The notes beneath the pieces were generated by a model. The model ran no database searches. It saw only the letters and a list, made by a program, of their open reading frames with translations, and had not been told where the DNA came from. This document shows positions 1 through 64,000 of a stretch of DNA of 64,000 bases, one piece after another. This DNA is from Paramoeba atlantica (taxonomy: Eukaryota > Protista > Discosea). The stretch covers positions 124,001 to 188,000 of the forward strand of contig CDRNVI010000065.1 in assembly GCA_977017575.1 (NCBI GenBank). The letters are read 5' to 3'. The position numbers were made by a program, and so were the translations under genes. Within the stretch, counting starts at the first letter, position 1. Every line of letters starts with the position of its first letter.

Positions 1-1993
1 CCCAAATTTCACCAGCTTCCACCGCTATGGTACTTATAAATTCATCTCGATGTATGAGAGTTACGCCATGGTTAGCCGCTCCTTTGACTAGCGCTATCTC
101 ATCCGGAGAATGCCCCTCAAATGCTAACTCTCGGGGGTAACGCTCGTCCTTTAGATCCTCTGTAGAAGGCAGCGATTGATGTACTGTTTCCTCATGGCGC
201 TTGTAAGTACTCACACCTGCTATTTGTAGAAAAATATCCCAAAGCCGAAAGAGAGCGCGAAAAATTCTCCTGTCAGGTAGCGAGGACGAGTTCTTGTTTT
301 CTTGAAGAACAGCACGATTTAATCCCTTTGGTAATGGCAGCACCTGATTGCAGAGTGCTAGGGATCGCCAATACAAGCTCTCGCATGCGATCGTGATTTT
401 TATCGGAGATTCAAATATCGTGTCATTCATGGGTAATGGAGAGTGCTTGAAGGTGCTTGGAGTCCTCAAAAGCTTTCCTATCGAGAGATTTCTATCAGGA
501 CGTATAAGAATGGAATTATTGGCCGGAGAACGCACTGAACCACCTGGGGAACGTCCTCCAGAATCATTCGTATCTCTCCTAGAGGAAGCTCTGCTGACAG
601 TTTCCATGCAATATGCATTTTGAATAGTCCCACCTACGTAATGCATTACATTTTCAGTGAGGGTTCCAGTCTTATCCGTAAATACATGCTTAACTTGACT
701 GAGCTGTTCATTCAGGTTCGTCGTACGGGCGAGAGATTGTCTTGTGTATCCAGAAACTTTGTCACAAAATGATAACTCCGGATCTTGATTTATGTAATAA
801 CCTTGTACCGCTTTGCATACTTCGAGGGTAACGAAAAGTGAAACTGGTATCATGTAACTCAAAAGCACAAAGTACGTCATGTATCGGGAAATAAAATCGA
901 CGAAAGCATTTCGATTCATGATATTATGTGCCTCACCCGTCGGGTAGATATACCAGGCATTCGTTGACATAACACTCTCCTTCTTTGCGGCAGTTAACGC
1001 AAGGGCTGTAAGCAAGATTTGATGGAGCAGAAGAATAAATGCAAGTGTAAAATTTAATTTCTTGTCTAGAGATGAGACTTTTGGAGGACGTGAGGGCTTT
1101 AGATTTCGGAACAGTTTGGTATCCCATCCGGTGTATACGACGACACCGACGACCCAAGACGTGTGCCGTAAAACAGATCCGCGGTATAACAAATTTTCCA
1201 CTGTGAGAGAGAAGGTTTTACCTTGTGCTTCAAGAAGACCATTCCAAAACATTAATGTTGGACTCGGGGCTTCGACGCGAAACCTCATAGAGCATGAGTG
1301 CAATACTTCATAAAGCTGTTTTAGTTGTAATTCTGTCGGGAAATCCCCGTACTCCTTGTTTGCATTCGAATGTGAATTGTCTTCGAATACTTTACTTGAG
1401 TACGAAAGCATCTTATCGTTAAACCACTTTTTTCCTCTACGAAGCTTAACTGTAGCCTCCCCGTCTAAATGGGATGTGTCAATATAAGCGATGTTATCGT
1501 TTCCAGAAGAGTAAAGCATGGCAACGTCAGCCATAATTTCTTCATTTTTTCGGAGAAGAATGACGTCTCCCACCCGCAAATCAGATGAGGAAGCATGATA
1601 CAGATTGTGATTAAGAGGCAAGTTCAACTCGGCTTCACTGCTCTGAAGTTGTCGCGAGAAGAGAGAAATGGGTGCCGAATTGGCTGATTTGTCTGCTCGG
1701 TAACGTTGATATTCCTCATAAGCATTTCGCAAAATTGCAACCACAAGAACAAATATAAGCGGTAACGTTGCCGTGATAGGATCTAGAGGAGATATACCGG
1801 GAAGAAAAGCTAAAACACTAGTCAACAAGAAGAAAATATTGGACAAAATACATAGCTGGTGGTATATCTGCAAAGGAAGAAAGCTCCATAGGGTGTATTT
1901 TGTTGTCCGTATGTAGTTCGTCTTTGAACTTGATTCGATATTCTTTTCACCAGTTCCTTGAATCGTAACATTAACGTCAATTGCACCGTTCAT
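1..1993 (-). CDS. P4-type phospholipid-translocating ATPase (flippase), 5' part; runs off the left window edge
   Basis: Absent from the ORF track because there is no in-window stop. Manual translation from ATG at 1993 gives MNGAIDV...NYIRTTKYTLWSFLP, and in frame NLNEQLSQVKHVFTDKTGTLTEN (DKTGT phosphorylation motif, Asp codon 676-674). Confidence 0.9.
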   Translation of the reverse strand, partial: MNGAIDVNVTIQGTGEKNIESSSKTNYIRTTKYTLWSFLPLQIYHQLCILSNIFFLLTSVLAFLPGISPLDPITATLPLIFVLVVAILRNAYEEYQRYRADKSANSAPISLFSRQLQSSEAELNLPLNHNLYHASSSDLRVGDVILLRKNEEIMADVAMLYSSGNDNIAYIDTSHLDGEATVKLRRGKKWFNDKMLSYSSKVFEDNSHSNANKEYGDFPTELQLKQLYEVLHSCSMRFRVEAPSPTLMFWNGLLEAQGKTFSLTVENLLYRGSVLRHTSWVVGVVVYTGWDTKLFRNLKPSRPPKVSSLDKKLNFTLAFILLLHQILLTALALTAAKKESVMSTNAWYIYPTGEAHNIMNRNAFVDFISRYMTYFVLLSYMIPVSLFVTLEVCKAVQGYYINQDPELSFCDKVSGYTRQSLARTTNLNEQLSQVKHVFTDKTGTLTENVMHYVGGTIQNAYCMETVSRASSRRDTNDSGGRSPGGSVRSPANNSILIRPDRNLSIGKLLRTPSTFKHSPLPMNDTIFESPIKITIACESLYWRSLALCNQVLPLPKGLNRAVLQENKNSSSLPDRRIFRALFRLWDIFLQIAGVSTYKRHEETVHQSLPSTEDLKDERYPRELAFEGHSPDEIALVKGAANHGVTLIHRDEFISTIAVEAGEIW

Positions 1994-2616
1994 TTCGAAG
2001 TTTAAAAGTTCCCAAAAGTCTGATACCTCACGCCCGTTCTTTAACAGGAAAACATGCGCGGCTTGGAAAACGAGTTATACGGAGACATTACATTAGCTTC
2101 ATCGAAAAAAGAAAACCCTTTATAAAACAAATTGCAATTAGTTGATGAGAGAAACTGTTTCGCTGATTGTTTTTGAAACACATTCACTTAAAATGAGTCA
2201 TTTTTACATTCCAAACTCTTTCGTGGATGTTCTTTAAGGACATCAAGTCATTACAAGAATATTACAATAATTTCGAAACTCGCAGTTTTTTCTGTACTGC
2301 TTATCAAAACAATTGAATATAAATAGCTTTTAAAGAACACATTAGCACGTTAAGCAATGTGTCAATATTTGAAAGTTGAACCTAATATCAGAACAGATTC
2401 TATCAAAACTGCCAGGAGATGCAGCGACTTCGTCCAGCTCCAAATCGTTTTAACCTCATTTTAGAATATGAAACAAACATAGACCAACTGCTTACGAAAC
2501 TTACCTACGTGGAATTACACGTCTGTGCTTCGCACACTTACGATTCATAATATTTGGAACTTCCGATTTCGATAAAAAAGAAGGAAGCGACTGTAAAAAA
2601 ACCTCTCGTGCTAGAG

Positions 2617-4287
2617 CTAAGACCTTTTCAACAGCTTGGCGGGTCGCATTAAATTCGAAAAATCCTTTTTAAAGCACAACTCTAGCAACAGGGCCACACC
2701 ATACCCAGTGGCTCGATCGGAACGAAAAGCTGGAGCTGCAATATCTAGATGCACAAAGGGACCTTTGTATTGTTTATTCAAAGCCTTTTCTAAGAATCGA
2801 CCTGCAGCAGCCGATGATGCTGTAGCACGATCTTTAACGCTGTTTTTCAGATCTGCAACTTTGCTGTCAAACTGATCGTCCAGGAACTCTGGGCAGTACA
2901 AAAATGGGAAGCACAAATCTCCACTCTGTCTTCCAGCACGAAAAACATCTCGTTCTGTTGTGTCCAAATTTGTGTAGATTCCGCTATGTTTGACACCTGT
3001 AGCAAAACTCTGAGCACCCGTTAGCGTAGCCAGGTCGATGATCAAGGAAGGGTCAAGATGCGTTGTTGCGTAGGATATGGCGTCCGCAAGTACAATTCTT
3101 CCCTCCGCGTCGGTGTTATTTACCTCCACGCTGAGACCACAATGCAGTTTGATAATGTCATCGTTGCGATAGGAAAGAGGCCCCACGGCATTTTCTGCCA
3201 AAGAAAGTACAGAGTAGGCTCGCTGCGACGATTTGCTCAGTGCAGCTGCTAGAAACGCACAAAACGCAGCAGCCGCTCCACACATGTCGCATTTCATGTT
3301 GACCATATTTGCAGCAGGCTTAATTGCTAACCCACCTGCGTCGTATATGATGCCTTTGCCAACGAACACCACAGGCTTTTCAGATTCCTCCCCTCCTTGA
3401 TGTTCCAGAACCAGAAACCGTGGGGGCTCTGTGGCGGCCTTCCCTACGTTGTACAGCCCGGTGAGCTTCGCTGGGATTAAGTCCTCCCCCGCAATGTTTT
3501 GCCTCACGTGAAATCCATGCGTCCCGGAGAGGCCTTGTATGATTTCAGAGAATGTCGTAGTATCAAGTAAATTGGGGGGAGCATCACCTAGAATCATGCA
3601 TAATTGGCATGCATACGCGGCGTGATTCAGTGCAGCACAGTTCGGAGTGCTGTCCTCCGCTGACGTGGAGTTCCCAATATTAATAAGGCCTAGTAGCACG
3701 CGTGCTGGAGATTTCTTTTCTAGAAAAGCGTTCTCTTTACCTTTGACAGAAAATCGCGAGAAACTCTTCGCCACGGCACATACAAGACTGAGGTACGGCG
3801 TTGTTTGAGAGTCTTCGGACAAGTGAGGGACTATACAGGCACAAAGTACAACACAACTTTTTGGTGCACAAGAAACTTCAGAAGAAGTTCCATTCGTGCC
3901 GGAATCTCCTACATTCGATGACCTGAGGAGGGAAGTGACAATATCAGGACGTGAAGGACAATTATTTCTCGAGCTTTCATCCGAAATACAAAGGATTGTT
4001 ACACATATGAATGATTCATGGTTCTTTTTCAAGTAGAATTTTTGAGAAGATTTTACCTCGGTCTTGTGAACGATGTGCGTGTACAGATCCTTTTCCTCCT
4101 GTATAAATGCTGGCAAAGATGCAAAGAAAGATTCTTCGCATAAATTCTTTTTCGTTCCTATAAGAACATAGTTCGTAGAGCTATTAAACTCTTCATCAGT
4201 TGCAATAAGCTTTTTGCTGTGTACTTCTACGTTTCCTTTAAAGCCTATAACTTCGCGTACGAATTGGGAACGTTCCTCCGCAAACAT
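2617..4287 (-). CDS. NPEPL1: M17 leucyl aminopeptidase, NPEPL1-like
   Basis: GKGIIYDAGG, KCDMCG and NTDAEGR metal/catalytic motifs. The C-terminus DLATLTGAQ...YCPE...ADLKNSV...HLDIAAP...RATGYGVALL follows the NPEPL1 subfamily pattern. Confidence 0.85.
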   Translation of the reverse strand: MFAEERSQFVREVIGFKGNVEVHSKKLIATDEEFNSSTNYVLIGTKKNLCEESFFASLPAFIQEEKDLYTHIVHKTEVKSSQKFYLKKNHESFICVTILCISDESSRNNCPSRPDIVTSLLRSSNVGDSGTNGTSSEVSCAPKSCVVLCACIVPHLSEDSQTTPYLSLVCAVAKSFSRFSVKGKENAFLEKKSPARVLLGLINIGNSTSAEDSTPNCAALNHAAYACQLCMILGDAPPNLLDTTTFSEIIQGLSGTHGFHVRQNIAGEDLIPAKLTGLYNVGKAATEPPRFLVLEHQGGEESEKPVVFVGKGIIYDAGGLAIKPAANMVNMKCDMCGAAAAFCAFLAAALSKSSQRAYSVLSLAENAVGPLSYRNDDIIKLHCGLSVEVNNTDAEGRIVLADAISYATTHLDPSLIIDLATLTGAQSFATGVKHSGIYTNLDTTERDVFRAGRQSGDLCFPFLYCPEFLDDQFDSKVADLKNSVKDRATASSAAAGRFLEKALNKQYKGPFVHLDIAAPAFRSDRATGYGVALLLELCFKKDFSNLMRPAKLLKRS

Positions 4288-4454
4288 AGCTCAGATAATT
4301 CTAAGATCAAATAAATCAGAACTTGGAAAGAAAGTCATCATTTTCACGTTGGTCTCTTTTCTCTTGCATCATAAAGTGGTTTCTGCACAATGATAAAAAT
4401 AACTTTAAAAAGAGTTTGTTTATTTGATGCTCTGATTAAAATGGGATATAAGAA

Positions 4455-7229
4455 CTAAATATCAGCTTCAATTACCTTCGAAGATTTAATATACTCTAAG
4501 GCAGCAATATTTTGACCTATACGTTGGTGATGCTCACTACCCGTAGCACGCATCAGAGATATGAGCGATACCAAAAGCTGCGACGGAAGATTTGAATAAT
4601 GTGCTCTTGCAAGTCGGATCAAGACTTGCCACGCGGTATCCCAGTGGTCCACCACATTGGACTCCAGAAGCAGCTTAAGTAGTTGAAGTAATTTCGTGGC
4701 ATCGCTGAGCGAAAGTGACTTTAGGGCATGTGCTAAATCTGTTGCAGGAATCTCATCTCGTATCACTGTCCATACTCTATAACGACTGCCTTTTTCGTGG
4801 AGCTCAGTGGCTTCCATTTGGACATTTTCCAGTGAGTCAGAAATGCGATCGGCAGCATGTACAGCCCCGGCAGTTTTTTGTACTATCGGTGCCATGGAAG
4901 AAGACCCTCCCACTTTTACAAGTTCAAACGATGCACGTTCGGCCGTTTCACGATCCAAAGCTAGCTCCATTCGCCGTTGTGTTTCTTCATGTGGAAAGAT
5001 AAGATCTTGTGTTTTTTCAAAAACCTGAATCCACCTATCGTCCCCTGCGCAGGCGATAAACGATCCGTGGGTAGAGACGACACAAGAATTCAAAGGTCCG
5101 GTGCACCCTACAGGAAAATCTTGAATCAAACTCCACGTATCAGCATCCCAAAGCTTGCAACAACCATCTTTCCCCACGCTAACCAAATAATGAGTATTAG
5201 GCACGAAACGCACTTGCATTACATAGCTATCGTGAGCTATTATGGAGCGATGTAAATCGCCAAAATCCAGGCCCCAAAGTTTAATATTTTTGTCTACTGA
5301 ACCAGACGCCAGAAGTTCCAAGTCATCACTTATTGCAATGGAATTTACAATATAGCTATGCCCATAAAGATTGAGAAACGGCTTATGTGAATCTGCATAG
5401 TACACGCGAATAGTCGTATCTTGCAAGGCCACTGCCACGAATTTAAGACTAGAATCGACCGACACATTGACGCCCATGTCTGGAAGCTCCACGGCACGTT
5501 CTACTTGCTCTTGCCATTCGGCCGACGTCTGATCAAGCGCCCAAACGCGTAGAAAATTATCTTTTCCGCACGTATATAGCATTGGGATACTTGGTGATTC
5601 ATCAGTTTGTCTCTTTTTCCGCGTGTCATCACTAAGTGTGAAACTACAAAGGGTGGTCACCCCACCTTCATGGGCGTGAGCCATGTCAGAGCACGTCTTC
5701 GACATGAAATCCAATGAAACCAAGTGCCCACTAGAGGATCCGGCCACTCCAGCAATTCCTTCGAATGTAGCCAAGCATGTTAAACCCGAATACGGAATAA
5801 TACCATTGCATACCACCCGACAAGGATTACTGTCGAAATCAAAGTGCCAGGTGCGAATTCCTTCCTGAGGACACAGTGTAATCAAACCGCTATCTTCATG
5901 TAATGTATGCAAGGAGGTAATCTCTCCAGGATGCCCTTGCATGGACAACTGACGATGAACACTTCTTTTCGGAGGGCCGTCGATTGATTGGGTAGTGTTT
6001 CCTTCACTTAGTAAGTCACGAAGTGCTACGATCTCAAGGGTATTGCTGCTAAGCCCGAGTACAACAGCAGGGGCTTTCGTAGCTGTTTTAGATGATTTTA
6101 AGGTGAGACAAGCGAGACACACTATCCTGCCGTTTGTAGCGTAGTAACTTCCCTTGTAGAATAGCCCACATTTTTCAAGCAGTGCTTCGCTATGATTCTT
6201 CCCACCTTTTCGTTTTCGAATTTTCTGATCTGATCGAGGCGCAAGCAGTTCAACAGCACGATCTGCAGTTTGAAGATGTACGAACAATATTTTACCACTA
6301 CATAGTTGAGCAAACATTGAAAGAATAGGACGCTTCGATCTGCGTTGGATGCTTTGAGCAGAAGATACTCCTATGCCACTTAAGTCTTCCTCAGCGCTTT
6401 TATTCCCAGGTCCCGACTCAGAATTTATTTTAAACTCCACAGAATATACTCGTATCAAGTCATCACGTGATCCGATAAGTAGCTGTTTTATGTCTTTTAC
6501 GTAAAGAGAACACGTAACGATTTGAGCTACGTCGCATATTACCGTAGTGCTAATACAAACATGCTCTTCAAGATCCCAAATTTTCAGAAGACCGTCAACA
6601 GATGTACTAATTAGTCGTTCTGTAACGTTAACATAAGGAACTTGAATAAGATGCAATCCTGTAATAGGACCGCTATGACCTTGTAGGCGTACAAGGGCTT
6701 CCCGACTCAAGGTGTCCCAGACTATGATGAAGGTATCTTGTCCTCCTGTAACCATCAAGCTTGATGATGAAACGCTGTTTGCTTGCATTCTTTCTTGACC
6801 GGAGAAGGCTATATGATGAATTTTTGAACCATATCGATGAGCGGTAGAAGAAAGAGAGCAAGTGATCTCCTGTTCCTGATGATCAAATTGGTATAGAGAC
6901 ACACGTCCAGTACTCATCCCTACGGCAATTAAGTCATCCGAGTCATTCGTCCCAAGAGTTGTTATAAAGCCTTCATCTTCCATACTTCCATCCTGCGGAG
7001 CGGTGCGCAAAACATGTAGCGTTTCACCGGTCCGAATGTCTAAAAATTGAATTTGTCGCAGACCAGCCATCAACAAAATCGTCGACGAAGACCTCTTTGT
7101 ACCCACCCCATTGGGGGACGTATCGGGGAAAAAATTCCCGAAGTTTACAAAGCTCATAAAATTGCACGCTGGAGAGAGTAAGACGCCTCCTCCGTGAGAA
7201 GTGTTGTACTTCAGATATGAGCGCACCAT
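4455..7229 (-). CDS. UTP12: WD40 SSU processome protein Utp12/Dip2/WDR3
   Basis: MVRSYLKY start, many WD repeats including KPFLNLYGHS...LASGSVDKNIKLWGLDFGDLHRSIIAHDSYVMQVRFVPNTHYLVSVGKDG, and a helical C-terminal domain. Confidence 0.9.
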   Translation of the reverse strand: MVRSYLKYNTSHGGGVLLSPACNFMSFVNFGNFFPDTSPNGVGTKRSSSTILLMAGLRQIQFLDIRTGETLHVLRTAPQDGSMEDEGFITTLGTNDSDDLIAVGMSTGRVSLYQFDHQEQEITCSLSSTAHRYGSKIHHIAFSGQERMQANSVSSSSLMVTGGQDTFIIVWDTLSREALVRLQGHSGPITGLHLIQVPYVNVTERLISTSVDGLLKIWDLEEHVCISTTVICDVAQIVTCSLYVKDIKQLLIGSRDDLIRVYSVEFKINSESGPGNKSAEEDLSGIGVSSAQSIQRRSKRPILSMFAQLCSGKILFVHLQTADRAVELLAPRSDQKIRKRKGGKNHSEALLEKCGLFYKGSYYATNGRIVCLACLTLKSSKTATKAPAVVLGLSSNTLEIVALRDLLSEGNTTQSIDGPPKRSVHRQLSMQGHPGEITSLHTLHEDSGLITLCPQEGIRTWHFDFDSNPCRVVCNGIIPYSGLTCLATFEGIAGVAGSSSGHLVSLDFMSKTCSDMAHAHEGGVTTLCSFTLSDDTRKKRQTDESPSIPMLYTCGKDNFLRVWALDQTSAEWQEQVERAVELPDMGVNVSVDSSLKFVAVALQDTTIRVYYADSHKPFLNLYGHSYIVNSIAISDDLELLASGSVDKNIKLWGLDFGDLHRSIIAHDSYVMQVRFVPNTHYLVSVGKDGCCKLWDADTWSLIQDFPVGCTGPLNSCVVSTHGSFIACAGDDRWIQVFEKTQDLIFPHEETQRRMELALDRETAERASFELVKVGGSSSMAPIVQKTAGAVHAADRISDSLENVQMEATELHEKGSRYRVWTVIRDEIPATDLAHALKSLSLSDATKLLQLLKLLLESNVVDHWDTAWQVLIRLARAHYSNLPSQLLVSLISLMRATGSEHHQRIGQNIAALEYIKSSKVIEADI

Positions 7230-7479
7230 TGCAGAAAAGCTTAAAAACTAAGTAATTTTTATACACATTTCAAATATGCGTTTGTAAATTGCATGCGAGT
7301 ATCTCGATACATTTTTCTTGTAAGGCTATCTTTTCAAAACGTACCAGTAACTTTAGGCTTAAATGCGGAGGGAGATAAAGGAAAGTATCCACAAATTTCG
7401 CACATCTTCAAAATTAATCTCTACAATATACACAGTATACTCAAGGTTGAAAACCAACGTTGATGTCGTTTTGAAACTA

Positions 7480-8379
7480 TCAAACAATTAGATTCTCCTT
7501 CTGTGGGTCATACGATACAGAAGAGGGCAATTTATTGTGTGGGAGAGAGCTTCGGTAGCCTGTAAAGCAATTTCGTGCCAGATTAATGTCTCGTTTTCCG
7601 ACACCCTTATAAGCCCCTAGATGCGTTAAATCCACGATCCCTGATAAAATATTATGTTGCAACTGTAGACGATTTAGTCGACTAGGCAAATCAGTAAGTC
7701 TCACCTCGCCTTCAAATCGGTTGTGTTGTAAGCAAATGACTTCCATTGTAAGTGGAAGATGAGAAAAATCGAGAGTCCCGGAAAACGCGTTGTCATATCC
7801 ATAGAGATCTTTCATCTCACTTGGAAGTGAGGTTAAGTCGAGTGATCCCATCAGATGATTCCCGTGAAGCGAGAAAAATTCCAAAGTCTCTGGAAATCGT
7901 TCAGCAGGTACGCCTCCCGTGATCATGTTTAATCCACAATCAATAAAAACTAAGGTACAAGGAATGGCATACCAATTAAGACGACCGGAAAGTCGGTACT
8001 TTAGGTCGTAATAATTCCACTGAATGCGCTCTATCTGGTAATGAGCGTTACAGATAACTCCTTTCCATGTACAAGGGGACACTTCTTTGGTTCGGAAAAA
8101 ACTTTTTTTATGCGTTATCCATGAGGAATGTGGGTTTTCTATTTCATCTATGAACGCACTGAATAATTCACCGGCCGGTATTAAAAGTCGATCCACTTTA
8201 CCGCGTCGCAAGGTGGAGTCGTCTGCGTACTCCAAAGAAGTACTAAACGCAATGAGAACTAACCAATGTAAGCTGTTCAAGGGCATGAGTTTACTGCAAT
8301 GTAAACGAATGTGACTTCTAAGTTCTAAATTTATGGTAGTTGTGATCTTTTTGCTCTGGAATAAAAAATGTACGTACAT
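7480..8379 (-). CDS. LRR-only family protein (LRRNT-like cap plus LRRs)
   Basis: IENPHSSW...CTWKGVICN cap followed by LxxNxLxGxLDLxxLP repeats; no TM or kinase domain. The start may be the ATG at 8286. Confidence 0.85.
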   Translation of the reverse strand: MYVHFLFQSKKITTTINLELRSHIRLHCSKLMPLNSLHWLVLIAFSTSLEYADDSTLRRGKVDRLLIPAGELFSAFIDEIENPHSSWITHKKSFFRTKEVSPCTWKGVICNAHYQIERIQWNYYDLKYRLSGRLNWYAIPCTLVFIDCGLNMITGGVPAERFPETLEFFSLHGNHLMGSLDLTSLPSEMKDLYGYDNAFSGTLDFSHLPLTMEVICLQHNRFEGEVRLTDLPSRLNRLQLQHNILSGIVDLTHLGAYKGVGKRDINLARNCFTGYRSSLPHNKLPSSVSYDPQKENLIV

Positions 8380-8757
8380 ATGGAAAGGTTTGCTTGAAAG
8401 TATACAACTAGAAGTATTTCACGATTCTGTAGAACGTACCTGCAACGGTAATAATTGTTCTTCCCGAAAAGGTATTCATAATCTGATACGCTTGATCTTG
8501 ATGTGAAAATAGTGCACGAAGTCCCGTTATAAAGATTCGAAGCAAGTCAGGAAGTGATTCTTAAGAGAAATGCGTCTAATTGTACGTAAGCGTGACTTTG
8601 CTAATCACTGCATTTTCCATACGTTCACAACTTGATCTGAAAAACTGCACTTCCAATCAATAAATCGAGTGCTCTATTTGCGTAGGAACGACCAAAATGG
8701 TGATAGGTAGGCTGTTCAGAAAGCCTCCATACGTACCTGGGCAATCGGCTTCTTTAA

Positions 8758-9474
8758 TTACGACCTTTGATGCAGAATATTAACACCACAGCACACGAAA
8801 ACAACAAAAAGTGGAGCTGCTAACCATGTTGCAACAGAATAAATCTCCTCACACTCCTCACGGAACTGTTCGCTAGAGTCTTGCAGTGCGAAAGCTTGTA
8901 TCCGCGAAGACCAATCTGCGTGTCCGTAACGACTTGGTGCACAGCCGCGATGAAGTATAGTCAATGGAAAAGTCCATAATCGAAGCAAATTCAAGAGCAA
9001 GTAGGTGAAACCTATGTAAACCAAAAGTACATACCATTGGCCATCGTTATTTTCCATGTGATTCGGAGTGATAAAACAAGATGCCATCATCATGACGCAA
9101 GTAATAACTGCTCGTAGGAGCTTGCCACGACCTTCCTTGCTCCGCACATAACTTGACACTTGCGGCGTCGAAAAATAAGCAACGCATTGACATATCGCGT
9201 ATGTCACGGAATACATCGGAAACATTAAAACTAAAAGAACGACACGGCTTAACAAGGATCCTAATGACCATAGGACATCCCAACTTGAAATTGTCCTTTG
9301 TATTTCATTACTCCATGAAACTCGGGTCCCTCGACGCCTTCCTTCTGTGACGTTTGTTTCCGTAGATGTCATTTCGGACTTCTCATAGAGTGCAGATACA
9401 GAGACGCACAACGTGTGGGAGAAGAGTACGCCACATGCACTGACCACAGGCAGAAGGACCAAAAAGACAATCAT
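8758..9474 (-). CDS. hypothetical multi-pass membrane protein
   Basis: Long ORF with 4-5 hydrophobic stretches on the cluster strand. The likely ATG is 9474; the track start at 9609 is TTG. Confidence 0.55.
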   Translation of the reverse strand: MIVFLVLLPVVSACGVLFSHTLCVSVSALYEKSEMTSTETNVTEGRRRGTRVSWSNEIQRTISSWDVLWSLGSLLSRVVLLVLMFPMYSVTYAICQCVAYFSTPQVSSYVRSKEGRGKLLRAVITCVMMMASCFITPNHMENNDGQWYVLLVYIGFTYLLLNLLRLWTFPLTILHRGCAPSRYGHADWSSRIQAFALQDSSEQFREECEEIYSVATWLAAPLFVVFVCCGVNILHQRS

Positions 9475-9743
9475 AGTCTTGAAATTTGAATTAAGTATTA
9501 ACAAGTTGAAATTACAAAAAGAAAAAACATAGTTAACTGAGTCCTTAAATTTGCAATGATCTATAATCATAACACAACGGACATTATGTCTGAAGAGTCT
9601 AACATGCAAGCGATTTCAAAGTAAATTTGCAATGCAAGTTATTGTAATGGTCTATATGAAGTGCTTCGAGCATGTGGAATCGCCTTTTTCTGAAAAACAC
9701 ATTTCTAGGTGTACGTGGTTAGAATGTTTTGGTTATGACCTCC

Positions 9744-12737
9744 CTATTTATTGGTCGAAGCACGATTATCGGGGGGTCGAGCATATTTTAAGGACGAAAA
9801 ACTACACCCCGACCGTTTACCGTGTTCAAAGTGAAATCGCGTGTAGATTTTACACCAGCTCCAGATCCGACGAAGGAATTCTTTCGATTTCGTACCGAAT
9901 TCGAGCATAGAATCATCCACGTATGCACTAACCAGGGCACAGAAGGAATGGAGAGGAACAAGCTGTCCTTTAATTTGTACATGCCGATTTAAGTCTTCGG
10001 ACGTTTTCTTGAAGGCCGTTCTCGCTTCAAGCGAGAGAGTAGAAATTTCCCTTGATCGCTCCAGTAAAAGTCGAAACAAATACAGCCCCTCATAACCTAA
10101 AGGAACAACAACCTTTACTATTTGATTTCGTAGCAAGTTCTGTACGGGATAACCTTTGGAATTTTCAGCCCGGTGCGAGGAATCATGCTGAGGAAGGATG
10201 GATAAGCAACGCCCAGGACACAGGAGGAGGTATCCTACGTGGGCTTGAATGACCACGGGTTCCATCACACTACGAAGAACGCTCGTGACATCCTCTATCG
10301 TAGGTGTTAACACGCTTTGCGGTAGTGTAGTAGCACGTTCTTTCCACCAGCGAAAATACGCCTTTGGATGTTTCGCATTCGGGTGCTGCACAAAAAGTGC
10401 ATCCCACGATAAACGGGACACTAGTTCAATTGACTTCAGCTGATGTGGTGCGTACGAAATTCTACGACTAATGACAGGTCCGAACGCTGCGCCAGAAACA
10501 TCCTTGTGCATCCCCGAAGCAGAAGCTTGATCTTCGACTTCAAGAATTTTTTTCAAGCCGTTCATATTCTTACCATTGGGAGCATTCGAAAAATAGAGGG
10601 CGTACAACGAGTCTATAATGTGCTTTCCACCAGGATTCGATGCCAAAACATCTTCGTCGGTGTAAACCTCTCGAAAACTAGGTTTGGCAGCAAAGGCCCC
10701 CCCTCCCAGTACAATGCAGGACTGAAAGTAACCTTCTAGAAGTGAGAGCACGTAGCATAAGTAGCATGTGAGTTGGGCTCGGATGCTTCCTACTGACTGA
10801 GTAGACATACGGAGTTTGGTTTCAATGTCCATCACATTGAGGTCCTGATCATCAATCTCCGGAATATGTGCTAGTAGTGGGATTCGAAGTTCAGCAACCT
10901 CGTGCTTTAAAAACTCAGGCATGTCAGCACTCGCTGACTTGTGAGAGGATTCAGTCGTTTGGTAGGTAACGGCACCCAGCTCTTCACTCCAGGATGAAGC
11001 AGACGACTTGCCCAACGTGAAAAAGTCCACGATTAGGAGACAAGGATGGTGCTTTCCCAAGCATATATTGTTTCGGCTTTTGATGAATAAGAGAGCGTGC
11101 TTTCTTATCAAACCCATATCTCGTTTTATATGATCATCGACTGGAAACATGTTTTCTAACCTGCAAGCACAAGCCAATAAATTCTTTCGAACCCCATTCA
11201 GTTTAGCGATACACCTTGCCGAATAGTCTTGCAATTTTTGACGCTGTTTGGTCAGGATGTGACGCAATATCTCAACGCCTTTCTTACATCGATATGTTTT
11301 TCGCTGACTCTTTTGAGTTTTATTAGAGTACGGTATAACCGTTTTACTGTGCAAAGAACGCTCAAGGTTACGCCATATTAAGTAATTGCGTCTTAGAGAC
11401 ACGCGCTTCAGTACGAGACCTCTCAAGAGGCGCAAAAAGACAATAGTCTCTGAATTGCTCACATCTACTCTATGACTTGTACCGACGCTGGGAGTACTTT
11501 TTATGAAGGTCTGCGCGACTTCATTATCGGATTTATTGGGAGGGGAGGAAGAACTAGGAATTCCCCCTAGTGAAGGTTCAGACCTCAACGTTAAATCAAT
11601 GTTCCGTGCTTCATTGGTCGCAACAGAGCCAATATCTCTCGCTTGGTGTTCTGTCGTAACGCCGCCTTTTAGTTCTAGACATCGGAAAGCAAGATAGCTT
11701 TTGGTATTCATTGCTGAAGGGGACAGGATACGTCCGCTACGCGTCTGGGATGATAAATGTTGTATTAAATCAGAAAGGTTGTTCGAAAGAGAGTGTACGG
11801 CATCCCGCAAAGATCCATCCCGAGTAAGGACAAAGATTTCCTTTATAGCGGATGCCGTACTTGTTCCACAGTTGTAATGGGGGAGAATGGCACAAAACAT
11901 GGCGTATAATATCCACAAGTCACCGCTGTCGGCGCCTCGGGGTACTCGAATCAGTGTGACTTGATTCTGCTTGACAATCGGAAGCGAAGGGCTGAGGACT
12001 CCAGCGATTCCTTGTTCATCAATGAGGATCATATGCGTCTTTTCGTTCGGAAAACTGTCAGAGACATTTGAAAATATATCTAGATCATAGAATCCACCTT
12101 CGTTGGCGTAATCCATGATGAGAAGCCGTTCGATTTGGAAGTAAGGAATCTCTTGGAGTAGTCTCCGAGCCTTTTCTGCGACCCGATCATGTCTCTCAGT
12201 GAAACAATTTCCATTTTGCGTCAATGATGAGTTTAAAGTTTTATTCATTAATACATTTGCACCACTAGATTCATCAACTAAACTTGCATCATTAATATAT
12301 TTCACCCCAGTAACTTTTCGAAGCCTGGCGTCGTCAACGGCACTGAGTTCCTCTTTAGATCTTTTAGAGCGTACGTAACGTGTGGCATTCGCAGCAAATT
12401 GGCTCGGTAAATTCAATATGGAGCGATACATAAGTTCAAGTCCTAAACGTACGAGGTCATCTGTACCATAACAACTAGGAGTAGAAATTTCACCAGACGC
12501 AATGGAATCTTTAAATTTAGTTTTTAGAGGCAAGTCGTCCAACCGCTTCTTGCTGATGGATAATTCCTCAGAAACAGGCTTCTTATTTCTAGGTTGACTT
12601 CGAGACCGCTCTTTTTCGGTAGTCATATTATAATTACTGCGCGCTTCCGCTGTCTTTGCAAAAAATGGACAAGAGTTGGTAAACATGGCTTTTCGCTGAA
12701 GAAGGCAAACACGTCTCATGAGGACTTCGTCTTCCAA
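9744..12737 (-). CDS. large hypothetical protein with a possible NYN/PIN-like nuclease domain
   Basis: 997-aa ORF (track start is TTG, first ATG at 12719). Motifs LLIMDYAN ... GADSGDLWI ... IFVLTRDGSL resemble PIN/NYN acidic motifs. Confidence 0.65.
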   Translation of the reverse strand: MEDEVLMRRVCLLQRKAMFTNSCPFFAKTAEARSNYNMTTEKERSRSQPRNKKPVSEELSISKKRLDDLPLKTKFKDSIASGEISTPSCYGTDDLVRLGLELMYRSILNLPSQFAANATRYVRSKRSKEELSAVDDARLRKVTGVKYINDASLVDESSGANVLMNKTLNSSLTQNGNCFTERHDRVAEKARRLLQEIPYFQIERLLIMDYANEGGFYDLDIFSNVSDSFPNEKTHMILIDEQGIAGVLSPSLPIVKQNQVTLIRVPRGADSGDLWILYAMFCAILPHYNCGTSTASAIKEIFVLTRDGSLRDAVHSLSNNLSDLIQHLSSQTRSGRILSPSAMNTKSYLAFRCLELKGGVTTEHQARDIGSVATNEARNIDLTLRSEPSLGGIPSSSSPPNKSDNEVAQTFIKSTPSVGTSHRVDVSNSETIVFLRLLRGLVLKRVSLRRNYLIWRNLERSLHSKTVIPYSNKTQKSQRKTYRCKKGVEILRHILTKQRQKLQDYSARCIAKLNGVRKNLLACACRLENMFPVDDHIKRDMGLIRKHALLFIKSRNNICLGKHHPCLLIVDFFTLGKSSASSWSEELGAVTYQTTESSHKSASADMPEFLKHEVAELRIPLLAHIPEIDDQDLNVMDIETKLRMSTQSVGSIRAQLTCYLCYVLSLLEGYFQSCIVLGGGAFAAKPSFREVYTDEDVLASNPGGKHIIDSLYALYFSNAPNGKNMNGLKKILEVEDQASASGMHKDVSGAAFGPVISRRISYAPHQLKSIELVSRLSWDALFVQHPNAKHPKAYFRWWKERATTLPQSVLTPTIEDVTSVLRSVMEPVVIQAHVGYLLLCPGRCLSILPQHDSSHRAENSKGYPVQNLLRNQIVKVVVPLGYEGLYLFRLLLERSREISTLSLEARTAFKKTSEDLNRHVQIKGQLVPLHSFCALVSAYVDDSMLEFGTKSKEFLRRIWSWCKIYTRFHFEHGKRSGCSFSSLKYARPPDNRASTNK

Positions 12738-13272
12738 ATGTTGAAGGTAACAGTTTTCACATCATGCGACCTTCTTTATCTACGCAATATTCATTTGAAA
12801 TAATAATAAATAAACCCATTAGAGAGGTTGTAGAGTAAATAAAATATTGAAACAAAAAAACCAAGAAACATTCATGCTCCATTACATACGGCACACTATA
12901 AGAACGAAAATAATAGCGCATTACTTTTATCATCATTTTTATCACATAATGAAAGCTCATGAAAACCTACGTGCATGTATTTTGCACGAAGACTTCTTTA
13001 TTTCAAGCTCTACGACATGACTATAAGGTTTCAGCTTAAAAACCAACAACTATCAAATGTATTTGACATTGTAAAATCTCTAATAGACTAGCAAAGATAG
13101 CGAATTGCGGTAGGTTTAATTAGATTTGATTTCTTACGTGCGTTTCCATGTACATGCAGATCTCTGCAGAAAATATAATTAGTCCTCTTTGCGATTCGAG
13201 AATCTCAACCAAACGAAATATACACAACGAAGAACACGCTACTAGTCGATCCCATTCCTTCTGTTTTCCGTC

Positions 13273-14196
13273 TCATACCATCATACCCATACTAATCAAC
13301 GGCGAGGCATAGTGCCCGGGACCGGGAGTACAAGACAGACGCTCGAAATGTGGCAATCTAGACGAGGTCGCGGAAAACGACGCCCGAGAACTGTTCGGAA
13401 TCCGATGCAAAGGATCCCGCGCGGATGTCGGCACTACCGCCCCCTTCGCATTAGCATTTTTTCGCGGAAGCACTGCCTCCCTCGGTTGCGTCGGTGGCCG
13501 GGTCCAGAAACTTCCCCTCCCCTTTTGCTGCACCTCCCCAACTCCGCCTTTCACACCATAATACCGTCCCGCCCCCTCCGTCTTCCCCAACGGAATCCGA
13601 GGCGCCCGGGAGCGCATACTCCCAGAAGCCTCCCTCCTCCTCACATCCCCCATCCCGGGAACCGCATAATGCACCCCAGGACCGTACTTCCCCAAACTGC
13701 CCCCCGCCCCACTCCCCAGCACACACCGCTCCGAGCCCGACCGCATCGAGGCACTGGGCAGTACCCGGTGATGCGCCCAACAAGAACCCGAAGCCGAAAA
13801 GGATCTCTCCCCCATCGTTTTATCCTTTGTAGCATAAAACGGTACCCCCTGGGTCGCGCTCCCGGGCTGTGGTCGGGCCGGGGCGCTGCTTCGGGACCGC
13901 CGACTCCCCCCGGCACTCTTCTTGCCCTCCCCCCTCCCGGGGAGCGTCACGGGGGGGTACGCTACTTGACCGACACTCTCGTTTACCTTTGCCGTATGCC
14001 TTTGACTGGAAGAAGCGTTGGAGGAGGGGAACCGGGGCGCTGTGAAGTTCATCGCGTACTTCCCTTTGTGGGGCTCATGCCGGGAGCGCGCGGTGCGGTA
14101 GGCGCGCATGCGCTGGAGGGTCTGGGCATGGAGGGAGGGGGGAGCGGGGGGGGAGGAGTAGGCGGATGCGGTGTCCTCGTGGGGGTCACGGGGCAT
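13273..14196 (-). CDS. GC-rich hypothetical protein with PGPGxY-like motifs (ODF3/SHIPPO-repeat-like)
   Basis: ATG on the cluster strand, preceded by a sense-strand pyrimidine tract (14210-14295). Motifs YGPGVHYAVP, GAGRYYGV and TPGPGHYASP. Confidence 0.5.
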   Translation of the reverse strand: MPRDPHEDTASAYSSPPAPPSLHAQTLQRMRAYRTARSRHEPHKGKYAMNFTAPRFPSSNASSSQRHTAKVNESVGQVAYPPVTLPGRGEGKKSAGGSRRSRSSAPARPQPGSATQGVPFYATKDKTMGERSFSASGSCWAHHRVLPSASMRSGSERCVLGSGAGGSLGKYGPGVHYAVPGMGDVRRREASGSMRSRAPRIPLGKTEGAGRYYGVKGGVGEVQQKGRGSFWTRPPTQPREAVLPRKNANAKGAVVPTSARDPLHRIPNSSRASFSATSSRLPHFERLSCTPGPGHYASPLISMGMMV

Positions 14197-14649
14197 GGGG
14201 GGGTGAGATAGAGGTAAAGAAAGGTAGAATAGGGTTCTTAGGTAAAGGTTAGGAGTTCAAAAAAGAGAAAAGAGAAAGGAAGAAAGGTGGGGGGGTGTGT
14301 GTCAATCGAAGTTGAGACCGTTTTGTTAATTTGTTTAGACGAGATCGGGATGGAGAAGATTCGGGACATTTTTTTAGATACACCCCTGTTTATTCTTGGG
14401 TAGACTTATTTGCGAATTCTGTTTCATTGAACTCACAATAGGTGCTATTCAGTACATGTCAACTAAAAGAACCTGATAAAAGAGTTTTTCCAATGTATCT
14501 AATCAACGTGTAAAAATACAATAAATTATGAACATCCAATAGATTTACAAATTTGCCGGATGGGTGCCTTTGCCAATAGTGAGTGCCTCTTTACGTCGCA
14601 AAAAAAAGGTCAGGAAGCTTCAAGAGCAGTGTTCTTGCCGTTAACTTGG

Positions 14650-17600
14650 CTACCAAACATTGTGCAAATTCCGTGTAAAGAGCTTACGATTATACTTTGA
14701 CATTCGACAAACTTCACAAAGTTCGCCTTCGAAACGCACCAAGGCAGGAGACACACAGTATTTGCACCAAACGACCGAATCCTTTTCTGAGCTTTTTATT
14801 TCACAATGAGACGCGGAGCACACAGTAAACATGTTCGTTGGATCATACTCTACCTGGTGAGCGTTGTCCAATTTTTGTGTGCTGATTAATTTACATGCTT
14901 GCTGCTCTACTGCAGGAGGAAGTGAGAACTCCAAAAGACGCGCTGCTACATTTGTCGCAAGACCAAAATTTCCAGCTTTGTAACATAGCACCATAGCACT
15001 TCGAAGAGCCAATATTAAGTGCTCTTGCTGCAGGTCAAAGTGAGTGAAATACAAAGCCAGCTTAAGCGAGGTTGGAATGTCTCCTGGGTGTGTAGCTAAG
15101 TGCTTTCGTCGATATAATTCCGTATTGAGTGCTTGGATGTATGAGACGGCTGGTAAGAATACCTTAGATTCGATTTCTTGAGCTTCCTCTGAGGATGGCA
15201 CTACAATTGTGGGATATGTACAAAGTACTTTATGAAAAGTTTGGGACGCATCCAAAAATTTCCCTTCTGTGGTTAATTTCATCGCTTCATTGAGTTGGAA
15301 ATCAATAAACTCGCGAGTGATGGGAAGGCGCTTGGTAAGATCATCAAAAGAAGCATTGCCCAATGGCCCTTCGACATCCCTCAATTTCCCCATGTACGGT
15401 AGAATGCAATCAAAGTGGCATATACCGCATTGCTCGAGTAATAAATGCATCGCCCGATCACCATCCCCGGTTAGCATGGCGTAGATGGGCATATCATCCC
15501 TGCCCTGATTTTTGTCGAATTCGTAGTCACTCATGGCATCCCATTGATCGAACTGGTCGGTTTGCTTCTCTTCCATATCTAATTCGAGATCCCAAGCTTC
15601 ACTAGCGGTGCGCGTGCTCGGAGAACGTAAACTCGAATGGTCCGTAAAATGCATTTCGTTGTCCAGAACACGCTCCTTTGTGCGGGTAGGATTCTTATAT
15701 GAATCAGAAAAAGTTTCACTTGTTGTCTTTTCTGGAAAGTCTTTGACCAAATCATGCTGATAAAATTCGTCAACATTTTCCGTTTCGTCTTCAAGGTGAG
15801 GCCACACTGCGATTTTGCGCAACTCAGCGAACTCTAGAGAAGAATCCTGCATGCTGAACAGCCCCGAGGGCTGCTTTTGGGTTTCTAGGTTTGCGCAACG
15901 TTGGATCAGATTATCCAGACACAATTGCGCCTCACATTCATTATCCGCACCTTTGTCGTTATCTCTGGAGTCGTAGATACATTGTACACGATTCTTGAAC
16001 TTCTCTTCAAGCTCTTGAATGATATCGCTACCCATGTGTCTCGTTCTCGCCAGAGCAAGCGCCAGAGCGTACTGCCCTGATTGCACCAATACATCTAACT
16101 GTTTCGTATGATTCCCCAGGATCATAGAGTAGGTAGTGGTAAGGTGGGGGCATGTGGATTTTTCCACGAGTGTTTCCAAACTCTCTAAATTGCCAAGTAG
16201 GAGATGCGTTTCAGCTTGAGAATTTTCATCGTTTGTACTTTCGTATGCCTCAAGAGCAGAAAGCGCGTCGCCATGTTCCCATGCAGCACGTGAAAAGTGC
16301 TGCCAAATATCCGAAGTATCCAATTCCTTCGCATACTTCCTGGCTTCGTTCAGCTTACCTTTTTCTAAAGAAAGAAAAAATTTACTCCGTGAATCTCTCA
16401 CAAAATATTCTGCCATGGGTCGAAGATTTTTCTTGCTGAGCAGATAGGCAGCGAGCGCTTGTCCGTGTACCTTCTTCCCACGAAGGATCTCATTTACGGC
16501 GGCGTGTTCGTGAAATGAAAGGGCTTGCTTTAAATGGAGTTCCGTGAGATCAATTTCCAAAGGACAAACCGAAGATGCGTCTGTAATAAAAAACGCTGTT
16601 TTTTCGAATACTGCAGCAAGATACAGCTTCTTCTTTGAGGAAATTTCACGAACCGTACCTACGTGACCGTTTGAAAGAACGAATTTAAGATGAGCAGTAG
16701 TTGCAAAAAAGATTGCGTTGGTTAAAGGTAGGGAAGATAATTGTGACGTTCGGTGCTTCTGGCGACTTACATTTCCAAAAACACAGCTTGTGATTTCTCG
16801 ATGAAGCTCCTTCACTTTAAAAAGAGTTCCAAGACGAGTACTGTCACACACGATCAACTCATTTTTAGCTACTAAGACTATAACGGACCGCAGCTGAACG
16901 GTGTTGTCTTCAGAGGTGTATGCATAATCATCTTGCGAATGCACGCCGACTAGATCTTTAACAGAATCTCTACAGGAAATTACAGAAGCTTTTCCATTGA
17001 GATCGACTTCTAATAAAAGAATATGTGTCGGTGTGCTTGCAAGGACGTTATTTTCGGACCCAGACAAGGTGTACAATGTATGAATCTCTGTTAATCCACC
17101 ATTTAGCACCGTAGAAGCGGGATCAATTTCACCATGAAAAGATTCGCCCCTTTTAATCTCGGTCAATGGCATGCTGCTTACTGTTTCGTTTTGAAGATTC
17201 TTGATCAATAGATTCGATTGATCCAATGCGATAATACGCCCGCTTCCGCAAAACGCTGTGCTCGAATAATAACCCTTGCGCATCTCTACTGCTGCCCGTT
17301 GAGTGGGTGTTTTTGATCCAATCGTATAAAGTTCATATCGCGGGCTTGTTTCATCAAATATACAAAGTGCTGCTTCAACATTCTCTACGTAGTACAAATG
17401 ATTTGGGATTCCTTTTCGGCGTAACGAACAAATGATGCTTTCCTTTCTAGTGTCGAAATTATAAGTGTAGAGTGTTCCTTCCCGTACGTAATACAGACCA
17501 GCTACATGCCCAGGTTCTGCGTTAAAATGTACGCCTCGTGAATATGCCGGGTGCTCGGATCGTAGTCTCGTGACGCCAAACCCGTGATCATACCCAAAAG

Positions 17601-18648
17601 CTATGAGACCGTTTTCATTCACTGCTAGGGACCAGATACGGCCTACCTGACCGGCATGCAATCCACCAGGTCGGCTGATAGTCTTGATTGCGTTGCCATT
17701 TTCGGTATTCCACATCCGTATTGTTCCGTCCTCCGATGCACTTAGAATATTCGAGGTTTCGACGTCTAGTAGTACACAGGTTACATTTCCTGTGTGACCC
17801 CTCAGCTGCTCTAGCTCATATCCAGGGAAAGGTGCTGTTTCATTGTACATCATTGTCGTCGAACACGCCTCATCAATACTCCACACTCGAATCGTTTTGT
17901 CATCCGAGCCACTGACCAACAGAGGACGGGTGGGATGAAACGCAACGCTATTCACGGCTCGCTCATGCCCCTCCAGAATACATCTCACAAATATTTCGTT
18001 CGCAAACAAATCCGGTGCAAGCAACGGAAGAGCTGCGGGCAAGGAACGAGAATCGGAACCGTAGGAATCCGTACCATCTGACAACACCCCGGCACTTCTC
18101 GCGAGCTCGGACAAACTTGGCGCTGGCTTCCGTGTACGCACGCCGGTAATATCCCAAATCCGGATGGTTTGATCCAACGACCCGGAAGCCACTAAATCGG
18201 GGCTTTGCCCACTCGGGTGAAACACCCCACACATGACGTAGTGGTTGTGCCCGGCGAGTACCCCGAGGCAGGTGCGGGACTGCCAGTTCCACAGCCGTAG
18301 CACCTGGTCGTCACTCCCGGAGAGCAACCAGGGCTGCTCGGTGTGAAAGGAGACGCAGCGGACGTAGTCCAAGTGGCCGACCAGGGTGGCTGTGATCCGT
18401 CGCTGAGCGTAACTCCACAGACGAACTTTGGTGTCATCCCCCCCGGAGGCGAAGAGGGGCTGGTGGGGGTGGAAGCACACCGCGCGGACGGCGCCCTGGT
18501 GCTCATTTGCGTATCGTTCTTGGAGGGTTTGGTTCTGGTAGTCCCAAATCTCGAGTTTTCCGTCGTGCAGCCCGACAAGGATCCAGGGACGTTCGGCGTG
18601 AAAGCTCAGGGCTTTGACACGAGCGGAGTGTAAGGAGAATTCGCTCAT
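14650..18648 (-). CDS. COPA: coatomer subunit alpha (COPI)
   Basis: SARVKALSFH...WD40 repeats GHLDYVR / GHNHYVMC, and a C-terminal Cys-rich end (CKYCVSP...CEVC). The likely ATG is 18648; the track extends to 18720. Confidence 0.92.
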   Translation of the reverse strand: MSEFSLHSARVKALSFHAERPWILVGLHDGKLEIWDYQNQTLQERYANEHQGAVRAVCFHPHQPLFASGGDDTKVRLWSYAQRRITATLVGHLDYVRCVSFHTEQPWLLSGSDDQVLRLWNWQSRTCLGVLAGHNHYVMCGVFHPSGQSPDLVASGSLDQTIRIWDITGVRTRKPAPSLSELARSAGVLSDGTDSYGSDSRSLPAALPLLAPDLFANEIFVRCILEGHERAVNSVAFHPTRPLLVSGSDDKTIRVWSIDEACSTTMMYNETAPFPGYELEQLRGHTGNVTCVLLDVETSNILSASEDGTIRMWNTENGNAIKTISRPGGLHAGQVGRIWSLAVNENGLIAFGYDHGFGVTRLRSEHPAYSRGVHFNAEPGHVAGLYYVREGTLYTYNFDTRKESIICSLRRKGIPNHLYYVENVEAALCIFDETSPRYELYTIGSKTPTQRAAVEMRKGYYSSTAFCGSGRIIALDQSNLLIKNLQNETVSSMPLTEIKRGESFHGEIDPASTVLNGGLTEIHTLYTLSGSENNVLASTPTHILLLEVDLNGKASVISCRDSVKDLVGVHSQDDYAYTSEDNTVQLRSVIVLVAKNELIVCDSTRLGTLFKVKELHREITSCVFGNVSRQKHRTSQLSSLPLTNAIFFATTAHLKFVLSNGHVGTVREISSKKKLYLAAVFEKTAFFITDASSVCPLEIDLTELHLKQALSFHEHAAVNEILRGKKVHGQALAAYLLSKKNLRPMAEYFVRDSRSKFFLSLEKGKLNEARKYAKELDTSDIWQHFSRAAWEHGDALSALEAYESTNDENSQAETHLLLGNLESLETLVEKSTCPHLTTTYSMILGNHTKQLDVLVQSGQYALALALARTRHMGSDIIQELEEKFKNRVQCIYDSRDNDKGADNECEAQLCLDNLIQRCANLETQKQPSGLFSMQDSSLEFAELRKIAVWPHLEDETENVDEFYQHDLVKDFPEKTTSETFSDSYKNPTRTKERVLDNEMHFTDHSSLRSPSTRTASEAWDLELDMEEKQTDQFDQWDAMSDYEFDKNQGRDDMPIYAMLTGDGDRAMHLLLEQCGICHFDCILPYMGKLRDVEGPLGNASFDDLTKRLPITREFIDFQLNEAMKLTTEGKFLDASQTFHKVLCTYPTIVVPSSEEAQEIESKVFLPAVSYIQALNTELYRRKHLATHPGDIPTSLKLALYFTHFDLQQEHLILALRSAMVLCYKAGNFGLATNVAARLLEFSLPPAVEQQACKLISTQKLDNAHQVEYDPTNMFTVCSASHCEIKSSEKDSVVWCKYCVSPALVRFEGELCEVCRMSKYNRKLFTRNLHNVW

Positions 18649-18819
18649 AAAATAAGTAGATACTACCCAGTAGATAATATGTTTTTGATGAGAAATGAGT
18701 GTGGTAAAAAGGTGTGACAAGTTAAAGTTTTTTAAGGAATTATCTTTTATCTAAAACCAAATTTACCACTTTGTTACCATTATCTAACCGCACTACAGTG
18801 TTCGTCGTCACTACCACAT

Positions 18820-18889
18820 CATTCGGTTCAAAATCCATTATGCGCCACCTAAAGGTTTAGGCACACAACTTCACAAGAAGAACCCAATG
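18820..18889 (-). promoter_or_regulatory. SECIS element (type II, GUGA variant)
   Basis: Sense RNA: CAUUGGGUUC UUCUUG UGAA GUUGUGUGCC U AAA CCU UU AGG U GGCGCAUAAU GGAU UUU GAACCGAAUG. It shows helix I, a UGAN/NGAN quartet, a 10-bp helix II, unpaired AAA and an apical mini-helix, 32 nt after the TAG. Confidence 0.9.
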
Positions 18890-18921
18890 GAGCGAAGGAG
18901 TGACGGCTCACATTCCCTTCC

Positions 18922-20544
18922 CTACCCTCAGCATCCCGGGACCTTTGGGGTAGGAAAATCTCGCTTTCGCACAAGGCTGCCTATACACTCCGCCATGGTA
19001 GGATGAATGCCCATCGTTTGCCGCAGTGTTCGTAGCGTCAACCCGGCGTGCATGGCAACAGCTATGCCTTGCGTAATCTCCCCCGCATGGGGACACGTAA
19101 GGTGCCAACCAATGACGGTTTCATTCGTATCCCTCCCTCGGGCGTTGTCTGCATCCAAAGGAGCATCGAGATCTCGCCGTGTGATGACTTTGAGAAAGCA
19201 CAAGTCACGTGGGAGGCCGGGTAGCGTCCACTCAAGGGGGCAAAAGGCAGTGTGATAGACTTCGATTTGTTTTTCAGGATAGAGCGCACACGCTTGTTCC
19301 TCACTCGGGCCAATGCGACCGTACTCCAAAGGTGTGAATACGGTTGTGGGCATGGCTTGAGCAAAAAAGTGTACCGTCTCCCGGGCTCGTTCTGAAAACA
19401 GATTGTTCGCCAGTGTTCGACCCGAGCGTATGGCGACTGGGGTAAGTTCCGCACCTCCACGAACGACATCTCCAATGGCGTACACCTGAGGGTGTGAGGT
19501 CTTCGCAAATTCATCGGTAATAATATGATGTGTGCTCGGATCGATTTTCACGCCCAACGTGTCGAAACCCAACCCCGTAGTTTGGGGGCGGCGTCCCATC
19601 GCAAACAGAACCGTATCACAGTCCATAACACCGCCCTTCATAGTATGCAATCGAAGCTTTGGAGAATTTGATGCAACATTCGATTCCACACGTACTAATT
19701 CCTTTGGTTGGTCGTACACGAAATCGACTGAGTCCGCCATGGACTGTACGACCCTGGCCACAGCGTCCTTGTCAAAACCACGCAGCGGGGTAGAGCGAAC
19801 CAACACGGAGGGCCGGTTCAACGGCCTTTCCCCTTCATGAGATGCGTACTTCGCGAAGCTCCCTAGAAATCCAGCACACTCCAGTGCAATGTATCCTGCC
19901 CCCACCACCACGACCTTTTCTGGGTCTTTGTTCAACCAAAACAAATCATCGGAGGTGATGCCAAAACGTTGGGCCCTCGGAATCGAGGGATACTGCGGCC
20001 GTCCCCCTGTCGCCACCACCACGTGACGAGCATGCATGGTCGTAGAGCTCTCGGAGCTATCGGGGTCCGTACACCTCACCGCCACACAAGCCCCGTGGCC
20101 GTGTTCCCCCGTAACCCACGCTCTGGCATTCACATAATCCACGTTTAACTCCTGACACGCCACTCGGGTACTAAAATTCAGCGAGCGTATGTAATTGGTG
20201 ACATTCTCTCGAAGTGTGCTCCACTGCATTCGATATCTCGGAACACTATCCTTTTCGGAATTACACAAACCCCAGCCAAAATACGGTGCCATGTGCGAAA
20301 GGATCTCACCCTGCTGCGCGGCAACATGAAACAATTTCTTCGGGATGCAGCCAACGTTGACACAGGTGCCGCCGAGACCCCAGGAGGTGCCGTAGGGACT
20401 CGGGGGGACGTAGTCGACCAGCGCCACTGAGGCGCCGAGTTTGGCCGCCTGGGTCGCACAGGCCACCCCCCCACTACCGCCACCGATGACCAGCAGGTCG
20501 TAGACACTCTTGGGAAGGTGAAACACACCGGAGCGTAATAACAT
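18922..20544 (-). CDS. TXNRD: high-Mr thioredoxin reductase, selenoprotein (C-terminal Gly-Cys-Sec-Gly)
   Basis: GGGSGG FAD site, GGTCVNVGCIPKK redox centre, HPTxAE motif. The 3' end reads GGA TGC TGA GGG TAG, with TGA at 18930-18928 and the true stop TAG at 18924-18922. Confidence 0.92.
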
Positions 20545-20928
20545 GGGATTGTTAGTTCATGGAAGAATGGTACTGTGCTCTTTGAGCAGAGTACGATGGA
20601 GAGAATAGGATAATAATCTAAGCAAAATAAGAAGTGTTTCGGGAAACGTATGTTTGGTGGAGAAGACACAAAAAAGAGATCAAGTAGGGGAGAGTCAAAA
20701 TGTAGTTTTTGTGACATGTGTAAAAAACAGAAAGAGCTCGACTATACTCGTCTTCAGGAATAAAAAAAGTGTGTTATCTTTCGCCCATATAACCGAAGAA
20801 AAGGAATACCGTATGCCTTAAGATAAAAAAACGGGAAATTTCGATGCGTGTTTGGGTGACTGCTTAAAGGAAGAAGCAAAAGAAGCCGCATCATAAAGCT
20901 AAAACAGCTTGCTAATACCTAATTGCAG

Positions 20929-22320
20929 TTAGGATGAACGCATAAAAGGATTAACAAAGACGTACTTTTCCGGAACACATTCTTCTGCTTCGCCGAGACC
21001 AGGAATTTTACTTTCCACGCGAAATCGCAGAATATTATTGTTCGGGCAAAATTTGTGAATCTTCCATTTCTTTGCGTCTGTTAGCTCCTTGCGCTGCAGT
21101 TTCTGCAATACGTTAGACACAAGTGCGAGCTCAGCAACTCGAGCCTTTTTCCGGTCATTGAGCACAGGTTGCAAAACGGATAGAAGCTTTTCATGCAACT
21201 CGGAGTGCAGTTGCTTCCAAAGTGAATCCTCCCGCATAAGCGTATCCAAATTACGATTCGTGGCACTGTAAAAGGACTCCCTCTCCTTTTCGGTTAGACT
21301 TACTTCCGAGGGCATTTCCTGCACGTAGCTTGTAATCTTTTTCGCCACCTCACTTCGCTTTCTCCAAACCCGTTGGACAATCGCCTCCGCCCCGGTCTCC
21401 GCACTCTCTAAATCATTTTCCATAATCAGTGTTTTCAACGATCCGCACTGGGTGACATTTTTCATCACAATACGGTTCCCGTTCCCCCACTGCTCACGAT
21501 GGCCTCGCATTGCCTCTGTACTCCACAACACGACATTAATTTCATTCGCTGAGATTTCTTCCTCCTCCTCTTCCGTCTTTTTCCCAAAACCAGCGACCAC
21601 CGTATTTGGATTCATTTGAAACGAGAAACTCATAGGGGGCGTACTCGAGGGGGGGGCTTCTTTTTTTACCGCTTGGTCCTCTCTTTTTTTAGCGACCAGA
21701 AGGAACACATTCAACGGCCTGCCGCCGTGTTTCACCCTGCGCCACACCAACCCCCCCGAGGGAAGGGACCGGTAGTGGTCCGGGGTGTAGTCCTCCTCGT
21801 GGAGATGCGCCACCGTGGCTTTCGTGACGAAATGGGTCGGGGCGACGTGAAGGGTGTCTCCCAGGGCGGTGGACGGGGGCTCGAGCAGCACAAGGTACGG
21901 CACTTTCGCCACCTCCTCCCCTCGGGGCTCCAGCGCCATATCCCCCATGCGTCGTACCAGGTAGCAGAACCGGGGGGACCCGGGACGGTAGTCGGTCCGT
22001 AGGCGCTGCCGTATGAGGTCCCAGTTAAAAGGTTGTTTCCCGGAGGCGCCGGGGGTTGTAAAGCTGTCGGGTTCTTGTTTGAAAATATCGTCCAGATCAA
22101 TCATGGAGGAGATATCCTCTGGGCTACCATCAAAAAGCTCAGCCGAGGCGGGCCACGGGACAGACACTTCCTTCGCCTTCTTTGATGGGGTGTCCGTTTC
22201 GTTTTTTCTTCGTCGTTTCGCACGAAGGACATCGTCTAAAGTGGCTGTAATTTCGACAGAGTCTCCTCGGAGGCCTGTGCGCCGTGAATGGGGTGATTCG
22301 CCTTCGCTGGATTGACTCAT
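20929..22320 (-). CDS. hypothetical protein
   Basis: Long ORF on the cluster strand with an acidic/basic low-complexity N-terminus. The likely ATG is 22320 (MSQSSEG); family not recognised. Confidence 0.6.
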   Translation of the reverse strand: MSQSSEGESPHSRRTGLRGDSVEITATLDDVLRAKRRRKNETDTPSKKAKEVSVPWPASAELFDGSPEDISSMIDLDDIFKQEPDSFTTPGASGKQPFNWDLIRQRLRTDYRPGSPRFCYLVRRMGDMALEPRGEEVAKVPYLVLLEPPSTALGDTLHVAPTHFVTKATVAHLHEEDYTPDHYRSLPSGGLVWRRVKHGGRPLNVFLLVAKKREDQAVKKEAPPSSTPPMSFSFQMNPNTVVAGFGKKTEEEEEEISANEINVVLWSTEAMRGHREQWGNGNRIVMKNVTQCGSLKTLIMENDLESAETGAEAIVQRVWRKRSEVAKKITSYVQEMPSEVSLTEKERESFYSATNRNLDTLMREDSLWKQLHSELHEKLLSVLQPVLNDRKKARVAELALVSNVLQKLQRKELTDAKKWKIHKFCPNNNILRFRVESKIPGLGEAEECVPEKYVFVNPFMRSS

Positions 22321-22685
22321 GAATAAGTGAGAATAAAAAGAGATACGAGCTAACGCAGAATAATTAAAACAATATGTTGATGACCAATCATAATGCGTGG
22401 TTTCTTTTCTTCTGCTTACGAACAGATGTCCATTTGCAGAAACAGAACAGATCAGGTAATCTAAGTCAACTATAAAGATGCCGTACGTATATGCAGCACG
22501 TTCATACAGTGTTCGCAACCAGAAGATGAAGTGTTTTTTGTAGACAAATTTTAACTATACAGTAATTCTAGTAATTAAAAGAAAAACATTGATCTCGGAA
22601 TCGCGCCTTCATACACAAGCGATAGAATTTACAAGCGTAAGAATTTCCATTACGTTCGTCCGAGTTTCCATATTTTCTGTTTGCG

Positions 22686-25448
22686 CTATTCTACTTTCGG
22701 AACGCCTATTGTACATGAAGTTGAATCAAATGAAGGCAATACAGTGTAAAATTTTGAAAAATTGATAGATTGATATAGAAAATGTGAACAATCCGTAATA
22801 GACTGCCCTTGGAGCTTTTGGAGCAATATATGTATCGATCGCTTAAATTCCGCATGAGTCCTTTTGATGTTAGGTATGCTAAAATTATCATCTGGTCCGA
22901 GACCTTCGTCCAAGTGTAAAACCGAGTGTATCACATCTTGTATAGGAGAATGTTCTTTCAACAAAGTCGAGGTTTCGATACTTTTAGAGCTTTGCAGAAA
23001 GTCCAATTGCGACTTTTGAATCTTTGAGCCTCCGCTGAGATCTAAAAGTTTCCAGATGTGCTGAAGATTGTCACTTAGAAAGCTGTCAAGAAGCTTCAAA
23101 AGCTCCGGAAATGTAAAGATATCAGATTGCAAAATAAGGCGCTCCATCTTCGCTCGAAATTGTGACCAGTAATGCGCACACACGTGGTGCATGTAGTCCT
23201 GAAGAGCTGCTATCGCGCACCACATTTCATGTACCATCAGAACCGATGCACGATCACATGCACTTTCCGACGATCTGAAATGAGAGGTCTTATTAAGTCG
23301 GGAAACTTTCTTCCATACATTTAAGACACTACGCTTCGCAAGCATTAAGTCGTATATGATAGCGCTGAGCCGTTCAAGTTGGTCCAGCACATGGGGGACG
23401 AATATCACGTTAAATACTTTCGGCGGAACGTATTTGACCCTTATAAGGCTACGGACACGTCCAGGTAAATCTTTCTGTTTATATCGCCGCACCAGTAATC
23501 CTGCTAAATGTTCAAAAAGAATTTTCGGCTTAGATGACTTGATTACGAAATCTGTTAGTCCATGTAATTGAAGTGCGTGAAGAGGTACCTCACGACCCAT
23601 AAGGTTACCCTCAATTGTCCTATTTATGGCTTCATCAACAAATGACGCATCCCCGCCGAGAGCGAATTTATAGAGACCAGTAAGGAATTCTTTCAAGGGC
23701 AAATCCTCCAGAAGAGTCTTCTTCCACCGATTACTAATGGAATTTCGAAGGATGGGCAGTAGTACATGCAACTCCCGTGTTTCCGGTAGCGTTCCATTGC
23801 ACTGAAAGTTGGAACAACTCTTTGTCCCTAAGCATCCCATCAACTGAAAAAAGTTAACGCTTTTCCCGAGGTAGAGGACTTCTTCAATGATTTCTTCGGT
23901 GAACGGTATTGAGATCCCAATAACACACAAAGGTGGAAGCTTATCTCTCAAGATACTATATTTATGCTCCCACCATTCTGAAGAGTCATTTCCAATGCTT
24001 TCGCTCTCCTTAATGAAAAACTCATGACAGGGATCATAAATCTTTCCATCTACTACCCAGCCACGGAGAAACGCAAGGAAAGGTTCGCACGAAGCATGAC
24101 ATAATTTTACAGACAGCTTTGATACAGAATCGTTAGTTGCAGATTCCGAAATAGAGGTAAGCTTTTGTAGCACGCAGCATCCCTCGCTTTCCCCAGTTTC
24201 ACGCAAAATGTACAAAACACTTTCGAGAAAACTAGAAGATGTCCGACACATTGTCACCATCTGGGGAAGCATGATTGGCAGATTTGTTCCAAGCACTTCC
24301 CCGATTGAATCCTTGTATGTTTCTAGTTCTTGAAAGACAGATGAACGCATTTTTTCGTGGGTTAACGAGGGAGTTCTAACAATATTTCGTTCCGCAACGC
24401 GTTCTCCCTCGTTCCGCAAATTTTCTCCCTCTAAGAGTTGCTTTATTTTGCGAAACAGAATACCTGGTTCTTGTAGTTCTTTCAGCGTAAATTCATCTTG
24501 TGGAGATGCCGCAAAGGATGGCTTAAACCTAAACCCAGTTTTCCCCCACTCGATGACTTCACCTTGATCACAGCCCAACCAACTCCACAAGATATCACGA
24601 AATAGCTGTTCACGGTCAATTGGCTTTGGAGAAGTAATTACCCGATTTTCTTTTTTCGAAGGCCTCGCTTTCCCGCCCAATAAAAGAGTTTTATGGTCAC
24701 TCGAGATAGAGACATTTTCGCGAGATTGCATAAGGGAAGGCATTCCATTAGGTTGAGCATAGTTTTGCGTGAAAGAAACCCCACTTTGGGACCCTGGCAC
24801 ATTCCTTTGTCGAATACTTTCATCTATGGTCGCTAATCGCTCTCCATGGTTCGTCACAGCGTACGTTTGCCTCGGGTGTGTAGAAACGCTCACGCCTTTC
24901 ACTCCGCCTTGCTCATTGATCACCCTGGGCATTCGTCCAATCTCCGTCGGAGAACTAGAGTACGAGGGTAGTTCGTATTCCGAGATGTCTACCATCATTC
25001 GAGAAGGTGATGTCTCAAGACCCCCCACGCCAGCCCTACCCTGCGTAGGAATGATCTTTGGCGTCCCTCGCGCAGAAACCTGTGAATGTGGTGAATTAAC
25101 CCGTAGCTCTCTTTCCATGCTATTTGCGTTCGTATTACGAGAAGGTAGCGTATTCCCCGATCTTCGAGCCACTCCGTGATCAAGCCCACTATCGTATCTG
25201 TTCTGTACTGCGATTTCGGACTGCTGCGAAGCGTATTCATTTTTGGAGGATGGACCGCGTGATGCAGCACGCGGAGGAATGAATAAATCCGCTTTGTGCT
25301 TTTGTCTGGCCGGAGACGCTGAAGGAGATGCTTCTAACATATTTGTCGGCTCTTTCTTGCATGAGTGAACAGGGGTTTCCAGCACAGAACATGGTGTACT
25401 GTCAGAAGATCCATAGTACGTTACCCTGTCTTGATCCGGAGTGTTCAT
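22686..25448 (-). CDS. gamma-tubulin complex component (Spc97/Spc98 family, GCP3-like)
   Basis: GRIP-domain motifs FLAFLRGWVVDGKIYDPCHEFFIKE, WWEHKYSILRDKLP and FALGGDASFVDE. Confidence 0.75.
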   Translation of the reverse strand: MNTPDQDRVTYYGSSDSTPCSVLETPVHSCKKEPTNMLEASPSASPARQKHKADLFIPPRAASRGPSSKNEYASQQSEIAVQNRYDSGLDHGVARRSGNTLPSRNTNANSMERELRVNSPHSQVSARGTPKIIPTQGRAGVGGLETSPSRMMVDISEYELPSYSSSPTEIGRMPRVINEQGGVKGVSVSTHPRQTYAVTNHGERLATIDESIRQRNVPGSQSGVSFTQNYAQPNGMPSLMQSRENVSISSDHKTLLLGGKARPSKKENRVITSPKPIDREQLFRDILWSWLGCDQGEVIEWGKTGFRFKPSFAASPQDEFTLKELQEPGILFRKIKQLLEGENLRNEGERVAERNIVRTPSLTHEKMRSSVFQELETYKDSIGEVLGTNLPIMLPQMVTMCRTSSSFLESVLYILRETGESEGCCVLQKLTSISESATNDSVSKLSVKLCHASCEPFLAFLRGWVVDGKIYDPCHEFFIKESESIGNDSSEWWEHKYSILRDKLPPLCVIGISIPFTEEIIEEVLYLGKSVNFFQLMGCLGTKSCSNFQCNGTLPETRELHVLLPILRNSISNRWKKTLLEDLPLKEFLTGLYKFALGGDASFVDEAINRTIEGNLMGREVPLHALQLHGLTDFVIKSSKPKILFEHLAGLLVRRYKQKDLPGRVRSLIRVKYVPPKVFNVIFVPHVLDQLERLSAIIYDLMLAKRSVLNVWKKVSRLNKTSHFRSSESACDRASVLMVHEMWCAIAALQDYMHHVCAHYWSQFRAKMERLILQSDIFTFPELLKLLDSFLSDNLQHIWKLLDLSGGSKIQKSQLDFLQSSKSIETSTLLKEHSPIQDVIHSVLHLDEGLGPDDNFSIPNIKRTHAEFKRSIHILLQKLQGQSITDCSHFLYQSINFSKFYTVLPSFDSTSCTIGVPKVE

Positions 25449-25801
25449 TAAATTAAATATTTTAGAACTGTTCTAATAATTTCTATTGCAAAAGACCCTT
25501 AATGTTTCGTAAAGAAAAACTTGTTACAGAACATACGTGCTGCCTCCCTTCTTATTGTCTCCTGTCTTAAATCTAGGCAAGACGTAAAATAGAGAAAAGT
25601 GGGGGGTATCATCCGTGTACTGCTTAGAAAAAAGATTTTTAAACGTCAAATTCTTACATGGTGTGTCAAAGGTGTATAAACAAGTTCATCTTATTCTTGA
25701 GAAAATATCAGAGGTCCCTAAAACTATTCATAGATAGTTTATAGTGATTCAAGAAAATTTATAGTACTATAAACCTCGTTTATAGTACTATAAACACTAT
25801 A

Positions 25802-26560
25802 CAGGGGGGATCACCAATATCGGGACACCCGCCATTTTTGGGCCGTGGGTCCGTTTCACCTGATTTTTGTTGCAAAAGAGAGATCTCGACGCGAATATGA
25901 TCGGAACGACATTTTGCGCCTATTTAAACACACATAAAAAGTAGGGTGTGTACGACAAAAATGATTTTTTTCAAAATTTGCACATTTGAAAATGTGGATA
26001 AAAATGTCTTAAAAAGCATTGAAAAAGTTATTTAGTATGAAATAACCCCTCCGTTACACTTTCGTAACTCTTCTAACCGTTTTGGGAGGCTCTTCAGAGT
26101 CTTCTCTAGGATATCCCGCTTTTCGGTTAGGAGATATTCAATAGCCTTGGGTATATAACATTGCTCTTTCCGCAATTCATCATACATGCTGTTTCCCTCA
26201 TAGACTTGCCTTGATGCACTTCGTGCGCGCTCACAATCCGTGTGCCGCAGGATGCATGCTCGGGGGATACATGACGGAAGTTTAATCTATGTCGTTTTCC
26301 CATTTGGAACTTAATAAAAGAGAATTGTATCCTTTAATAGACAATTTTAACGGGATTTGCACAATTTTTACATAAATTTGCATATTTTTTGAAGATTTTT
26401 TTTATTTTTTTTATACCATATTTTACAAGTGTGTTTAAATAGGCGCAAAATGTCGTTCCGATCATATTCTCGTCGAGATCTCTCTTTTGCAACAAAAATC
26501 AGGTGAAACGGACCCACGGCCCAAAAATGGGAGGTGTCCCGATATTGGTGATCCCCCCTG
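25802..26560 (-). mobile_element. Tc1/mariner internal-deletion derivative nested in the hAT-like element
   Basis: ~130-bp near-perfect TIRs starting CAGGGGGGATCACC, flanked by TA. The interior (26303-26032) encodes a Tc1-like N-terminus MGKR...KSMRETACMMNCGKSNV fused to a C-terminus TLKSLPKRLEELRKCNGGVISY*. Confidence 0.85.
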
Positions 26561-26581
26561 TATAGTACTATAAAAACTATA

Positions 26582-27159
26582 CAGTGTTCGCAAAAATTTG
26601 TGAACTTTTTGTTGTGCAACTTTTGAAATTGTTGCACAATAAAAAATTCACCAATTTTTGTTGCACAAATATTAGTGTAGAATTTTTTTTGTTGAGGAAA
26701 ATGTAGGCGGTATGGATAAATCCAATCCAATACAAATCATTCCGGGTTGCTCCGGACGGTCGCTGGTAAGCCACACTATTCACAGATAGATTTGGAATAG
26801 TAATGGAAGGCAATTCGGTGTGAATAGTAATGTAATGTGTGTGTATATTCGGACGCGTGGTAAGTATTAATAAAATATTTGCGTTTGAAAAGAAAGTTAA
26901 ACACAAATAAAAAAGGATTTAGGCACAATCATTCAGAACTGCTAAAGAAAACCAAGGGGAACTGCTAAAAACCATGGGGGGGTATGCTATTGGCCCTGGG
27001 TCACGATACCATGCCCCCGAGCTCACAGGTATTCTAAAGCGGACCCTCTTTTAGGTTAAAAAAAGTTTTGATTTTAGAATTTGGGCAAAAAAATTAAAAT
27101 GAAATTTCCATTTTTAAAAATGTTGCACAATAAAAAATTCACAAATTTTTGTTTTCCTG
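26582..27159. mobile_element. second MITE-like insert within the hAT-like element
   Basis: Imperfect ~38-bp inverted ends (CAG..CAAAAATTTGTGAAyTTTTTrTTGTGCAAC). TA is present on the left side only. Confidence 0.45.
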
Positions 27160-28034
27160 TTTTTTGTTACACAAATAATTGTGTTGAGTGTATGGTGTTT
27201 ATCAGTGTTTCATGTCCAGAAAGGCGCGCGGTAGACAGATCGGTCGATGGACCTGAAGGAATTTCGCGGGGCAGGAGAGAGCCGATGGAGGTGTAGAGGC
27301 TTAGAGGGGTCACGTGATGTCAGGTGGAGCAAGTGGTGTGGTTACGCTGACGCGTAGGAAAAAGAGAAAAAGGTTGTAGTTTGTGTGCAGAAATGGAAAA
27401 AGACGGGATCCTATAGCTCACAACAAGTTCTTCCCATAATGCTCTTTCCTTGTACCGTGCAAACCGCATTACAGTTGTCCTTCAACGAGTTCCCTTTAGA
27501 TCACTCGTTGGATCCTAGACGTGGCGTATTCAATGGCAAGGTAAAACACAAAAACACATCGCAGAGCCTGCAAGATTCAATATCTGCAAAATTCATAATC
27601 TTTTGAAGAAATTTGAAGAATCACTTACCCCCTATTTCACATTTACACATTATACTTCGGCAGGAAAAGCGACCTAAGAAGACAAGGCGTCTGGGCTGGA
27701 ACACATCTGAAATTAAAGTAGGTCGACTTCCCCATCGACTTCAACGAAGTGTGAAAAAAGGATTTGAGCTTGACCACGACGCTTGTTGGGCATAGTGATG
27801 AGAAACATAGTGACAAAAAGAAATTGCGTCGAGTCGGCATTTGAAGCAATACTTTCAGAAAAAACTTACTAAGAAAAATAGTAAAGACATACAGTGTATA
27901 GTTTTAATATACACCTGTATAGTATTTCAAAGTTTATAGTACTATAATAGTACTATAATAGTACTATAAAATAGTTTTTGTGATTTTACGGACCTCTGGA
28001 AAATATTTTCCAACCTCACTCATTTTCATTCTTT

Positions 28035-28865
28035 TTATTTGTATTCTGATGGTAGGGTTTCAAGTAAATCCTTCGAAAAACAATTTAACCCTAGCTTAAG
28101 TTCTTTCAATGCAGGGGGTAGGCAGTCCAAATGCGAAAAGTCAGTAAATTTATTATCTTGCAAGGTGAGATACTTCAAGCTCAGCGGAAGAGCTTTTAAG
28201 CAAATGCACCCTGTCAGGCGATTTTCTTGAAGAGAAATATTGATGATCGCCTCCGGGAGAGAGCCCAATTCAATATTTCCAGTTAGCTCGTTGGAATGAA
28301 AATCAATGATTTCAAGAGATTGGGGTAAATATCGAAGTTCCACCTCGCCACTAAATTTGTTATTCGAAAGTATGAGAGATACAAGAGTACAGGGTAGGCC
28401 GGAAAGATGAATGGGGCCAGTCATGTAATTTTGATACCCATACAAATCTTCCATATGCAAAGGTAGCTCATCCAAATCTAAGGTGTTTCCAAATTGATTG
28501 AGCGACACATTGAGAAGTCGAAGATTGGGCGGAAACTCCGCGGGGAGAACGGTACCAGACAATTTATTGTCGTTCAAAAAGATTTTCTGCACACTCGAAG
28601 GAAGACTAAACCATGATACCTTTCCACGGATTCCATATCGACTCCACCACATGCTAACAACTTGACCATTTGCATTGCATCTAACCCCTGCCCAAGAAGA
28701 TACAGGAGAATTCTCTTTCCATGTAGAATGCGGATTTTCGATGTTGGAAAGAAACTGGACTAATAACAAGTCTGCGGGCAAATTTACTTTGCTAACTCTC
28801 TGCGCTTTCCTTTGCACCACGGATTCTGAAGTAGCTATTCTACGTACTCCACCGCACATGTTCAT
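28035..28865 (-). CDS. LRR-only family protein, paralog A
   Basis: 276 aa, with IENPHSTW...WAGVRCN cap and LRRs; near-identical to 31585..32415. Confidence 0.85.
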   Translation of the reverse strand: MNMCGGVRRIATSESVVQRKAQRVSKVNLPADLLLVQFLSNIENPHSTWKENSPVSSWAGVRCNANGQVVSMWWSRYGIRGKVSWFSLPSSVQKIFLNDNKLSGTVLPAEFPPNLRLLNVSLNQFGNTLDLDELPLHMEDLYGYQNYMTGPIHLSGLPCTLVSLILSNNKFSGEVELRYLPQSLEIIDFHSNELTGNIELGSLPEAIINISLQENRLTGCICLKALPLSLKYLTLQDNKFTDFSHLDCLPPALKELKLGLNCFSKDLLETLPSEYK

Positions 28866-29143
28866 GGAGTGTGAAATTATCTATTGACTATGAAAAGATT
28901 CAGAATATTGTAAAGCAAGATAAATAGTGTAGAATAGTGCCGTATTTTTCTCATTGTGTCACAAGGTTCGTTCAACCAAGGTAGGGAGGCGCTCGAGTGA
29001 AAAGGACCTCATATTCGGAACGATTGGGTCGAAGAACGGTGTTATACCAAATATTTCCAAAATCGGACAAAATACAAGACCTGCAGAGGAGGGGTAAAAG
29101 AGGCTGAACACCACGGTATATTTTTCTTTTTTTTCCTTTATTA

Positions 29144-29368
29144 TAAACCCCCGTCCGGGTTAATGTACCCCCCCCCGGTACAATAACTAGCCACAGGTAC
29201 AATACAAAAGTATAGTGTACGTAGCTACAGGTACAATAAAAATTCCGAAAATTAACGAAAATAGTGAAAAATAAAAATAGGTACAATAAAACCAAGCGTT
29301 CCCACTTATTGTACCCCCCCCCCGGTACAATAGCGAGCTACAGGTACTTTAAAACGGTACGGGGTTTA
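29144..29368. mobile_element. 225-bp MITE-like element with internal GGTACAATA repeats
   Basis: Inverted ends TAAACCCC(C)GT..CG..TTAA.GTACC, with TTA on both flanks. Contains five GGTACAATA copies and two TGTACC-(C)n-GGTACA hairpins. Confidence 0.5.
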
Positions 29369-29576
29369 TTACTGTGTTCCGGGCCGTAGGGATAATGATT
29401 TGACGAAAAAATGATTTTTTCGAAAATGGTTCCGATACGTTTTTACGTTATTTACAGAGTTATAACCATATTAAGCGTATCAGAGAACATATTTTCATTA
29501 TAAATTACGTCACCATTACGTCGCCACATTGGCTCAGTAATACACCATATTGATTCACTTTACCAAAGATTTTCAC

Positions 29577-30022
29577 ATGGATTTCAACTGTTCTGCGTGT
29601 GAGAACTTTCTCTGTGTTCAGTTCTCTGCACTGTTCTTGGTTTAGATGCCTTCAATGAAGCCGTTGTAGCTGCTTAGTTGATAACACATCGAGTAGTCTA
29701 TAATAATCATGTCTGTCCCAAATGCAAGGAAGTAGTTATGGTACTAGACCTTAAAGCTGGCATGTTGAAATGTCCATCTAGGTGCTAGAAACGTGTTCCT
29801 GCCCTAGGTCCATATCTCAAGAACTACGCTAAACTTTCTTCTGTATCTCAACTAGGAACGAAGGATAACATGCCTGCGAGCGCAAAGGGGTTCTACGTTG
29901 TGCTGTCCATGGTACGCGGGACTACTCGCAAGGCACTTGCAGAGGAATTGCCATTAAGCGATAAAACTATTACCGAGCTAACACAGCGTATCGAACGAGG
30001 TACAACTGTGCACAACACTTGA
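29577..30022 (+). pseudogene. decayed Merlin-like transposase N-terminus
   Basis: With a frameshift and stops it reads MDFNCSACENFLC...HVCPKCKEVVMVLDLKAGMLKCPSRC...TRKALAEELPLSDKTITELTQRIE, which aligns by eye to the N-terminus of the 30462..31421 transposase. Confidence 0.6.
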
Positions 30023-30363
30023 AATTTTTAAGAGTTTTTAAGCTAAAAACTTTACTATTGAGTTTTTTAAATAAAAGATTCTGAAAAGATTCTCTGTAAA
30101 CTAGTATGCCACTTGTGCTCTCGTGACCCAGAGGTTTCATCACAAAAGCGGGTAAGTGGGGTACTAGTATATCTAATGGGGGGTAACGGTATACAAAAAA
30201 TTACTAACAAAATACAGAAAAGTGGGGTAAATTATCCGTGTACTGTTTAAAAAAATGTTTTCAAAAAAATTAAATTCCTTACATGGTGTATCAAGGGTGT
30301 ATAAACGACTTCATCATATTCTTGAGAAGGTATCTTCCTACTTCAAACTTTTTCATTTTTTTC

Positions 30364-31578
30364 GGTCGGATTGAACGAATAATGTACAAAATTTCAGTTT
30401 TCAGAATTTTTAAAAAGACGATATTTTCCCTTCGATCATTATCTAACAAAAAATATGCTTCTTACTGCAGAACATAATGCGCACAATACACGCGAAGATC
30501 CTCCAAAACTCGCTTCAAAACACTTGCTCCATTCACCCGCAGAGATCCGTTACATTTTTCTGCCAGGGCGCGCACACGCTCATGCCGGTTTTCATTGCTT
30601 CTACCAAGTTGGCCGCCACAACGCGTCAAAGTTCTCTTCAACATGCTGTTTGCTCCTTCTACGGTGTTAGTGTGCACACCGGAATCACTGATCCACTCAT
30701 TTCTGTGGATAACCGAATCCCATTGATACTTTCCTTCAAGAAAATTGTTGTGCCTGGCCCCGTCGGTATGGATCCGCGTACGCGAGGAGGCACACATAGC
30801 CTCGATGGGGGGAATTAAGTGTTCTGCGCTTTTTTGAGGCACAGGCGTGACATGTATCTCCGTCAGCTTGCTGTCACGAGTACATTCGGCCAGAGTCTGA
30901 ACTATCTGGCTACCACCAGCGCGTACCCGCTGGTTTCGGTTTTTTCCCCCTCGCTTGATCTTTGAGAACCACGTCTCATCGACTTGCATAAAGGATACTG
31001 TTCCCTCGGCGTTCCGCTGACGGATTTTATGAACCTCAGACAATGATTTTTCGATAATTTGGCTTTGCAAAACTACAGTTCTTTGAGAGACTTCTTCTTC
31101 CTTTGCAACTTCTGTTCCCAGCATGCTATAAGAAAAGGAAACGATCCCAATTAGAATCTGCTTTGCGGACACCTTTGTCTTTGAGTGCTTGAGAGGACCG
31201 TCCTGTGACATCAAATTGCGGCAGGAGCGTACTGGGCAGTGGAACTTGCCTCCCTTCAGATTACACAATACCCGCTCATGCCCACGCTCGCAGGAAACGC
31301 TTTGTACAGTGAGTTTGTGGTTTCGCATCCACAACATACACGTTTCCTCTGTGGCAGAGCCGACTGAAGTCAAGCGAATTCGAGCAGCGCAATCAAAACG
31401 AGGGCAACCTGTGCAGTTCATTGAAACCTTAGAGAAGCAATACTAGCCGTAATTTTAAGATAAAAATTGACTAATAATCCAAAAAATTCATACATATCAC
31501 CCTAGGAAACACAAAAAAGGATTTCATAAAAATTTAAAATTATTTAAAAAAAGTGTACATTATTCGTTCCATCCCACC
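30364..31578 (-). mobile_element. Merlin (IS1595/IS1016-like) DNA transposon, apparently intact
   Basis: 25-bp TIRs GGTCGGATTGAACGAATAATGTACA / GGTGGGATGGAACGAATAATGTACA (23/25). 8-bp TSD TTTTTTTC at 30356-30363 and 31579-31586. Confidence 0.9.
30462..31421 (-). CDS. Merlin DDE transposase (DDE_Tnp_IS1595 family)
   Basis: N-terminal Cys motifs, QVDETW (D), HTDG (D), and HTNTVEGANSMLK (E). Confidence 0.88.
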   Translation of the reverse strand: MNCTGCPRFDCAARIRLTSVGSATEETCMLWMRNHKLTVQSVSCERGHERVLCNLKGGKFHCPVRSCRNLMSQDGPLKHSKTKVSAKQILIGIVSFSYSMLGTEVAKEEEVSQRTVVLQSQIIEKSLSEVHKIRQRNAEGTVSFMQVDETWFSKIKRGGKNRNQRVRAGGSQIVQTLAECTRDSKLTEIHVTPVPQKSAEHLIPPIEAMCASSRTRIHTDGARHNNFLEGKYQWDSVIHRNEWISDSGVHTNTVEGANSMLKRTLTRCGGQLGRSNENRHERVRALAEKCNGSLRVNGASVLKRVLEDLRVYCAHYVLQ

Positions 31579-31584
31579 TTTTTT

Positions 31585-32415
31585 TCATTTGTATTCTGAT
31601 GGTAAGGTTTCAAGTAAATCCTTCGAAAAACAATTTAACCCTAGCTTAAGTTCTTTCAATGCAGGGGGCAGGCAGTCCAAATGTGAAAAGTCAGTAAATT
31701 TATTATCTTGCAAGGTGAGATACTTCAAGCTCAGCGGAAGAGCTTTTAAGCAAATGCACCCTGTCAGGCGATTTTTATTAAGAGAAATATTGGTTATCGC
31801 CTTCGGGAGAGAGCCCAATTCAATATTTCCAGTTAGCTTGTTGGAATGAAGAAGAATTATTCGAAGAGATTGGGGTAAATATCGAAGTTCCACCTCGCCA
31901 CTAAATTTGTTATTCGAAAGTATGAGAGATACAAGAGTACAGGGTAGGCCGGAAAGATGAATGGGGCCAATCATGTAATTTTGGTGGCCATGCAAATCTT
32001 CCATATGCAAAGGTAGCTCATCCAAATCTAAGGTGTTTCCAAATTGATTGAGCGACACATTGAGAACTCGAAGCTCGGGCGGAAACTCCGCGGGGAGAAC
32101 GGTACCAGACAATTTGTTGTCGTTCAAAAAGATTTTCTGCACACTCGAAGGAAGACTAAACCATGATACCTTTCCACGGATTCCATATCGACTCCACGAA
32201 ATGCTAACAACTTGACCATTTGCATTGCATCTAACCCCTGCCCAAGAAGATACAGGAAATTTCTCTTTCCATGTAGAATGCGGATTTTCGATGTTGGAAA
32301 GAAACTGAACTAATAACAAGTCTGCGGGCAAATTTACTTTGCTAACTCTTTGCGCTTTCTTTTGCACCACGGATTCTGCAGTAGATATTCTACGTGCTCC
32401 ACCGCACATGTTCAT
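31585..32415 (-). CDS. LRR-only family protein, paralog B
   Basis: 276 aa and co-linear with 28035..28865. The duplication also covers ~110 bp of upstream sequence and the downstream flank (25590-25700 vs 30210-30350). Confidence 0.85.
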   Translation of the reverse strand: MNMCGGARRISTAESVVQKKAQRVSKVNLPADLLLVQFLSNIENPHSTWKEKFPVSSWAGVRCNANGQVVSISWSRYGIRGKVSWFSLPSSVQKIFLNDNKLSGTVLPAEFPPELRVLNVSLNQFGNTLDLDELPLHMEDLHGHQNYMIGPIHLSGLPCTLVSLILSNNKFSGEVELRYLPQSLRIILLHSNKLTGNIELGSLPKAITNISLNKNRLTGCICLKALPLSLKYLTLQDNKFTDFSHLDCLPPALKELKLGLNCFSKDLLETLPSEYK

Positions 32416-32992
32416 GGAGTGCGAAAATATCTATTGACTATGAAAAGATTCAGAATATTGTAAAACAAGATAAATAGTGTAGAATAGTGCCGTATTTTTC
32501 TCATTGTGTCACAAGGTTCGTTCAACCAAACAACAATAAATAAATCAATAAACAACAATATATAGTAATTTTAATGTGGATATCCTATCGAAATTCTAGA
32601 AAAAGAAAAATCCGATTTCGCTGGACTAGCTATCGACATACAAGTACGCCGTTTTATCTTATGGGGGAAAACTAAATTCTTACCCCCCAATCCAGAGCAC
32701 TTCAAACCAGAAGAAACCGCACGAATCCAAGTACTAGCACGTTAAAGGGAATTGTTCCCGATAATATACAGCAGGAACTGATAATTCCGTTACGGAGCTT
32801 CCGTCCCACCTTGAGGTATCCTTGAACATATTATCTTTGAACATATTATCCTTGAACATTTTATCTAGCCTTGAAAATCACGAGAATACCTGAAAAGTCT
32901 AGATGATTCGATACTTTAAAGGGCAAGCCCATCTGGTCGAGGCTACGACGCCTCTTTCAAAGAACGTTCGTGCTTCATTCCAGGAGAATATA

Positions 32993-33601
32993 CTAAAAAG
33001 TTGTTTCAATTTGTGTTTCGCTAATATCATATATCAAATCCTCACCGAAGAGTTCTAAGTTTAGTGTGCCTTTGAGTCCCAAGTTTCCACTTAAGTAAAG
33101 AAGACTCACGGACGATGGAATTGCATTAACATCGACCCACCCCACAAATTCGTTTTGACTCAAATCAACCGTGCGCAGTTCATGTAGGTGAGAAAGGCAG
33201 GGAGTTCCGCTGAAACGATTTGCAGACAAATAGAGCGAAACCAAGGCTACAGGCAAACAGTCAAAAAGTACATCACCACAAAGTAGATTTTCGGCAACAT
33301 TCAAGTGTCTTAATCCCAAAGGCAAATACCTCCAGTTTAGTACTCCATACAAGTTATCATCGAACCAGAAAATTTTCTCCAAGGAACCTTTTTTATCACA
33401 CGCTATTCCATTCCACTCGCAGGCGGGTGTATTCGTGCTCCAGGTAGGATGACAATTTTCGACAGTTTCAATGAGTCGTATTAAATTATACTCTGCAGGT
33501 AGAAATGTTCCGCTCACTTTCGCAAGTCGAACTTTAGAGCGACGTTGCGGGTCCGATGATGCAATGTGACCAAACATTAAGAAATTCTTGGAGGAATACA
33601 T
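32993..33601 (-). CDS. LRR-only family protein
   Basis: VENCHPTW...CEWNGIACD cap and three to four LRRs. Confidence 0.8.
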   Translation of the reverse strand: MYSSKNFLMFGHIASSDPQRRSKVRLAKVSGTFLPAEYNLIRLIETVENCHPTWSTNTPACEWNGIACDKKGSLEKIFWFDDNLYGVLNWRYLPLGLRHLNVAENLLCGDVLFDCLPVALVSLYLSANRFSGTPCLSHLHELRTVDLSQNEFVGWVDVNAIPSSVSLLYLSGNLGLKGTLNLELFGEDLIYDISETQIETTF

Positions 33602-34364
33602 ACGATTTTATTTTTTTGTTGGGTATTATCTTACCTTTATAGTAATACAAATGTGTAAATTTTTATTACACAGTATACGATGTAATGCAGAATCACAGTT
33701 GCGCAGATAGCGTTCAAAATTTACGAATCGATTCGGAAAAAGAATTCGATGTGAAAGGGAGATGAGGACACGTGTTGCTATTTGACAATTTCAGTAAAGT
33801 TTTCAGTCAGCCCAATGAACATCCATTGAATCATTCAATTTGAATTAATTCACATCTCACAAAAGGGCGTACATTAGGTACGCTCAAGAAGTCGCACGAA
33901 AGCATACAATATTTATCATCTGCTTCATTCTACTTGAGAAATCAGCAAGAACTCAAATAAGTTTTACCACAAAACTTTTATGAACTGTTCTACCGATTCT
34001 TACTTCTATACAGTAAATCTTCACTTGGGTTTGACGCGGAAACGTTCGACTAGTTGTCGTAGAATTCCTCAGTGAGGAAAAAAGAGTATGCTTGATCATT
34101 AAAGTCCAGTGCAGCTGAAGCGCGGTGCATATTTTATGCTACAGTGAGTCGACTGCGGAAAACGACATCGAATAGTATCCTATGTACAAAAATGAGTGCA
34201 AGAAATCCGTGAAATAAGATACGGACGTACCCACACGTGGAAGCTCGCGATACGTACCCCCGACACATTGCCCATCAGATACTTGTGTATGTAATCATGG
34301 CCATACTATACTACATCATGGTCATGCGTACTGCCCATATCGATTATGCGTAAGGACACGTAGT

Positions 34365-35896
34365 TTACTCACTCCTAGAATCATGACATGGACACCAAAC
34401 TCCTGTACGAAGTATTTCTCGAATACTCTTCTTTTGGTCAGCTCCGTTCCTTGTTCCAAATTTTCGCTCCTGCATCCTATCGACGATTTCGTAAAAAGCT
34501 GGTTGGCACATCTCAACTTCATCGAGCAAATGTTCATAGCTGCTTTCGTAAGAACCAAAAGCAAGCTCAAAACTTGCAGAATGTTGTGTTTCTCGCAAAG
34601 GTTGGTTTGAAGAAGAGACAATCACCCCTGGGTTCTTTGCCCTTGCGTGACGCATTTTCATTTTGCGAGTATAGGAGGGCACGCAAGGAAGCAATATTCC
34701 ATTACCGCCATATTCGTCAAGTAAACGCCCTACCTCATTCATGTCAGAATCAGTGAATTCGGACTCACCAAACGGCATAGAAAGGTAACCACCAGCGTGA
34801 ATTTCGAACTTGCTCGCATCGCGCACTATCGCATCTCCATAATACATTCTGAGTTGAGTCATCTCCTCCAAAAGTTTATCACTCTCGTAATTATCATTAG
34901 GAATCAATTGTGAGTATTGCGCATTGTAATCCTGATCACGTGCAGTCAGCGACAACCATTCGTCCCAGGAGTCGTACCCGTATTTCTCCGCGTTTTGAAG
35001 CAAGTGAGGCTTTCTGCGAGCCAGAAACTGCGTTATTACCTCGTTTTGTAGCCTGGGATACTTAAGGGGGGTTGCGTACCCATGATGTCGCAGGTGCAAC
35101 ACACACGCCTTCGTATCAACTTGTGCTACCCGACCTTTCGGTACCTCGGGAAGATCTTTCTCTCTACTATCGTCTAATGGCTCTATTTCTTCCCTCTTAC
35201 CCAACGCATTCAGCAACGAAAACCCATAGCCTGAGCTCCACCCATCATCCTCCTTTACCAACTCCCCCCCACCACGCCTCTCCCGATATTTCCCCACTTC
35301 CTCCACATACCTACGCACCTCCCCTGGCCACGCCCTTGCCTTTTCTCCCCCCCCTCCCCCCCTTCACCATACCTCCCCGGGCGCTCAAACGCATAAAACG
35401 ACCCCAGCCGCCCCCCCTCGGGGCAGATCCGGTACTCTGGGGTCGCGGCACACACCCACGGGGGCTTGGAGCCCTCCCCGCGCAGCCCCGGCAGCCCCCC
35501 CGCGGCCCCGGCGCCCCCCTCCAGCGCGAACACGTAGTGCCGCTCCAGGGGGGCCGCGGGGACGTAGGACTCCTCGAGGGTCCCGGCCCCCTCGGGGGGG
35601 CCCCCGTGGAGCCCCGGGGGGGCCGGGGGGTGCCGGTGGGACCGGATCACCGGCAGCGGCGTCTGGCGCCGGCCCCCGCTGCGGTAGGCCACGAAGCTCG
35701 GGGAGAGGGTGTCGGCGCGGAAGGGGGAGGGCTGGGCGATCCAGGGGTCCGGGGGGCTGTCGAGGGCGTGGCAGGGGGGGAGGGGGGGAGGGGAGGGGTG
35801 GGGGGAGAAGAAGAAGAAGAAGGAGAAGAAGAAGGGGGAGAGGAGGAGGAGGAGGAGGGGGAGGAGGGGAGGAGGGGGGTTAGTTGTGCGGGACAT
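34365..35896 (-). CDS. hypothetical protein split into two overlapping frames (35896..35255 and 35318..34365)
   Basis: The downstream frame has no upstream ATG and is open back through G7/G8 runs near 35345-35362; removing one base there joins the two frames. Confidence 0.5.
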
Positions 35897-36496
35897 TGTG
35901 GGGGATGGGGGTAAGCATGGAGTATGAGGAAATGAAAAAAAAAGCTTGTAGAGGAATAGAAGTAGGACGGAGTAGGAGGGTTAGAGTTGAGGACGTGTAC
36001 GAAGACGAACTTGTATACTTGTTATGAGAAGCAATTTCGCGTACAGGGTCGTTCAGCATTTTTTGAACCATTCTTACAAGTGTATGTTTTGTTTAATTTT
36101 TTATACACGTACCTCAAAGGATAGGCGCGAGCCTCCTCTAGAAAGGAAAAATACGATGATTTTGTCGCCAAGCGCGGTGAAGACACTAATAATTTTTTTT
36201 GATAATAAATATTTACACTATTATATTTACTTTATTGTAAAGTAATAGTCTTTATTTACTTATATTTACTTATTTACTTATATGACGCCTTTCGTCCAGA
36301 TGAACGGCTAAAAAACGATTTTTTTAAAACTCTTCGAATCGGGAAAGAAAAGCTTGTCTTTACTCATACGTATTTGAAGCATGCGTTCATATGTATTTGA
36401 AGCATCCGATAGAGTAAGAAATTGATACCATCAAACGCAAAATGTGTTTTGTTGTAGAATTGCCAAATTTCGTTTTTTTCTTTACTTTCTTGGAAC

Positions 36497-37120
36497 ATGT
36501 CATTGCAATGGGATGAGGAGTCAAGTTACTGTATTTCCCCTCGCTCTGATGCTAGCTCAATTTCAGATCTGAGCATATCAACACCATGCTCACTCGGTGA
36601 TGACCCGGATTGGACTTTGAGTGATTTCTCGGTAGATTCAGGCGATAAATCTCTTATTAGTGAAGATGAGTGGAGTGATGGGGAGGGTCTTGTAGCATAT
36701 GGCCAAGTAGCATGTAACATCGAACGCGGTGAAGATGAAAGTTCTTTAGATTTTATCTCACGAATAAAAGGGGATGTTTCATCTCGCGCGAGCTCTATCC
36801 CCTACGAGAAAATCTCACCCCAAAAAAAGTATGATCTAGTGGTTGAAGAATTGATTAGCAACTTTCTTATCAGTCTGAGAAGACTCTTAACAGTCTGGGA
36901 TGCCGCCTTCGTAGAAATGAGCAACGGCCGACTGATAATTCCACGTTTTCGATTGCGTGCTTTGCTCTACTACGGTGGTTATTCTTTTGGAAGATTATTC
37001 TTATGGAAGCGGGGGACAAGTCCAGAGGTGCTTGGCAAAGTCCGACTGACATTGTGCATAAATCAAGGACGCATCACCCAACGAAAGTAATGATTTGGGA
37101 TGCTATTGCGGGCGACGGAG
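36497..37120 (+). pseudogene. opposite-strand ORF ending in a Tc1-like transposase remnant
   Basis: 197-aa ORF against the cluster direction. A shifted frame at its end reads HHPTKVMIWDAIAGDG, resembling the Tc1 HPxKVMVWG motif. Confidence 0.4.
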
Positions 37121-38279
37121 GGTAGAAGCACTGGATAAAGCTCTAAGGATCCAGCATTTGTGACTTTTTTACATAAATTTCACGGAAACCACTTTGTACT
37201 CCCCTTTATTCGTTTCTATAAATGCCTTCCCGAATTTTTCGACTAAAAATTATAGATGTGAAAAATAATATGCTTTTGTTCGGAGTTGTTTTCGTGGTCG
37301 CTGTATCACTTTGCCCATCATTTGAGGGGTGTTTCGGTGCGATTTCGAACATCGCAACGAACATAGACAAGAGGCTCATAAGGTTCTAACATTAGTGGAA
37401 AATTCTGCACATAACGCTGCATGTGTAGCCTTTGGGCTCATCAGGTACAAGACAGGGAGCCTGTCCGCTCATAAAGGTGCAAATATTTATGGCATAGTCA
37501 TACGTGATATCTAGAAACACACGAGGTAAGCAGTCATGTGCGACAGTGCATTCGCGCTTCCCGCCACGTGTTGTTAAAAAATGAGCAACCCAGCCTCCAT
37601 GGAGCTGGAGATTTTGTCATGTATTTTGATTTGATGTGCGCTCTTCAGTACTCCGTAGTTTGCGACGATTTCATGGTCGCTGCATCATTTTGTCTATCGT
37701 TCGTCAATAGAAAAGGACAATCACATAATTCATTGTGATCATCAAGTGAATAAAAGCTAAGCACGCAGCCAACAAAATGAAATGGTTTTGTTTTCAAGGA
37801 GGCTGAAAGTTATTATCCTATTTTACTTTTGATTACCTATGCCCGACGGTCTTCCGAACTTGGTCCCTGACTCAATTTCAGGAATCGGACACGCTCACCA
37901 AGCGTTTCTAAGCCCCTGTTTAATGAAACGTATGGGGGTCACCTTGCGGTCCGAGAACCTTGATGCGATTTCCGGCGCAGTCTGCCATGTTAAGGAGAAG
38001 CATGGCATTGATGAGATTTTTGAGCGCGCTTCAGCGCATGGTGGGAGTGGCGACAGCGCTCGGGGGGCTCAAGCCAGGGGTCCGAATAACTTTATATAGT
38101 TTATATAAACATCGGGACACGAATAAGTATGCCCTCTCACTTTTTTCATGAAGGGGCCTAGGGGGTTTATGACACCACTTTCACAATTTTAATATCTACA
38201 CGTTCCCGCTGTTTCTAGCTACTTTCAAAGTATAAAAAGTATGTTTTTTCAAAAATAACCTGACACAATTTTTTTTTCC

Positions 38280-38725
38280 ATGATGAAATCCAAGTACCGT
38301 CTTCCAAAAGGGTGATTAACGCAGGTGGGAAAAGTCTTATATGCGCTTTCAAGAGGGCATTCCAAAGAAGCGACTAGCACGGGATTTCAATGTTTCTATC
38401 AAAATTGTTCATACCCAACGAAAATGTGATTCAAAATGTGACACCCCCAAAAAAAGTCAGAAAACGTAGGAAAAAAATAGTTGATATTATTTCTCCTAAA
38501 GATATTGCTTGAGTGCCCATACACAGCAGCGCTAGAAAGATAGCAGGTAAATTGAAAAGAAAAGGTATTTTTGTTAGCAAAAGGACCGTAAGGCATGACT
38601 TAGTAGCTATGAAGCACACGTCTTCCCCACGACCTATTACTGTGGCTTTAAGTGCTCGCTAAAAGGAAAGAAGAGTTGATTTTGCTTCCACTTGGAGTGG
38701 TGATTCAAAGGTGAAAACAGAATAA
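38280..38725 (+). pseudogene. decayed Tc1-like transposase N-terminal (double HTH) region
   Basis: GIPKKRLARDFNVS, then SARKIAGKLKRKGIFVSKRTVRHDL...RP...LSAR*KERRVDFASTW, with stops and frameshifts. Confidence 0.65.
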
Positions 38726-39789
38726 AGGTACTATAAAGTACCTACACTACCTTCAAAACTTTATGTACCTATAATTTTAGAGGTCGACTTTTAGTGCAAT
38801 TTGGGGAGGGAATCTGTGCAGTCTGGGTGTTCGGGTCGCGGAGTGTAGGCCTTGTTGGAGGGAATAGTTTTTCTGATTACGTAAAATACATCGGAAACAA
38901 TCTTGCACAGGTATAGTTTTCAGGCAGTTATAGATAGGAACAAGCTTCATCAGCATCAGACGTGGAAAACACATCTGCCAGGTCTTCCCTAATCGTCGTT
39001 GATAAGCCATGCAATATCAACGATTACATTGTTGAACAATGTTATAATGTACCTGTTTCTGCTTCTAAATTTTCCTCCAACCACTTGACTGCAGCTTGTA
39101 ATGTTTGCAGAACACAAGACGCGTACTGAACATATTGTTCGACCATGGGAATTACCAGTGTCTGCAACAATGGACCCTGAATGGCCGCGTTTGATACCCC
39201 GTGATCACACTTCCATTTTATCATGGTTTCGAACACCTTTGAACGCCTTATAGGACTTGGTATCAAGCTGTATTTGCAACAGCATTTTCCGTCTCGCGCT
39301 ATCTGACTCTCTTCTCGTTCAATATGGCTCAGGGCAGAAAAGTGTGAGGCCCGAACGCCTTTTTTCGCAAATAAAGTTCCGCATTTCCGGTGAACTACAG
39401 ATCCGGCATTCATGAATCGCTTTCCGGCCTCCACCTCCTGGTAATTAGTACGAGGTCTTATTACTAATAAGACTGGACAAAATTAGCGCGACTTTCTGTA
39501 TTACAATCCGATCTAGACATTGAAAATTTTCAACGAAATAGTGCGATTACAGTGCATACATATCATTGACAAAAAAATAGAGGTAGATAAAGGTAGGGAA
39601 AAATATTTACTTTAAAGTACCTAATAAAGAATAATAGAAAACCAGCGCCGCGAAGCGGTGAATGTTTTTTGCCCCTTTTTCAAATACATTTGTTTCGCGG
39701 ATTTTTCAAGAAATAAGACCCCCCCTTTATACTTACGAAAGTCAGACCCCCCCCCTTTACAGTTCCAAAAGTACCGAAACCGGCGGAAG

Positions 39790-40055
39790 TATAAAGGGGG
39801 GGTGACAGTACCTGGATTCTGTACCTTTTTGAAACGTATGTTTTACTAGATGTTATCTTTTTGGCAATATGGTTTTCTCCCCGAAGTGCAATTCACCACT
39901 CTCCACACCGCGCTCCCACCGCTATAAAGGGGGGGTGACAGTACCTGGATTCTGTACCTTTTTGAAACGTATGTTTTACTAGATGTTATCTTTTTGGCAA
40001 TATGGTTTTCTCCCCGAAGTGCAATTCACCACTCTCCACACCGCGCTCCCCGCCG
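39790..40055 (+). repeat. 133-bp direct tandem duplication
   Basis: 39790-39922 is repeated near-identically from 39923 (TATAAAGGGGGGGTGACAGTACCTGGATTCTGTACC...). Confidence 0.9.
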
Positions 40056-40592
40056 CTCTCCCCGCCACCCCTTTTCTCTGCCGCCTTTCTCGCTCGCCAA
40101 GACTCAGGAGGAGGTTCCCCTCCTCGCCTCCTCCCTCCTCGCCGTCCTGTTGGACACCCCTTTCACCGCCCTCTTCGCCGCCCGCGTCATCGGGCACTTC
40201 GAAATTTCAGCACCCGGCGCCAATAAAACAAGACGCTACATGCCTAGGGTGTCTGAAATTTTTTGTGGAAGACCTGCCTAGCACCAATATAACAAGGTGT
40301 CAAACAACTAGGGTAGCACTCCTTCCCACCTTCTCTGAAGGCGCGCGGAGGACTGGTTGCCCCTCTCGTAGGGACCGCTGGTCAGTGTGTGGCCTAGCCT
40401 CACTGCGTCTCCGACTCCCGTCCTTTGTGAAGTGCCAGACGTGGCTTGCTACGGCTGGCTCGCCCACCGGTCCGCAAGGACCGGTCGTACGCATCAGATT
40501 AACATCCAAGCCGTCGGGCCAACCTCGCGTGGGCGGTAGAGAGCCCACAGCCCGCAAAGGCCAAATGGGTATCCAGATCATCATCATCATCA
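39954..40592 (+). mobile_element. short retroposed insertion with (ATC)5 tail and 12-bp TSD
   Basis: TACCTGGATTCT at 39942-39953 and 40593-40604, ATC repeats at 40577-40591, and hairpins ACCGGTCC-GCAA-GGACCGGT and GTGGGC-8nt-GCCCAC near the 3' end. Confidence 0.6.
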
Positions 40593-40706
40593 TACCTGGA
40601 TTCTAGAAAAACAGTTTCGTCGTATCAATCAGTAAAATTCGTGGGCGTTCTCGCAGTAAGAATTGATAAAACAATGCCAATCGTCTTCAAAAAAGTGGCT
40701 TCTGAC

Positions 40707-41262
40707 AAAGTGGTCAGCTGGCCACTGTTTCTCAAAGTGGTCAGCTGGCCACCTCCTGAAAGAGTGACCACCTGGCCACCCTAAGAAACAGTGGCCACCT
40801 GACCACCCTCTGAAAAACTGGCCAGCTCGCCACCCTCTGAAAAACTTGCCACCTGTCCGCCCCTTGAAAAGGTGGCCAGGTGGCCACCCTCCGAAAAAGT
40901 GGCCACCTGGCCACCCTCCGAAAAAGTGGCCACCTGGCCACACTCTGAAAAAGTGGCCACCTGGCCACCCTCTGAAAAACTGGCCAGCTGGCCACCCCTT
41001 GAAAAAGTGGCCAGCTGGCCACCCCCTGAAAAAGTGGCCACCTGACCACACCTTGAAAAAGTGGCCAGCTGGCCACACCTTGAAAAAGTGGCCAGCTGAC
41101 CACACCTTGAAAAAGTGGCCAGCTGACCACACCTTGAAAAAGTGGCCAGCTGGCCACCACCTGAAAAAGTGACCAGCTGGCCACCCCTTGAAAAAGTGGC
41201 AGTCTGACCACCTCTTGAAAAAGTGGCCAGCTGGCCACCACCTGAAAAAGTGGCCAGCTGTC
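40707..41262. repeat. 27-bp minisatellite, about 20-21 units, with a palindromic core
   Basis: Consensus AAAAAGTGGCCAGCTGGCCACMCYYTG; the core GTGGCCAGCTGGCCAC is a perfect 16-bp palindrome. Confidence 0.95.
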
Positions 41263-41443
41263 CTTTCATGCAGAAAGAGTCCTTTCATGCACAAAGTTGT
41301 TTTTGTGCTCGTTTTATGCCCATTTTGGGCTCGCGGAATTAACCTTAGTAAGCGAGTTAGATACTGACCGTATGATACGGTTGAGGGAGATACGGTATCT
41401 CCCTCAATAATAAATACATAAGTTTAGTTATTCGGATCCCCGG

Positions 41444-41634
41444 TAGAAACATTACTTCGCGAAACGTGCGTTGAGCATCGGTAGAGTTTTGAAAAGCGTC
41501 GAAGATCTTCTTTGCCGCTACCAAACGTCGGGTATGACGATCGACTGTCTTCCAAACCACATCATATGCACCGTTACCGAGTTGATGCAGCAACTCGTAC
41601 CTTCGTGAAATGTGGGGTCCGTTTCGGAGGACAT
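41444..41634 (-). pseudogene. MAP kinase (ERK7/8, MAPK15-like) 5' fragment
   Basis: MSSETD/[1-nt frameshift]/[58 protein letters not shown], after which homology ends. Confidence 0.8.
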
Positions 41635-41861
41635 AGCATGCGCGTATACAAAATATAATTTTAAAAATTATAAAAATAGCCAATACCTCGGTAAACACAA
41701 AATTTTGGCTATAGTACATTGCACTCGGAGTTCTATGACTGAACTGTATACGATAGAAATTTTCTATTAGTAAACATATAACATACGATAGCATACAAGA
41801 TGTAAGAATACATGTAAGAATATTTGACATGCTTTTGTTTTTATTTCCTTTAACTTTGCTC

Positions 41862-42908
41862 TCACACAGTAAATTTTTCCCAGTGACTGATGTCAAGAGA
41901 TTCCCACCATCGATCACTCGACACCAATTTATCGGTTTGTTTAATTTTCTTGTTGCGTTCGAAAGGCATTTGGTCGGAAACGTTTTTACGATAAGCGTAC
42001 CACACATGTTTTTCTGTGTCCCATTTTGCAAACCGTGTCGGAAGGCTACTGATTTTTAAGTTCTTTCTAGGAGGATCATAGACACAAATCTTTTTAAGGT
42101 CGTGCGGGACCCGTTCTTTGTCAACGTAAAGTGTGACATGATTATCAAAAATGGATACGAAGTAGGTCGAGTCTGGCATCTGAGAGATGTCAACTTCGCC
42201 CTCAAATTTATTTCTTGCCAGGGCTAGCTGCTCCATTGACGAGGGAACACGTGAAAAATCTAACCGTCCGGTAAAGGAGTTATTGTGCAGCGATAATATG
42301 TTCATTGAATTGGGAAGGACACTTAAGTCAAGGTTTCCTTCGAGCATATTATGATCCAGAAACAGTTGTGATAAGGTCGAAGGCAAGGACTCAAAAAATA
42401 CGACACCGGAAAATCTATTCCAGTCTAACAAAAGATCTATTATTGTGGGAGGTAAGGCGATCAAGTTGAGTTCCCCGTGACACTGATTAAATCTTCCCCA
42501 TAGACTCAGTAAAGTGCGCGGAAGTTCTCCTAGAGCAAGTTCTCCATCTAGCCGATTGTCATCTAGGTATATGGTTTCAAGTTTTTTCGCTTCGTGCCCC
42601 AGATTTATAGATCCGGTAAGAAGATTGTTGTTTACATCTACCCATTTTACTGTTTTAGGAAGATATGCAAAATTCATACGTCCTTGCAGAGCACGGTGTT
42701 CCCATTCTATTTCGTCAATTTCCCCGCTTTCGAGTACATTGATTCCATCCCACTTACAAGCAGGATTGTCTACTACCCAAGTTACATGTGGATTGGTTAG
42801 ATTTGCCACGAGACGGGCCAAATGAAATTCCGGAGCAAGCACAGCCCTATGTATCTTAGAGGGTCGCTTCTGGTGTTCATACCCTAACACATGGACAACG
42901 CTCCGCAT
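41862..42908 (-). CDS. LRR-only family protein
   Basis: LTNPHVTW...CKWDGIN cap and about 9 LRRs. The likely ATG is 42908; the track start is 42992. Confidence 0.85.
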
Positions 42909-43517
42909 TAATACCATTAGAATAATTTCATATGTGCATAAGTATGTACATACAGTTGTATTGTAAAGGGGGGGTTCGTCTATTATTAACAATGGTTTTA
43001 TTTCATCTATTAAATTTATTTATTAACATTCATCTATTATTAATAAAAATTAATTTCCTTCATTTTTTGCAGCTTCCCTAAAGGAAAATTCGCTAAAACC
43101 AACTTTCATGGAGCTTTTTGTTTCGTAAAAGTGGGGTTATTCGTGGTGACTAGGGTAGGAAACAAGCCTAAAAGGTCGATTGTTAATAATAGATGAAAAG
43201 TTCATCCACAGCCTAGCAGTTAATTGACTAATTAACAGTTAATTAACTAATTAACAGTTAATTAACTAGGTAATTTACCGTTAACTCAGAGTAAGGAATA
43301 ACACGTGCTTATGTTTAGCAGCATTCTAATTCGGATGTTTTTTGCGTGGCGTGGTTTTCTCGTATCACTAGATCGTCAGATTGCTATTTTGTGACTATTT
43401 TGCCTACATTATCAGTATTTTGTACTTTGTTATTTTCGTGAGACTAGTGGTGGCAATTGATTTACTTTACAATTCAGTTTTTTTTGGAATTCCGGGAATT
43501 GATAACTTTACAGTTTA

Positions 43518-43907
43518 ATGCCTAGTGCACGTTCTAGACGATCACGCAAATCGCGTAATAGTATTGCAGAAAATGAGCATACAGCTGATGAATCTTCGCA
43601 GAACGAAGGAGCGGTCCAAAGTGATGACTTGCAAACACGTAAAGCGCGCAGGGAAGCTTACGTAGAGCTCGAAGAAAGACTTCGAGAAGGGCCAACGCAA
43701 GCAGCTGTGCATAGTTTTTTAGGCCCTTCGTTAAACGCGGTGGTTGTTTTCAACTTAGAAGTCACTCGTGCTGCGCTCTTCGCGTTAAAAACTACCTCCG
43801 CGTTTAACGAAGAGCCTAAAAAAGTAAATTTGGCCAGGAAAGCCGAAGAAACTGGAAAAATTGGCTTCGAAAGTGGAAGAAACAGGAAGGATTTGAGACA
43901 AAAATAG
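43518..43907 (+). CDS. opposite-strand 129-aa ORF, probably transposon-derived
   Basis: ATG-initiated ORF against the cluster direction, near AGTTAATTAACT palindrome repeats (43218-43270). No family recognised. Confidence 0.3.
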   Translation: MPSARSRRSRKSRNSIAENEHTADESSQNEGAVQSDDLQTRKARREAYVELEERLREGPTQAAVHSFLGPSLNAVVVFNLEVTRAALFALKTTSAFNEEPKKVNLARKAEETGKIGFESGRNRKDLRQK

Positions 43908-44240
43908 CCGATTTTCGGGTAAAAACAGGGGCATATTTTCTCCCTCAGAGCACTAAATCCGACATTTGCTTGTGGGAAATCACTGGTAGGCATGAATAAA
44001 AGTCTGAATAACGTAATGGGTCGAGATTGCAACTCCAACCACACCATTATTCCGACGCAAAGGGACCACTTCGAAAATTACTTTTTAGCATTTTTTAGTC
44101 AAAAATGGGTCATTTTTTGAGGCGTACCACGACTACAAGAAGAGGTATCTTGCGAAAACATCGGCGTAGAAATCTAGTAGAGGTCCCAAACTCTCAAAAT
44201 ACAATAGGAAAAACGATTCGGAAAAAAAATCAATTTTTTA

Positions 44241-44869
44241 GTCAAGTTGAACTTCCTATTACGAGCCGGGCTCATTTAACCCTGCAATTCCGGTCCAAAG
44301 CCCGGGGCCGCAATATTATTGTGGAAATAGTGATGGAATGAACCTAGAGCCACGCAGCGCAGCGTACCAATATAAATATTATTAATAATACAGAATTCCA
44401 TTAAAGACGTATATACGTTTGTAATATGTAAGTATATAATATGTAAGTAATAAACCCCTGGCCACCAATAAGGCGCCTCCCCCCCTTATTTTTTGCGTGA
44501 AGGGACATGGTAGGGTTATCATACCATGTCTTCGTTCAAAATTTTTAGAACTGTACATTCCCGCTGTTTTTAGCTCATGAAAACTAAGAAAATAAAAAAA
44601 TATTTTACCACTTTAACATTAGGGACGATTTATGAATCAGGGGTTTATATGGATACACGTACATAATCTCATATAAACGATAATCCTTGGACACCTACAT
44701 ACATAGTATGTATAGTAGGTATAGTAGGTGTATGTATAGTAGGTCACTATGTATAGTGCGCAACATGTAATTCGTAAAAGAAAAAGGAGGAGGGGGGGTG
44801 CCGACCATAGGTCTTAGTCCCTGCAGGGTTAAATGAGACCGCGGCTCGTAATAGGAAGTAGTGCTTGAC
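44241..44869. mobile_element. 629-bp MITE-like element with ~46-bp TIRs
   Basis: GTCAAG....ACTTCCTATTACGAGCCG..CTCATTTAACCCTGCA is inverted at 44822-44869, with TA on both flanks. Confidence 0.65.
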
Positions 44870-45004
44870 TAGTACCGGCTCCGGGCAGTCACGCGCACTT
44901 CCTGCAACGGGCAAAGGTCGGATGTGAGTCCTGGTGACGCAGCGCATGCGCGATACGTCTTCCTTTTTTGCTATACGTTGAATTTTTACCGGGCGTGTAC
45001 AGCG

Positions 45005-45160
45005 GACTCCTCGGAATATGCCTCACTCACTGAATAGGAGTGAAGAAGGTGCTCCACGGAGCGCGTGGAGCACAGACTCCTTAGAATATGCCTCTCACTG
45101 AATACGATCGAAGAAGGTGCGCCACGGGGCGCGTGGAGCAAAGGCTCCTTAAAACATGCC
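45005..45160. repeat. 2.3 copies of a ~69-bp unit containing a GC hairpin
   Basis: Units start at 45005, 45075 and 45143. Hairpin GTGCTCCACG-GAGCG-CGTGGAGCAC at 45049-45073. Confidence 0.8.
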
Positions 45161-45573
45161 TTCCGGAATGTTAAAAGATCCAAACTAGATACTGGTATCT
45201 CCAATGTGAGAAAAACGTTTCAGAAGCCTTCTGGTTCAGAAGAAAAATGTACTCACTGTCACTTCCTTATGCCGTATGGTCTATAGTGACCTAATAAACC
45301 ACAGTGAGAGAGCCTACAGTACATAAATGTATACATGTACTCTACTGAAATGATTGACGAATAGCGAAAAGTTGCGCATGGTTTATGTAAACTAATATGC
45401 GTTAATCTAATTTAGAACGTTAACAAAACGTTTCATACTGTTACACAATAATCACATGAGCATCTCGACTTCTACTGTATATACGTCTACAAAAGCGAGA
45501 CTTGAACTTATGCGTAGCTTCTAATACGTATGTACCATCTGTTAACTGATATACCATCTGTTAACCTTATCTT

Positions 45574-46698
45574 ATGAGCGAAGCTCTTCCCGAACTTAGA
45601 CCAGACAACACAGCTGCATCTCTTGAGTCTGCCTTTCGCGGAGTATGTTCCCTAAAGCGCTTGGGAGTGACTGTTCGGGAGGACCTTCTCCAGCTACTCC
45701 CGCAAGCCACGGAGTTCATAAGAACAAAAATAACGACCGAACCGCTCTTGGAAATCGCGGCTGCAAGTGCCGCGTCTGGAGCTACAGCGCGTGGTATCCT
45801 TGCTATTCGCAAAGCGTTGAGTGCGCTGATCCGCGGTGCTTTTTTCTCGCCAGATATACCGAACTCTGTATTAGTCGCTCTGCGAGACGAACACAGTATA
45901 CTGGAAGGAAGCTTGACCGCGGGAGAACAGACCAAGAGCATCAAGACCGAAAGACTGCTAATCGCGGGGAACACAATGCAAAGGAGTTGCGTGAAGCCTT
46001 CTTGTCGGTGGTGAAGCGCAGTCTTGTCGGTACTGAAGCTACGTCACGTACTGAAGATGTACCAACTGAAGAAAAGAACCACAAGGATGTGCGTGGGGCG
46101 TTCCGTGACATCATCGGTACGCGCGATGACCCGCTTCTTGACTGCTTGACGCAGTCGGGTTTTAGCTCCGAACCGTGGCTGACAGCAGCGACCAAGAAGG
46201 TCCGTGACAGCCTTGGCCTGAGACGGTCAACTGCGCCCGGGTGCTAACCGAGCTCGCAGCGGGGACGCCGATACCTGGCGTTAAAAACGAGGCGGTCCGC
46301 ATCTCCTTATGGACCATACTGTGCAAGGTAGAGGCCGAACTCCTCTCCCATCGCCTCACGCACGACGCGGCGCAGGTGGACACGGAAACTCTCGAGCAGC
46401 TTATGCTCGACGACTCCAAGGATCGCGGAAATAAGAATATTGTTGTGTAAGAAGTTGATTGGTCCTCGTAAAAGTACGTCAGGTTCGGGACATAAGCCCC
46501 GTTCGCCTGCCATACGGGGGCGTAACTGGAAAACGTGGCTGTATACAGCCGCTGTATCCCAATGCACCACGTGGTTCATGCAAGCATCGCGGGATACGCG
46601 GTCATGAGCTGAAGAATGGTCGATTGATCGACGAACAGGTTCGTCTCAAAATGAAAACCCCTAGTAAAAAGCCGGGGTACCAACGCGGTCGTGAATAG
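45574..46698 (+). pseudogene. frameshifted gag-like ORF with a broken CCHC knuckle
   Basis: Chain of abutting plus-strand ORFs (45574, 45645 3' half, 46241, 46459). The last contains C-K-H-R-G-I-R-G-H-E-L-K-N-G at 46579-46620, where R and G are each one base from Cys. Confidence 0.4.
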
Positions 46699-47219
46699 AC
46701 TTCCCACTTTTTGAAATAGTAGCTTTAGAGGCTCGAATGTGCTTTCGAAATGGATATTTGCTTAACATTTCTTTTTACGCATAGAGAAAGAAACTTGTGC
46801 TTAGCGGAGAAAATACTCAATGTGCTTTACTTCTGAAATGCTGTTACATATTAATACATGTATGTGCGCAGATTTTTACTGCAAATTTGCTGCATTGCTT
46901 ATTCTTCAAAATGATCGAACTGCTTAACGTTTTCAAAAACGTATGGAAATACACATGTAGAGTAGTATACTGCTCACAGGGACTGAGCTATTCTGACTGA
47001 ATGCTTCCTTTTTATATATGCTTCCTTTTAACGGGGTGGAATGATACGGCTACTTTTGCATTTACATATTCTTCTTTATGCTTTACTTCAACAACTCATA
47101 ATAACTGTAGAAAGTTATGAGAATATTACATTGGTACTTTATCCTAGTGGACTAAAGTTTCTGTACCTTGTTGAATTATTTCATCATTTGTACTAACTGT
47201 TATCCTCCCCTACTGGGGC

Positions 47220-50200
47220 ATGGCACTTCCCCCCTCCACCTCTGCCCCCCAAGCGCAAGGCGACCTCCCTCGAGGATCTGCTGGCGCAAAATCATCGCGT
47301 AAGCACAGCTTCCACTTCACTCAGCAGCGCGCAATACCGATTAAAATCAGACACTCGACTTCCTCGCTTTGGATATACTTCTCCGATATTCACGCGGCGG
47401 CCTCCTTCCTTACTGAAAAGAAACACTTTAATACAGAAATCACAGCGGAGCTTTCCTTGGCACGCACTTTGGATACTGGAGCGAAGAGAACCGATGGTAT
47501 TCTAATCGAGAAATGTACTTTACAAGAAGTGATGGACGAAGAAGCTTGTGAACACTTTGTGTTCAAAGAAACTGCGCCGCCCCACCGCATTTTTCGACAC
47601 GCCAGCTGGACCGCGGCGCACGCAGACGAAGTCCTGAATCTCAGCCAACAATACTCTTGCCCTGGCACACTCGGTAGGGCGATTAAGAAGAAACTGGCTG
47701 GTCACGATATCCCAGGATTGGCATCCTTCGACATAACCCACGTATCGCAGAGGGAACAGACGTCCGACGAAATCCCTTGGGAAAATCCCAAGATCTCGTA
47801 TGATGAGCCACTCGCAATTCGCGCGCCGAGGCAACCGAATGATTCTCGAGGAACACGGTCGTTACGTACGCAGCCGTGCGCGCACCGATGCCTAAACAAA
47901 CTAACATGTCTCCATCCATGCTGTAAAGTGGGCATTGAATCCGAACCCATTCCCGACCCTGCCTCCGATCCGAACGCGCGCCAGCTCGGTGAAGCAGGTT
48001 CCATGGTTGACGCTTCGCCACATTCAACAGCGTGCAGACGACCTGAGTCCACGCGTTCGCAGCCGTGCGCACACCGATGCCTAAGCAAACGAATATGTCT
48101 ACATCCGTGCTGTAAAGTGGGCATTGAACCCGAGCCTATTACCGACCCTGCCTCCGATCTGAATGCTCGTCAGCTCGTTGAAGCGGCTCCTACTGCTCTA
48201 GTAGCAGTGCAGCAAACAGCCTCCAGACCTGGGTATACGCTTTCACAGCCCTGCGCGTATCGTTGTCTAAACAAACTAACATGCCTTCACCCATGTTGCA
48301 AAATAGGCGGTGAATGTGATCCGGCCTCTCAAGCAGGCACGCACCGACCCACGGGAACGATTCAGAGTCCCCACACCGACTCGACACAACTACGAGATGA
48401 GCCACACCAGACTATGTACAGCACAACAAGGCGGCCATGCAAGCATGTCTGTCGGGACAAACAGAATTGCAAACATGGATGTTGCAAAGTTGGCGTGCTG
48501 GTCGATAGTTCTACACCCACCGACCCCAGTAGACCTGGAATTCCACATAATGAAACCTATGTTGCCTCCACTCGTAATCTGCACGCGCAGCACATACAGC
48601 CAACATCTGCAAGGAAAATTTCTGACACATCTACGGTACCGGAGGGGGAAGAATCCTCGCACAAACCCTACAAACACCTGTGCCACAACAAGGAAGAATG
48701 TAAGCACAAGTGTTGTAAGGAAGGTGTCCAAAGCCCAGTTAAAGATCCCCGATCGGGCTCGAGTCGCTGGAGCCTGCGCAATCTTCTTTCATGGGGCTTC
48801 ACCACAGGGAGCACGCGTACCAACGAAAACACAGCCCCTGCACGCACAAGGGATGGCCATGCAACCGGATCCGCAGCGCAACGTTACCCCGAGACGCACA
48901 GGAACATGCCACAGGACCAACAGCAAGCCGAAACGACCGCACATCACACACAGGCCCGAATAGATGTGATTGAAGAAACCGAGACACAGGTGCAGGGTAC
49001 AACACAGCAGGATTTACCACATCATGACACGCAACCAAATAGTATACCGAATGTACGCACGATTCTGCAATCACAACGGATGAGAACGTGCAACGATCGT
49101 TCAGGAAGCCCAGAAACTGCGGAAGACTTGCTGAGTACCTTGCGTACGATTGAAGGAGGGCGAGTAATGGCTAGTCTTTCTCATGAGCAATGGCAACGCG
49201 CAATCAAGAAGTCGTTCGAACGATGTGAGAAATACCTTAAACCAGCTGCAACCCCAACTGAAGCACTGCGACATGCCGATTTGTTAACTGCCTGCATAGC
49301 AGTCTCGGCTTATGAAATCGCGCGGGAGGCTGACCCAACGAAAGGATTCAAGCTGCGTTCGACGACTGGCCACACCAAACGTGCTTCACGACCTCTCAGC
49401 TACGATCGCTCAGCAAAGGAACTTTCTGGACATATCCGCCAATTAAAACGTACCCTCTCTTACACACACGGCCGCTCGGAAAGAGATCGCCTGATACGCA
49501 ACATAAAAGAAGCCACGAAAGCCCGCAACCTCTACACAGAAGAAGCAAATCTCCTGCGACGTGAAAGGGAGAAAAGATGGGTGACGGACAGATTTCAACG
49601 GAACCCCTGGACCGCAGGAGGGGAATGCCTCGACAATAACGAGAAGATGCGAAAACAGCCAACGATTTTCCCGAATTGTCCACAGGCAGTTATTGAAACG
49701 TTCTTCAAGGACACACTAAGCATTGGCAACGAAACCCACACTCTACCCCCCACTGATCTTCTTGGCGCTGGAAACGAAAGCGAAATGAAGTGGGAAGATA
49801 TTGACGTGCAAACCATAGCCGCGGCTATCTCCTCCAAGCGACCGTCCGCTGCACCAGGTCCTGACACCATAAGTAACGCCTTCCTCCGACGCTGCACTGA
49901 GCTGTACCCCTTCATCGCCCAAGTATTCAACGACCTACTCAAACACTCCGTAGGTCCAACCCACTGGAAACAAGCGGTGACTCGACTCATCCACAAAGGG
50001 GGGGCTACGGATAAACTGTCGAACTGGCGCCCTATCAGCCTGACCAGCTGTCTGGGGAAGCTACTCCACTCAATCATAGGACACAAACTTCTGAGTCACG
50101 CTGTCAGCACAGGGATCATCGACACGACCATACAAAAAAGCTTTCTCCCCAATGTCAATGGAACCATCGAACACACGCAAGCGCTTTGTGAACTGCTGGA

Positions 50201-52061
50201 TTTTCAGAGGCAGCACAAACGGCAATACTGCTTGGGTCAATTCGACCTGAAAAACGCCTTTGGTTCTCTTCCACACTCGATCCTCTTCCAAGTATTACAA
50301 TGGGCAAAGGTGTCGCCGATTATCATCGAATATGTTCACTCCCTCTATACCAGTGCTTCTCTCCGAGTCAAGTGTGCTGAGGGGTTGACTAACCACATTC
50401 CCGTTGAACGAGGCGTTCTTCAAGGCGACACCCTATCTCCTGTGCTATTCAACCTTGCGATGGAGGTAGTTTTAAGGTACCTTCGATCCAGCTTTCCAGG
50501 ATATGGCATCACATGGGGCGGGCAAGAATCATTCCTTAAGGCGTTTGCGGACGACCTTGCCGTCATTACCAAATCACCCGAAGAAATGCAGCATGTTACT
50601 AACGCCCTGGTAAAGGTGCTCGCCAGATTAGGCATGCGGCTAAATGTACAGAAATGTCGGCTTCAGTATATGGCTGTAGCGGATGGAGGATACAAAACCC
50701 ACAGACCGCGCATCCGTGCCGGCGGCGAAAGCATACCCCACGTTTGCGACAAAGGCAGCCAGTTTCTGGGCATGACGCTAGCGCCTGGAGCCCAACAAGG
50801 GAAAGTGTTGTTCAAGAGTCTCCGTACACAACTACGCCACTGGCTTACCAACGTATCTGAAAGTGCCATGGATACGCCCGCCCGCCTCTGGGTCTACAAT
50901 AACGTCATTATTTCCCGTCTACGCTACGTTCTGACGGTAAATCCTGGAATCACACTGAATTTCATCCTGCGGCTGCAAAAGCTTGCGACTACACACATTC
51001 GGAAATGGGTGAATATGGCCAAAACTGCAACCAGCGAACTTCTCTATTCTGAGCGGGGGTGGGCCTTAACTAGTTTCTCAAAGCTGTGGATACTCTGCAC
51101 GAGTACACTGGTCGAGCAAATGCAGAAATCTCGTGACCCGGCTGTGCAACAGGCTTTAAGACACCGCATCCGCAGGGAACTGCACAAGCGCTCAACGGGA
51201 CACGTCCAACCAGTAGTTGAACTGTACGACCGACGAGAAGACCGTGTGGCGACACGGCGGTTCATTGAGAGTGAATACGAGCGACACCTTTCCGAATCCG
51301 TGCAACGACGGGCTCCCATAGCGGCACAGTGGTTCCGTATGGCCACTGAGGACGAACTTGCGAAAGACTTTGCTGCTGCGGTATGTAACATCAACAGTGA
51401 GGCACTCTCCCGGTTTACTGCATCTGTGTTGACCCAAACACCACTACCTACTCGTTCAGCACTGCGTCGTTGGGGTCTAAGTACGCACACGGACACAAAG
51501 TGTCCCATTTGCAATGAGGAGGTGCAGACAGTTCGACATGTCCTCACAGGGTGCAAGGTGGCCCTTGAACAGGGCCGCTACACGTTCCGCCATGATCTTA
51601 TACTCCACGCTATCGCAGATGCCGTAAGAGCATCCCCAGAAACAGCGCAGTACCACTTTGATCTTTCTCTTTACCGAAACCCCCGAACATGGCCAAGTCA
51701 ACAGGACACGGCCCTTAGACCTGATGGGTGGATCAAGCTACATAATGGTACTGAGTTCATACTTGAGCTCACTTCTCCGTGGGAGGAAAACTTTTTATCC
51801 TCACATGAGCGGAAAGTGCGGAAGTACGGGAATCTGTTTCTCGAAAGGAAAATGACTAACCCGGCAACCTTTCTTCTTGTCATCGAAGTGGGGGCCAGAG
51901 GGAAGCTCAACTCCTCTACGCGAGCGCTCAACTCACTTTTCGGAGGTAGCAAGGCCACCGCCTCGCAATGTCGACAGAAGCTTGTCAAAAGAGCAATACG
52001 AGGAAGTTTCGCGATTTTTCAAAACCGCGATAACCCGAGCTGGACGGAAGCCAGCATATAG
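47220..52061 (+). mobile_element. non-LTR retrotransposon, single ORF with RT plus CCHC and REL endonuclease (HERO/NeSL-like)
   Basis: RT motifs NWRPISL, DLKNAFGSLPH, GVLQGDTLSP and AFADD. C-terminal CPIC...HVLTGC, GRYTFRHD, RPD, ELTSPWEE, HERK..KY and EVGARG. Uninterrupted 1613 aa; A-rich 3' end near 52160-52172. Confidence 0.92.
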
Positions 52062-53711
52062 CGATGATGAAAAGCTTAAGGGAAACCCGTTTTGTGCGGG
52101 GTTTATGCATGATCTACGTGTATTTCTCTTAGGTGACAATCTGTGCAGTCATACTGCATGATAAACAAAAAACATTCAGAAGTCTCGGGACTCTCTTGAC
52201 CCACACGGGTCGTAGTTGTAACACTAGACGAAAGGGTGTAAAACATGTTGTTTCCATCAATAGGAATATTCTATAAATTTCGTTTACAATAGCATGCCTT
52301 CTCAACGCCGCTCTTAGCGCTGTATCTCAGCTTGTCACGCTTCTATCGAGGATCTACTTGGAATCCTACCATGCCGCTGTAGTTTGGCGGCAATGGGAAG
52401 ATCAATTTGGTCGCAGACCTTGCGCTTCCGCAGACGATTCAAAGGCGTCCTAAATATCTGTCTCCAGCCCAAACCTCGAGGCTCGATCACACTCACGAAA
52501 ATGCGGTCTATGACTAAATTACTGTAAAGACCAAGGCGAACTCACGTATGGTCAAGGCTTCGCCGTTGCGTATTTCGGACTTCAGCATCACAGCGAACTA
52601 CTACTCCTCTCATTAATTTCTATAAATATAGCTTATAACAAAAAAGAAAATTTATATTTATTTATAGAAATTACTGGGAATGGCTAGGCAAAAAGTCCTG
52701 ATTAGTGATCCTCCCTGGTGGAAAAACGCTAATTTTCTGCGATAAGCTATCGCAGAACGTGAGATCCAAGGTCCTTGTCGGGGGTGAGGGTCAGATCTTT
52801 CTGCCGTGTTCTCCCCTCTATCGTAGTTTTTCCTGTTTTTTTCTTCAAAAACATAATTTTTCGAAAATCTATATTTTTTTTCTGAAAAGTTCGGGAATGG
52901 CATTTATAGAAATCAATGAGAAGAGGAGCAGTGAATCTCAAGAAGACAGATATTGAAGCGAATTCCTGTGACGCATTGATTGATATTCGAGGAGGAAAAG
53001 GACGTCAGCACTATATAGTCGACACTGTCGAACAATGAATATTAATATACTGTCCCCCCCGTTTAAGCGCTATTTTTCCAAACCAATAAATAGTCAAAAT
53101 TATCGAGCAAACATGTCAAAGGGGGATGGTTCCGGCCGAGGCAACAGCTACAAGCTACACTTCTGTAGATCAGAAGCAATTTAAGTGGCAATAAAATGGG
53201 GAATTTTCAACATTATTATTCAGTGCAGGCAGCGACAGCACGGTAACAGATCGCTCTTTTTGTAAAGGTTTTTCTGAAGTAGAGCCTCTGGATAAAATCG
53301 TCAGAGTGCACAAGGTCTTTCACAGAAGAATTCTCATGTGCGACATTCCGAGTGAGGAAAGTGGGGCGAAATTTCGCGAGGCTTCAAAACCCCTCAAGTG
53401 AACATATTCAGCATGCAAAGCATTACATGCATTAGCTAAATTAAAAGAGTTAAAGAAATTAATTACAAAAAAATTAAACGAAAAAGGATTTAACATGTAA
53501 AAAAATTGCAGATGATACCGCTGGCTTCATGTTCTGTGAATCTTCATGCTTTGTATAAAGTTTCATGATGAAAAATTTGCACGCAAAAGGGACTCTTTTA
53601 CATTCAGAAACCTTTTACCCCGATTGCAAGTGTTATATGGGGTACAAAGACTGAAACGAAAGATTAATTTTATATGAATAAGATCATACTACTCGAAATA
53701 CATATTGTTTT

Positions 53712-54554
53712 TTACGAAACAGAAAGCCCCAAAATTCCACTGCTGTAATATTTCGAGAGTTCATGTCTGATCCAGCGCGAGTACTCGGGAACCCTAGGTC
53801 GTATTTCATCTTCTAGGTCCTTGAACAAGGAAGATTCTTCTGCAAAGCCTTTTTCATCGACTTTAGAAGTTTCGCTCTGGCACTCAGAATAAATAAGCGC
53901 ACCGTCGTGCGTGTGCGCTACAATAAAAAAATGTAAAACCGTATTCAAATCATTCAATCCTGAAATATCTTCATTTCCAGACGCCAGGACTTCGAGTTCC
54001 GATTTCGTTGGATTGATAATCACATTTCGAAGAGTACGATTTGCATCTCGTGAGGTCTTGCATGACGACTTGTTTAACGAGCCACTTCGTTGGACCATTA
54101 GCGTGTGAGAGACTAAAGTAGTCGTGCACGCAATTCCTGCCTCCAGGAGACACGCCATACAGCCATTCAGCATTGCGCTCATGAGACAACCCTGATCGTC
54201 AAGAACATGAATGGCAAAGGAGAACACCATTCGTGAGTACACAACGTGGTGCAAGATGCGCCCCAGCGTTTCCTGTATGCGTTCGCATAAAAGGCAGTCT
54301 TCCATTTTGTGTTGTCGTCGTAGAATGTTGGTGGTAATTCTTCCTCCCCCTCCGGCCGCTAAGGCGGTGCTAGACCGAGTAATATGTACCTGGAACACAC
54401 CCTCGTTTGGTTTTGCTTGTACACGATCATAACTAGGGCCTCTGAGGGATACATATAGCTTGGTGTCGCGAAGCGAGTAGTTCACGGAACAGAGCGCTTT
54501 CGTGGGCATACCAAAAGTCACAGAAGCGTCGCACTCGTAGGATTTCTCTGACAT
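53712..54554 (-). CDS. RRP46: exosome complex RNase PH-like subunit Rrp46
   Basis: LYVSLRGP and IHVLDDQGCLMSAMLNGCMACLLEAGI match the Rrp46/EXOSC5 pattern. Confidence 0.7.
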   Translation of the reverse strand: MSEKSYECDASVTFGMPTKALCSVNYSLRDTKLYVSLRGPSYDRVQAKPNEGVFQVHITRSSTALAAGGGGRITTNILRRQHKMEDCLLCERIQETLGRILHHVVYSRMVFSFAIHVLDDQGCLMSAMLNGCMACLLEAGIACTTTLVSHTLMVQRSGSLNKSSCKTSRDANRTLRNVIINPTKSELEVLASGNEDISGLNDLNTVLHFFIVAHTHDGALIYSECQSETSKVDEKGFAEESSLFKDLEDEIRPRVPEYSRWIRHELSKYYSSGILGLSVS

Positions 54555-54713
54555 GTACAGTTACCTGTGTGTTGTAAGTTACACGTAAAATACAAATTAA
54601 ACGCTAACACAATGAGAGCTACTATGTATGAAGTCAAAGTGATAGCAAGAATAAGGGATAAGAATTTGAATATTAATTGAAATACAGCGAATACTAAAAC
54701 GAGAAAATGATAA

Positions 54714-57700
54714 TTAGCCCCTGACGTCTAGGCGAAATATAGGCTCTTTAGTCGACCAATAGAAGGGCTTACAGGTACGTTTCAGCGTCCGAATACAAAT
54801 TGTCCAAGTTTTTTCGAAGAATTTCCCGATGCCTAGGCCGACAGTAGAAGCAAATGAACGAGATCGACACTTCCACAAAATGTCTCGCATAGGCACCACC
54901 GTGACTATGAGTAAAGTAAGTAGCCAAGGCAAGGGAAATGAGAGAGTATTGTGCGGAATGTAGTAAGCATCAAAACCCACCGCTTGAACTCGTGGGCTCG
55001 AAAATGCACCCAAGGCGCTGCCGTAGAGAAACCAAAAAATATACCATGCAGCAAGACTGCCAAAAACAGCAAAAAGGCTCGGTAACCCAAAATTTCGTGT
55101 CTCTAACGCCACTTTTGCAGTAATAAGAAAAACAGAACACGAGTACGCAATGAAACCACACGCATGTAAAGATAGGATTCTTCCGTCGGGGGCGGAAATA
55201 GTGCCAAACGCCGAGTAATGAACAAGAAAGTGCAAAAACAAGCAGTGGTAAATCCCATTTAGCGTGTATGACCAAAATATCCTTGGGTTGAAATATTTAT
55301 TTTGAGGTCCACGTGGGTAGTACCTCTCCACCTCTTGCAAAAGCACACGATCGGTGCAGTTCTCATCAAATATACCCAAAACCATAATCGGAAAAGCAGC
55401 GAACGCAACGTTGTAAAGTGCAAGAGCCCATGGCTCATACAAACTTTGACCCGTAAAAGCATTACTGAAGCAATACAAAAATTGGGCAAATTGGAGCACA
55501 ATGTTTTTATAGAAGCTGTATAGCACCAATTTGCTAATGCGGCGATAGTTCCAATGTCCGTGAACCAGTAGTAGCCTTGAAAGAAATCGAAATTGGGCCA
55601 CACTGTAGTCCGCTGACCGAGCGGCTTGTAGTCCCTCATGACCGCATATGCCCACTCCCACATGCGCCGTTCGAATCATACTGACATCGTTTCCTCCGTC
55701 ACCTATGGATAACGTAATATTGTTGCTGTAGGACTTAGCAAGATCCACAACTTGTGCTTTTTGAAGCGGTGAGATGCGATAGCACACAATTGACCTGCAG
55801 AGAGTGCATAACTCGTATAGTAGGGAGGCTCGATAATGATATTTGATATCCTTTTTTAAAAGACATTCCAATGCAGAGCCTTCCAGCAATAACCCACAAG
55901 CATTATTTTCCTTCATAATATGCGCAATATGTGAATTTATGGTGCTTTCTATGACACATCGAGGTCGCACGCTCTTTATTTCAAGAAGCTGCATATTCGA
56001 ATTGAGAAGGCCGCATGAGTGCGCAATACTCACCGCGGTCTCTCGTTTATCTCCCGTGAGCATCCAAAATTCGATTCCCGCTCGTTTCAAGAGTTGGATT
56101 GTTTCAGGAACAGATTGTTGTAATTCGTCTTCTAGTGCACTAGCCCCTAGGAGAGACATAGAACATTCCATCTCATCGGTTAGCTTTTCTACCATTTTCT
56201 TCCGATTTTGCAGAGACGCACAAGCAGAATGGTAGCGCAAACTCCAATTTTGGTACTGTTTATGGTCTAGTACCCGAAAAGCGAAAACCAGCGTTCGCAA
56301 TCCCTCTTCCGAAAAGTGACAAATTGTTTTTTGTAGTTTTTCAATTACCGAAGGCGGAGATGTAACTCTAGACAATATCACATCATCTGCCCCCTTACAA
56401 AAAAGAAAGATCCTTTGGTCCTTGCCTCGAAGTATAATACTCATACGTTTCCGTTCCGAGGTAAATTCTAAAACGTGAAGTATTTCCCACTGTTGTTCTT
56501 GTTTGCCAGAAAAAATCACCATTCTATTTTCTGTTCTCCACAGAAGCTTTATTCCACATGCAGTGAGACCATGAACAAGACATTCTTCATCAGGTGAAGA
56601 TGCACTGTACACAGAACTTCCTGATTTAGGATCAACTTCGGCGAGAACTGTGTGGCACAATGACGCACAGATAAGAAACGGAGTACAATTTCTTATGGAA
56701 CCCACCCACAAGTCAGGTTGCAGAGTGGGTAGTTGCGGATGATCAACGTTAGAACAAGATTCCGCAGGACCATCTTTCGTGGACACCAAAGATTGCCCAT
56801 CTTTAGGAAGAGGCCTGATAATAACTTCCGTTTCTCCACCAACGCTGGCCAGGTAGGCGAATTTAATGAACTCCATCCGATTTCGCGTCAGAGTGCCAGT
56901 TTTGTCGGTGAAAATCTGCGATACTTGGCCCAATTCTTCATTCAGCGAACATGTTTGCACAACGGTGGGTATATTTTGATCGGCGTCATAAAGCTCGGGG
57001 TCATTTTGTATGCGTTTGGCCTGTAGAATCTTCACCACTTCCAACGATACGTAAAGGGAAATTGGGATCAGAGTGTTAAAAAGAATGATAAAACTAAAGA
57101 ACGACGCGAATGCGTGCCCCAATAAGCTACTATTTGTTACCTCTTCCAAGTACCAGGGTGTAGTACCGCTTGCTTCCGCAATAAACGAGCACACAGTACA
57201 CACAACACTCAGAAGGCACACCAGGAGGAGCATAAATCGAACTTGGTAATTGGCCTTTTTCTCCAAAGTAGATACTTTATGCCTCTTCTTTTTGGTATTG
57301 CGCATCAGCTTTGTATCGGAACCCGTATACACAGCCACCCCATAAGCTTCACGCGTATTTCGCAGGGCAGCTCCTCTGGGAACAAAATTTTCATCCCCAA
57401 GAGGAGTCTCCAGCACCTCACTGTTCGCGCTGCTATGGAAAAGCGTTCCCTCGAAATGAAAAATTCTCTCATTCGGGGGCTCACACACCAGTGTACCTTG
57501 AAACGTATGAACACCTAGAGGATCAAAAACCTCACGAACCCCCGATGGCGCGCTACGTACCTTTAACGAACTCTCCCCATCCAGGCTCGCGGTCTCCATG
57601 TAACACACCCCATGGGGGTTACTGCTCCACAGCACCACCATATCCACCGGGAAGGCCCTCCCCGGGACGCATTTGACCACATCCCCGACCTGCACATCCT

Positions 57701-58253
57701 GCCACCGCACATGGCGCCACTGGGCGTCGCGAAATACCGTGGCCGGGCGGTGGTTCAACTCCCGGTCCCGTACCCGCCGTTGCCAGTCCTCGTAACTGTC
57801 CTTGGCCAGCGTCAACGCAAGCACACAGGTTAGAGGGACCAGCGTCGTGAACCGCCCCGTTGGGCTGAGATGCGGAATCAGCTGCAGCACCGCAATGAAC
57901 AGAAAGTACACGTTGGTGAGCCGGTGGAACTGCTCGTAGAGGTTCTTCCACAGGAGGAAGTCGAGACGGAGTGGGTTCAGTCCGTACCGCGCGGTGTGGA
58001 TCAGGTTGGAACAGAAACCACAGGCTTGGTTCGCGGTGGTGGTGAAGGAGAGGATGCGTAGCTCCTTTTGGACGGTTTTGGCGTAGGAGACGCGTAGGGT
58101 GCTGGAGAGGGAGATGGCGTAGGGTTCCCCGGAGAGGGGACCCCCTGGGGTGGGGTCAAAACTTCGCGCGGAGAGGATGGAGGAGGAAGTGGAGGTACTC
58201 TCTATGCGCTCATTGTGATCGTGGGACGCGAGCTGCGGATTTCGATTTTCCAT
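54714..58253 (-). CDS. P4-type phospholipid-translocating ATPase
   Basis: LDGESSLK, PISLYVSLE, DKTGTLT, WMLTGDK, IGDGGNDVSMI and YFYKN-like motifs. Confidence 0.93.
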   Translation of the reverse strand: MENRNPQLASHDHNERIESTSTSSSILSARSFDPTPGGPLSGEPYAISLSSTLRVSYAKTVQKELRILSFTTTANQACGFCSNLIHTARYGLNPLRLDFLLWKNLYEQFHRLTNVYFLFIAVLQLIPHLSPTGRFTTLVPLTCVLALTLAKDSYEDWQRRVRDRELNHRPATVFRDAQWRHVRWQDVQVGDVVKCVPGRAFPVDMVVLWSSNPHGVCYMETASLDGESSLKVRSAPSGVREVFDPLGVHTFQGTLVCEPPNERIFHFEGTLFHSSANSEVLETPLGDENFVPRGAALRNTREAYGVAVYTGSDTKLMRNTKKKRHKVSTLEKKANYQVRFMLLLVCLLSVVCTVCSFIAEASGTTPWYLEEVTNSSLLGHAFASFFSFIILFNTLIPISLYVSLEVVKILQAKRIQNDPELYDADQNIPTVVQTCSLNEELGQVSQIFTDKTGTLTRNRMEFIKFAYLASVGGETEVIIRPLPKDGQSLVSTKDGPAESCSNVDHPQLPTLQPDLWVGSIRNCTPFLICASLCHTVLAEVDPKSGSSVYSASSPDEECLVHGLTACGIKLLWRTENRMVIFSGKQEQQWEILHVLEFTSERKRMSIILRGKDQRIFLFCKGADDVILSRVTSPPSVIEKLQKTICHFSEEGLRTLVFAFRVLDHKQYQNWSLRYHSACASLQNRKKMVEKLTDEMECSMSLLGASALEDELQQSVPETIQLLKRAGIEFWMLTGDKRETAVSIAHSCGLLNSNMQLLEIKSVRPRCVIESTINSHIAHIMKENNACGLLLEGSALECLLKKDIKYHYRASLLYELCTLCRSIVCYRISPLQKAQVVDLAKSYSNNITLSIGDGGNDVSMIRTAHVGVGICGHEGLQAARSADYSVAQFRFLSRLLLVHGHWNYRRISKLVLYSFYKNIVLQFAQFLYCFSNAFTGQSLYEPWALALYNVAFAAFPIMVLGIFDENCTDRVLLQEVERYYPRGPQNKYFNPRIFWSYTLNGIYHCLFLHFLVHYSAFGTISAPDGRILSLHACGFIAYSCSVFLITAKVALETRNFGLPSLFAVFGSLAAWYIFWFLYGSALGAFSSPRVQAVGFDAYYIPHNTLSFPLPWLLTLLIVTVVPMRDILWKCRSRSFASTVGLGIGKFFEKTWTICIRTLKRTCKPFYWSTKEPIFRLDVRG

Positions 58254-59017
58254 GCGGTCGGTTACGGACCCGCTTCTAGAGGGTATTTCTCCGGAATGTC
58301 CATCTTATCCCTTGATGGGATTTGACGATGAAAGATTGTTTCATGGCTCGTAAAACCTCAATTGTACCAAAAATGATGTGTAGACACAATTCGTATTTTC
58401 TTCAAACATTTTTTTGAAAACAAACGAACAAGCTTTTCTAAAACTAGGCTCTATTTAAAAAAGAAATTTTCAGCAGAAGATTTTTTATAGCATAAAAATC
58501 AGGTATTTCTCTTGGGCTTTCTTTGTAAATATGTATACATTTGAGAGATTACGTTTCCTGGAAACTAACAACAAAAATCGTACATCGAATGTCCGACGGT
58601 CAGGCCCCTCTTGTCGCCTTCGCCCTGCAACTCGTGGAAAACAATAGAGTCATGCGAAAGATGGAAGAGCACCTGGAACGAGTGAGGCAAGATTAACCTC
58701 CCTAGAGAGTTTCATCGAACGAATCGCGACTCAAACTACAGAAGCCATGAAACTGGAAATGCGTACCGCGGCGCCGGAGGCTACGATCCGAGTGCCCATG
58801 ATTTGCCACAAGAACATTTGCTTAAGCCTCGCGAATGGGAGCACCGCCACGTTTGCAGCGATTTGTATCGGGAGAACTTGGTGGGTCGGTTGGAGCACGA
58901 GGTTCGCAAACATTTTGGGAGTTCTTCGGATCCGAGTGGAGTTCTTGGGAGTGCTGAGTTCTTCGGATCCGAGATTGTTTCATGTCTCGTACCAAAAATG
59001 ATGTGTAGACACAATTC

Positions 59018-59818
59018 GGTGAAACTGAACCAATATTCGCACTTTTCTCATTTCTGGTAGAAAAAAGTTTACTTGAACATTTTTCTGCCCCCTTTTTATG
59101 ATGAATTTTGTTTTTGTACATTAATTTTATATAAACGGTGTGTTTTTTGAATTCGTTTATACTTCTTTATCAACCTTCTCACCTTTTAATGACGCGCACT
59201 GGATGCGTTAAGATTCTCGTGTCGTTCAAGAAGTATCATTAGAAAAACGTTCTCCAGGAGTGAGAATCAATGTCTTAAATGGATGCGAAAGCACTCTCCA
59301 GTGGCGCAGAAAGTGATTTGTAACAAGAACCATCGAGAGAATAGAAGAACCGCAAATTATCTATATGGACTCTGTTCCGAATAGAACGTTCCAGAATCCT
59401 CTTCTCCAAACATCGAGAATCTTGCTTCAGGAAGTCGCATAAAAATTCTGACACCCGTCACGATTTATCTCTACGCGAAAGTGTTCGCCACGAAAGATAG
59501 TGGATTACAACTGAAGGTGTGTACACGAGCACTATGGAGTGCGCTAACTCTATGGCCAAAAAGCGTCTGAAGCGGGACAGGTAGGAAGCTGGAAAAGAAG
59601 GGTACCGAATACAAGCATAAGCAGAGGTATGCACCGGAAGTTTAAAGTGTAACGGGGGTGATGCATTGTTTCAAGTTTTAGTAAATTTGAAGCAATACCG
59701 TGCATGCGTTCATTTGTAAGAAGTAAGCATGTACAAGTTGAGAAAAGTTTAAAATACGAGAAAAAAAGGATTTTTTTTTGAAAATTTGCAAAATTGCGAA
59801 TATTGGTTCAGTTTAACC
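59018..59818 (+). mobile_element. decayed, internally deleted Merlin element
   Basis: TIRs GGTGAAACTGAACCAATATTCGCA / GGTTAAACTGAACCAATATTCGCA (23/24). TSD CACAATTC at 59010-59017 and 59819-59826. Remnant peptides CLKWMRKH and WITTEGVYTSTMECANSMAK align with the intact Merlin. Confidence 0.85.
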
Positions 59819-60104
59819 CACAATTCGTATTTTGAAAATACTGTATTTTCTTTAAATATCTTTTTGAAAACAAGCGAATAAGTTTTTCTAAAACTTATTT
59901 GAACTTCTAAAACTATTAGAAAAACGAGCGAATAAAGTAAAAGAGTCAAATAAAGCAAATTTCTTTACATCTCCAGGCGCAGATTGTCTCACCTTCTAGG
60001 CCACCAGTTCTAAAATTGCCCCTATCACCTGCGCGTTACCTCTTGTATGGTGATACAATACATTGATAGACCGCAATACTCAGTGTACCGCAATACTCAG
60101 TATA

Positions 60105-60848
60105 TCAATCGAAAACCGCAAAGTCGAAAACCGGATCATTGTCGTCGTCGGAACATTCTCGAAATAGACATCCGTTCGAGACCGTAATGTTCGTTTGCCG
60201 AAAGTCATAGGTCAAATTCGGACTGTGCAGTGCCACATCGAACACACCTTTGAGTTCACTGTTCCGAGACAGCTTTACGTCAGCCAAAGTTGACGGAAGT
60301 GATGAGAAATCGACGACCCCGAAAAACATATTCTTTTCCACATCCAAGTTCTCCAGTAACGGCGGGAGCCGGAGCAGGTCAAGATTACCGGTTAATTTAT
60401 TGTTATACAGATTAATCACCTCTAAACTCGGAGGAAACAACACAAAGGGAAGTTCCCCACAAAGCTCAGAACTCAGTACGTGAAGAGTAAGTAAACTTGA
60501 AGGCAAATATTTCCAAACTAACGAACTTAATTTGTAATTCGACCAAGTAATATGTGTAGCTTGATTTCTTTCGTCACATACAACTCCAGCCCACGCACCG
60601 GCAGGCGTGTTGGTATCCCAGCTAGGATGTCTGTTCTGCACATTTTGAATCAGTCTTATCAAATCGTATTCCTGTGGTACGGAAACGGAGCTTATTTTAG
60701 CTGCACGGGCATTGCCTGAAGATTGTACGTCCGATGCACGTAGCGCACCGAATAACGAAACAGCGTTAATCATTGATATCAAAACCTTATTAGGAGATAT
60801 TGCAACAAATGTTTTTACACAAGAGTTTATATACAAGATTTTATTCAC
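60105..60848 (-). CDS. LRR-only family protein
   Basis: VQNRHPSW...AWAGVVCD cap and LRRs. Confidence 0.8.
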   Translation of the reverse strand: MNKILYINSCVKTFVAISPNKVLISMINAVSLFGALRASDVQSSGNARAAKISSVSVPQEYDLIRLIQNVQNRHPSWDTNTPAGAWAGVVCDERNQATHITWSNYKLSSLVWKYLPSSLLTLHVLSSELCGELPFVLFPPSLEVINLYNNKLTGNLDLLRLPPLLENLDVEKNMFFGVVDFSSLPSTLADVKLSRNSELKGVFDVALHSPNLTYDFRQTNITVSNGCLFRECSDDDNDPVFDFAVFD

Positions 60849-61542
60849 TTCTTGGCTATAATAATACTAGTTGTAACTTTACGCAGCAAAATCAGTTTGA
60901 CGTGCAATGTTGATATCATAAGATTTGATCAATGGATTGACAGATAAGAATTTTTCATCATAGAGTTATTCCCCCCTCCATTAATTTCTATAAATATAAA
61001 TTATAACAAAAAATCAAATTTATATAAATATAAATATTTATTATAATTGTAAAAATTAATGAAGTGGGGTATTCTCTTTGGTCGGTACCAAGGGTATTTC
61101 CCTTGGTGGGTGGACGTTCGAACATACTTTTGTGGACCTCCTGGGTACGGGCTACTCTCAACTCAAAGGACAAGGTACGCTCCCAGGCGCTCCCACCCAG
61201 TTTCAACCCTCTGAGAAAGAAGAGCGATGTGTGGGCAGGCTCACCAGTGACAATGAACACTCCATAGTTAGCCTGCCATGTGTAAAAAAGATAAAAAACG
61301 GCTCCGTTGGTACAAAATTGAAAACAAAAATCAAAAAATGGGGGGTCGCCACACCTGGGGATGACCGCCCTGGTACATTCTAAAATATTTTATGCACTCG
61401 AAACCATGATAAAGTCTTGTAGGTTAAATTTTTCCAACAACATGATTACCACATCCTCTAACTGAAGCAAAAGAGATTAAGAAAAAGAAAAAAAATATTA
61501 AGACAAAGGTCCTTGGCGCTTCCAGGCGCTCCCACCCAGAGT

Positions 61543-61646
61543 CACCCCTCTAAGTATACACCCTAAGGGTACTTAGGGTGCAAATCCCTAACACCCTTAG
61601 TACATACCTTAGGGTACAATACCCTAAGTATACCCCTGTATACTAA
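61543..61646. repeat. low-complexity cluster of CCCTAAG/CTTAGGG hairpins
   Basis: CACCCTAAG-GGTA-CTTAGGGTG (61559-61580) and CTTAGGGTA-CAA-TACCCTAAG (61608-61628). Confidence 0.7.
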
Positions 61647-61705
61647 GTAATGTACCAAGTACCCGCATGAAACACGTTCGCAAGATGTATGGTGGACAAA
61701 AATTT

Positions 61706-62683
61706 TCACTTACTAGCCAAAGCACGGAGCACACTTGTATGTATTGTGACACCCGCTGGATGCCTGTCATTAAGCCAATCTTGAACCATATTGTCGGCTC
61801 CCATATACTTTTGATTGCACAGTGCGATATTGGCAGCCTGATCGTTGTTGCTTTCAGGATCTTTCATGTCAGCTCCATACATGCCGATCGTCGCAACACG
61901 GTGTTGCGCAATATAACGTGCACTTTCGTTAAATTTTTCACAATTTGTGTCATTTCCCCGCAAAAGTACAACAGAAGCCATATGTCCCATACCTGAGGGA
62001 AGAAATCCATTCAAGCTGTGTACATAAAAACCTACTGCCGTGTGCTTTCCTACCTCAGCTACATGGGAGTATTTCTTGTTGAAGACAACATTTTCTGGTA
62101 GACGCGCGTATCCCCCCGTTACAGAAATTACGGGTAATCCTTCGTGAAGGATTTGAAAATGAGACATGATGACTCGTTCCTTGAGGCGCGTGCTTAGATG
62201 TTCAAAATGGGGACCAAGAAATTTATGATACTTTGCAAGGTAAGTATTTAAATCAGTGATTATACCCTCTTGTGAAATATCTTGTTGGTCAAATTTCCAC
62301 TCGTGCGATGACAAATACTCTGTCACGTTCTGCAGTGCAGATTGAAAAAGGGAACTTCGTGCGGCAAAGTCAGTTTCAGAGTTTATTTCCATCATCCAAC
62401 CATATTTGGGAAGAGATCCACAAAGTAATAATCCATGCCGTGACTTGCAATCGGTTCTACGCGATCGAACAGAAGTCCCTCCGTTCTTGATCAACCAATT
62501 AATGCATTCGTCCTTATCGATTCCGCAAGTCTGAACGCTTTTCATGACATCATTCAGTGAAGCACTTGTTAGGTGGCGCAGTTCTCGAATAAGGCTTTTT
62601 GATTCTGTAGAAAGCCTTCTTCGAAACAACGAGAACAGGTCGTGATTTCCAAAGCTATGCATGCGCCTTAGAAGAGTAACCAT
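61706..62683 (-). CDS. tsf: mitochondrial elongation factor Ts
   Basis: SLIRELRHLTSASLNDV UBA-like start and MEINSETDFAAR signature. The likely ATG is 62683, with a presequence-like N-terminus. Confidence 0.8.
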   Translation of the reverse strand: MVTLLRRMHSFGNHDLFSLFRRRLSTESKSLIRELRHLTSASLNDVMKSVQTCGIDKDECINWLIKNGGTSVRSRRTDCKSRHGLLLCGSLPKYGWMMEINSETDFAARSSLFQSALQNVTEYLSSHEWKFDQQDISQEGIITDLNTYLAKYHKFLGPHFEHLSTRLKERVIMSHFQILHEGLPVISVTGGYARLPENVVFNKKYSHVAEVGKHTAVGFYVHSLNGFLPSGMGHMASVVLLRGNDTNCEKFNESARYIAQHRVATIGMYGADMKDPESNNDQAANIALCNQKYMGADNMVQDWLNDRHPAGVTIHTSVLRALASK

Positions 62684-63107
62684 TTGTAGTACCGAAAAAT
62701 AATATAGCACGTAGTAACCTACAGTATGGTAAAAATGTAAAGCTATGGTTCACGTCCAGTAGTATACAAATAGATGCCTACAGATACGCATATACGGGGA
62801 CATCATTTCATGGTTACGTATCAAAAAAGTATCTGTCAACTGCGAAGTATAGAACTGGATCGTATTAGCAAAGCCCATGTAGTGAAAGACGCAAATTAAA
62901 TTCCCAGTTGTAAAATACCGATTAATAAAGAGATAGACTACTTGTAAAGCTGTTACTCATTGTAATAACTGTTATTTGCAAGTGCAGAAGAATGATGACC
63001 ATAAAAAAAGCAAAAATTATCATGCTGAGCATCACGTTCGTAGTCAAAAAGTAAAGGTAGAATCAGGAAGACCTGATGTTAAAAACATATCCGTTCTTGC
63101 GCAAAAA

Positions 63108-64000
63108 TCATTGCTGGGCACATGTAGCTGTCTGTCCGCGAGGGCCGTCATCGTCGTCTTCGTCGTCCGTAGCAAAGAATGGCATACCAGAGCCTCGCCG
63201 TGAACCTTCCTTGGCTCCCTTGTTAAGGTCTACCATTGTAGGGGCAAGGAAACATTCCTCATAGTCAGGGTTGGGCTTCGGCTTGCTCGGAGACCCAAAC
63301 ACAGAACGTAGGGCTGTCGCTTCTTTTTCTGTGACGGATTTCGGGTACTGCACTTTAAACTGTATCACAAGCTGTCCCTTCTCTATCCCACCTGTGCCTG
63401 GGACGGGCATTCCCTCCCTGTCGACGGCCCATAAGTGGTCCGGGTCCAGCACCACTCCTGCGGGGGGCTGTATCAATAGTTTCCTCCCGTCCAGGTGTTC
63501 CACAACCAGCTGGAACCCCGTAAGCGCCTGGACCAATGAGATCGTTTTATCCATCAGTAGATGCGAGCCCTTTCGCTGAAATCGATCATGGGGTTTTTGG
63601 TCAAACACAATAATAATGTCCCCCGCGAGCCGTACTCCGGCAATCTGGTCTCCTTCCCCCGTAAACGTGACGTGGTCGCCTCTCTTCGCCCCTTTATCAA
63701 TGTGCACCTCAAACACCTTCTTCTCCTTCACCACCTGTTTCCCCCCACACCCTTTGCACCGGTCCTCGGGGCGGCACGCAAACCCGCTCCCGTTGCAAGT
63801 GCTGCACTGGACCTGCATTTGCTGCATAAACATCGGTCCGAGCTGTCGGGTCACCATCTGGACCCCACGACCCCCACAGGGGCGGCACGTGCCCTCGACC
63901 CCTTCCTTGTTGGTGCCTCGACCCCCACAGGAGGCACAAAACCGGTCCCGGGTGATGGCCAGTTTGGAGACTTTTCCCGTGTAGAAGGCCTCGAGGGCGA
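63108..64000 (-). CDS. type I DnaJ/Hsp40 (DNAJA-like), 3' part; 5' end lies outside the window
   Basis: The frame stays open to the right edge. Four CxxCxGxG-type repeats (CASCGGRG, CRPCGGRG, CSTCNGSG, CKGCGGKQ), a C-terminal domain, and a CAAX-like CAQQ end. Confidence 0.92.
   Translation of the reverse strand, partial: ALEAFYTGKVSKLAITRDRFCASCGGRGTNKEGVEGTCRPCGGRGVQMVTRQLGPMFMQQMQVQCSTCNGSGFACRPEDRCKGCGGKQVVKEKKVFEVHIDKGAKRGDHVTFTGEGDQIAGVRLAGDIIIVFDQKPHDRFQRKGSHLLMDKTISLVQALTGFQLVVEHLDGRKLLIQPPAGVVLDPDHLWAVDREGMPVPGTGGIEKGQLVIQFKVQYPKSVTEKEATALRSVFGSPSKPKPNPDYEECFLAPTMVDLNKGAKEGSRRGSGMPFFATDDEDDDDGPRGQTATCAQQ

Follow-up and report, generated by a model that had tools for sequence, protein, structure and literature searches.

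The apparent stop codon of a thioredoxin reductase (TrxR) gene almost certainly encodes selenocysteine (Sec), the insertion of which would be directed by an RNA hairpin located just downstream of the coding sequence. The gene lies on the minus strand of the 64,000-nt stretch of DNA analyzed here, which we call the window. We consider it very probable that the gene is functional and encodes a large (high-Mr, animal-type) TrxR, that its product is a selenoprotein, and that it represents a divergent clade of TrxRs with a PGCUG tail in an early-branching kinetoplastid host.

The UGA codon and the coding tail

In the list of open reading frames the TrxR gene has 538 codons and stops at VPGC. A sequence-only reading of this DNA had proposed that the true tail is hidden behind the called end, because the DNA runs on with TGA GGG TAG (18930-18922). 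The reverse complement of positions 18500-18990 confirms this: the 3' coding end reads GGA TGC TGA GGG TAG (18936-18922) and is preceded by the codons GTC CCG. The in-frame TGA (18928-18930) is the penultimate codon of a Gly-Cys-Sec-Gly tail; it is followed by the Gly codon GGG (18927-18925) and the true stop TAG (18924-18922). The full coding sequence covers positions 18922-20544 and the recoded product has 540 residues.

The order Cys-TGA-GGN-TAR is kept in eight of the eight loci that were read, and the 3' UTRs of these loci are otherwise unalignable. The fact that a Gly codon and a stop are retained directly after the UGA in every one of them speaks against UGA as a genuine stop. Furthermore, about 107 of the 120 homologs listed end at ...GC, which is the signature of miscalled Sec-TrxRs. 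If the UGA were a genuine stop, the enzyme would be a Cys-only form ending in ...PGC, and the hairpin downstream would be a product of chance or unrelated to the gene. This explanation is very improbable. It conflicts with the conserved codons after the UGA and also with established biochemistry, since a large TrxR that is truncated before Sec cannot reduce thioredoxin. The gene model needs two more codons, Sec and Gly; a model that lacks them would predict an inactive enzyme.

The UGA could also be read through as Cys, or as Trp through a tRNA that is near-cognate or reassigned. Both have precedents: reassignment of UGA to Trp is described for one trypanosomatid lineage (PMC12153298), and insertion of Cys at the UGA of mammalian TrxR under selenium deficiency is cited in PMC3628699. 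However, UGA is the ordinary stop of five other long open reading frames in the window, none of the long reading frames of the window is interrupted by an in-frame UGA, and the TrxR gene has a dedicated SECIS element. Read-through as Cys or Trp is scarcely credible on these data. A genome-wide reassignment of UGA was rejected because of the same five terminating codons. The 64,000-nt window contains neither tRNA genes nor genes of the Sec machinery (tRNA-Sec, eEFSec, SBP2, PSTK, SepSecS, SPS2).

The SECIS element and its recurrence in relatives

The 3' region of the TrxR gene contains a SECIS element of form 2 (18820-18889, minus strand), which was identified with Rfam, by folding and with an explicit SECIS grammar. 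It consists of helix I, a K-turn-type internal loop, a 10-bp helix II, an unpaired UAA and an ACC/GGU mini-stem. Helix I (CAUU.GGUUC / GAACC.AAUG) starts at 18889, 32 nt past the TAG. In the RNAfold structure the two strands of the internal loop between the helices read UGUGAA (5') and UGGAU (3'), and helix II is formed by GUUGUGUGCC and GGCGCAUAAU. The 5' side of the core is GUGA (18871-18874), with a G where the consensus has an A, and the 3' side is UGGAU (18833-18837); both were assigned from the Rfam alignment and by comparison with relatives. The GA of the 3' side (GGA, 18836-18834) forms tandem sheared pairs with the GA of GUGA. In this model the G preceding the 3' GA would face the core U as a U.G pair and not as the usual U.U. 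Twelve nt past the core UGA lies a U-AAA stretch with the conserved unpaired adenosines (18856-18859), which is recovered by Rfam, by the fold and by comparison with relatives.

The sequence-only reading had already described most of this structure. Its position, helix I, the internal loop, the 10-bp helix II and the A-rich unpaired stretch all refold, and the G in place of A before the core UGA is present (GUGA at 18874-18871). Its apical stem CCU-UU-AGG had to be discarded, because a loop of 2 nt is sterically impossible; RNAfold instead gives an ACC/GGU stem with a UUUA loop and leaves the UAA unpaired.

The minimum free energy of the element is -28.8 kcal/mol (z = -4.31), and none of 200 shuffled sequences folded equally well or better. 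The Rfam model RF00031 (SECIS_1) matches at 18825-18884 with 34.8 bits, which is 0.2 below the gathering score of 35; the E value is 4.5e-5 on 801 bases and 0.0036 over the whole window with both strands. This is the sole SECIS_1 match in 128 kb (both strands), and it lies on the gene's own strand, downstream of the TAG by 37 nt and of the TGA by 43 nt. The explicit grammar returned nine candidates in 128 kb, among which the TrxR element was the best by 6.6 kcal/mol, and the grammar was matched by none of 300 dinucleotide shuffles of the TrxR 3' region. A chance origin of the element is excluded by the combination of a single Rfam match in 128 kb, the best grammar candidate and the absence of matches among the 300 shuffles.

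Several observations count against the Sec reading. One is the Rfam score just below the gathering score, which would also favor a genuine stop. Another is the limited space downstream: the TrxR 3' region is bounded to about 273 nt by the ATG (18648-18646) of the downstream gene for coatomer alpha (14650-18648, minus strand). A further one, which would agree with a genuine stop as well, is the result for the syntenic ortholog L001, where neither Rfam nor the grammar detected a SECIS in 1.8 kb; the contig of L001 has a coverage of 2.08x. L001 shares its gene order with the window, and the synteny breaks right after TrxR. Among sequencing runs, those that contain the TrxR locus behave as DNA, and the one run guessed to be RNA gave no sequence of it. 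Against a genuine stop stand the uniqueness and the correct placement of the match in 128 kb and the recurrence of the SECIS in relatives.

A search with Rfam over 18 kb of sequence from relatives gave no SECIS match at E<=1. On short stretches Rfam found only the element of L002 (16.6 bits, E 1.1) and missed those of L003 and Perkinsela. For the relatives Rfam was therefore replaced by the explicit grammar with shuffle controls. With this method a GUGA-core SECIS was detected downstream of TrxR in L002, L003 and the Perkinsela locus L004, and the grammar was matched by 0, 0 and 4 of 300 shuffles, respectively. The GUGAA core of the window gene is present in these three loci and also in L008. 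GUGA-core SECIS elements occur in four kinetoplastid loci, which span two paralogs. The UGGA of the 3' core side is common to the window gene, L002, L003 and L004, and the spacing from the core to the unpaired adenosines is 11-12 nt in the window gene, L002 and L003. MAFFT brought only the 5' halves of the GUGA-type elements into register, as unequal apical lengths kept the 3' halves from aligning; the helices were hence read in each sequence individually, anchored on the core.

Together, these data support, in every test that was run, the earlier view of a Sec-type TrxR that is cut short by ordinary ORF calling and has its own SECIS in the 3' UTR. We propose the following mechanism. When a ribosome arrives at the UGA (18930-18928) of the TrxR mRNA, the SECIS in the 3' UTR (18889-18820), which is presumably kept in the mature mRNA, would direct insertion of Sec in place of termination. 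It would act through the eukaryotic Sec machinery, that is an SBP2-type SECIS-binding protein, eEFSec and Sec-tRNA. After Sec one further Gly would be added before termination at the TAG, which would give the tail ...Pro-Gly-Cys-Sec-Gly.

The enzyme, its relatives and the host

The encoded protein has the fold of a class-I pyridine nucleotide-disulfide oxidoreductase, and FAD, NADPH and dimerisation domains are all detected by Pfam (Pyr_redox_2, 1.1e-50; Pyr_redox, 4.1e-11; Pyr_redox_dim, 6.4e-19). In an alignment of nine sequences the CVNVGC motif (C61, C66), the H514/E519 dyad and Cys538 are invariant. A comparison with solved structures gave scores of 381 bits for TrxR2, 372 for TGR, 356 for TrxR1, 208 for glutathione reductase (GR) and 186 for trypanothione reductase (TryR). 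The earlier assignment to the animal-type TrxRs with a GCUG tail agrees with the difference between TrxR2 and TryR and with the presence of all catalytic residues. The top NCBIfam match is TIGR01438 with 448.7 bits, under the curated cut-off of 475.85; a score below it is in line with the divergence of the clade in the tree, and the cut-off is a curation threshold and not a biochemical criterion. We rejected an identity as TryR (TIGR01423, 197.8 bits versus a cut-off of 738.1; Cys-Sec tail present) and as GR (208 bits versus 381 for TrxR2).

The enzyme is predicted to reduce thioredoxin in an NADPH-dependent and Sec-requiring manner. Electrons would pass from NADPH over FAD to the Cys61/Cys66 disulfide of CVNVGC. 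The next acceptor would be the Cys538-Sec539 selenenylsulfide of the other subunit, from which they would reach thioredoxin. This route is the established mechanism of TrxRs.

In the TrxR tree the window protein groups with transcripts from Prokinetoplastina; its branch is long and falls outside all TrxRs from animals, choanoflagellates and other protists. The sequences place it in a divergent clade of PGCUG-tailed kinetoplastid TrxRs, separate from a second paralog that occurs in Perkinsela and Papus (PhM-4); the TrxRs of the window and of Perkinsela share 44% identity and are divided in the tree by a split with a support of 100. An exhaustive representative search found no further members of the PGCUG clade. 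The GenBank entry for the "thioredoxin reductase" of Perkinsela sp. CCAP 1560/4 (P0071) ends in ...GNC, and the DNA continues with TGA GGA TAG and a SECIS. The Perkinsela protein stops at the UGA, in agreement with the suspicion that standard annotation truncates such genes, and the published annotation needs the same extension by Sec and Gly.

Judged from the trees of an M17 peptidase and of TrxR, the host is not a trypanosomatid but a kinetoplastid that branches early, on the Prokinetoplastina side. The M17 peptidase, whose gene lies on this contig, is nested among the kinetoplastids (support 99) and groups at 100 with a sequence derived from Paramoeba, which we take as Perkinsela-like. In the window a long run of genes on one strand ends at a strand switch, and the genes have no apparent introns, as in the polycistrons of kinetoplastids. 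A contig from a non-kinetoplastid eukaryote (prey, host or contaminant) would have no bearing on kinetoplastid biology. Such an origin could draw on the uninformative search with the WDR3/UTP12 protein, which was swamped by WD40 repeats, and on the look-alikes of the two upstream genes, which carried no taxonomic signal. It is highly unlikely in view of both trees and of the gene array, and a faint match to the zinc finger of the kinetoplastid editosome protein MP81 in the relative L003 also argues against it. The sequence-only reading had stated that, if the genome is from a kinetoplastid, it retains a Sec-dependent TrxR. The M17 tree supports the kinetoplastid origin; the contrast with trypanosomatids that was drawn at the same time does not apply to a host on the Prokinetoplastina side.

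The N-terminus of the protein carries a basic extension of 14 residues, MLLRSGVFHLPKSV (20500-20544, minus strand), ahead of the FAD-binding GGGSGG; from the alignment it may be a short mitochondrial presequence. Basic, acid-free N-termini of this kind match the short mitochondrial presequences of kinetoplastids. P0002, P0003 and P0005 have an extension of the same kind, and P0004 and P0006 have none. Mitochondrial targeting had been suggested on the basis of the start MLLRS, which is no more than suggestive: four of the six members of the PGCUG clade begin with a basic, acid-free M-[LF]-[LR]-[RS], while the extension is missing in PhF6_a and in L003, where a stop upstream confirms the start. 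The short basic N-terminus tips the balance slightly towards a mitochondrial location. The competing view, to which we give somewhat less than an even chance, is that the same Sec-TrxR is cytosolic or dually localised and that the MLLRS extension has no role in targeting. It gains from the extension being only 14 residues long and from the two members without one. It is weakened by the N-termini of the other four members and by the acidic N-terminus of the second Papus paralog (PhM4_b), which suggests two compartments; the best match among solved structures is also to the mitochondrial TrxR2, albeit by a small margin.

Significance and comparison with known systems

TrxR is present in non-trypanosomatid kinetoplastids and missing only from trypanosomatids (Butenko et al. 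2020, PMC7052976); the same paper does not mention selenocysteine (0 occurrences). Trypanosomatid kinetoplastids have a working Sec system with selenoproteins (PMC1557815). A Sec-TrxR in the window is an annotation fix and is unsurprising, since early-branching kinetoplastids were already reported to keep TrxR; its significance is lessened because the host is not a trypanosomatid and because TrxR outside the trypanosomatids is already published. The finding does not overturn current understanding. It specifies that the TrxR kept by early kinetoplastids, and later lost by trypanosomatids, is the selenium-dependent form. In our model the early-branching lineages would keep a thioredoxin system beside trypanothione, and the trypanosomatids would have lost TrxR. 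The move of the latter to a trypanothione-only system would then also be the loss of a selenoprotein, with SelK, SelT and SelTryp remaining. Modest additions are the PGCUG clade, a plausible mitochondrial targeting and, on weak evidence, a recurrent hairpin after the UGA.

This GC-rich hairpin (18894-18920, minus strand) lies directly after the TAG and is a candidate for an SRE-like proximal stimulator of recoding, as judged from a fold of 122 nt and from its positional recurrence. Its main stem starts about 6-7 nt past the UGA, and it folds alongside the SECIS. By a criterion that was chosen post hoc, four of five kinetoplastid loci have their first stem of 5 bp or more beginning at nt 10-11, compared with two of 37 controls. 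The hairpin was absent from the three outgroup (non-kinetoplastid) TrxR loci examined. The z score of its energy is -0.15 in the window, and the score is significant in L001 alone (-5.05). These data argue weakly for a stimulator of recoding. Stem-loops that start about 6 nt past a Sec UGA are known from the SRE of SEPN1 and SL1 of SelS (PMC3628699). In SelS the Sec is penultimate, as in TrxR, so that SL1 opens the 3' UTR like the hairpin in the window (PMC3628699). In contrast to these two elements, the window hairpin shows positional recurrence only and no excess of energy over shuffled sequences. A more far-reaching proposal combines these features: a lineage-specific Sec-TrxR paralog on the prokinetoplastid side, probably mitochondrial, in which a GUGA/UGGA SECIS and an SRE-like hairpin would cooperate in recoding the UGA. 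The paralog would be highly divergent and recognizable by its PGCUG tail, its K(R/K)D linker, insertions that its members share and often an N-terminus of the MLRR type. We regard the proposal as doubtful; if it is true, the hairpin would be the first proximal element proposed for any thioredoxin reductase.

SECIS cores of the type GUGA_AA occur in Chlamydomonas, in Ostreococcus and in the sponge Amphimedon, and they are a functional variant that characterizes lineages rather than gene families (PMC3473315). The elements described here resemble them in the G for A before the core UGA and in the retained unpaired AA. They differ in coming from another eukaryotic lineage and in the 3' side of the core, which reads UGGA in the four kinetoplastid elements and implies a U.G in place of a U.U pair. 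Kinetoplastids hence join the lineages with GUGA-core SECIS elements, which are poorly scored by standard SECIS models; this matters for automated surveys of selenoproteomes in protists.

Among the reductases, the TrxRs reported by Butenko et al. and the Perkinsela protein P0071 belong to the same family and the same part of the kinetoplastid tree as the window TrxR. The Perkinsela gene also has the Cys-TGA-Gly-stop arrangement and a GUGA-core SECIS, but it is a different paralog. The TryR of trypanosomatids has a common superfamily and fold with the window enzyme and takes over the role of disulfide reductase in these organisms; unlike the window TrxR, it has no C-terminal Cys-Sec extension. 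Mammalian TXNRD2 and TXNRD1 (1zdl, 3dgz, 2zz0, 3ean) are 42-45% identical to the window protein (356-381 bits). They have in common with it the fold, the domain order, CVNVGC, the His/Glu dyad, a penultimate Sec in Gly-Cys-Sec-Gly and a SECIS in the 3' UTR. The window TrxR differs from the mammalian enzymes in a Pro before GCUG, in K(R/K)D replacing the TKRSG linker and in two lineage-specific insertions; its SECIS core is GUGA and not AUGA, and its gene is intronless and located in a polycistronic array.

The coding end and the predicted protein

The 3' end of the thioredoxin reductase (TrxR) gene reads ...CCG GGA TGC TGA GGG TAG in the reverse complement of 18500-18990. The called ORF (18931-20544, minus strand) encodes 538 amino acids with VPGC at the C-terminus; the TGA at 18928-18930 is followed by a single Gly codon and then by TAG at 18924-18922. 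The sequence-only reading, in which the ORF stops at VPGC while TGA GGG TAG lies beyond it, is therefore borne out. The 19 long ORFs of the window end in TAA (7), TAG (6) or TGA (6). UGA is not reassigned, and the TrxR gene is the only one of these ORFs in which a TGA is followed by Gly and a stop.

The DNA of TrxR genes from seven relatives has the end Cys-TGA-GGN-TAA/TAG without exception. These comprise the closest loci L001, L002 and L003 (55, 51 and 44% identity), L004 from Perkinsela sp. CCAP 1560/4 and the more distant L006-L008. Because the 3' regions of the relatives are otherwise unalignable, the two-codon extension must be under selection. The predicted C-terminus is ...GC in about 107 of the best 120 homologs; this is the familiar signature of selenocysteine (Sec) TrxRs that gene callers cut at the UGA. 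Several JGI entries among the homologs bear the name 'thioredoxin/glutathione reductase (selenoprotein)'.

The protein has the Pfam domains Pyr_redox_2, Pyr_redox and the dimerisation domain. Its best matches among solved structures are mitochondrial TrxR2 (381 bits), thioredoxin-glutathione reductase (372) and TrxR1 (356), whereas glutathione reductase and trypanothione reductase reach only 208 and 186 bits. In NCBIfam the top rank goes to TIGR01438 (TGR/large TrxR) with 448.7 bits, which is under its cut-off of 475.85; the trypanothione reductase model gives 197.8 bits versus a cut-off of 738. All nine sequences of an alignment share the GGGSGG FAD motif, the CVNVGC centre (C61/C66), the His514/Glu519 dyad and Cys538 without change.

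A basic, acid-free stretch of 14 residues (MLLRSGVFHLPKSV) precedes the FAD motif. Three homologous proteins of the clade with PGCUG tails start with MLRR (P0002), MFRS (P0003) and MFRR (P0005), and starts of this kind resemble the short mitochondrial presequences of kinetoplastids. The other paralog from Papus (PhM-4) differs, as its N-terminus opens with an acidic stretch in the alignment. The TrxR of L003, whose start is secured by a stop in the same frame two codons before it, has no N-terminal extension, and neither has PhF6_a, a transcript protein from Apiculatamorpha (PhF-6; both names from PMC7859406). Judged from these N-termini, a mitochondrial location of the window TrxR is slightly favored.

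The SECIS and its counterparts in relatives

Helix I of the SECIS (18820-18889) starts at 18889, 32 nt past the TAG, where the sequence-only reading had placed it. RNAfold of 18815-18895 gives helix I as CAUU.GGUUC / GAACC.AAUG, an internal loop (5' side UGUGAA, 3' side UGGAU), a helix II of 10 bp, and then an unpaired UAA with a small apical stem. Helix I, the core and the 10-bp helix II thus agree with the fold proposed before. The proposed apical stem CCU/AGG does not stand, since a 2-nt loop is impossible; RNAfold pairs ACC with GGU around a 4-nt loop. The fold has an energy of -28.8 kcal/mol (z = -4.31), and none of 200 shuffles of 18815-18895 was as stable.

Rfam SECIS_1 matches 18825-18884 (minus strand) over the full model length with 34.8 bits, 0.2 under the curated gathering score (E 4.5e-5 for the local stretch). 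Over both strands of the entire window this element is the sole SECIS match (E 0.0036). We also used an explicit SECIS grammar, consisting of an A/G-UGA core, a closed helix II, an unpaired AA 10-14 nt past the core, a GA on the 3' side and helix I. Nine sites in the 128 kb of both window strands pass this grammar; the TrxR site leads by 6.6 kcal/mol, and not one of the other eight follows a gene with an in-frame TGA at its end. Dinucleotide shuffles of the TrxR 3' region never reached the window element under the grammar (0/300). The TrxR tail and the SECIS are confirmed, and chance is excluded.

Hairpins of the same anatomy occur 70-100 nt past the UGA in L002, L003 and Perkinsela. They have a U/A-GUGA-A core, a helix II of 9-11 bp, an unpaired AA(A) 11-12 nt past the core and UGGA on the 3' side; the shuffle controls gave 0/300, 0/300 and 4/300 respectively. 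MAFFT was unable to register the 3' halves, so that helix II was compared in core-anchored sequences without a formal covariation statistic. The base pairs of helix II differ among the four sequences, the fifth pair, for instance, being U-A, G-C, C-G and A-U, so that the structure and not the sequence is kept. Rfam finds the L002 element weakly (16.6 bits) and misses those of L003 and Perkinsela; this flavor of SECIS is hence poorly captured by the standard model. A G in place of A before the core UGA is a documented lineage-typical variant, present in most SECIS elements of Chlamydomonas and Ostreococcus and in 12 of 21 in a sponge (PMC3473315). That the GUGA/UGGA core is lineage-typical and under-scored by standard models is a modest addition. 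In the distant metagenomic Sec-TrxR locus L008 the best SECIS candidate (L008:3628-3684) lies 615 nt past the UGA, with a GUGAA core and a total of -33.7 kcal/mol; the AUGA consensus may understate how common GUGA cores are among protist TrxR genes.

In Perkinsela (L004:4049-4180; GCA_001235845.1, LFNC01000462.1) the annotated TrxR of 516 amino acids ends ...GNC at a TGA, which is followed by GGA TAG and, about 75 nt downstream, by the SECIS-like hairpin with the GUGA core. The published gene model is probably two codons short. The exception is the syntenic ortholog L001, the TrxR of which ends TGC TGA GGA TAA: it showed no SECIS within 1.8 kb 3' (L001:4585-6400) by either Rfam or the grammar. 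Its contig has a coverage of 2.08x according to the record name; the gene order diverges from that of the window directly after TrxR, and the next gene 3' is not coatomer alpha. An assembly problem or a rearrangement at this junction is possible.

Proposed decoding and a hairpin behind the stop codon

As in established Sec decoding, the SECIS would recruit a SECIS-binding protein to the UGA, together with eEFSec and its Sec-tRNA. By analogy with established large TrxRs, Cys538-Sec539 on a flexible tail would take up electrons from the partner subunit's CVNVGC centre and hand them on to thioredoxin. About 273 nt separate the TAG from the ATG of the next gene (18648). With the SECIS ending at 18820 and a pyrimidine-rich stretch, followed by an AG, near 18712-18662, roughly 100 nt are left for a poly(A) site; the mature mRNA would keep the SECIS. 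The sequencing runs that cover the locus behave as DNA, one of them with GATC junctions. They reveal 13 allelic differences in 2.5 kb, which spare both the UGA and the hairpin, a result that is not significant alone.

All five kinetoplastid TrxR loci contain a GC-rich hairpin behind the real stop codon, including 18894-18920 (minus strand) in the window, L001:4594-4624, L003:4574-4594 and L004:4058-4086. In four of the five the main stem starts at nt 10-11 from the U of the UGA, about 6-7 nt past the UGA. In the window this hairpin and the SECIS coexist in one fold. The SEPN1 SRE, with its start 6 nt past the UGA, occupies the same position, and so does SelS SL1, which raises Sec insertion only when near the UGA (PMC3628699). 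A first stem of at least 5 bp at nt 10-11 occurs in 2 of 37 control stop-codon contexts and in 5-9% of shuffles, with a position criterion that was set only once the data were known. The energy z is -0.15 for the window and -0.71, -1.63 and -1.59 for three others; it is significant only for L001 (-5.05). The hairpin was not seen in three non-kinetoplastid Sec-TrxR loci. It is possibly an element like the SRE or SelS SL1, a modest addition that we consider a weak lead.

Host lineage, gene neighborhood and known selenoproteins

Between 2.6 and 43 kb the long ORFs lie in a single array on one strand, after which the strand switches, and they show no sign of introns; the array fits kinetoplastid polycistrons. 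Paramoeba harbors the kinetoplastid Perkinsela. The M17 aminopeptidase (2617-4287) has its best matches in three ENA contigs and a Paramoeba aestuarina transcript (45-47% identity), followed by Trypanosoma (38%), Bodo and Neobodo. In the M17 tree the kinetoplastids are one clade (SH-aLRT 99), in which the window, the Paramoeba-derived sequence and the ENA contigs group at 100, opposite Neobodo, Bodo and all trypanosomatids (97). The TrxR tree places the window with L001, L002, L003 and transcripts of the free-living prokinetoplastids PhM-4 and PhF-6; a split with a support of 100 separates this group from a second kinetoplastid paralog, made up of Perkinsela and PhM4_b, and from all remaining TrxRs. 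The divergent PGCUG TrxR clade is a modest addition.

The order GCP, unknown gene, TrxR is common to the window and L001. The middle gene (window 20929-22518, minus strand, 529 aa; L001:1164-2549) is 49% identical over 462 residues (E 1e-154), with no Pfam family and no atlas look-alike; by its sequence it qualifies as a conserved, lineage-restricted protein. All this makes the host an early-branching kinetoplastid, not a trypanosomatid. The kinetoplastid origin on which the sequence-only reading was conditional thus holds, while a trypanosomatid one does not.

TrxR and the gene upstream of it (18001-22000) have a GC of 0.55 and 0.51 (GC3 0.58 and 0.55) versus 0.41-0.47 in flanking genes; patches of comparable GC richness recur at 34-36 kb, 40-42 kb and 46-52 kb. 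A 307-aa ORF at 13273-14196 (minus strand; GC 0.64, GC3 0.69 versus 0.41-0.47 in neighbors) has no Pfam match and faces a 299-aa mirror ORF at 13312-14211 (plus strand); this GC-rich island goes with a strong negative GC skew in the 12-14 kb bin. The 68 nt at 26592-26659 match one miRNA-precursor model on both strands (about 34 bits versus a threshold of 101), which marks them as a near-perfect palindrome. Three adjacent weak hairpin-type Rfam matches at 40707-41148 (minus strand), two of them consecutive 79-nt matches to the same model (40989-41067 and 41070-41148), suggest that hairpin-forming units of about 80 nt are repeated in tandem in this intergenic stretch of higher GC. The only long ORF on the plus strand (47220-52061, 1613 aa) lies in a region with a higher GC and a strong AT skew, which is 0.25 at 48-50 kb.

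The core interpretation, a Sec-type TrxR with its own SECIS and an ORF cut at the UGA, is upheld by the tail, the catalytic residues, the SECIS and the relatives. For the window TrxR the outcome is a corrected annotation, in a lineage for which the retention of TrxR had been published before. Butenko et al. 2020 (PMC7052976) state that only trypanosomatids lack TrxR, in a paper that contains neither the word selenocysteine nor selenoprotein. The Sec nature of the TrxRs of kinetoplastids, among them Perkinsela with its truncated annotation, is a modest addition. The selenoproteome of trypanosomatids consists of SelK, SelT and SelTryp (Lobanov et al. 2006, PMC1557815).
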